A DNA stretch of 38,036 nucleotides from the NCBI GenBank assembly GCA_036478295.1, contig JAZGDW010000177.1, positions 1 to 38,036 on the forward strand. Direction: 5' to 3'. The stretch is from Candidatus Krumholzibacteriia bacterium (GTDB lineage: Bacteria; Krumholzibacteriota; Krumholzibacteriia; WVZY01). The notes under the pieces were generated by a model. The model did not search any database. It had not been told where the DNA came from and was given only the letters and a program-made list of their open reading frames with translations. Within the stretch, counting starts at the first letter, position 1, and the number at the start of each line of letters is the position of its first letter. This document shows, one piece after another, positions 1-38,036 of this stretch. The position numbers and the translations under genes were made by a program.

Positions 1-1251
1 CAGGTAGCCGATGTTCAGCTGGGCCTCGATTTGCGGGGAGGGGTTATCGAATTCCTTGGTCAGTTTCAGGCACTCGAGGAGATCGTCCCTGGCCTGGTCC
101 ATCTCGCCGATGGCCAGATACGTCAACCCCCGGGCGCGGTACAGTACCGCGGTCACCGATGCATCGGGGTTGTCATCGAGCAGTTTCTTCGCGGCATCGA
201 ACTGCTCGAGCGCCTCGTTGTACCGTCCCACCAGCCGAAGATTGGTGCCGAGGTGGATGCAGGACACCGCTTGCTTGCCCGGTTGTTCGGTGGCCGCCGC
301 GATCTCGATCGCCTTGCGATACGATTGGTTGGCGCTGGCTGGCTGCCCCATGTGGGAATACAGATTGGCCACGGCGGTCAGGTTGTCGACCATGAGATCC
401 GCCCGGCCGGAAGCCTCCAGGATGGGCACGGCTTCCTCGAGATGGGTACGGGCTTTCAGCACTCGTCCCATCTGAGAGTACGTGTTACCGAGATAGGTCA
501 GGGACGTCCCCAAGCCGCCCAGGTCTTGCGTCTCGCGCCGCAGGGCGACTGCCTGCTGATAAAAATCAATGGCCGTCTTGTTGTCGCCTTTTTCCAGGTG
601 AGCACTGCCGAGGCCGTTGAGCGTCCGTCCTTCGAGGATGCGATCCTCTACCTCGCGCCGCGCCTGCAGTGCGTTCTTGTAGTGGCCGATGACCCCGTCC
701 AAATCGCCGGCGTACCAGTAGACCACGCCGAGGCTCCCGAAAATGACGGCGCCCGAGTGCTTGTCTCCGATCTCCTCGTAGATGGTCTTGGCCTGAAGAA
801 GCAACTGCTCGGATTTGGGAAGATCGTCGGCGTTGCGGGCTTCTGTCGCCTGCGCCTCGAGCTTTTTTGCTTCACCGCGCCGGGCACGCTCGGCATCACC
901 CCAGCCCTGGTACGCTTTCACCAGATCCAGCGGCGCGGTCGAGCCGGTCTTCTCCTTGTGGAGACGCGCCACCAACTCGGCGAACTCGACATTCTCCGTT
1001 TCGTCTTTCTTGTTGCCCGCGTCGCCGACTTCGATCGCTACATCAAGGAGTTTCCACACGACGGCACCCACCAGCACCGGGTGTTCACCGAGGTAGGTGG
1101 ACAGCGGTTCGTCGCCGCCATCCGTCCAGATCGACGCGGCTTCGCTAATGAAATTGGCAACGGGATCGTCCTGCGAAAGCGCAAGTGCAGGCACGAGAAG
1201 AATAGTCAGCAGTAACCCAGTGACGCGGCGGGCCATTGGGAATAACGGCAT
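1..1251 (-). CDS. Secreted tetratricopeptide-repeat protein, runs off the window start (possibly TPR-CHAT type)
   Basis: Absent from the ORF track because it has no stop in the window. Read manually: ATG at 1251 with GGAGG upstream, MPLFPMARRVTGLLLTILLVPALALSQD (signal peptide), then TPR-like helices (FGSLGVVYWYAGD, TLNGLGSAHLEKGD, SLTYLGNTYSQMG). A CHAT C-terminus is inference only. Confidence 0.8.
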   Translation of the reverse strand, partial: MPLFPMARRVTGLLLTILLVPALALSQDDPVANFISEAASIWTDGGDEPLSTYLGEHPVLVGAVVWKLLDVAIEVGDAGNKKDETENVEFAELVARLHKEKTGSTAPLDLVKAYQGWGDAERARRGEAKKLEAQATEARNADDLPKSEQLLLQAKTIYEEIGDKHSGAVIFGSLGVVYWYAGDLDGVIGHYKNALQARREVEDRILEGRTLNGLGSAHLEKGDNKTAIDFYQQAVALRRETQDLGGLGTSLTYLGNTYSQMGRVLKARTHLEEAVPILEASGRADLMVDNLTAVANLYSHMGQPASANQSYRKAIEIAAATEQPGKQAVSCIHLGTNLRLVGRYNEALEQFDAAKKLLDDNPDASVTAVLYRARGLTYLAIGEMDQARDDLLECLKLTKEFDNPSPQIEAQLNIGYL

Positions 1252-1401
1252 ATACAGGAACCCTCCCCCGAAGGTTGAATGAACCTGGCTGACCTGTGCT
1301 GGTCTCTACAAATCTATAGAAGTAAAAATCGTGCTCGCCGGCGGGAAAGCGGGTGGTGCTGCAGAAGGACGACGAAACGATACCCGGCTTCCCAAGCGGT
1401 T

Positions 1402-1430
1402 AGTATATCGTAAGATGGAGTAAGTGTAAA
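1402..1430 (-). promoter_or_regulatory. sigma70-type promoter for the TPR gene
   Basis: Minus strand TTTACA (1430..1425) - 17 nt - TATACT (1407..1402). Confidence 0.55.
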
Positions 1431-1700
1431 GTTTTTATTACACCTGTGCCTGACCTGCGCTGGGCCGGGTCGACCGCGGCCGCCGATGCTCCCTCGGGGA
1501 GGTGGCACCGGGCCGGGCGGCCCGGCAATCGACCTAGTTAGCCCAAAGCGCATAACCTGGTTATGTGATTTGTGTTACCCTCAGGGGGTCGCCAGGCCGA
1601 CGGCGGCACCTTGTCTCGCCGGCGCCGATACCCTATGCTGAGAACCTACCCCGAGGCTCCCCCGGAGCCCGCGTGACCTCGAAAAACCAAGGAGAAATGG

Positions 1701-2336
1701 ATGATTTCTTTTATTCCCGAGGAGATCCTGGCCTATACGGAGGACCACACCTCGCCCCCATCACAGCTCCTGGAAGACCTGGCCGCCAGGACCCGCGAGA
1801 AGACGCCCCAGCCGGAGATGCTAGTGGGCGGGGTCGAGGGTACCTTTCTCAAACTTCTCGTACGGTTACTCGACGCTCGCCGCGTCCTCGAGATCGGTAC
1901 GTTTACCGGATACAGCGCGCTCATGCTGGCGGAAGGCATGCGAGAAGGCGGTGAAGTCATCACGTGCGAAATCGATCGCAAGACGGCGGAGATCGCGCAG
2001 GAATATTGGGCTCAGAGTGAGCATGGCGGCAAGATCCGGCTCGAAATGGGCAACGCTGTCGAGACACTGACACGGCTCAAAGGTCCCTTCGACCTGGTTT
2101 TTATCGACGCGGACAAAGGGAATTATATAGAGTATTGGGAGGGATGCGTGCCGCTGGTGCGGCGGGGTGGGTTACTCCTCGCGGATAACGTTCTGTGGAG
2201 CGGGCGCGTGCTGGACCCCAGAGAAGCGGACGACCATGCCCTGGTCGCATTCAACCGGCATGTGCGAGACGACGCGCGGGTAGAAACGGTGATGCTGACC
2301 ATCCGCGACGGCATTACCATGGCGTGCAAACGCTAG
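1701..2336 (+). CDS. Class I SAM-dependent O-methyltransferase (caffeoyl-CoA OMT / Methyltransf_3 family)
   Basis: Motifs VLEIGTFTGYSAL, FDLVFIDADKGNY, ADNVLWSG, IRDG; AAGGAG RBS. Confidence 0.92.
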   Translation: MISFIPEEILAYTEDHTSPPSQLLEDLAARTREKTPQPEMLVGGVEGTFLKLLVRLLDARRVLEIGTFTGYSALMLAEGMREGGEVITCEIDRKTAEIAQEYWAQSEHGGKIRLEMGNAVETLTRLKGPFDLVFIDADKGNYIEYWEGCVPLVRRGGLLLADNVLWSGRVLDPREADDHALVAFNRHVRDDARVETVMLTIRDGITMACKR

Positions 2337-2412
2337 CGTTCACTTCGGCCGGCGATCGACCGGACGAAGGCTTGTTCAATCGCGACACCAACCAAAAATG
2401 CAAGGAGTTCCC

Positions 2413-3297
2413 ATGAAATCGATGGCGTTCGCCGTAGGCCTGGCGATGATCGTTGCCACCGCCCATCACGCGGTTGCGCAGAGCTGGAAAGTGTCCTCGG
2501 ATGTCCACCTTACGCTCACTCAGAATGCGTACAGTGATAACTGGGTGGGGGGTGAGTCGGGTTCAATGAGTTGGACCCTCACGTCGCTCACCGTGGCGGA
2601 GAAACAGGTACTGGCAACGGTGTTCAACCAGAATACACTCAAACTCTCCTACGGCCTGACCTACAATCAGAACCCGCAGACGGACAAGTGGGGTTCCGGC
2701 GATAAGTCGACCGACCTGATCGACCTCGAATCCACGTACCGTATTACCCTGGGCACGTTCGTCGAGCCGATCGTCGCGTTCCGCGTCATCACCCAGTTCC
2801 TCGATCAGAGTGATCCCACGAAGGACCGCTGGATCAACCCGCTGGACCTGACCGAGAGCGTGGGGGGAGCAAAGGTGTTCATCAAGGATGAGGAGCGGCA
2901 GTGGCAGACACGGCTCGGCATCGCGGCCCGGCAGATTATCGACCGCGACTTGCTCGATCCCTTGAGCGGCACCCGGAGCACCGAGACGGAAATCTCTGTC
3001 GGGGTCGAGCTGGTCAACGATCTGACGACCCCCATCTCGGAAGACCGCATTCTGCTCACCAGCAAGCTCACCGTTTTTCAGGGGTTCTTCTCTACGGCCA
3101 GGGACGATTTCAGGGGCACGCCCCAGGAAGACGATTGGAAGTACCCGGATATCAATTTCGAAAATATTTTCTCCGCGTCCATCACCCGGCATATCGAGGT
3201 CAATCTCTATGTCCAACTGCTCTTCGACCGCCAGATCGATCGGGGGGTTCGATTCAAGCAAACTCTTTCGCTCGCCCTGGCGTATAACTTATTGTAG
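2413..3297 (+). CDS. DUF3078-like exported, putative outer-membrane beta-barrel protein
   Basis: AAGGAG RBS before ATG 2413; signal peptide (…AVA|QSW); TQNAYSDNWVGGE, KSTD and KQTLSLALAYNL resemble DUF3078; amphipathic beta strands. Confidence 0.7.
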   Translation: MKSMAFAVGLAMIVATAHHAVAQSWKVSSDVHLTLTQNAYSDNWVGGESGSMSWTLTSLTVAEKQVLATVFNQNTLKLSYGLTYNQNPQTDKWGSGDKSTDLIDLESTYRITLGTFVEPIVAFRVITQFLDQSDPTKDRWINPLDLTESVGGAKVFIKDEERQWQTRLGIAARQIIDRDLLDPLSGTRSTETEISVGVELVNDLTTPISEDRILLTSKLTVFQGFFSTARDDFRGTPQEDDWKYPDINFENIFSASITRHIEVNLYVQLLFDRQIDRGVRFKQTLSLALAYNLL

Positions 3298-3338
3298 GCG
3301 AATGGAGCGGGCGGCCCCGAGGACTACCCGCCCGATCG

Positions 3339-3457
3339 CCCACGACCGCGGCCCGATCGCTCACTGGGTACCGCGGCCAGATCACCCACGACCGCGGCCC
3401 GATCGCTCACTGGGTACCGCGGGCAGATCACCCACGACCATCGCCCGATCGCCCACT
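3339..3457. repeat. 46-bp direct tandem repeat, about 2.6 copies, intergenic
   Basis: CCCACGACCGCGGCCCGATCGCTCACTGGGTACCGCGG(C/G)CAGATCA at 3339-3384 and 3385-3430 (1 mismatch), then a degenerate partial copy from 3431. Confidence 0.9.
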
Positions 3458-3491
3458 CGCCGGGGTACACTGCCGGTCCTCGACGGGACAC

Positions 3492-3520
3492 TTGACAACC
3501 GCGCCCCCGTTACGTAACTT
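3492..3520 (+). promoter_or_regulatory. sigma70-type promoter for dsbD
   Basis: TTGACA (3492-3497) - 17 nt - TAACTT (3515-3520); palindrome GTTACGTAAC (3509-3518) overlaps the -10. Confidence 0.6.
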
Positions 3521-3546
3521 ATTTAACAACAAGAGAAAGGAACGTT

Positions 3547-5385
3547 TTGACAGCCGCACCTCGCAGAAAGTCGTTGGCCCTGCTCGTCACCCTTGTTCTC
3601 GGCGCCGTCGCGGGACCGACCCCGGCGCTGGAGCTCGATCTCATCGGCGAGCCGGTGTCGCTCGAGACCTACCGCTCGCTCAGTAGTGTGCCGCGGGGTG
3701 GGACGGTCGATGTTGCGGTGGCGCTGAAGCTCAAGGGCCACTGGCATGTCAACGCCCACCGTGTGAACGATGAGTTCCTGATCCCGACGAGTGTCGTGAT
3801 CGAAGCTCCAAAGGGTGTATCGGTCGACGGCATCGTCTACCCGGCCGCAGTCGAGAAGAAACTCTCGTTCTCTGAGAAACCACTGGCCCTCTACGAAGGA
3901 GAGGCCTTGATCGGGGTGAGATTAACCGTCTCTCCAGAGGTCGACACCGACGAGGTCACCGTGAACCTGACGGTGACCTACCAGGCGTGCGACAACGAGA
4001 AGTGCCTGGCGCCGGAGAACAAGACCCTCGCCGTGACGCTGCCCGTCTCGCCGCCGACCGAAGCGATCGATGCCACCCACACCGACGTTTTCGCCAGGAT
4101 CGATTTTTCATCGCTGGCCGCTTCCGCCGGAACGGGCGAGGGCAGCCGGCTCGGCTCGATCATCGGCAGCCAGGGTTTGCTGGTCGCGTTTCTGCTCGTG
4201 TTCGTCTGGGGCCTGGCGCTCAACCTGACTCCCTGCGTTTACCCGATTATCCCCATTACCATCGGTTATTTCGGCAGCCAGAGCGGTGGCAGGACATCGC
4301 GTACCCTCCTGCTCGCCGTGTTGTACGTGCTGGGCATGGCCACGACGTACTCTACACTTGGGCTCATCGCCGCCTTGACGGGGAGCATTCTCGGCTCGGC
4401 GCTGCAGAATCCTTTTGTGGTGTCGTTCGTCGCGCTGGTCATGGTTGGCCTGGCGATGTCGATGTTCGGCGCCTACGATATCAAGGTGCCGGCGCGGCTG
4501 AGCAACCTGGCCGGTTCGTCATCGTCGAAACAGGGGGTGCTCGGCGCGTTTCTCATGGGTTTGACGGTGGGAATCGTAGCCGCTCCGTGCATCGGACCGT
4601 TTGTCCTGGCCCTTCTCACGTTCGTGGGCGAGAGCGCGAATCCCCTCCTGGGATTCTGGCTCTTCTTCACTCTGGCCCTCGGGCTCGGCCTTCCGTTCAT
4701 ATTTCTGGCCGTCTTGTCGAGTAGCATCACACGGCTGCCCAAATCCGGTGAGTGGATGGAGTGGGTCAAGAAGCTGTTCGGCATGGTCCTCGTGGGTATG
4801 GCCATCTTCTTTCTCCAGCCCCTGATCGGTGACCCGGTCTACTGGGCGCTGACCGGGGTTCTTTTCGTGACGGGTGGTATCATGCTCGGATTCCTCAAAA
4901 AAACGCAGACTACCGCGCTGTTCTTCGTGGTCTTCAAGCGCTTCGTGGGAATCGCCGCCCCGCTTTTCGGGCTATACTTGATTCTCACGCCAGGGCACAT
5001 CATCGCAAGGGGGGGCGTGGGCGGCATCGACTGGAACGCATACGACAACCGCCTGCTCACGGAAGCGAGCCGGAATGATCAATACGTGCTCATCGATTTC
5101 GCGGCCGAGTGGTGCCTTCCCTGCAAGGAACTGGACCACAAGACCTTCTCGCAGCCCGAAGTGGTCGATGCTACCTCGGAATTCGTCCTCCTCAAGGCGG
5201 ACTTGACCCAGAGTGCATCGAAAGAGGTCGCAGACCTGCGAAAGAAGTTCTCGATAAGGGGCGTTCCTACCATCGTTTTCATGGACCCGGACGGCAAAGA
5301 GCGCCTCGATCTAAGGGTCCTCGGCTTTGTCGACAAGACGGAATTCCTGCGGCGCATCGATGAGCTGAAGAACGGGTCCTCCTGA
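3547..5385 (+). CDS. dsbD: Thiol:disulfide interchange protein DsbD (three-domain)
   Basis: TTG start after AAAGGA; signal peptide; N-domain YQACDNEKCLAP; TM domain LTPCVYPIIP and AAPCIGP; C-terminal thioredoxin DFAAEWCLPCK. Confidence 0.92.
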   Translation: MTAAPRRKSLALLVTLVLGAVAGPTPALELDLIGEPVSLETYRSLSSVPRGGTVDVAVALKLKGHWHVNAHRVNDEFLIPTSVVIEAPKGVSVDGIVYPAAVEKKLSFSEKPLALYEGEALIGVRLTVSPEVDTDEVTVNLTVTYQACDNEKCLAPENKTLAVTLPVSPPTEAIDATHTDVFARIDFSSLAASAGTGEGSRLGSIIGSQGLLVAFLLVFVWGLALNLTPCVYPIIPITIGYFGSQSGGRTSRTLLLAVLYVLGMATTYSTLGLIAALTGSILGSALQNPFVVSFVALVMVGLAMSMFGAYDIKVPARLSNLAGSSSSKQGVLGAFLMGLTVGIVAAPCIGPFVLALLTFVGESANPLLGFWLFFTLALGLGLPFIFLAVLSSSITRLPKSGEWMEWVKKLFGMVLVGMAIFFLQPLIGDPVYWALTGVLFVTGGIMLGFLKKTQTTALFFVVFKRFVGIAAPLFGLYLILTPGHIIARGGVGGIDWNAYDNRLLTEASRNDQYVLIDFAAEWCLPCKELDHKTFSQPEVVDATSEFVLLKADLTQSASKEVADLRKKFSIRGVPTIVFMDPDGKERLDLRVLGFVDKTEFLRRIDELKNGSS

Positions 5386-5436
5386 GCACCGATTTTGCCC
5401 GTGACACCTCCACCGGCCAACGACTATATTTGAAGC

Positions 5437-6294
5437 ATGAAGATCGTGAGTTTTGGACCCAAGGGGCACGAAAAACCCGGTGTCATCACCGGCGACCGCG
5501 TGATCGATCTCGTCGCGGCCAACCCGGCAATTCCTTCGACGGTAAGAAAAATTCTCGAGGTGGGAGCACTGCCGCGATTGGAGACGGTGCTCAAGAAAAA
5601 ATCGGCGTTGCCCGCAAAGTGTTTTAAGCGGTTGAAGGACGTCCGCCTTGGTCCACCGGTTACCGATCCCAGCAAGATCATCTGCGTGGGTCTCAACTAC
5701 AAGGGCCACGCCGAGGAACAGGAAAAAGAAGTGCCCGACTGGCCGCTGACGTTTGGAAAGGCGCCCAGCGCATTGATCGGACACGGTGACCCGATCCCCC
5801 TGCCGACCGGGGTCATGCAGCTCGATCACGAGGTCGAGCTCGCCATCATCATCGGCAAACGTGCGAAGGATGTGTCGCTGGACGCGGCGCCGAGGCACAT
5901 CGCCGGTTACGCAGTGTTCATGGATATCAGCGCTCGCGACGTCCAGTTTCGCGAGAAACAGTGGTTCCGGGCCAAGAGCTTCGACGGCTTCGGACCCATC
6001 GGCCCCAGTCTCACAACCGTCGACGAGGTTCCCGACCCGCAGGCTCTTGCGATTTCACTCGAGGTCAATGGCAAGACACGCCAGTCAAGCAGTACCGGCG
6101 ACATGACGTTCAGGGTGTTCTACCTGGTGCATTACATGTCGCACAGCATGACGCTGGAACCCGGGGATATCATTGCGACGGGGACTCCCGCCGGTGTTGG
6201 AGTGTTTGCGACGCCGCAGCGTTTCTTGCAAGAGGGTGACGTGCTGACGGCCACGATTGCCAAACTGGGAACGCTAACCAACCCGGTCGTGTAG
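5437..6294 (+). CDS. Fumarylacetoacetate hydrolase family protein
   Basis: KIICVGLNY, DHEVELA, DISARD, KSFDGFGPIGP, LEPGDIIATGTPAGVG. Confidence 0.93.
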   Translation: MKIVSFGPKGHEKPGVITGDRVIDLVAANPAIPSTVRKILEVGALPRLETVLKKKSALPAKCFKRLKDVRLGPPVTDPSKIICVGLNYKGHAEEQEKEVPDWPLTFGKAPSALIGHGDPIPLPTGVMQLDHEVELAIIIGKRAKDVSLDAAPRHIAGYAVFMDISARDVQFREKQWFRAKSFDGFGPIGPSLTTVDEVPDPQALAISLEVNGKTRQSSSTGDMTFRVFYLVHYMSHSMTLEPGDIIATGTPAGVGVFATPQRFLQEGDVLTATIAKLGTLTNPVV

Positions 6295-6315
6295 TCGGCC
6301 CGGTAGCCCATCGGT

Positions 6316-7587
6316 TTGTTCGTGAACGACACCGCTCCAGGAAATCGCCGCAGGATCCTTGTCCTCTCGCCCTGGAAGCGCCAGAGATCGCTTGGAAAGG
6401 GAGCCGGCGTCGCAGACGACTACCGGTTTTGCAAGCGGCTCACCGAGAACGGTTTCGAGCTGCATTTCCTCTCGCCGCGGAGCAGAGTTGCACCGGAATT
6501 CTCTTTCGAGAACCATGTCAGTCATACCTTCCCGAATTTCTTCGACGCGACGAGAACGTGGCCGACCTTCCTGCGAAGGATCCTGTGGCCATTGCTGTTC
6601 AACGTTATCGTAATCCCGCGTGCTCTCTCAATCGCCAGGCGCATCCGCCCCCATTTCGTCCTCGGCCATTCCCACTACGGATCGCTGGCGAGCTACCTGG
6701 TCAGGGAGTTCTTCCAGGTGCCCTCGGCGGTAAAGCTCTTCGGCGTTATGGACCTGGTCCACACCGAATGGCCCCGCAGACGGTATTTGCTGAAAAACCT
6801 CGAACAGATCATGGCGCTGAAGATCCCGCAGGATGCCTGGATTATCCTGGACGACGGGACGCGGGGAGACGAGGCCGCCATCCGCCACGGGGTGGCCAGG
6901 GAGAGAATCCACTTCCTTCCCAACGGTATCAACGTGGAGTGGGCGAACGGATCCTACGACGGCGAAAAGGTCCGGCAAGAGTTCGGTATTCCCGCGGAGG
7001 CGCAAGTGGTGCTGTTTCTGGGAAGGTTGGTCGACTGGAAGCGTCCGGAAACGATCCTGCGGGCAGCCCCGTCAATATTACACCGCGCGCGCGGTCGGGT
7101 GATTTTCCTCATCGTCGGGGACGGGCCCGAACGCAAGCGCTGCGAGTTGCTGGCGGGGGAACTCGGCGTGGCCGGGGACGTCGTGTTCGCCGGCGCCCAG
7201 CTGCACGAGCGCGTTCCGGAAATAATGGCGGCAACCGACGTCCTGGTAGCCACGGGCGGCGTGTCCAATATGGCGATCCCGACCTGCGAGGCACTCGTCT
7301 GCGGTGTAGCCGTAGCCGCCTTCGACACCGGCAACACGGGTAGCGTCATCAAGGACGGTAAAACCGGGCGATTGGTTCCCGACGGTGACGTGGACGCCCT
7401 CGCGGAGGCTGTTGCCGATCTCCTCAATAACGACGAAACGCGCCGGGCAATAAGCCGGCGCGCACGTGAATTCGCCTGCAACAACTTCACCGGGTGGGAC
7501 GAGCGGGTCGATATGGAAATCGAGTTGATCTTGAGCTTGATCGAACGCCGCGGCACCCACCGCCTCGGAGCTAAGCCCGTTCCTTGA
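6316..7587 (+). CDS. Glycosyltransferase family 4 (GT-B)
   Basis: LPNGIN, FLGRLVDWKRP, IVGDGPER, GKTGRLVPDGDVDALAEA. Start could be GTG 6322. Confidence 0.88.
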   Translation: MFVNDTAPGNRRRILVLSPWKRQRSLGKGAGVADDYRFCKRLTENGFELHFLSPRSRVAPEFSFENHVSHTFPNFFDATRTWPTFLRRILWPLLFNVIVIPRALSIARRIRPHFVLGHSHYGSLASYLVREFFQVPSAVKLFGVMDLVHTEWPRRRYLLKNLEQIMALKIPQDAWIILDDGTRGDEAAIRHGVARERIHFLPNGINVEWANGSYDGEKVRQEFGIPAEAQVVLFLGRLVDWKRPETILRAAPSILHRARGRVIFLIVGDGPERKRCELLAGELGVAGDVVFAGAQLHERVPEIMAATDVLVATGGVSNMAIPTCEALVCGVAVAAFDTGNTGSVIKDGKTGRLVPDGDVDALAEAVADLLNNDETRRAISRRAREFACNNFTGWDERVDMEIELILSLIERRGTHRLGAKPVP

Positions 7588-8650
7588 GCAGCTCGGCGAC
7601 CGCTTTCTCGAGATCCCTGCCGCGCAACGAGCGGTAACGAACCTTGCCTTGGCGGTCGATCAGATACGTCGTCGGAATCGAACGCACCTTGTACTTTGCC
7701 GCAACACTATTGTTCCATCCAGCGCCGTCGAAGTACTGCGGCCATTCCATGCCGCTGCTCTTGATATATCTCTGCATGGCGGAGCGGTCGCTGTCGAGCG
7801 AGATCCCAATAATCTCGAAGCCTTTGTCCCGGTACTTCTTGTGGACGCTGACCACGTTCGGCATCTCCACGCGGCACGGCCCGCACCACGTGGCCCAGAA
7901 ATCGAGGAGCACGACCTTGCCCCGGTACTTCTCCAGCGAAAGCTCCCGGCCGTCGATCCCCTTGACGTCGAAGGGAATCGGGTCGCCTCCGATCGCGAGC
8001 TTTTTCAGCGTGTCCAGGTCGCTGAGACTCATGGTAACCGACGCGAGGAGTTGCCGGTTCAGGCTGCTGTACTGGTCGACGAAAATCTCGAAGTGTTTCT
8101 TGGCCTTTTTGAACCGATCCGCTTTTTTGTAGGACTCGCCCAGGTAGTAATGGGCATAACCGACTTTGTCGCTTTTCTCGCCTCCGCTCGCATCAACAAA
8201 CGCGTTCATGTACTCGATTGAACGCTTTGACCTCTGAAGCGCGTAGTAGAGCGTCCCCAGTTGAAATCTGGCGTCGTTGCCCTCGGTCGTGTTCGGGTAC
8301 TCGCCCACGAAACCTACGAGCAGGGTTTCCATCTCTCCGATCGATTTCATCGCCGCCTGCTGCGAGGTCGCACTGGAGGCTGCCTTCTCCAACTCCCTGA
8401 CCTTCGCTAGCACGGCGTCGTACGCGCTGATGCTGGCACTGTTGCCGGCGGACGCCTCGGACGTCTGCGCCGTCTCGACCGGAGTCTCCACGGACGTTGC
8501 CGTCGCTTTGGTCTCGTCGGCCGTCGTCGCCACCTCGGTCTTGTCGGCCGTCGTCGCCGCTTCGGTCTCATTGGACCGCTGGCCGCACGCCGTCGCAAAA
8601 AGCGTGGCTGCGAGAGCCATACCGATGATCAATCTGAGCGTGATGTTCAT
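7571..8650 (-). CDS. TlpA/ResA-family thiol-disulfide oxidoreductase lipoprotein with a TPR-like region
   Basis: Lipobox-like …LFATA|C; Thr/Ala/Glu-rich linker; TPR-like helices (ARFQLGTLYY, AHYYLGESY); GKVVLLDFWATWCGPC; IPTTYLIDRQG. Confidence 0.9.
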   Translation of the reverse strand: MNITLRLIIGMALAATLFATACGQRSNETEAATTADKTEVATTADETKATATSVETPVETAQTSEASAGNSASISAYDAVLAKVRELEKAASSATSQQAAMKSIGEMETLLVGFVGEYPNTTEGNDARFQLGTLYYALQRSKRSIEYMNAFVDASGGEKSDKVGYAHYYLGESYKKADRFKKAKKHFEIFVDQYSSLNRQLLASVTMSLSDLDTLKKLAIGGDPIPFDVKGIDGRELSLEKYRGKVVLLDFWATWCGPCRVEMPNVVSVHKKYRDKGFEIIGISLDSDRSAMQRYIKSSGMEWPQYFDGAGWNNSVAAKYKVRSIPTTYLIDRQGKVRYRSLRGRDLEKAVAELLKERA

Positions 8651-8693
8651 GCTGAAACCCTCTTGGCTGTGATAATCCCTAAGGCAGTCGCCG

Positions 8694-9704
8694 CTAGATC
8701 TTACGGGCCCGCAACTGGACCCTCAACGACGGTTCCTGAGGATCATCGGTGCTGATAATCATTTCATCGAGAAACGCTCGTGCAGTAACCCCCGGCTGGA
8801 AGTTGACGGTAACCCGATATTTCTTTCCCTCTTCGATCGGCTCCACGCTCGCGTGGAACATGTCGTTCGAAAACTTGATATCCCTTATCGTAAACTCGCC
8901 CTTTACCTTGAAAATAGTCAAGGACTTCTCGACACCGGCAAGACTGCTCTCCCCCGACACGGACCCAAAGTTCAGGGTGGAAGGCTGCACGACAATGGAC
9001 CCCCTGGTGGTCACGTTGACCTGGATTTTCTTCTCAGGCGCGTTTTCACTGTTGGTCAAAACGGTCAACGATCCCCACGTGTTCAACGTCGGTAGTTTGG
9101 GGTTCTTGATCAGCCGGATCTTGTACGTGCCTTGCTCGGGTTGTGGCACCACCTTGTAGGTGATCTTGTCGTCGATATTCGACGACAGTCCCACGATTTT
9201 GAAATCCTTCTTCTTTTCGCTCGAGGTTATCGTCAGTTCCTTGACGACTTTTTCCCCGTACATGCCGCGCAGGAAAACACGGGTCGACGGCGTGACTTCC
9301 ACGTAGTGGAGAATCTTGCCCGCCAACGATACCGTCATGCGTGGGTGTTTCGGGTCGTTGGTAAAAATCGTCGCGCTCTTGTTGAACCTTCCTGACACTT
9401 TCGCTCCGAGGATCTCGAGATGAACTTTGCCCTCCTGACCAGGAGGAATGACCGCATCGAACTGGGCCACTGTGCAGCCTCAGCCAGGCTGGACTTTTTC
9501 GATCTTCAAATCGGCTGTCCCGACGTTCTTTATGACGAAAGAGTGCTTGTACACTTTCTGCTCGAAAATTTCGCCAAAATCGTGACGAGTCTCCTCGATG
9601 AGGACTACCGGTTCTTCTCCCTCAGCAAAGGCGACGCCGGCCGATGCCACCATCACGGCGAGCATCGCCGCGAGACATACACCAGCACTTATTCTCCTGC
9701 GCAT
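8694..9704 (-). CDS. Exported DUF1573/Ig-like protein, probable selenoprotein (Sec75, UGA at 9482..9480)
   Basis: ORFs 9480..9704 and 8694..9470 are in the same frame. Read-through gives HDFGEI…HSFVIKNVGTADLKIEKVQPG-U-GCTVAQFDAVIPPGQEGKV, matching the DUF1573 CGCT motif with the first Cys as TGA. GAGGAG RBS and signal peptide (…AFA|EGE). 336 aa. Confidence 0.82.
9431..9479 (-). promoter_or_regulatory. Candidate bacterial SECIS element(s) after the UGA of the DUF1573 gene
   Basis: mRNA after UGA can fold AGUGGCC-CA/GUUCGA loop/UG-(C)-GGUCAUU, with the loop starting at G 18 nt after UGA. A second perfect hairpin CCUCCU-GGUC-AGGAGG lies at 9446..9431. Folded by eye. Confidence 0.55.
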
Positions 9705-9997
9705 TGAACTACTCCTCGTTGGGACCGCCGCTGGCGACGGTCTCGCCCGATAAGTCGGGCCCTGGGGTCAAAACTTGCAATAAGAATACCCATTCCATGG
9801 GAAGCCATGGAAAATGTGGGCGCAAATGCCTGATATTCTAATATACCCCAGTGAAAGCATGAGTTCCATTGTTTTTGCGGCTACCTGTCGGGTTCGGGTG
9901 GTGAGGGACTCTGCAGCCGTTGCGAAAGGCGTGTACACCGCCAGTTTGACAGTGGTCTCGCCCTCGGAGCGTGCGGCTTCTTGAACCGAATCATGGG

Positions 9998-10026
9998 TTG
10001 CGGGTTGGCGTACCGGTTCTTATATT
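9998..10026 (+). promoter_or_regulatory. Possible sigma70-type promoter for the cysteine synthase operon
   Basis: TTGCGG (9998-10003) - 17 nt - TATATT (10021-10026). Confidence 0.4.
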
Positions 10027-10163
10027 AATGACAACAACGGCCCCGGAGTATATCCACATAAGCCGCAGTTACTAAATCAGCTACACAGTTCATGGTTCGA
10101 CGGTGCGGGCACGGGAGCACTGGCGTGGTACGCGCTCACCTCCGCGGCCGCCACAAAACCCGA

Positions 10164-11129
10164 ATGATGTCGAATATTCCGTACAAATCGGACCCGGGTA
10201 CCGGTTCCAACGGAGATCCTCTTGGCTTGAGGATCGGGCACACGCCGCTCTTGAAGCTCGAGTCTGTAAGCCGCCTGTTCACAGGAGTTTCGATCCACGC
10301 GAAGGCCGAGTGGTATAACCGGGGAGGCTCCGTGAAGGACCGGGCCGCCCACCGCATGCTACTCGAGGCCGAGCTGACGGGAGCCCTCCGGGACGGGAAG
10401 ACGATCCTCGATGCGACCTCGGGCAACACGGGCATCTCTTATGCTTGGATCGGCGCTGTCAAAGGCTATCCGGTACGCCTGGTGGTACCTGAGAACGTCG
10501 GAACCGACCGCAAACGCATTTTGCAAGCCTATGGTGCTGAAGTTATCTACACGGATCCTTTGCTGGGAGTTGACGGCGCGATCGAAAAAGCGCGTTCCCT
10601 TTATGCGGGTGAGCCGGCCAAGTATTTCTACGCAGACCAGTACCGGAACCCAGCCAACTGGAAAGCCCACTATGACCATACGGCGGTGGAGATCTGGGAG
10701 CAGACTGGCGGCGCCCTGACCCATTTCGTCGCCGGGCTGGGCACGAGCGGAACCTTCGTGGGGACCGCGCGTCGTTTGAAATCCCTCAGTCCCGGTATCC
10801 GCTGTATATCGGTCGAGCCCGATGGACCCTTTCACGGTCTCGAGGGACTCAAGCACATGGGGAGTGCCGTCGTTCCGGCCATTTACGACGAGAGTCTTGC
10901 GGACGAAAAGCGGCAGGTGCGCACAGAGGACGCGTACGCAATGGCCCGCACCCTTGCGCGGGAGGAAGGCTTGCTAGTCGGTCCTTCGGGGGCGGCCGCG
11001 GTAACCGCGTGCGTCGAGATCGCCGATGAGTTACCGAAGCACCGGCAGGCACTCATCGTCACCGTCCTTCCAGACAGCGGCGACAGGTACCTGAGTGAGC
11101 AGCTCTGGAACGAGGACAGCACGACGTGA
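10164..11129 (+). CDS. cysM: PLP-dependent cysteine synthase (CysM-like)
   Basis: IGHTPL, KAEWYNRGGSVKDR (PLP Lys), ATSGNTG, GLGTSGT, EEGLLVGPSG, PDSGDRYLS. Start uncertain (10164, 10167 or 10092). Confidence 0.88.
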   Translation: MMSNIPYKSDPGTGSNGDPLGLRIGHTPLLKLESVSRLFTGVSIHAKAEWYNRGGSVKDRAAHRMLLEAELTGALRDGKTILDATSGNTGISYAWIGAVKGYPVRLVVPENVGTDRKRILQAYGAEVIYTDPLLGVDGAIEKARSLYAGEPAKYFYADQYRNPANWKAHYDHTAVEIWEQTGGALTHFVAGLGTSGTFVGTARRLKSLSPGIRCISVEPDGPFHGLEGLKHMGSAVVPAIYDESLADEKRQVRTEDAYAMARTLAREEGLLVGPSGAAAVTACVEIADELPKHRQALIVTVLPDSGDRYLSEQLWNEDSTT

Positions 11130-11551
11130 TTTCTATCCATGAAAAACTCCTGAAAGAACTGCGTTGTCACGCCCGCCAGGAATATCCACGGGAGTGCTGT
11201 GGTGCTCTCATCGGCAAACGCGGGGTTTCCACGAGGGAAGTGCTCGCTGTCGTTCCGCTGGACAATCAGCGACGCGGTACCGCTGCCCTTCGGAGATTCC
11301 TGGTTTCCGCAGGTGATTACCGCCGCCTGGAAAAACATGCCGCAGAGCGCAAACTGGACGTTCTCGGGTTCTATCACTCTCATCCCGACCATCGGGCGTC
11401 TCCGTCTGCTTTCGATCGCGAGCATGCGCTTCCGTGGTACGCTTATGTAATCGTAGGAGTTGACAATGGCAACGCCGGAGAAATCACCTGCTGGACGCTT
11501 TCTGAGGATCGATCGCGCTTTGTACCGGAACCCATAACCGTGGGACATTGA
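11126..11551 (+). CDS. JAB/MPN+ (JAMM) metalloprotease, Mec-like
   Basis: EYPRECCG and GFYHSHPDHRASPSAFD (E…HxH-x7-S-x2-D). The GTG start overlaps the cysM stop (GTGA). Confidence 0.92.
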   Translation: MISIHEKLLKELRCHARQEYPRECCGALIGKRGVSTREVLAVVPLDNQRRGTAALRRFLVSAGDYRRLEKHAAERKLDVLGFYHSHPDHRASPSAFDREHALPWYAYVIVGVDNGNAGEITCWTLSEDRSRFVPEPITVGH

Positions 11552-11571
11552 CTTTCGTCAAGGAGAAGTGA

Positions 11572-13017
11572 GTGGACATGCCCATCACCGTTATGATACC
11601 GACGCCCTTGCGGCAGTTTGTAGGCAAGAGAGATTCCGTCGAGCTGGAGGCGCGTACCGTAGGAAAACTACTGGCTGCCCTGGTTGAGAAACACCCTGAC
11701 CTCGGGCGACACTTGTACACGGATGATGGCAGTCTGCGAAGCTTTGTGAATGTCTATGTAAATGATAAAGACATCCGATACCTGGAAAGAACCGCCACAA
11801 CAGTTAATGACGGAGACGTTGTGAGCATCGTACCTTCGATCGCGGGGGGGTCCGAGAAGGCCGGTGTCTCAGGCGGCCCGGCGCTTTCTCCAGACGAAAT
11901 CCTCCGCTACAGCCGCCACCTCATCATGCCCGAAGTCGCAATGAAGGGGCAGCTCAAGCTGAAATCCGCGAGCGTCTTGATGATCGGCGCCGGTGGGCTC
12001 GGGGCTCCGCTGGGTCTATACCTCGCCGCCGCGGGCGTCGGCGAACTGGGGCTTGTGGATTTCGATGTCGTGGAGTTAACGAACTTGCAGCGACAGGTAA
12101 CTTTTGGCACGAAAGACGTCGGGCGACCCAAGCTTGAGGCGGCCATAGAGCGCCTCACTGATCTGAACCCGAACATCAACATGAATGCCCATGAAACGAG
12201 ACTCACCAGCAAGAACGCCGTGGATATACTCGGACACTACGACCTGGTCGTCGACGGCACCGATAACTTTGCGACTCGTTACCTCGTCAACGACGCGTGT
12301 GTTCTTCTTGGAAAGCCCAACGTCTATGGCAGCATTTTCCGGTTCGAGGGACAGGCGACCGTATTCGCCCACAGAGACGGGCCCTGTTATCGCTGTCTCT
12401 ACCCCGAGCCCCCACCGCCCGGGCTGGTCCCCAGTTGCGCCGAGGGTGGCGTGCTCGGAGTTCTACCCGGGATCGTTGGTGCCATCCAGGCGAGCGAAGC
12501 TATCAAACTGATTCTGGGTTTTGGAGAGACATTGGCGGGACGACTGCTGCTTTTCGACGCGCAGATGATGAAGTTCCGTGAACTTGAGATCCACAAGAAC
12601 CCGGATTGCCCCGTTTGCGGCGACGACCCGACGATCACGGAACTGATCGACTACGACGAGTTCTGCGGGATTCGAGCTGAAGAGATGGCGCCCCAAGTGG
12701 AGGTTCCTGAAATGACGGCGCGTGAGTTGAAGTCACGTATGGACGCCGGAAACCAGCCGTTCATCCTCGACGTGCGTGAGCCACATGAATACGAGATTTG
12801 TAATCTGGATGGTCACTTGATTCCACTGGCCGAGATTCCGGCGCGGGTGCACGAGCTTGACTCGGCGCACGACATAGTGGTGTACTGCCGCTCAGGGGTC
12901 CGTTCCGCCTCGGCTGTGGATTTCTTGAGACAGGCCGGATTTCGCAAGGTGTGGAACCTTCGTGGCGGGATCCTCGCCTGGGCGGACGACATCGATCCCT
13001 CGATTCCGAAGTACTGA
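11572..13017 (+). CDS. moeB: Fusion of MoaD/ThiS/CysO-like ubiquitin-like domain + MoeB/ThiF E1-like adenylyltransferase + rhodanese (MoeZ-like)
   Basis: N-terminal MPITVMIPTPLR…VSIVPSIAGG (Ubl, GG ends at 11850); RYSRH, IGAGGLG, DFDVVELTNLQRQ, DGTDNF, CYRC/CPVC zinc sites, PSCAEGG; rhodanese LDVREPHE and YCRSGVRS. Start may be ATG 11578. Confidence 0.92.
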   Translation: MDMPITVMIPTPLRQFVGKRDSVELEARTVGKLLAALVEKHPDLGRHLYTDDGSLRSFVNVYVNDKDIRYLERTATTVNDGDVVSIVPSIAGGSEKAGVSGGPALSPDEILRYSRHLIMPEVAMKGQLKLKSASVLMIGAGGLGAPLGLYLAAAGVGELGLVDFDVVELTNLQRQVTFGTKDVGRPKLEAAIERLTDLNPNINMNAHETRLTSKNAVDILGHYDLVVDGTDNFATRYLVNDACVLLGKPNVYGSIFRFEGQATVFAHRDGPCYRCLYPEPPPPGLVPSCAEGGVLGVLPGIVGAIQASEAIKLILGFGETLAGRLLLFDAQMMKFRELEIHKNPDCPVCGDDPTITELIDYDEFCGIRAEEMAPQVEVPEMTARELKSRMDAGNQPFILDVREPHEYEICNLDGHLIPLAEIPARVHELDSAHDIVVYCRSGVRSASAVDFLRQAGFRKVWNLRGGILAWADDIDPSIPKY

Positions 13018-13053
13018 CGGAAACTGCGGGCTGGTGAGCCAAACCGCCGGGCT

Positions 13054-14532
13054 TTACCCGTCGACGAAACTACTGGCCTTCTGCTGCTCCGCCACCTCGT
13101 CGTAGAGCGTTTTTACAACGGAGCGGCGGTATCGCTTGCCATCATCTGTTTTCTCCGTGAGGTCGATGGTCACGCGGGCATCTCCGTTGTCACCGCCGCC
13201 AAGTAACGACACAAAAGGCCGGTGCAAGAACCGGCCCTTCCTTCGCTGCCGTACGACCACGGCTCTTTCGCCGCTGTCCAACTCGACCACGGTCCCCACG
13301 GGATACATGCCCATCGCCTGGATAAACACTTTGGTAATGAACGGATCGAAAATCTGCCCGCTCTTCGTCAGAATATAGCCCAACGCCTTGTCGGGTGTCA
13401 GGGGATCGCCGGCGTAGACGCGCGGGGTCGTCATGGCGTCGTAATAATCCGCCACGGTCACGATGCGCGTGAACAGTTGCAGATCCCACCCGTCGGGCCG
13501 CTGGGGATACCCGTTCCTGTCGTAGTGGACATGATGCTGCAACGCCACGAACAACCCGTCCTCGATCTCGCGCAGGTGCTTCACCCGCGATAGCTCCTTG
13601 ACGCCGAAAAACGTGTGGTACTTCATCAGCTCCCAATCCTTCTCGTCCAGCTTTCCCGGTTTGTTGAGAATCGTCTCCGGTATGTAGGTCTTGCCGATGT
13701 CGTGAAGCAGCGCGGCGACGCCGAGCCGGGCGATGTCACTCTTGTAGAATCGCAGACGATCGGCGATCACCATGGACAGGATGCACACGTTGACGGAATG
13801 GGCGAACGTGTATTCATCGAAATTCCTGATGCTGGTCAGACCGACTAGAATGGATTCGTCGGCCTGGATGATGTCGACCATCTGCTGGGTCAACCGCTCC
13901 GCTTTTTGAAACTGGATGACGCGGCGCTGCTCGATACCTTTCAACACTTCGCCCATCAGCATGACGGTTCTGAAAAACACCTGGTTGCTCTCCTCGCGGA
14001 TTTCCCTCTTCTCGCCCGTTTCGTCGGCCAGGTGCTTCACGCGCTCCACCCATTGCACCAGCTTCACATGCTTGATACCAACCTCTCGGAACTCGGTGCA
14101 CAGATGATCGAAGACGCCTTCCTGCGGTGACTCGTGGAAGAAAATCTTCAAGAACTTCCCCATCTCCTCCTGGTTGACACCGGGCAGGAATTCCACCGCT
14201 TCAACGTCCCGCTTCTTCATCTCCTCGATGATGAAATGGAAGGTGCCAAAGTGCTGCGGTTCGACCATGATTCGTACGTCATTTATGAGAAGAAAATCGG
14301 TCGAGATGCAGAGCTCGAGTTGTCCGGTTTCTTGCAGAAGTTCCTGCAGCGACACCATGAGTTCGGTCAGCACGCGTTGCGTCGCGCGGTTGCTCAAGTC
14401 GTGCACCTGGACCGTCTTGCTGGCGCTGAAGAGAAGGTGGACCAGCTGCGGCCCCAAGCGGTTCATCGTGGCCGTCTCGGCAGAGGGGCCGTCCGGCCGC
14501 GTGGGCTTCTGCGGGCGGGTGGCTTCGTCCAC
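13054..14532 (-). CDS. HD-GYP domain protein (cyclic-di-nucleotide phosphodiesterase family)
   Basis: YTFAHSVNV, LLHDIGK, ILNKPGKL, QHHVHYDRNGYP, VADYYDAMTTPRVY, YPVGTVVEL. Start set at GTG 14532 after GAGG; the upstream extension in the track overlaps the HEAT gene. Confidence 0.88.
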   Translation of the reverse strand: MDEATRPQKPTRPDGPSAETATMNRLGPQLVHLLFSASKTVQVHDLSNRATQRVLTELMVSLQELLQETGQLELCISTDFLLINDVRIMVEPQHFGTFHFIIEEMKKRDVEAVEFLPGVNQEEMGKFLKIFFHESPQEGVFDHLCTEFREVGIKHVKLVQWVERVKHLADETGEKREIREESNQVFFRTVMLMGEVLKGIEQRRVIQFQKAERLTQQMVDIIQADESILVGLTSIRNFDEYTFAHSVNVCILSMVIADRLRFYKSDIARLGVAALLHDIGKTYIPETILNKPGKLDEKDWELMKYHTFFGVKELSRVKHLREIEDGLFVALQHHVHYDRNGYPQRPDGWDLQLFTRIVTVADYYDAMTTPRVYAGDPLTPDKALGYILTKSGQIFDPFITKVFIQAMGMYPVGTVVELDSGERAVVVRQRRKGRFLHRPFVSLLGGGDNGDARVTIDLTEKTDDGKRYRRSVVKTLYDEVAEQQKASSFVDG

Positions 14533-14542
14533 GACACCCTCT

Positions 14543-16486
14543 TTATTTTTTGCTCGTGGGGTCAAACGTTTCCTCTTTCCGTTTCTCTTTTGCGGCACCC
14601 TGGGCCGCTCGCCCGGCGGCCGTTTTCTCGGCGGCCGCCTGTTCTCCCACGGCCTGTTTCTCAACGGCTTGTTCCTCGGCCGCCTGGCTGTGCAGCTGTT
14701 GCTCGTTGGCGCGAAGCGCGCGCTGCGCTTTGGCTTTGACCAGCGTGTCCTTGTCTTGCGCCAGGTCCTCGAGAATACCCGCCGCCTCCGGGCCCCCAAT
14801 CTGCTCGAGGGCGCGCACGGCCAGGAGCCTGCCCTGCTTGCCATGACCCTTTCCCAATCCGAAGAGTGACTTCTTGTCCAGCATCTCCCTGACGCGAGGC
14901 AGCATGTCGTCACCGGCCAGCTTGCCGGCAACCTTGAAAACCTGTTCTTGCTCGTCGAAACCCTTCTGCCCCAGTTCCTTCTCAAAAGCCAACGCGGCGA
15001 CCTTGTTGGCGATAATCGGGTGCTGAAATTCTTCGACCGCGGAGAGTGTCTTCATCCGGATGTGCTTGTCTTCGTCGTCCATCAGCTGCACGAGCAGGAT
15101 GGCCCTATCCTCGCCGGGCTTCTCGGCGAGATACTTGATAACATCCGCGCGAACGTTGCGATCCGGATAGTACATGAGCTGCCTTATCAGGTCGGGGATC
15201 TGCTCCGGATTCATCGCCCTGGTCAGGTAGATGACGTCCTGGGCGATTTTGGGATTGTCAATGTTCAGCTTCTCCACGATCTGCGCTATCTCTTCGCGGT
15301 CGATGGCGATCAGTGTTTCACACGCCTCCACATGGAGCCTCGATCCCTGGAGATCCTCGAGAAGCGAACAGATCGTCGGCACGGCCCTCTTGCCTACAAC
15401 TCGATAGAACGCAAAAAGATCCTCCGCGTTCTTGTCGAACCGTTCCACTGTCTGGCCGAGCGACATGAGCAGGGGGGTCTCGGCGAACCGTGCCTCCAGC
15501 TTTTTCAGAAAAGGTTCCAGAGAAACGGGGACTGAGTGCTCGGTGGGAAAGCGGCGGATGGTCTGCAGCGCCTCATTCAGCCCTGCCAGCTTTCCTTCCG
15601 TGATGACGAAATCCACGATGCATTCGACGACGTTCGAAACATCTCGCACGGCGGGCGGATTCCCTTTCAACAACGTGAAGTCGAGGATGACGTCGAGAAA
15701 CCATACCAGCCGGTCGCGCCGCTTTTCCGCCTGAATTTCTTGCTGGCAGAGCTTGAGTTCTTCGCTGCTGATGGAGAAGAATGACTCGAGCATGTTCTGG
15801 AACTGCTCTTCCTGGTCCGATGTGTCCGTTCCGCTCGCGGCGAGCAGCTTCAGGAGGTACTCGCTGATCGAGTCAATAGGGTCCGTCGCCGTGACAATAA
15901 CCCGCCCCTTGTCGGCGAAGCTCGGCAGATCCGGATGATCCGGCCCCTGGAGAATCCGCTGGGCGGAATGGTCTTCGCCGAGGCGTCCCTCTCCGAACTC
16001 GCCTACCAGGTACTCATCCAGCACGCGGTAGGAAATGTCCGCGAAGTCCGACTTCCAGAACTTGGTGACCACGTCCTCGTCGGGCGAGAAGTTGTGGAGT
16101 TCATCCTTGAGCAGGTCCACGAAAATGTCCAACTGCTCGGGCGTCACCGATTGCTGGAACGTGATCTCTCCGATGCCGTCCTTGTACATCAGGAACGCCA
16201 GGCTCTCGTCGATCTTGTCATTCTGATAGACGACAGTATCCCGCCACTTGATCTCCCATTGCTCCACGGTCAGAACCAATTCGTCCTCATCGGCGAAAAA
16301 CGCCTGGAATGCTGCGTCGAAATCTTTGGAAAACTTGATCAGCGTTGGATTGTTTTTTGCGTAGGTCCTCTTGCCGGCCATGAGTTTGGACAGCGCCTGG
16401 AGGACAACGCGCACTTTGTCCAGGCCACGGAGGTCATCCGCGGCTGTTCCCGGGTCCAAGAGTTCTCGATCAGCGCTTTTGTCCAT
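14543..16486 (-). CDS. HEAT-repeat protein
   Basis: Helical repeats (YPDRNVRADVIKYL, DEDKHIRMKTLSAV, LAVRALEQIG, DKDTLVKAKAQRAL); stop is 10 nt before the HD-GYP start. Confidence 0.8.
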   Translation of the reverse strand: MDKSADRELLDPGTAADDLRGLDKVRVVLQALSKLMAGKRTYAKNNPTLIKFSKDFDAAFQAFFADEDELVLTVEQWEIKWRDTVVYQNDKIDESLAFLMYKDGIGEITFQQSVTPEQLDIFVDLLKDELHNFSPDEDVVTKFWKSDFADISYRVLDEYLVGEFGEGRLGEDHSAQRILQGPDHPDLPSFADKGRVIVTATDPIDSISEYLLKLLAASGTDTSDQEEQFQNMLESFFSISSEELKLCQQEIQAEKRRDRLVWFLDVILDFTLLKGNPPAVRDVSNVVECIVDFVITEGKLAGLNEALQTIRRFPTEHSVPVSLEPFLKKLEARFAETPLLMSLGQTVERFDKNAEDLFAFYRVVGKRAVPTICSLLEDLQGSRLHVEACETLIAIDREEIAQIVEKLNIDNPKIAQDVIYLTRAMNPEQIPDLIRQLMYYPDRNVRADVIKYLAEKPGEDRAILLVQLMDDEDKHIRMKTLSAVEEFQHPIIANKVAALAFEKELGQKGFDEQEQVFKVAGKLAGDDMLPRVREMLDKKSLFGLGKGHGKQGRLLAVRALEQIGGPEAAGILEDLAQDKDTLVKAKAQRALRANEQQLHSQAAEEQAVEKQAVGEQAAAEKTAAGRAAQGAAKEKRKEETFDPTSKK

Positions 16487-16652
16487 ATCTGTTTCCTATA
16501 GGGATTTAACGGCCATCAAGCAATTGATATGCCAGGGGCCTTGCGGAAACAGAGCGCCGGAAGAAGATTTTGCTTTTCTCCGGAATCCCCGGGTTGCATT
16601 ATGCCTACGGCCCACATTCCGGCACTAATTGCCGCCAATAGAGGGTTAGAGA

Positions 16653-18302
16653 GTGAATAGACTGTTGGTTATAGCAGCCACCTCCCTTTTGGTGGCTTTC
16701 CCCACCTACGACGCGCAGTCCGCGGAAGAATCCACTGAACCGCCGCCGCCGCATCTCCAGCGTGCCGAATCGATTGACCCCGTCCAAATCATGGACCTGA
16801 TCTGCGACGGCCGATCCGACTCCGCGATGACCACCCTCGACCAGAGCCGGTGGGTGAACTCCAACGATCCGCTGGTACTTCTGCTGAGGGGCCGTGTAAT
16901 GCGCGACCGGCTGCACGACGAAGACAACAACAAGGAGCTTCTGAAAAGCGACGTGAATCTCATCCACGCCGTCTACGACCGTGTCATCGAACTGTGCGAT
17001 GAAGCGATGGACGGCGGCTCCTGGGAACCCAGCTTTCTGGCGTACCGTGCCAGAGCGCATCTCGGAAAGGCGCAGCTGCACACGTTGACCAAGAGCTACT
17101 GGAGTGCCGGCCGCGCCGGCGGACGGGCCAAGCGCGACCTGGAGGACTACCTGCGGCTGGTGCCGGACGACCCCGACGCCCAGGGCGACCTGGGGGTGTT
17201 TCTCTACTTTGCGGATACGATTCCGGGTACGGTCAAGTTCATCTCGAAGCTCCTGTTCTTTCCGAGCGGGGATCGCGAGAGGGGTCTGCGTATGCTGAAG
17301 TACGCGGCCGCGAACAAGGGACCGTTTCACAGTGACTACGAAATCGCGCTGGCTGCGATCGACCTGCTGTTCGACGGGCACCTGGAAAAAGGTGTCTCCG
17401 GCATGTCCGCCTTGATCGATCGCTACCCGAACTACACGCGGTTGGCGGAACCGCTCGGGCTGGTGGCCCCACTCTACCCGCTGAGAATGCGGGAGTTCCA
17501 GCGCACGGAGGACAGCAGCCTCGCCCGGCATCTCAGTCGAAGGGCCGAAGATCCCGACTGGAACCTCGTGAAGCGCATTCACGTCAACCGGGCCTATGCA
17601 GACATGTTTTTTTCTTCGCCCGCCACGGCGCTCTTTGCGTTCACCTCTCTGATCGATAATTCGTTGTCGCGCCCGGACTGGGCGATGCCGCTAGTGATTC
17701 TCAACCGTGGCATCCTGTACGCGAAGTCGGGCAGAAAAACTGACGCCAGGCGGGATTTCGAACGCGTGAAAGACGGTGATTTGAAGTATTTCCACGAGAC
17801 GGCGAGAAAGCTGCTCGAAGGTCTGGACGAACCGTACGAGACCCTCGAACTCGAGGAGCTGGAATTCGTTGGCGCGATTTACGACGGCCGCCTACAGGAA
17901 GCTTCAGAAGGCCTCGAAAGCTACAAGCAGAACCACGGTGAGGACGTTATCTATCACCTCTACGCCGGTGATCTCAGCCTGGCCCGGCAGGAGTTCGAGG
18001 CCGCCGCCCGCTCGTATATCGCGGCGCTGGACATGGACGCGCCTCACCTCGACCAGGGTTACCAGATGTTCTCGGCGCTGCGGCTGGCAGAGATACACGG
18101 TCACGAGCAGCGCTTCCGGCAGGCGATGCGGTATATCGACCACGCCCTCAAGTACACGCACGCCGCGTACCTTTTCAACTACATGATGCACGCGAGAAAA
18201 CGCTACTACAAGTTACTGGACGGCGGCACCCTTACCGAACTTCCCACCATGCTTTTTCTGCGCGTCCCGACGGCCGCAACGCCCGCCTACGTGGGCCCCT
18301 GA
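16653..18302 (+). CDS. Exported TPR-like alpha-helical protein (segment resembling the TTC39/DUF3808-like family)
   Basis: Signal peptide; DAQGDLGVFLYFADTIP…GDRERGLRMLKYAA; ILNRGILYAKSG and LYAGDLSLAR TPR-like motifs. Confidence 0.7.
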   Translation: MNRLLVIAATSLLVAFPTYDAQSAEESTEPPPPHLQRAESIDPVQIMDLICDGRSDSAMTTLDQSRWVNSNDPLVLLLRGRVMRDRLHDEDNNKELLKSDVNLIHAVYDRVIELCDEAMDGGSWEPSFLAYRARAHLGKAQLHTLTKSYWSAGRAGGRAKRDLEDYLRLVPDDPDAQGDLGVFLYFADTIPGTVKFISKLLFFPSGDRERGLRMLKYAAANKGPFHSDYEIALAAIDLLFDGHLEKGVSGMSALIDRYPNYTRLAEPLGLVAPLYPLRMREFQRTEDSSLARHLSRRAEDPDWNLVKRIHVNRAYADMFFSSPATALFAFTSLIDNSLSRPDWAMPLVILNRGILYAKSGRKTDARRDFERVKDGDLKYFHETARKLLEGLDEPYETLELEELEFVGAIYDGRLQEASEGLESYKQNHGEDVIYHLYAGDLSLARQEFEAAARSYIAALDMDAPHLDQGYQMFSALRLAEIHGHEQRFRQAMRYIDHALKYTHAAYLFNYMMHARKRYYKLLDGGTLTELPTMLFLRVPTAATPAYVGP

Positions 18303-19312
18303 GCCCCGTTGGCCCGCGGGCGTTCCCCGCCGGCATTCGCCGCGACGATTCGCGCGTTCCTCCGCAGGCCCCGCGCCTTGCAACGGCCTATGGCGCTGTC
18401 GCGCGTCAGCTCGCGGAAGTTCTCGTCGGAGAGCACGGCAAGCTCGCGCGTGGACATTGCGAGCAGCAGGTTCACCGGTTCACCCGCGAAGATTTCAGAA
18501 TCATGCGCGTAGTTGTTGAACGGACAGACCGCCTGGCAGTCATCACATCCAAACAGGTTGTCACCAATGGCGTGGTGGAATTCGACGGGTATATCACCGC
18601 GCTTCTCGATGGTAAGGTAGGAGATGCACTTCGTAGCATCGAGGACGTAGGCCTCATCCAGAGCGCCGGTCGGGCACGCATCCATGCACCGGGTGCACGA
18701 GCCACACAGGCTACGCAGGGGCACATCACTTGTCAGTTCCAGGTTCGTGATCAACTCGCCGAGAAATATCCACGAACCGCACTCCGGCGAAATCGCCATC
18801 GTATTCTTGCCCAGCCAAGCGATGCCCGCCCTCACCGCCAGGTCTCGCTCGGAAATGGGCTGCGTATCGACGCATATCGCCGACTGCAACCGTGGAAAGA
18901 AATCCTTCAAGCGGCGCTCGAGCTCACCGAGCATTTCGGTGAGCACCGAGTGGTAGTCGCGACAGTGGGCGTAGAGAGAAAACCGGCCTTCGCCGGTCTC
19001 CAATCGCCTGCGGTTCTTTCTTGCCAACGAGTCGGAATAGTAGTTCACGGCCACGCATACCACCGACTGGGCTCCGGGGAGCAACAGTCCGGGGTCATGA
19101 CGCTTGTCCTTTCCCCCCGAGAGGTAGCGCATCTCACCGTGCTTCCCCTCGTCGATCCAGCGATCGAACACACGGCTGGATTCGGGTGACGGTTTGACGC
19201 CCGCTATCCCCACTCCGGAAAAACCAATGTCGTACGCGGTGTTCTTGATCAGGGATTCGGTAGAGTAGGCGACGTGCGAAGTGGCGCTATTCTCTTTCGT
19301 CTCCGGACTCAT
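18287..19312 (-). CDS. queG: tRNA epoxyqueuosine(34) reductase QueG
   Basis: HGEMRYL, YA..RDYH, AGIAWLGKN, GSWIFLGEL, CGSCTRCMDACPT, CISYLTIE, GCDDCQAVCPFN. Confidence 0.95.
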   Translation of the reverse strand: MSPETKENSATSHVAYSTESLIKNTAYDIGFSGVGIAGVKPSPESSRVFDRWIDEGKHGEMRYLSGGKDKRHDPGLLLPGAQSVVCVAVNYYSDSLARKNRRRLETGEGRFSLYAHCRDYHSVLTEMLGELERRLKDFFPRLQSAICVDTQPISERDLAVRAGIAWLGKNTMAISPECGSWIFLGELITNLELTSDVPLRSLCGSCTRCMDACPTGALDEAYVLDATKCISYLTIEKRGDIPVEFHHAIGDNLFGCDDCQAVCPFNNYAHDSEIFAGEPVNLLLAMSTRELAVLSDENFRELTRDSAIGRCKARGLRRNARIVAANAGGERPRANGAQGPT

Positions 19313-21707
19313 AGTAGTCTCTTATCTGCTCCGCGAACTTCTCCAGTTTTTTGTCCACCCGATCGTTGACGCTGTCTTTCTCGAAGCTGCCATCGCCGGC
19401 CTGCGCGCCCCCCCGGACACCCGTGAGCAGCTCTATCCCCTCGTCAATGGTCTCGACCGAATAGACGTGAAACTTCCCGTCCTTGATGGTCTCTACGACA
19501 TCCGTGCGAAGCATGAGATCGACCTCATTCAGCTTCGGAATAATCACGCCCTGGGTACCCGTGAAGCCCTTTGCCTTGCAGATGTCATAGAAGCCGTGGA
19601 TCTTCTCGTTGACACCCCCAATCGGCTGGATCTCCCCTTTCTGGTTCACCGAGCCGGTCACGGTCAGGTCCTGGCGCAACGGCAGATCGCCGAGGCTCGA
19701 CAGCAGCCCGTAGATCTCCGTCGACGACGCGCTGTCGCCGTCCACGCCGCCGTACGATTGCTCGAAACAGATGCTGGCGCTCATCGCGAGCGGCCGGCTC
19801 TGCGCAAACCGGCTCCGCAGGTAGCCCTCGAGAATCAGGCTGCCCTTGTTGTACGTCTTTCCGCTCATCTCGGCCTCTCGCTCGATGTTGATAATCCCCG
19901 CCCTGCCCATGGAGGTCTCGACCGTAATGCGGACGGGCTTGCCGAAAGCATAGTCGCCGAGATCAAAGACCGAGAGGCCGTTGACCTGGCCGATTTTCTC
20001 ACCGTCGATATCCAGCAGAATGGTTCCGTCCACGAGCATCTCACTCATCTTCTCTTCCGACAAGTTCACCCGGTGAATCCGCTCTTCGACCGCTTTTCCG
20101 ACGTGCTCCGCTCGTACCATTGCCTCCCCGGCCTTGTGGGTCCAGTAGCTGGCCTCTCTGGCGATATCGGCGACGTCGCTGAACCTCGTTGTCAGCTTGT
20201 CCTGCCTGCCCGCGATCTCCGCACCCTGCTCGGCGCACGCTGCCACCGCGGACTTGTGAAACGGAAGCAGGTCTTCCTCCGTGATGAGGTTCTTGATGAA
20301 CTGACCGTACTTGTTCAGATTTTCCTGGTTGTTAGGCATCTCGGTGTCGAAGTCCGCCTTGACCTTGAAAATTTTGCGGAAATCCTCGTCGTACTGGTAC
20401 ATAACCTGGTACGACTCGGCGTCTCCAATCAACACCACCTTGACATCGATGTCGATCGGCTGCGGCTTGAGCGCCGACGTCGGCCCGAAGAACGTCGTTT
20501 CCAGCGCCTGAATGGAGATTTTTTTGTTCTTCAATGTTCTCTTCAAAGCAGGCCACACCGCCGGCTCTTCGAAGATCTCGGTCAGGCTCATCACCAGGAA
20601 TCCCCCGTTTGCCCGCAGCAACGACCCCGCACGTATCATCGTCAGGTCGGTCCTCTCTCCGATACGGTCTGCCGTGATGCGTTCGATGGTGCCGAAAACG
20701 TTGCGATAGGTGGGAGCGGTCTCGATGATAATCGGCGCTTCCTTGGAGCGAGCGTTCTCGACGATGACGTTCACTTCAAATTCCACAAAGGCCCTGGTGC
20801 GTTTTTGAACATCCGGCTCTTCGGACTCGAGAAACAGATCCAGGTTGTCGACGCTATACTCGCGCAGCTCCGCCAGGTACTCGTGCACGTCTCCACTGGG
20901 AAAACGCTCCTCGACTTCCTTGACACAAGTGTCGACGATCGGACTGACGAACTGCTTTTGAAGCGAGCGTATCTTTTCTGTGAGATCACGATCCTCGTCG
21001 CGAGTCGCCTTGAGGAACGCCTCCATCTTGCCGGTCAAGTCTTCGTGGTCTTTCCCCAGGCGATCGAACTCCGCCTGCTCCAGCTGCCCCGCGGTGACTC
21101 GCCCCTGGAGTTCCTCCATTTCCACCGGCTTGCCGTCGATTACCGGCACGATCGCCGGCCGTGTAAAGGGTCCGTATTGCACTTCGTGCAGCTGAAATCC
21201 TTTTTTCTCGATCAGTTTTTCGAACTCGCCGCCCTGTTCGCCCCGGCGGCTCTTCGCCTGCGAGACAATTCGCTTGTGCCGTTCCGTATAGCTGTCGCTT
21301 TCGAGCACCTTGGGTACATGCTCGCGCAACGTTTTGACCACCTCCACCATGCTCTTCTTGAAAATCGCCCCCTGGCCGGCCGGCAGGTAGACGCACACCG
21401 GCTCCTCGGGTGCTCTGAAGTTGTGGACGTAACAGATATCCTGGAGTTGTTTTTCCTCCTTGGGCAGGCCGCGAAGCAGCCTCTGGATCGTGGTCGATTT
21501 GCCGGTGCCGGTGAGGCCGGACACGTAGATATTGTAGCCGGGGCTGGAAATCTCGAGGCCCAGCCGGATTGCGTCGAGAGCCCGGTCCTGCCCGATGATT
21601 TCGCGGCAGCACTCCACGTCGTCAGTGCTCTCGAACCCGAAACGGTCCGGGTCGCACCGCCACCTCAGGTTTTCGACGCCCACCCTGTGGTCGGATACAT
21701 CGCCCAT
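19287..21707 (-). CDS. Lon-like AAA+ protease (LonC / AAA_32 type)
   Basis: IIGQDRA, Walker A GLTGTGKST, AGSLLRANGGFL, GQVNGL, catalytic DGDSAS and IGGVNEKI; GAGGAGG RBS. Confidence 0.92.
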   Translation of the reverse strand: MGDVSDHRVGVENLRWRCDPDRFGFESTDDVECCREIIGQDRALDAIRLGLEISSPGYNIYVSGLTGTGKSTTIQRLLRGLPKEEKQLQDICYVHNFRAPEEPVCVYLPAGQGAIFKKSMVEVVKTLREHVPKVLESDSYTERHKRIVSQAKSRRGEQGGEFEKLIEKKGFQLHEVQYGPFTRPAIVPVIDGKPVEMEELQGRVTAGQLEQAEFDRLGKDHEDLTGKMEAFLKATRDEDRDLTEKIRSLQKQFVSPIVDTCVKEVEERFPSGDVHEYLAELREYSVDNLDLFLESEEPDVQKRTRAFVEFEVNVIVENARSKEAPIIIETAPTYRNVFGTIERITADRIGERTDLTMIRAGSLLRANGGFLVMSLTEIFEEPAVWPALKRTLKNKKISIQALETTFFGPTSALKPQPIDIDVKVVLIGDAESYQVMYQYDEDFRKIFKVKADFDTEMPNNQENLNKYGQFIKNLITEEDLLPFHKSAVAACAEQGAEIAGRQDKLTTRFSDVADIAREASYWTHKAGEAMVRAEHVGKAVEERIHRVNLSEEKMSEMLVDGTILLDIDGEKIGQVNGLSVFDLGDYAFGKPVRITVETSMGRAGIINIEREAEMSGKTYNKGSLILEGYLRSRFAQSRPLAMSASICFEQSYGGVDGDSASSTEIYGLLSSLGDLPLRQDLTVTGSVNQKGEIQPIGGVNEKIHGFYDICKAKGFTGTQGVIIPKLNEVDLMLRTDVVETIKDGKFHVYSVETIDEGIELLTGVRGGAQAGDGSFEKDSVNDRVDKKLEKFAEQIRDYYESGDERE

Positions 21708-21751
21708 CGCAACCTCCTCATATGGTTTTCTTATTGCAACTTACACATTGA

Positions 21752-21780
21752 ATGTTAGTCAACTGGAGAGGCTTCGTCAA
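21752..21780 (-). promoter_or_regulatory. sigma70-type promoter for the lonC-queG unit
   Basis: TTGACG (21780..21775) - 17 nt - TAACAT (21757..21752). Confidence 0.55.
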
Positions 21781-21833
21781 GACGCCCGCGCCCGGGAGGG
21801 CCGGTTGTGGCCAGTGCCGTTCAGAAAAGGCGT

Positions 21834-23570
21834 CTAGTCGAGTTCGAAGAGGTTCCGCCAGTCGACGTCGTCCTCGAGCGGCTTCTGATCTTTTTTCTCC
21901 AAATAGAACCGGTCTATCACCAGCACATCCATATTGGTGCGCATAAAGCACATGTAGGCATCGTGCGGCGTGCACACAATCGGTTCGCCGCGTACGTTGA
22001 ACGACGTGTTAATGATAACCGGACATCCCGTTTTCTCGTCGAAGCGTTTTATCAAGTCGTAGTAGAGCTGGTTTTCCTCCCGGTTGACCGTCTGGATCCT
22101 GGCCGACCCGTCGACGTGCGTCACCGATGGGATCTCGCGCTTGTCTTCCCTCACCTGCGCGACGAGGAGCATGTAAGGACTGGGAACGTCGAGCTCGAAA
22201 TAGTCACTGACTCTCTCCTCGAGGACCGTCGGAGCGAAAGGCCTGAAGCTCTCCCTGAACTTGATCTTCATGTTGACGACGTCTTTGTTCTCCGGATTAC
22301 GGGCATCAGCGAGGATCGATCGGTTGCCGAGGGCCCTGGGGCCAAACTCCATACGCCCCTGAAACCATCCGATCACCCTCTGGTCCACAATGGCGTTTGC
22401 GGTTCGCTCCAGAATCTCCTCTTCCGAAAGCTCCGTATACTTGACTTCCCCGGCATCGAGATAACCGCGGACCTCATCCGTCGAGAACTCCGGCCCGAAA
22501 TACGCGTGCCGCCATTCGAAATCACGGTCGTGATCCAGAATCGAATTGTAGATGTAACTCGCCACGCCGACGGACCCTCCGGCGTCACCGGCGGCCGGCT
22601 GGATGAAGATGTTTTCAAAAGGGGTCTCCCGCAACACCCTGCCGTTGGCGACACAATTCAGCGCGACGCCCCCGGCCATGCAGAGGTTCTTGCTACCCGT
22701 TTTCTTGTGGGCGTGTCTCGCCATGTTCAAGACCACGTCTTCGGTTACTCGTTGCACGCTGGCCGCCATGTCCATATGGAACTGATCGAGTTTGCTCTCC
22801 GCCGAGCGAACCGGCCGGCCGAACAGCTTATCGAACCGGCCGTTGGTCATGGTTAGCCCGTAGTCGTACGCGAAGTACTTCATGTTCATCTTGAACCCGC
22901 CCTCGTCGTCAAAACGGATGAGCTCGAGCACCTTGTCGTAGTATTTCGGCTCACCGTAGGGCGCAAGTCCCATCACCTTGTATTCCGCGCTGTTCACCTT
23001 GAAACCGAGATAGTAGGTGAACGCGCTGTAGAGCAATCCCAACGAGTGCGGGAATCGGATCTCTTTGAAAAGCTCGATGTTCTTGCCCTCACCCTTACCC
23101 AACGTCGCCGTCGCCCACTCTCCAACGCCGTCCACGGTTATGATCGCCGCCTCCTCGAACGGTGAAACCAGAAACGAGCTTGCCGCATGGGACACGTGGT
23201 GTTCGATCATCAGGATCTCGCCGTCGTACTCGAGCTCCTTCTTGATCATCTGCGGGATCCACAGCTTCTGGCGCAGCCATACCGGCATGGCCTTGAGAAA
23301 GGACCTCAGGGACTTGGGAAAGGTCGCCAGGTACGTGTAGAGGATTCGCTCGAACTTGATGAACGGCTTGTCGTAGAAGCCCACGTAATCCAGGTCGTTG
23401 GCCGTTATGCCGGCTTGGCTGAGGCAGTACTTGATGGCGTTCAGGGGGAACTCCTGGTCGTGCCGCTTGCGGGTAAAGCGTTCCTCCTGCGCGGCGGCGA
23501 CGACCCGGCCGTCTTGCAACAGGCACGCCGCGGCGTCGTGGTAGTAACATGAAATTCCGAGGATATACAT
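21834..23570 (-). CDS. O-carbamoyltransferase (NodU/CmcH/SxtI family)
   Basis: MYILGISCYYHDAAA, EERFTR, EHHVSHAAS, DGVGE, PHSLGLLYS, EYKVMGLAPYG, AGGVALNCVAN, EFGPRALGNRS, KFRESFRPFAP, NTSFNVRGEP. Confidence 0.94.
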   Translation of the reverse strand: MYILGISCYYHDAAACLLQDGRVVAAAQEERFTRKRHDQEFPLNAIKYCLSQAGITANDLDYVGFYDKPFIKFERILYTYLATFPKSLRSFLKAMPVWLRQKLWIPQMIKKELEYDGEILMIEHHVSHAASSFLVSPFEEAAIITVDGVGEWATATLGKGEGKNIELFKEIRFPHSLGLLYSAFTYYLGFKVNSAEYKVMGLAPYGEPKYYDKVLELIRFDDEGGFKMNMKYFAYDYGLTMTNGRFDKLFGRPVRSAESKLDQFHMDMAASVQRVTEDVVLNMARHAHKKTGSKNLCMAGGVALNCVANGRVLRETPFENIFIQPAAGDAGGSVGVASYIYNSILDHDRDFEWRHAYFGPEFSTDEVRGYLDAGEVKYTELSEEEILERTANAIVDQRVIGWFQGRMEFGPRALGNRSILADARNPENKDVVNMKIKFRESFRPFAPTVLEERVSDYFELDVPSPYMLLVAQVREDKREIPSVTHVDGSARIQTVNREENQLYYDLIKRFDEKTGCPVIINTSFNVRGEPIVCTPHDAYMCFMRTNMDVLVIDRFYLEKKDQKPLEDDVDWRNLFELD

Positions 23571-23572
23571 TT

Positions 23573-23812
23573 CTAGAACTGCCTTCTGGCTTCTTCGAGG
23601 CTGGATCCCGAGGGGCTCTTCGGCTTCCACAGCGCGTCCGCACTGTCGAACCTGCGATCGAGCAGGTCCCCGCTGAAGATCCGGCCGAACACGGCGGAGA
23701 TTCCGATCACGAGAAAATAGAGGATCGTCAGGATGACTTTCGTGTTGAAGACACCCAGCGCGTGGGCAAACTTTTTCCAACCGGACCATATACTTCTCAA
23801 TACACGTTTCAT
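23573..23812 (-). CDS. SxtJ-like small membrane protein
   Basis: W..WKKFAHALGVFNTKVILTILYFLV…D.L.RRF…W…RRQF pattern; lies 2 nt upstream of the carbamoyltransferase. Confidence 0.75.
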   Translation of the reverse strand: MKRVLRSIWSGWKKFAHALGVFNTKVILTILYFLVIGISAVFGRIFSGDLLDRRFDSADALWKPKSPSGSSLEEARRQF

Positions 23813-23881
23813 GCACAACCCTTGTGGGAATCCGAACCCGGAGAGGCATTAGAGGTATCAACGAGTCTCTGAGAGAGTTTG

Positions 23882-23910
23882 ATTATATAACATAACCCGC
23901 ATCGGGTCAA
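23882..23910 (-). promoter_or_regulatory. sigma70-type promoter for the sxtJ-like/carbamoyltransferase operon
   Basis: TTGACC (23910..23905) - 17 nt - TATAAT (23887..23882). Confidence 0.7.
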
Positions 23911-24114
23911 CAGCTTGCAAAAACAATCGACAGCATGGTCCGGGGTCTTTCCACCGGGCTTACATTATAATTCATTTGTTTAGTTATAGTTATTCAACGG
24001 CGGCGCGATTCGGCCGACGAAGGCAAAGAATCGCTTTTCAAGGGCTCGCCAGGCATGCAATACTGTGCCGGAATTTTTCGCATCCACAGGGGCAGACGGG
24101 AGAATCGAGCGAGA

Positions 24115-24663
24115 ATGGCGTATATCAAGACCATCAAGGAAGACAAGGCACAGGGACAGCTGAAGACGTACTACAAGAAGTACCGTGACCCGTCTTCCGG
24201 CGTCGATAACATCCTGAGAATCCACAGCCTCAATCCGGTATCCCTGAGGTTACACTACGAGTACTACAAGCACCTGATGACCGGCCCGTCCGAGCTCAGC
24301 CGCTTGCAGCGCGAGATGGTCGCTATCGTCGTATCGCGGATCAACGCCTGCCATTACTGAGTGCGCCATCACGGAAGAGGTCTCTTCCAGATAACCAAGG
24401 ACAAGAGCCTGGTCGCGGCGATCAAAGGCGACTACACCAAGGCCGACATACCGGCGAAAGACATGGCGATGCTGGAATACGCCGTGAAACTCACTTCGGA
24501 CCCCTGCCACATGCAACGGGCCGACGTCGAGCGTCTCAAGAAGGCCGGTTTCATCGACGCCGCTATCTTCGACATCGCCCAGGTAACGGCCTACTACAAC
24601 TTTGTCAACCGGCTGGCCTGCGGGCTGGGCGTCGAACTCGAAGAATACTGGGACAAAGACTGA
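24115..24663 (+). CDS. AhpD/carboxymuconolactone-decarboxylase-like peroxidase-related protein, probable selenoprotein (Sec82, UGA at 24358-24360)
   Basis: ORFs 24055..24360 and 24361..24663 abut in frame. Read-through gives LSRLQREMVAIVVSRINACHY-U-VRHH (family CxxC-xxH as CxxU) and continues to YAVKLT…TAYYNFVNRLACGLG. 182 aa. Confidence 0.88.
24361..24392 (+). promoter_or_regulatory. Bacterial SECIS element
   Basis: GGAAGA-GGUC-UCUUCC hairpin (24373-24388), extended by AUC/GAU. The AGGUCU core follows 17 nt after UGA, the same core and offset as I recall for the E. coli fdhF SECIS. Confidence 0.8.
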
Positions 24664-24669
24664 TCCCGC

Positions 24670-25767
24670 TCAGGGCAAGAAGTGTTCAGGGTGCTTCAAC
24701 TTCCTTGGGAGGTAGGTGTCGATGACGTAGTTGAGGCCGTGTTTGGCCAGCGCCTGCTGCTCCGCTCTCACGCCCATCTTGATCAACTGTTCCAGGGCGC
24801 GCTGCCACGATTTGTGGTGTAACACGAAGGGATCGTTCGCGAGGGCGTCCTTGGCGCGCTTGATATCCACGTCCTTCAGCGGGTGGGTGGGCAACTCGTA
24901 GGTCACGATATCCTGCGGCGTAATACCCAAAAATCGCGCCTGAGGTACGCAGAAGAACTCGTTCACATGCGCCGCGTTCCCGCTGCCGACCTTGAGCGTC
25001 CGGTAAATGTTGCTGAACCCGTATGGGTCGCCATCCACAAAGACATACACCGCCATCTTTCGCGTGTCGGCAAGTCTACGGATGAACCGTCTGCACGCCC
25101 GTGTCGGCACACCGCCCATCGACACCAGGATACAGTTGGCCTTCTTCCAGTAGTTGTGCTTCACCAGCCGCTGGAACATCCCCGCAGTCTCGATCACCAG
25201 GATGAAATCCGCTTTGGTCTCGAACTCCAGGTGTTCCACCGCTATGGGAATCGAGTAGGCGCCGCTACCGAACTTCGTGCAGTCGATTCGTATTTCCTTG
25301 CCCGTGTCGTGATCGACGTCGATCACGACCAGCTTTCCCGCGATATCCCCGCCTTTTTCTTCGGGAATAAAACCGAGCTGTTCGCGGTTCAGGCTGAAAA
25401 ACGCCTCGACGTCGTCGATTACCGCATCGGATTCCGGCTGCTCGTTGAACCGGGCCGCGTCCCAGTTCTTCGACACGTAATATGCCTCTCGTTTGGTGGC
25501 AACGTCATCGGTCTCGATGAGCTCCTTGGAGAGAGCCATTATGCGCAGCGTCTGCGCAAAGGTCTTCACCGTGTTCACGGTGAGGGTTCTTTCCTTTTTC
25601 CTTCCCCGCATTTCAAAATAGCCGCTCTTGGGGTGGTAACGGACGTTCGAGAGCGCCCGCAGCGGGAATTTCATCACGGGCTTCTTACCGTCGAGGATGG
25701 CGCTCTTGATGCGCGTCGCTTCGGACTTTATTCGTTTGGTCACGCTATTCTTCTTGGCCACTGTCAT
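24670..25767 (-). CDS. top6A: DNA topoisomerase VI subunit A (Spo11-like)
   Basis: TKREAYY (catalytic Tyr region), FNEQPESD, LVIETAGMFQRL, GVPTRACR, DGDPYG (TOPRIM DxD), AEQQAL. Confidence 0.92.
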   Translation of the reverse strand: MTVAKKNSVTKRIKSEATRIKSAILDGKKPVMKFPLRALSNVRYHPKSGYFEMRGRKKERTLTVNTVKTFAQTLRIMALSKELIETDDVATKREAYYVSKNWDAARFNEQPESDAVIDDVEAFFSLNREQLGFIPEEKGGDIAGKLVVIDVDHDTGKEIRIDCTKFGSGAYSIPIAVEHLEFETKADFILVIETAGMFQRLVKHNYWKKANCILVSMGGVPTRACRRFIRRLADTRKMAVYVFVDGDPYGFSNIYRTLKVGSGNAAHVNEFFCVPQARFLGITPQDIVTYELPTHPLKDVDIKRAKDALANDPFVLHHKSWQRALEQLIKMGVRAEQQALAKHGLNYVIDTYLPRKLKHPEHFLP

Positions 25768-25783
25768 CTCCCTGGTGCTGTCG

Positions 25784-27613
25784 TCAATGTTTTCTGCTCC
25801 GCTCCAGCGTCGTCTTCAAACGATCGACCAGCTTCGTTTCTTCGCGTTCGGAGAAATCGAGTATTTCCTGCAGGGCTATACCAATATGAGGAATGTATTT
25901 CTCGATGTACGAACGTTTCTTCTCTTCCTCGCGCGCGCGCATGCCCTTGCGGATAAAGCGGGCCAGTCGTCGCCCGCATTCCTGCAGCGCGAGCTTGATC
26001 TCCTTGATGATCTCGGGGTAATGGGCGATGGCCTCCTTGCCCTCCGAAGTGAACGGTACCCACGCCGAAGCGATATGCACCAGGACCAGCAGCGGGCCCG
26101 ACGGCAGCGCGCCGCGTGATTGCGGCACGCCGTAGCTCTTCCAGGCGGTGGCAATCATCGACTGGGTGATGGCGCAGGCGGACTGCTGGTAGATGAGCGG
26201 CGCCCTGTTCGCGAAACGGTATAGTTTGACCGTATCCTCTTCGGTAAAAGAAGGGCCGCCGTACGCGAAGGCCACTTCGATCTGAAAGGGGTTTCCACGG
26301 TAGACGGCGGGGGGACGGGTCACCGCCGTTGTGAACGTCGCGTCGACCTCCCGACCGACGCTCCTTAGAAGCAGTTCCTCCCCGATGGGGGAGAGGCAGT
26401 TGGTCGGCGGCTTCATGATCTTGGCGCGAGCGAACGACTTGATTATCGCTTCGGCTTCGTCCCGGGTCACGCGGCTCGGCCGCGTGGATGTCTTGACGCC
26501 CGCGATTTCCAGGACCTCCAGGCATACCCTCGAGCTCATGCGGGAAAACTCTGTCTCGAGAAAGCTGCGCACGTTCCGCGCCTTGGTGAGTTTGAGCATA
26601 TCGAGCAACACACCGAGCTCCACACCGTGCGGGTGCGGCTGGATCGCCCTCGCCTCGACGGGCAACTCGTTCGCCAGCCGCTCGTAGACGACCTTTTCAC
26701 CACGCGGCGGGTGGTACACGATCTCCGCGTGGGGATTCGCCATGGCCACCTGGTGCAGGTACGCGTCCACCGAACGCTGGCCTTTCTTGTAGGCGGCAAG
26801 AATCTCCATCTCCACACGGATTCCGTGTGGCCGCTCCCAATCGGTCGTGTTGTCGCTCAGAATTACGGGGTTGTTGGTCTTGGTGTCGATCTGCAGCTCG
26901 TAGACGTGTCCCTTATGCCGCGACCCGGTGCGCGTAATGACCCTGACCGGTATGCCCGTAGTCAGCTGTGCGTACATTCCTGCGGCGGAAATGCCGATTC
27001 CCTGCTGTCCCCGGGCCTGTTTGAGAATATGAAACTTGGAGCCGTAGAGAAGTTTGCCGAAAATCTTCGGTACCTGTGATTTGACAATCCCCGGGCCCGA
27101 ATCCTCGACGACCAGACGGAAGCGGTTCTCGGAAACCTCGTGTATCTCGACCAGAATGTCTGGGAGTATCCCGGCTTCTTCGCACGCGTCGAGCGCGTTG
27201 TCGACGGCCTCCTTGACCGCCGTCAGCAGCGCCTTCGGCAGACTGTCGAACCCCAGCAAGTGCCTATTCTTGGCGAAGAACTCACTGATCGAGATCTCGC
27301 GCTGGCGGACCGCGATCGTTTGCGCCGTCTGATACTGTTTTTGCTTCGGTTGCTTGTCGCGGGCCACTGGTGCGCCTGCGGTCGCCGTGTTCGTCTTGCC
27401 GCCGGCGGTGCCCTCCCCATCGCCCGCAGCCGTGTCCTCCTCCCTGGCCTCAAAGAGCGGCAGGGCTTCGGTGATTTCGTCTGGCGTCTTCCGTCGCCCC
27501 CGCGCCGCTTTCGACGGCGCCTTCTTGCCCTTGCCGCGCGGTTTGGCCGCGGGCGCCTTCTTGCCCTTGCCGCGCGATTTCGTCGTTTTTTTCTTCGAGG
27601 CCACCCGTGGCAC
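25784..27613 (-). CDS. top6B: DNA topoisomerase VI subunit B (GHKL ATPase) with a basic N-terminal extension
   Basis: EISISEFFAKNRHLLGFD, KEAVDNALDACEEAGILP, EDSGPGI, YGSKF, RGQQGIG, PHPHGVE, YRGNPF, RFANRAPL, WVPFTSEGKEAI. GTG 27613 is 6 nt after GGGAG. Confidence 0.92.
   Translation of the reverse strand: MPRVASKKKTTKSRGKGKKAPAAKPRGKGKKAPSKAARGRRKTPDEITEALPLFEAREEDTAAGDGEGTAGGKTNTATAGAPVARDKQPKQKQYQTAQTIAVRQREISISEFFAKNRHLLGFDSLPKALLTAVKEAVDNALDACEEAGILPDILVEIHEVSENRFRLVVEDSGPGIVKSQVPKIFGKLLYGSKFHILKQARGQQGIGISAAGMYAQLTTGIPVRVITRTGSRHKGHVYELQIDTKTNNPVILSDNTTDWERPHGIRVEMEILAAYKKGQRSVDAYLHQVAMANPHAEIVYHPPRGEKVVYERLANELPVEARAIQPHPHGVELGVLLDMLKLTKARNVRSFLETEFSRMSSRVCLEVLEIAGVKTSTRPSRVTRDEAEAIIKSFARAKIMKPPTNCLSPIGEELLLRSVGREVDATFTTAVTRPPAVYRGNPFQIEVAFAYGGPSFTEEDTVKLYRFANRAPLIYQQSACAITQSMIATAWKSYGVPQSRGALPSGPLLVLVHIASAWVPFTSEGKEAIAHYPEIIKEIKLALQECGRRLARFIRKGMRAREEEKKRSYIEKYIPHIGIALQEILDFSEREETKLVDRLKTTLERSRKH
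27516..27576 (-). repeat. 25-bp direct repeat (36-bp period) in the top6B N-terminus encoding RGKGKKAP twice
   Basis: GGCGCCTTCTTGCCCTTGCCGCGCG at 27516-27540 and 27552-27576. Confidence 0.85.
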
Positions 27614-27681
27614 TGCCGACTCCCTTCGCCGTTTACCGGACGAATTCCGTTCCCCACCGGATTTGCTCAAAACCCGTTCGC

Positions 27682-27711
27682 ATACTAATGATACCCCCCA
27701 GATCCTGTCAA
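27682..27711 (-). promoter_or_regulatory. sigma70-type promoter for top6B-top6A
   Basis: TTGACA (27711..27706) - 18 nt - TAGTAT (27687..27682). Confidence 0.5.
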
Positions 27712-27916
27712 CGCTTGCTTCGGGCCGACGGGTTTCGGGTGTGTGGTTCGTCCCGCGTCCGGTACCCTGACCGGTCCCGCTAGAAAACTCCGTGCTGGAG
27801 GGGGCGAAGGGAATGATTATTGCTTTCCCAGCACGGCGCGGGAAGCAGTCCCGGCGGGTTCGAACCACCCGAGGGCGGTCACCGCCGCACGCAGCGGGCG
27901 ATCGCACGCATTCAAT

Positions 27917-29986
27917 ATGACTCCGAACAAGAACTCAGCAACAACCATCGCGGTCCTCATCCTCGTGACCCTGGTCATCATCGTCGGCCGGTTGACCATG
28001 GTCGGGCGCGACGGTTCCGACCGGTCCGTACCCCAGATTGCCAGCCAGGCGGACAATCAAGCGTTCTACATCGCCCAGACTGCACTGGATCGCTCGGTCA
28101 AGGCCCTGATGGCCAATCCACGGTGGCGTGAAGGGTTCACCGATATCTCCTTCGCAAGCGGAAGCTACAGCGTGGATGTTTACGACGCCGCGTCCGGAGA
28201 AGGCCGTAACGCCACGTCCACCCTGCCGCCGAACTACGTGCGCATTGTCGCCTCCAGTGAAATCGACGGCGTAACGAAGGCGGTTGAGGCCGTGTGGGTG
28301 AACGCAATGGCGGCGTTCTACTACAACTACGCAGCGGGAGACGAACTAGAAATCGGCCATGAGGACGGTGCGAACCTTGTCGTGTTGGGCAACCTTCACA
28401 ACAACGCCTGGGCGGGAGGACGCACCACGGTCCGCGCCGGGGCCACTATCTACGGAAATGTGACCAGTACAGGCGACATCGCCCTCGGCGGGGACCGCCA
28501 CGCAAGACCAACCATCGTTTACGGCAGCGTGTGGGGCTCGCGGGTGCAGTTGTCCGATTCGTCAGAGATTCGCCGCTACGAGAACCTCACCGAAGAAACC
28601 GAGGGTATCGACCTCAACGGCGACGGTGACACGACGGACATCGGTCTCAGCAAGGGACCGATCCACGCGTCCGGGGCCCGGAGTATCGAAGTCGCCGGGC
28701 GGGCACTCGCCAGCGGTGCCCGGGATCGCCGAATCGGCGGCGGCATGCTGCCGGTCGTCGTGGGAGCGGCCGGCATCGGCCCCACCGTCGACCCCCGGCC
28801 GGACTTCACCGCCTACTACGAACTGGTAACCGGAACGTCGACCTATCCGCCGGCGCTCGGCCACGTTGCTTCCCCGATTCTCGGGGACGGGGATGGTCAC
28901 TATTTCGCATCGGCGAACCTGTTTATCGACTGGCTAAAATTTCGCAATGACAGCGCGGTGCTCTGTTGGCGGTGCGCCGGTGACGGCTGGATCGATCCCG
29001 AGGGCGCTTCCGCTTGTCCCACGTGCAGCGGCAGTGGGGCCGACCGCGCGGTGGAAATTACCGGGGTCTTTTACATCGACGACGAGACACTCGACCTCGG
29101 CGAATGTGGTAAAAACCTCATCGTACATGGAACCATCGTCGTCGCGGCGGGCAACCCCTACCGCTGGCCGAAGAAGACCGTCAACATTCCTGGCAACCGG
29201 GCGACGATCGATCATTTTCCCGAAAAAGGCGCGTTCGTCCTCAAGGGTGCCAGGCGCATGCATTTCACACAGACCTACCGATCGGATGAAGACGGCGGCT
29301 CCTACGTCTGGAACAAGCGCCAGCTCTACGGTGGAGCGGATGTCCAGGTTCTTGCGCTGCCCGAGCCCCGTCCGGAGCGGGCGATGCACGATTTCCCCGC
29401 CATCCTGGCACCGGCCCTGGTCGAAATCGGGCCGCGCAAAGCAGGATTCGCCTACCACGCAGGGGACATCGGCGACGAGGCGCTCACCATTCTGCAGGGT
29501 GTGCTGTTTTGCGAGGAACGGATCCTCATCCACGGCCGCGGAGGCTGGAGGGGCGAATCACTCGAGTTCGACGAGGAGACAAGCCGGAGCGACGAGGACG
29601 CGCTCGACGAGTCCGTTCTCAACATCGACTTGAACGGTGACGGTGATATCTTCGACCGCGTCGAACTGTCCGCGGTCACTACGGTGCCCGTAATCCCAGT
29701 GTCAAACCGGCGATACAATGTGGACATCAATAGCGATGGTGTCCTGAACAAGGTGACTATCGGCGTCGACTATCGCGGGTTCTTCGAGCGGCACGGCTAC
29801 CGCCATCCCGTCCTCGTCTACCACCAGGGACTTCTCCTCGGGCAGCGCATTCACTCGTGTGAAGCGGTTTTCGTCGACTTCGACCCGGAGATCGCCGCCG
29901 CAGGGATTCCTTTCGGCTTCGAAGTGAGCTTTGGCGCCGCCCCCTACCAGGGACTTGTCTCCTGGCGCGAACGGCCGGCGCGCTGA
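27917..29986 (+). CDS. Hypothetical PilX-like protein with N-terminal TM, a CxxCxGxG pair and DxNxDG motifs
   Basis: N-terminal hydrophobic helix then QAFYIAQTALD (PilX_N-like); CWRCAGDG…CPTCSGSG; IDLNGDGD twice and VDINSDG; ends VSWRE. Confidence 0.65.
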   Translation: MTPNKNSATTIAVLILVTLVIIVGRLTMVGRDGSDRSVPQIASQADNQAFYIAQTALDRSVKALMANPRWREGFTDISFASGSYSVDVYDAASGEGRNATSTLPPNYVRIVASSEIDGVTKAVEAVWVNAMAAFYYNYAAGDELEIGHEDGANLVVLGNLHNNAWAGGRTTVRAGATIYGNVTSTGDIALGGDRHARPTIVYGSVWGSRVQLSDSSEIRRYENLTEETEGIDLNGDGDTTDIGLSKGPIHASGARSIEVAGRALASGARDRRIGGGMLPVVVGAAGIGPTVDPRPDFTAYYELVTGTSTYPPALGHVASPILGDGDGHYFASANLFIDWLKFRNDSAVLCWRCAGDGWIDPEGASACPTCSGSGADRAVEITGVFYIDDETLDLGECGKNLIVHGTIVVAAGNPYRWPKKTVNIPGNRATIDHFPEKGAFVLKGARRMHFTQTYRSDEDGGSYVWNKRQLYGGADVQVLALPEPRPERAMHDFPAILAPALVEIGPRKAGFAYHAGDIGDEALTILQGVLFCEERILIHGRGGWRGESLEFDEETSRSDEDALDESVLNIDLNGDGDIFDRVELSAVTTVPVIPVSNRRYNVDINSDGVLNKVTIGVDYRGFFERHGYRHPVLVYHQGLLLGQRIHSCEAVFVDFDPEIAAAGIPFGFEVSFGAAPYQGLVSWRERPAR

Positions 29987-30050
29987 TACCCGTTTACTGG
30001 CGGTGACGGCGGCGCTCCTGCGCCGGGCGCCGCACATAAACCCGCATCGG

Positions 30051-31283
30051 TCACGAATCGTCCGTACCGTGCTCGAGCACGTGCTGATAAACGCCTAACA
30101 ATTTCTTTCGCTCGCGCTCCCACCGATACGCGGCACGCTGCTCGTTCATTTTGTCGACGCGGTGGCCGGCGTCTTCGGGATGGGCAAAAACGTAATAGAG
30201 TCGATCCGCCAGGTCTTCGGGATCACCCGCTTCGAAATACACCACACCCTCATCAGGAAAATAGGATTCCACAGCCGGCAGCCGGGACGCGATCAGCGGT
30301 ATTGCCAGCGCCGTAAACTCGAAAAGGCTCTCGCCGTGAACCAGGGAGGAATACGAATTCATACGTGTGGGCATGAGCGTCATGTCGGCCGCCAGCAATT
30401 CCAGTGCGACCTCGTCCGTCCGCAGCGAACCGACCGTGTGAAGGTGATCGTCGACCCCGAGCTCTTTCGCCAGCGCGAGCGCTTGCCCTGGGGGGGTGCC
30501 CAGTATCCGGAGCTGTACGCCGGGCACTCGATCGCGCACCAGGTGTATCGACCGCACGGCGTCCTCGAGACCGCCGCTGTCCCGCGGCTCACCACGGGCG
30601 ATCACCCGGAAGATCCCCTTGCGCCTCTCCTCTTTCTTGAGCTGCGCGAGGCGATTGAGGTCCTGGCCGGCAGCGCTCGTACCATGCGCGCCCCCCTCCG
30701 GCACGCCCAGCACGACGGTAATCTTATGAACGTCGCCGCCCCTCAGACCCATGTGGTCACGCAGCTCACGGGTATGCACAACGACCCGCGTCGCGAGTTT
30801 TTGCGCCAGCTTGTCGGCGAGCGTCACGAGTGCAAGCGCCAGTCCGCCGAGCGGTCCACTCCTCCCCGTTGCGAACTTCTCCGGCAGCGGCCCCACCATG
30901 TGAACAATTACCCTGACGCCGAGCATCCGTGCCATGAGCACGACGGCCAAATGCCAGGCCGAGGTCATGTCCACCTGTACAACCCTGAAGGAATGCTGAA
31001 CATCCAACACGAGGAGTTTCCCTGCGGCGAGTAGCGAGAAGAGGACGTCGCGGCGCCTGCGACCCTCTTGCCGGGCCGTGCCCATGCCCAGCCGGTGAAT
31101 ACACACGCCTCCCGATGACTCCCGGCCGGGTTCATCCTCGGCACGCAGGCAGATGACGTGTGTTTCGATACCCGCCCCGGCCAGCGCCCGCGCGTCCCGC
31201 AGGAGCCCCGGGTCGGTGGTGACGAAACCGCATCCCACGATACACACGCGGGTGGGTTGTGCAATGGGATTACTCGCGCTCAA
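30051..31283 (-). CDS. Glycosyltransferase family 4, divergent
   Basis: GLEDAVRSI, LRILG, SLFEFTALAIPLIASRLP, FEAGDPEDLADRL; TTG start. Confidence 0.78.
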   Translation of the reverse strand: MSASNPIAQPTRVCIVGCGFVTTDPGLLRDARALAGAGIETHVICLRAEDEPGRESSGGVCIHRLGMGTARQEGRRRRDVLFSLLAAGKLLVLDVQHSFRVVQVDMTSAWHLAVVLMARMLGVRVIVHMVGPLPEKFATGRSGPLGGLALALVTLADKLAQKLATRVVVHTRELRDHMGLRGGDVHKITVVLGVPEGGAHGTSAAGQDLNRLAQLKKEERRKGIFRVIARGEPRDSGGLEDAVRSIHLVRDRVPGVQLRILGTPPGQALALAKELGVDDHLHTVGSLRTDEVALELLAADMTLMPTRMNSYSSLVHGESLFEFTALAIPLIASRLPAVESYFPDEGVVYFEAGDPEDLADRLYYVFAHPEDAGHRVDKMNEQRAAYRWERERKKLLGVYQHVLEHGTDDS

Positions 31284-31339
31284 TTTCTGACATCCTTCGC
31301 CGGCCGTGCGGGAGGCACCGTGGCCACCCTACCGCGGCG

Positions 31340-32521
31340 TCACGAGGATCGGCAGAGCAAATCTCCAAGAACCCTTTCTTGTTTCCTGCACATTCCTTCC
31401 ACTGTGAAACGAGTTTCCACGGCACGCCTGCCCGCCGTCCCGTAGCGGGCCGCGCCATTCCGGTCGGCGACAAACGACCGCATCGCATTATAAAGCGCAT
31501 CGACGTCCATGGCGGGCACGACCCATCCCGTCTCCCCGTCTGTCACGAGTTCTCCGACACTTCCGACATCCGTCGCGATCACGGGCAGCGCTGTAGCCAT
31601 CGCTTCGAGGATGGCCACCGGAAACGCTTCCGTTCTCGAGGCCAGTACAAACACGTCGCTCAAACGCAGGATCTCGTCGACGTTTTCCACCACGCCTGTG
31701 AATATCACCTTGTCCCGGAGGCCTAGAGCTCCCGCCAGTTTCAAAAGGTTCGACCGCTCGGGTCCGTCGCCGACGATCAGCAAGCGGACCCTGTCCCGCT
31801 CCGCGACGATGCGAGCCGCGGCGCGCAGCAACGCGTCGATACACTTGTAGGCATGCAGAGACGCAACCGTGGTGATGACGAGGTCGTCGGATTGTATGCC
31901 GAGCTTCATGCGCAGCGTGTCGTCGGGGCTTCCCGGTTTGAATCTATTGACGTCCACGCCGTTGTGGATAACCTCGATCTTGTCCGCGTCCAGACCCTCC
32001 GATTCGACCAGGTGCCGCTTGTGTTCATGAGCGACGGCGATGAATCGGTCCACCGTTCTGAGAAACGGTTTTTGATAATTCTTGATCAAACGCCCGCCTC
32101 TTGGCCCACCGCTGCCGTGTATGGCAACGACAACTTTCTTTACGCGACCGGTTCTCCTGGCGAGCCATGAGAACAGAATGGTGTTCGGGTGGGCGAGCGT
32201 GTAAATGAGATCGATCTTCTCTGCAGATAGAATCTTGTCCAGTCTCCGGTAGGCGGCAAGGTCGTACTTGTACTTCATAATGTGATCATAAAACGGCATT
32301 CCGAGGTCGACCCAGGCATCTTTGAAGAACCCTCCGGCTTTCAGACAGCAGACCCTGACGCCAAAATGCGCCGGGTCGACTCGGGAGAATATCTCGTAGA
32401 GAATCCTTTCGAGCCCCCCCATTTCGAGCTCGTTCTCGAGAACGAGGATGTTGTGCTGACGGCCGCACGGTACCCCACCTGGAGAATCACCGGTCCGGAT
32501 GTTCTTACTGTTCGGGTTCAT
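31340..32521 (-). CDS. Glycosyltransferase family 4
   Basis: MGGLER, VIHNGVD, IVGDGPER, SRTEAFPVAILEAMA, ATDVG. Start ATG 32521 overlaps the upstream gene end. Confidence 0.9.
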   Translation of the reverse strand: MNPNSKNIRTGDSPGGVPCGRQHNILVLENELEMGGLERILYEIFSRVDPAHFGVRVCCLKAGGFFKDAWVDLGMPFYDHIMKYKYDLAAYRRLDKILSAEKIDLIYTLAHPNTILFSWLARRTGRVKKVVVAIHGSGGPRGGRLIKNYQKPFLRTVDRFIAVAHEHKRHLVESEGLDADKIEVIHNGVDVNRFKPGSPDDTLRMKLGIQSDDLVITTVASLHAYKCIDALLRAAARIVAERDRVRLLIVGDGPERSNLLKLAGALGLRDKVIFTGVVENVDEILRLSDVFVLASRTEAFPVAILEAMATALPVIATDVGSVGELVTDGETGWVVPAMDVDALYNAMRSFVADRNGAARYGTAGRRAVETRFTVEGMCRKQERVLGDLLCRSS

Positions 32522-33638
32522 GAGGTGTTTTCCGCGCGTGATGTTCGTTGAGCAACTCCTCAAAAAAATTCCTGTACTTCCCAGCGATGATGCTCGCCGA
32601 GAACCGCTCGGCGATCACCGATCTGGCCCTGTCGCCGGTCTCCCTGGACCGCTGCGGATCGGCCGCCAGGGAGCTTACCAGAGCTCGCATTCCTTCGACA
32701 TCCCTGCAGATCCCCCCTAGCTGCTCGCGCTCGATCAGACCGTCAACATCGTTGGTCGACACGACGGGCACCCCGTAACTCCACGCCTCGAGAAACGCGT
32801 TGGGAAACCCCTCGAACCGCGAAGTATTCACGAGCACAACGGTGCGCTGGAGGTATTGCAACAGTTTGTCGTGTGAGGTGTGACCCGGTAGCTCGAGGTT
32901 GGGCAGCGATTCGGCCGCCCGCATGATCTCCTGTGCGAAGTTCTTCTCGTTGCCCGACGGGCCGCCGACGAGCACGAAGCGCATATCGGGCAGACGCCTG
33001 GCCAACTCCAGAAAAAGCTCCGGCTGCTTGACGCGCCGGATCGCGCCTACCCACAGAATCAAATCCTTGCGCTGTGAGTCGTCTCCGTCGGGGAGATTGA
33101 CACCGTTCGGGATGATTCTCACCGGTTTCTTGACGCGCCGCAGGCAGCGCTCTTCTTGCGATCGATTCTGCACGACGATGCCGTGCGCCAGCTTTAATCC
33201 GAGATGATACAGTGCCTTGTCACGCAAACCCGGAATGAGCACGTCACGGAACGAAAAGTCTGTGTCGCTGCCCCCTCCGTAAACGAACACTTTGCCTTTT
33301 CGCCGGCAGAACATCGCCGTCAAACCGGTCACCATGCCTGCGTTGCGCTGGTAATAGACATCCGCTGCGGCGCGCTGCAGGGCCTTGAGTATTCCGGTGA
33401 GCCGCGGGTGCCAGAAACGCAGGCCCGGCACGCCGTCCGATGCGCTGAATGCATTCTCGGCCGCATGCGGCAGTGAAGCTTCCGGCGTGAGGCTCGATAC
33501 CACCAGGGTAACCTGCAGCCCACTCGATGCCAGGGCATCCGCCACGAAAGCGGCCTGGGTTTCGGCGCCTCCGTAGAGCGTTTCCTGGTCGTGGCGGTAG
33601 TAGGGAACAATGCCCAGCGAGACGATGCAGATCTTCAT
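32505..33638 (-). CDS. Glycosyltransferase family 4
   Basis: MKICIVS, YGGAETQ, IIPNG, WVGAIRRVKQP, NTSRFEGFPNAFLEAW. Confidence 0.9.
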   Translation of the reverse strand: MKICIVSLGIVPYYRHDQETLYGGAETQAAFVADALASSGLQVTLVVSSLTPEASLPHAAENAFSASDGVPGLRFWHPRLTGILKALQRAAADVYYQRNAGMVTGLTAMFCRRKGKVFVYGGGSDTDFSFRDVLIPGLRDKALYHLGLKLAHGIVVQNRSQEERCLRRVKKPVRIIPNGVNLPDGDDSQRKDLILWVGAIRRVKQPELFLELARRLPDMRFVLVGGPSGNEKNFAQEIMRAAESLPNLELPGHTSHDKLLQYLQRTVVLVNTSRFEGFPNAFLEAWSYGVPVVSTNDVDGLIEREQLGGICRDVEGMRALVSSLAADPQRSRETGDRARSVIAERFSASIIAGKYRNFFEELLNEHHARKTPHEPEQ

Positions 33639-33858
33639 GGTCTTCCCGGAGGTGTCGGGCGCTGTTCGCCCGGGACGATTTGGCCGAACCGCCGTCTGAT
33701 TCAGCTGGAATCGCCGGCCGCCGTGCCGCGAGTTCGAGCGGCGACTTTTTAAAGATGTTACCACATGGCGATGTATGGTATAAAGACAAAACAATTGCCT
33801 TTATTAAAGTTATGCGCATTTCCGCAGCCATTGACCATCGCTTTGCCGGGGTATCCTG

Positions 33859-36402
33859 ATGTCCACCGGCCGTAAAAAACGGCTCGCGGCGGCGATCGCT
33901 GTCACCCTTCTGACCACAGCCTATTTCGCCGTGCCGTGGCGCGACGCCGGACCGGCCGCCCAGTTTGCCGGTGTGCCGCTACTTCTCCTTTTCATTGTTA
34001 TGCTGCCCGGATACGCGCTGCGTGGTTTTCTCGCGCCGCGCGTCAGCGACACTCTCGAAACGGTAGCCGGCTCCTTCCTGGCCGGCCTGTCATTCTTCTT
34101 GATAGTGGCCTTCGTGGCCGCAGTGGCCGGGATGCCACTCGCCGTTTTCGAAAAGATCCTGCCGCTGCCTGTTCTCGGTCTGGCCGTCCTCGGGTTGTGG
34201 CGCGCCGGCCGGGCCCAAAGTGTGGAGAGCGGTCCGCACCATGAAACGGGGCGCCGTTGGTCGGTGATCTTCTCGCTCGCCCTTGTTACCGTCTTCATCC
34301 TCGTGCTCCGCGCCGGTGCGCCCGCGGATGACACGAAGGATACACTGGACCACGTCGGCTACATCAACGAGATCGCCGAGACCGGCCAGGCGTTCCCGAA
34401 GACCGCATTCTATTACGAGGACGATGCCAACGGCCGCGATATCCGCAAGGGTCTGCTGCACTTCTTCTACGGCTACGTGAGCCATTTCCTTGGCATCGCA
34501 CCGCTTCGCGTTCTCGATATCATGGGGGCGGTATTCGCCGTCATACTCATGCTCGCCGTCTATTCGCTGGCACTCGGCTTCTTTGGCGACTCGCGGGTCG
34601 CGGTGATCTCGGCGCTGCTCTTCGTCCTGACCCCGAAGGGCGGGCTCGCCGATCCGGCGATCCGATTGGCCTTCTATCCGAACCGCTTCGGGCTCGCCTT
34701 CCTGTTCTATTTCCTGATCCACGCGATGGATTTTATCGACCGCAAGAACACGCGCGATCTGCGCGGCGCCGCGTTCTTCGCCTTCGGCGCCGGGGCCGTG
34801 CACATTTTCTTTACGGTCGCGATTGTGTGCGCCGGTGTGGTGATCAAGGTGTGGAAAATCTGTTTTCCGCAGCACTCGTGGCGAGAGCACCTGCGGCGCG
34901 TCGCCACTCTCGGCATCGTGGTTGTGGCGAGTCTCATCCCGTACGCCGTCTACCGTTATATTACCGCCTCTCCCCAGGCGAACGATCTGCACACCGACGT
35001 GCAGGGGGTTCTATTCATCACCGACCGGTTATTCATCGGGGACCCAATCCGGCTCGCAAGATGGTTTGGCCCGGTCGGTCTGCTGACATTTCTGGCAGTG
35101 GTTCCCCTGTGGCGCCAACGCGGCGAGTTTGTGGGGTTGGGTTACCTCGCCGCATCCTTGCTGACGGTGCCGCTGGTTCTACTAAACCCGTTACTGTTTC
35201 CCATACTGCACGGGATCATGACGTATCTGGCATCCCGCTTGATGGTGCTGAGTCCGTTCTACGTGCTCACGGCGTTTTTTCTCGTTCGCGTCTTCGACCG
35301 CCGGTCCAGCACGGCCCCGGTGGGTGTATCGCGGTACATACTGGCGGGTCTTCTCCTGGGCGCAATCGCCGTGCAACTCGGTCCTCTTTTCGGCACGAAC
35401 GCGTTCAGCCGCGCGCGGGTCGAGAGCGAGCGTGCCCGCAGCTACCTGCGGTGGCAGGACGGCCTCGATTTTCTGGCCGGAATGCCTGGGCGCGCGGTCA
35501 TCGCCGCCGATCCCCTCACCTCGTACTCGATACCCGCGTTCACCCCGCATTACGTCGCGTGCACGCTCGATCAGCATGCGCCCCCGAACGACCTCCGGCT
35601 CGAGGAACGAATCCGCGCGGTAAGAGATGTTTTGAGTCCTTTCGTACCGATGCGGCGGACGCTGGAACTAGCCGACAAGCACGGCATCACGCACGTGATT
35701 CTCAACGAAGGGGCGTCGCGGCGAATGCTGGTGCACTATTGGTCGATGGACCCGGCGGTGCTCGCAGCCGCCCGTGACAAATTCGAACGTTACCCGCAGT
35801 TGTTCGATGTCGTTTACGATACGAATGGATTCGTGGTTTTTCGCCGCACGGATGAAGTCGCCGCCACGGAGGAGGTTCCCGACAACCCGTACCGGCTGGC
35901 CAGTGTCCCGGAGGGCTTTCGGCAAATCCGACGCCAGGCGGGGGAGGCGACGCTCGAGGCTTTTCGCATGGATCGTTCGGAGTTCGCGTCGGGCGAAAGC
36001 ATCGATATCCATTTCGTGTGGTCGACCGGGCGCCGTCACCAGCTCGACAACTACGTCGTCGCCGTCCGCTTCGACCACCTGAACACCGGGCTGCCGTTCG
36101 GGGGGCGCCCGTTACCCAAGATTGCACGCAAGCTCAAGGAACGTATCACAGGGCGGCTATACCGGTTTCGCGTCGAGCATAAGATGGTTGGGGGATTGCT
36201 GGGACCCGACACATGGTCGCCGGGCGAGCTCATTCTCGATGAGAGTGTTGCCGTGATTCCAACGGACGTGGCCCCGGGGCAGTACGCCATCTCCGTCAAG
36301 TTGCTTGCCGTTGCCAACCATCCCAATTACCGGCTGCGTGATCTGTTCTTCGACGACGACGTCTACCAGGGTATCCCGGTCGGCCGCATTTCCATCCGTT
36401 AG
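33859..36402 (+). CDS. Large polytopic membrane protein, possibly a GT-C fold glycosyltransferase, with a C-terminal extracytoplasmic domain
   Basis: Roughly 14 hydrophobic segments; acidic loop DDTKDTLDHVGYI after an early TM; C-terminal Ig-like tail (WSPGELILD…PGQYAISV). Function is inferred. Confidence 0.65.
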   Translation: MSTGRKKRLAAAIAVTLLTTAYFAVPWRDAGPAAQFAGVPLLLLFIVMLPGYALRGFLAPRVSDTLETVAGSFLAGLSFFLIVAFVAAVAGMPLAVFEKILPLPVLGLAVLGLWRAGRAQSVESGPHHETGRRWSVIFSLALVTVFILVLRAGAPADDTKDTLDHVGYINEIAETGQAFPKTAFYYEDDANGRDIRKGLLHFFYGYVSHFLGIAPLRVLDIMGAVFAVILMLAVYSLALGFFGDSRVAVISALLFVLTPKGGLADPAIRLAFYPNRFGLAFLFYFLIHAMDFIDRKNTRDLRGAAFFAFGAGAVHIFFTVAIVCAGVVIKVWKICFPQHSWREHLRRVATLGIVVVASLIPYAVYRYITASPQANDLHTDVQGVLFITDRLFIGDPIRLARWFGPVGLLTFLAVVPLWRQRGEFVGLGYLAASLLTVPLVLLNPLLFPILHGIMTYLASRLMVLSPFYVLTAFFLVRVFDRRSSTAPVGVSRYILAGLLLGAIAVQLGPLFGTNAFSRARVESERARSYLRWQDGLDFLAGMPGRAVIAADPLTSYSIPAFTPHYVACTLDQHAPPNDLRLEERIRAVRDVLSPFVPMRRTLELADKHGITHVILNEGASRRMLVHYWSMDPAVLAAARDKFERYPQLFDVVYDTNGFVVFRRTDEVAATEEVPDNPYRLASVPEGFRQIRRQAGEATLEAFRMDRSEFASGESIDIHFVWSTGRRHQLDNYVVAVRFDHLNTGLPFGGRPLPKIARKLKERITGRLYRFRVEHKMVGGLLGPDTWSPGELILDESVAVIPTDVAPGQYAISVKLLAVANHPNYRLRDLFFDDDVYQGIPVGRISIR

Positions 36403-36453
36403 GGAGCCTGTGCCGCTTGCTTTTCACGTTAGAATCGGCTAATCTAGCCGCGT

Positions 36454-36819
36454 ATGCCAACCGATCCCACGAAAGACATCGAGACTTTCGCCAACCCGAC
36501 GCCGGACCGCCCGTACACGATCACGATGGAATGTCCGGAGTTTACCTGTCTTTGCCCGCGAACCGGGCAGCCGGATTTCGCGACCATCCATGTCCGTTAC
36601 GTTCCGAACGAGCTCTGCATAGAGCTGAAGTCGCTCAAGCTGTACCTGTGGTCTTTTCGCAATGAGGGCGCGGTCCACGAGGCGGTCGTGAACTCGATTC
36701 TCGATGACCTTGCCGCTGCCTGCCAGCCGCGGTTCATGGAGGTCACCGGGGACTTCTACGTTCGCGGCGGCATTCACACCAAGGTAAGGGCGACGGTGGG
36801 AACGGATCCGGACGCGTGA
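36454..36819 (+). CDS. queF: NADPH-dependent 7-cyano-7-deazaguanine reductase QueF (short type)
   Basis: [39 protein letters not shown]. Confidence 0.95.
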
Positions 36820-36832
36820 TACTCCCCTGTGG

Positions 36833-37567
36833 TTATTTTTTGGGATCGCTGACCATTGGGACAAAGCGGACGTTCGCGATTTTCATCTGCACGATCTTGC
36901 CGTTTTTTTTCTCCAACACGTAGAGCTCCTGATGGGTCGTTCCAACGGGGATCACCACCCGCCCGCCTTCGGCCAGCTGGTCGAGGAGTGGTTGGGGCAC
37001 GGTGTCGGGAGCGGCCGTTACCATGATCGCGTCGAACGGAGCCGCGTCCGGCCAACCCTTGTAGCCGTCGCCGATGCGCACGGTTACGTTGTCGTATCCC
37101 AGCTCGTGCAAGCGCGCTTTCGCCTGCAAGCCCAGGGGCTCGATGATCTCGATCGTAAACACCGAGCCCGCGAGCTCGGACAGCACCGCCGCCTGGTAAC
37201 CGGAGCCCGTGCCGATTTCGAGGACCACGTCGGTGGGCTCGAGCTGCAGCGCCTCGGTCATGTAGGCCACAATGTAGGGTTGGGAGATAGTCTGTTCGTG
37301 GCCAATGCTCAGGGGGCTGTCGCGGTAGGCCCAGCGCCGGTCCCCTGGCCGGACAAACAGGTGGCGCGGCACCTTCTCCATGACGGCCAGGACACGAGGA
37401 TCTTCGACCCCTCTCTTGCGGATCTGGGTGTCGACCATCCGCAAGCGCTCCGCTTTGAAACTGTCGTTGTCCGGGGTTTGAGCCATGACAATTTCGTGTC
37501 CGCTGCGAGTCGGCACTGCGCACGGCAAACAAGTCAGCGCGGCAATGATCCAGATCGCCCTTTTCAT
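36833..37567 (-). CDS. pcm: Protein-L-isoaspartate O-methyltransferase with a signal-peptide-like N-terminus
   Basis: VPRHLFV, AYRDSPL, QTISQPYIVA, VLEIGTGSGYQAA, GDGYKGW, APFDAIMVTAA, VRFVPM. Start at ATG 37567 (MKRAIWIIAALTC); an alternative is MAQ further downstream. Confidence 0.92.
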   Translation of the reverse strand: MKRAIWIIAALTCLPCAVPTRSGHEIVMAQTPDNDSFKAERLRMVDTQIRKRGVEDPRVLAVMEKVPRHLFVRPGDRRWAYRDSPLSIGHEQTISQPYIVAYMTEALQLEPTDVVLEIGTGSGYQAAVLSELAGSVFTIEIIEPLGLQAKARLHELGYDNVTVRIGDGYKGWPDAAPFDAIMVTAAPDTVPQPLLDQLAEGGRVVIPVGTTHQELYVLEKKNGKIVQMKIANVRFVPMVSDPKK

Positions 37568-37766
37568 GTTTCCGTCGGCGCGTTCGCCACGATAGCGCCC
37601 CTGTTCCGGTTCGTGTTTTATCGAGCGATTCATTATACCACCGAACCCTTGCCCTCCAAGCCAGAAGTGGGTGGGGGGCTTGTGCCGCGGCGTGGATTGG
37701 GTCATAATTGATATTACGCCGGCGCGGCGCTGGCCCGGCGGCTCTACCGCAACAATGGAGTCCGAC

Positions 37767-38036
37767 GTGAAGAAACGCTCACCCGCATTCTGGGCCCTGG
37801 TGGCCTCGGCATCAGTCCTGGCTTTCTGGGTGGCCACGGTCATTCCACGCGTCGTCATGCTAAAGAACCAGAGTGCCCGCCTTATTGGCAAGCCTCTGTC
37901 GGCGTGGACCCCCCCGCTGCACGACTCGCCCCCTGCCACCGAGTTGCCGGATACCGGTGACGTTGACTGGCAATCGTTGTCAACCTGGGTCGATGACCAG
38001 GGCATTCGCGTGGTCGATTACGACGCGGCCGGACAG
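37767..38036 (+). CDS. Hypothetical membrane-anchored protein, runs off the window end
   Basis: Read manually: GGAG then GTG 37767, MKKRSPAFWALVASASVLAFWVATVIP…WVDDQGIRVVDYDAAGQ, open to the end of the window. Confidence 0.6.
   Translation, partial: MKKRSPAFWALVASASVLAFWVATVIPRVVMLKNQSARLIGKPLSAWTPPLHDSPPATELPDTGDVDWQSLSTWVDDQGIRVVDYDAAGQ

Follow-up and report, generated by a model that had tools for sequence, protein, structure and literature searches.

A gene on the minus strand of the window (the whole stretch of 38,036 nt analyzed here) is a new member of the DUF1573/OS_HP2 selenoprotein family, which has been known since 2007, and its in-frame UGA almost certainly encodes selenocysteine (Sec), as judged by sequence comparison. 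The comparison shows selection on both the UGA and an RNA signal downstream of it, and a protein that contains no Sec is very unlikely. The product is proposed to act as an envelope redox relay with a TlpA-type partner and DsbD; we put the probability of this explanation as a whole at roughly 0.55. The gene is a routinely mis-split selenoprotein that was correctly caught, and not a discovery: the gene family was already known as a selenoprotein, and what is added here is a two-hairpin signal, a TPR-TlpA neighbor, and repeated Cys copies in tandem duplicates.

Reading frame, family, and decoding of the UGA

The features of the gene are as follows.

8694–9704, minus strand: gene for a probably exported DUF1573/OS_HP2 selenoprotein, 336 aa, with a signal peptide and three Ig-like domains
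9712–9717, minus strand: ribosome-binding site GAGGAG, 7 nt before the ATG
9624–9704, minus strand: probable signal peptide (residues 1–27), assigned by inspection
9318–9599, minus strand: DUF1573/NF041425 domain (residues 36–129), which is the first Ig-like domain, with U75-G76-C77 in a loop between two strands
9480–9482, minus strand: in-frame TGA, read as Sec75

The original prediction described two ORFs in one frame, served by one ribosome-binding site and separated by a TGA that is followed by GGC TGC ACA, and the minus-strand sequence bears this out. From the ATG (9704–9702), 74 codons lead to the TGA (9482–9480), with GGC TGC ACA directly 3′ of it, and 261 further codons lead to a TAG (8696–8694). 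Read-through translation yields 336 aa including KIEKVQPG-U-GCTVAQFDAVIPPGQEG, and U75 and C77 are the sole Sec or Cys residues of the mature chain. Elsewhere in this genome TGA serves as a normal stop, as had also been claimed: it closes 649 of the 1549 long ORFs that have a stop (1649 ORFs examined), dsbD and moeB/moeZ among the genes that terminate in it, and thus there is no reassignment of the code. A search of 7400–10200 for a sigma-70-like promoter found none, and no RNA run carrying the locus is among the matches listed in a search of sequencing runs.

The product had been described as a 336-aa exported Ig-fold protein; the length holds and the fold is present as three tandem Ig-like domains, while export rests on a signal peptide recognized by eye (MRRR, a hydrophobic run, and A-F-A at residues 25–27). 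An AlphaFold2 model, with U modeled as C (pLDDT 94.9, pTM 0.77), has three tandem β-sandwiches, and the U-G-C motif lies in the loop between the strands at mature residues 39–46 and 51–55. Fold searches return ASH/Hydin/PapD-type Ig domains, which are non-redox, and the top matches are all scaffold, S-layer, or pilus-chaperone Ig domains. The fold matches include the Ig domain of VesB (Z 11.2, rmsd 2.1, 96 aligned) and 2qsv, a P. gingivalis protein without an assigned function (Z 11.7, rmsd 11.0, 194 aligned). A fold shared with ASH/PapD domains says nothing on function. A sequence search of the PDB gives no significant match for domain 1 or for the family profile.

Family membership is indicated by Pfam PF07610 (DUF1573) at residues 36–129 (E 2.1e-24) and by the NCBIfam model NF041425, “OS_HP2 family (seleno)protein,” which scores 104.7 bits with U read as C, barely above its cut-off of 100, and 90 bits in a search of the DNA with the stop in place. 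Whether the family had been catalogued as a selenoprotein was left open in the original prediction; it had been. OS_HP2 was reported in 2007 as a new selenoprotein family of two sequences (Zhang & Gladyshev, PMC1976440), was linked in 2008 to pfam07610 with the motif UxC (PMC2398784), and is listed in reviews of 2022 and 2026 as “DUF1573 domain-containing protein, UGC” (PMC9312934, PMC13188914). The sources given in the text of the OS_HP2 papers are deltaproteobacterial symbionts and marine reads, and no mention of Krumholzibacteriota or Latescibacterota was found in the text of the 2026 review (PMC13188914). A literature search found no function for DUF1573 in the texts that it covered.

Among the 61 genomes searched, 55 have a match; these include all 12 genomes of the same family, and each of the 12 has a TGA copy. 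The closest named relative is 82% identical and is labeled Candidatus Krumholzibacteriia. The predicted alignment of the UGA with a conserved Cys is confirmed by the codon at the site, which is TGA in 25 and TGC or TGT in 25 of 50 distinct genes, with no other codon, in a count that leaves out two distant domains of locus L062. Full-length homologues in the databases have CGC at the site (30/30), and in 28 of these 30 Cys-type proteins no further Cys occurs beyond residue 30. In a tally within the order, Sec occurs in all 15 genomes with a single full-length-type copy, ten genomes have tandem Sec and Cys copies, and six have two Cys copies; tandem copies (2–3) occur in 16 genomes. In a protein tree of 61 sequences (Sec/Cys column masked, midpoint root, weak or short matches, L062 and L069 among them, left out), Cys copies are nested among Sec copies, and 10 changes of Sec/Cys label are needed, at least 8 of which are forced by well-supported branches. 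Repeated duplication followed by a change from Sec to Cys would be the simple reading of this tree. The idea that Cys-only loci belong to genomes without Sec machinery was rejected: selA is present in five of six Cys-only genomes, and the sixth (80% complete) has a TGA-containing selD. Among distant Sec-type genes, L068:3236-4267 (−) adjoins an ECF sigma factor gene (Pfam), and L069:2329-3417 (+), in which the motif is U-A-C and not U-G-C, adjoins a sigma-like ORF (by inspection).

The source genome, which is 91% complete, encodes the machinery for Sec insertion that the original prediction had asked to be looked for: selA (476 bits) and selB (383 bits), both above cut-off, and one tRNA with a UCA anticodon, which passes the Rfam tRNA-Sec cut-off. 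The selD gene is only partly assembled, being cut by a contig end, and carries an in-frame TGA of its own. Across the 61 genomes, selA is found in 56 and selD in 58. SECIS-dependent tRNA-ReC (SelC*) systems, by which the UGA would be read as Cys, exist and use SECIS elements (PMC13582414); however, this reading is the least probable of those considered here, given that only one UCA-anticodon tRNA, of the tRNA-Sec type, was found in the 91%-complete genome, and that selA is present.

It is also highly improbable that the UGA is a true stop, whether of two genes (a 74-aa piece and a 258-aa protein starting from GTG), of a pseudogene, or through an assembly error. In favor of a stop, UGA-GG doubles as a weak SD-like GAGG 7 nt before a GTG at 9470, which is the restart point chosen by gene callers and is kept in 58 of 68 Sec genes, and databases annotate the gene as split. 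As the original prediction anticipated for standard pipelines, 90 of the 120 database homologues listed (of 245) are shorter than 300 aa, and 84 of these 90 begin directly behind the site. Nevertheless, a break at this position would halve an Ig domain, the codon is always TGA and always falls at the Cys column, intact Cys paralogues lie next door, and 10 of the 68 Sec genes lack the GTG. An assembly error is opposed by contigs of runs X1, X3, and X5, from three other studies, which span 9480–9482 with the TGA unchanged, although one of these runs may be the source sample; run X4 covers these positions only by a short piece of another organism. Contigs of other organisms (X1, X4, X5) match the window DNA only over 60–75 nt within 9427–9504, around the UGA and the hairpins described below, and this island of nucleotide conservation agrees with a SECIS element.

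The recoding signal downstream of the UGA

Three features surround the Sec codon in the mRNA.

9448–9470, minus strand: hairpin H1, with a 6-bp stem that starts 9 nt after the UGA and an 11-nt loop of variable sequence
9430–9447, minus strand: hairpin H2, with a 7-bp stem and a GGUC loop (9440–9437) 39 nt after the UGA; proposed SelB-binding hairpin
9486–9488, minus strand: Pro codon CCT, two codons before the UGA, which can pair with the A of the UGA plus GG

The original claim of SECIS-like hairpins after the UGA is upheld by the comparison of Sec-type with Cys-type genes, but not by folding. By folding alone the hairpins do not exceed chance, with z-scores of 0.32, 0.17, and −0.76 for three stretches that start at the UGA and of −2.15 for the excised pair of hairpins. 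These scores are uninformative, and the reality of the hairpins rests on the comparison of Sec with Cys copies. A loose genome-wide scan for Cys-flanked TGA codons with a hairpin returned 316 sites, mostly noise.

The structure compared was derived from Sec sequences and has 16 pairs, which belong to H1, to H2, and to a short stem of 3 pairs over the UGA. In 31 Sec genes, 95.8% of cells are paired, 5 pairs are changed on both sides, and none of 500 shuffles scores as high, whereas in 25 Cys genes 63% are paired and 379 of 500 shuffles are equal or better. Since the structure was derived from these same 31 Sec genes, it was tested on 38 further loci, most of them TGA matches from families f5, f8, and f9 and some of them Cys copies. 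In these, H2 is intact (5/5 core pairs) in 36/37 Sec vs. 0/7 Cys genes, and H1 (6/6) in 32/37 vs. 1/7; in a pool of 100 genes, from which 10 more without the aligned Gly were set aside, H2 is intact in 65/68 Sec vs. 1/32 Cys genes and H1 in 59/68 vs. 2/32, although kin are not independent and all of these counts therefore overstate significance. Some compensatory changes alter the encoded amino acid in each of the two arms. In Sec genes, the four-fold sites of codons 73, 79, 80, 85, 87, 88, and 89 are 88–100% fixed, compared with at most 68% at 48 four-fold sites elsewhere in the gene. These comparisons show selection on the downstream RNA structure in Sec genes but not in Cys genes. For hydrogenases and SelD, Cys-type relatives have been reported to lose SECIS features (PMC13582414).

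The consensus bSECIS model has G-G/U at the start of an apical loop of 3–9 nt, a stem of 4–16 bp, a free energy of −7.5 kcal/mol or lower, and a loop 16–37 nt from the UGA; the review that presents it also notes a subset of SECIS elements that do not fit (PMC13188914). The H2 loop has G-G-U/G, the third base of a Gly codon being unpaired, in 68/68 Sec vs. 9/32 Cys genes (10 genes without the Gly left out), and begins 38–39 nt after the UGA, 1–2 nt beyond the range of 16–37, an excess that could depend on how the distance is counted. The H1 loop is free to vary in sequence, and only 1 of 68 Sec genes has G-G/U at its start; in this gene, a GUUCGA loop at 17 nt, which agrees with the consensus, can alternatively be closed by H1, but this loop is not kept in relatives. 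Among the other candidate selenoprotein genes of the genome, a loop lies at 17–25 nt in seven of nine and none is called in two; selD folds a loop at 19 nt, and the loop of the Gpx gene (GGUCU, at 24 nt) is nearly identical to that of H2. Of the distant Sec members, L069 forms only one hairpin, the loop of which is GGUC at ~18 nt, and L068 has two hairpins with a loop at ~41 nt. H1 spans 23 nt, so folding of H1 would bring H2 into the range of 17–25 nt.

We lean toward a two-hairpin SECIS element, in which SelB would bind the distal H2 through its G-G-U/G loop and H1 would fold 23 nt of coding sequence away, restoring a reach of ~17–25 nt and freeing the loop codons for the needs of the protein. 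Such an element would persist in several families of the class, as well as in one Proteobacteria-labeled MAG, and would decay when a duplicate reverts to Cys. The excess of H2 over the consensus is, however, only 1–2 nt, the GUUCGA alternative of H1 lies at 17 nt, and 48 of 68 H1 loops carry a G at position 1 or 2, all of which count against H2 as the SelB site. A literature search limited to main texts found no description of a two-hairpin layout. If the proposal is true, two-hairpin SECIS elements could escape distance-limited SECIS searches. The suggestion of a looped-out spacer bears on selenoprotein prediction and on the fitting of SECIS elements within coding sequence, and the dozens of natural Sec/Cys paralogue pairs can show which bases the recoding signal needs.

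Upstream of the UGA, the synonymous codon CCT occupies position −2 in 49/68 Sec genes vs. 0/32 Cys genes. Pairing of this codon can close a stem of 3 bp over the UGA, the loop of which likewise begins G-G; the codon is puzzling because it is covered by the ribosome during decoding. A role of CCT in masking the SD-like GAGG before the GTG has no clear support, CCT being present in 45/58 Sec genes with the GTG and 4/10 without, among kin that are not independent. The 3′ arm of H2 (9430–9447, minus strand) is itself a perfect SD-like AGGAGG, paired by an anti-SD-like CCUCCU, with no start codon after it.

The selenoproteome of the genome is sizeable (G000: C109, C155, C98, C30, C37, C169, C220, C118; L083–L090, L005) and comprises candidates for Gpx, a Bcp-type peroxiredoxin, two DUF3179 proteins, UXX-star family 1, YHS, a glutaredoxin-like protein, and SelD, families being assigned for seven of the nine other candidate genes; their hairpin loops mostly begin C-G-U-G. 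A read-through filter by coding score (72 candidates) missed the DUF1573 gene itself, and thus the list for this genome is incomplete. One candidate, C76, proved to be two distinct genes, nrdR and tatC, and was discarded. One exported-looking protein (G000:C120:8999-9472 (+), L091:113-973) has an in-frame TGA in T-M-T-U-G-C-P and a hairpin loop at 17–18 nt. At the thresholds used it matches neither Pfam nor NCBIfam models, and matches in 3 of 41 genomes include a same-genus genome with TGA and one same-class genome with an open frame; it is a candidate selenoprotein that may lie outside the catalogued models. A further in-frame TGA (G000:C308:3478 (+), L085) lies in S-P-S-U-P-M-C (UxxC) in the C-terminal domain of a long ORF. 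The part scanned has no Pfam or NCBIfam match, and its matches include G037 (52% identical), with one TGA, and G034 (44%), with TAG.

Neighboring genes and proposed function

Two genes of the window are relevant to the proposed role.

7571–8650, minus strand: gene for a probable lipoprotein that combines TPR repeats with a thioredoxin domain of TlpA/ResA type (WCGPC), 43 nt downstream; proposed redox partner
3547–5385, plus strand: dsbD (Ig, membrane, and thioredoxin domains), at a distance of 3.3 kb; several relatives also have it close to the locus, and it may supply electrons

The tlpA gene lies downstream in 16 of the 18 named loci at order level (L043–L060; one of the misses is a contig edge), in 5/5 loci of families f5/f8, where the remaining neighborhood differs, and in 30 of the 38 further loci, among which contig ends truncate several. 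The WCxxC motif of TlpA is intact wherever it is covered (33 of 35 alignment rows). The gene is not beside L061, L062, L068, L069, or L071–L076; in all six of the last, which are Cys-type, MauE/DoxX and rhodanese genes adjoin (Pfam on one representative of each cluster). Because unrelated genes (GT4, FAA hydrolase, moeZ, HD) are also syntenic in the order, the synteny of tlpA and dsbD at this level is partly inertia, and only the tlpA link carries over into families f5/f8. A complex prediction scored 0.00, with the Cys-type DUF1573 and TlpA pair of L059 as stand-in, and counts neither for nor against the pairing. Elsewhere in the window, a divergent cluster of cysM, a Mec/JAB protease, and a ThiS/MoeZ fusion (sulfur-carrier cysteine synthesis; 10092–13017, plus strand) is syntenic with the selenoprotein gene in many relatives. 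The minus strand also carries a LonB/LonC-type protease gene (19287–21707) and archaeal-type topoisomerase VI A and B domains (24670–27907), the listed B-domain ORF starting at a GTG well upstream of the matched region.

A redox-relay function of the DUF1573 protein is given slightly better than even odds. Following known bacterial Sec decoding, SelB with Sec-tRNA would bind the RNA signal and insert Sec75; the protein would then be exported and would adopt a fold of three Ig-like domains of the ASH/PapD type. Within an exposed loop, U75 and C77 would cycle between selenol/thiol and selenenylsulfide, and the protein would serve as an envelope thiol-disulfide reductase/isomerase or redox shuttle on a long Ig scaffold. 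Its reduced state may be kept by the co-encoded TPR-TlpA lipoprotein, itself probably supplied by DsbD. A precedent is CsgC, an Ig-fold periplasmic protein related to nDsbD, which has a redox-active CxC at −139 mV; a CGC peptide has a potential of −167 mV (PMC3173608), and CxC peptides are reported to be able to replace PDI in yeast (preprint 10.64898/2026.01.27.701630). Neither CsgC nor nDsbD is among the fold matches listed for the present protein.

Two other functions are each considered unlikely. CxC pairs can bind soft metals, and U-G-C might accordingly bind a soft metal or a metalloid (Cu, Hg, As) in a protein that serves as an envelope chaperone or in detoxification; L061, a distant Sec member directly upstream of a gene for an ArsR-family regulator, would suit such a role. 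However, no metal-transport genes lie beside the clade, the neighbor is a CxxC TlpA, and the MauE/DoxX and rhodanese genes beside the Cys-type L071–L076 are likewise thiol- or sulfur-handling. The protein could instead be a structural or chaperone-like envelope protein (an ASH/PapD-like stalk), in which U-G-C would be non-catalytic and provide a stabilizing bond, a redox switch, or a covalent tether. This is consistent with the scaffold, S-layer, and pilus-chaperone domains at the top of the fold matches, with the 2–3 tandem copies in 16 genomes, and with the strong stabilization of CsgC by oxidation (PMC3173608). Nonetheless, the retention of Sec together with a costly RNA signal across the class, at ~27% protein identity, fits a catalytic residue better, as in the proposed redox relay, Sec being catalytic as a general rule.

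Comparison with known systems

H2 resembles the consensus bSECIS in lying within the reading frame, in having a small loop that starts with G-G/U, and in its stem length (4–16 bp) and folding energy (at or below −7.5 kcal/mol); it differs in the distance of this loop (38–39 nt) and in the second conserved stem ahead of it. The comparison with CsgC and nDsbD is one of working alike and not of family membership: the common element is an exported Ig-like β-sandwich, a loop of which holds two vicinal Cys (CxC in CsgC), whereas the present protein has three ASH/PapD-type Ig domains, and Sec replaces the first Cys. With the OS_HP2 family, the gene shares the domain, the U-G-C motif, Cys homologues in the same column, and a score above the NCBIfam cut-off. 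In the passages covered, the published descriptions of OS_HP2 give no SECIS element, neighbors, or function. By the present analysis, a family without a known function since 2007 gains a candidate partner (the TPR-TlpA lipoprotein) and a precedent (CsgC/nDsbD).
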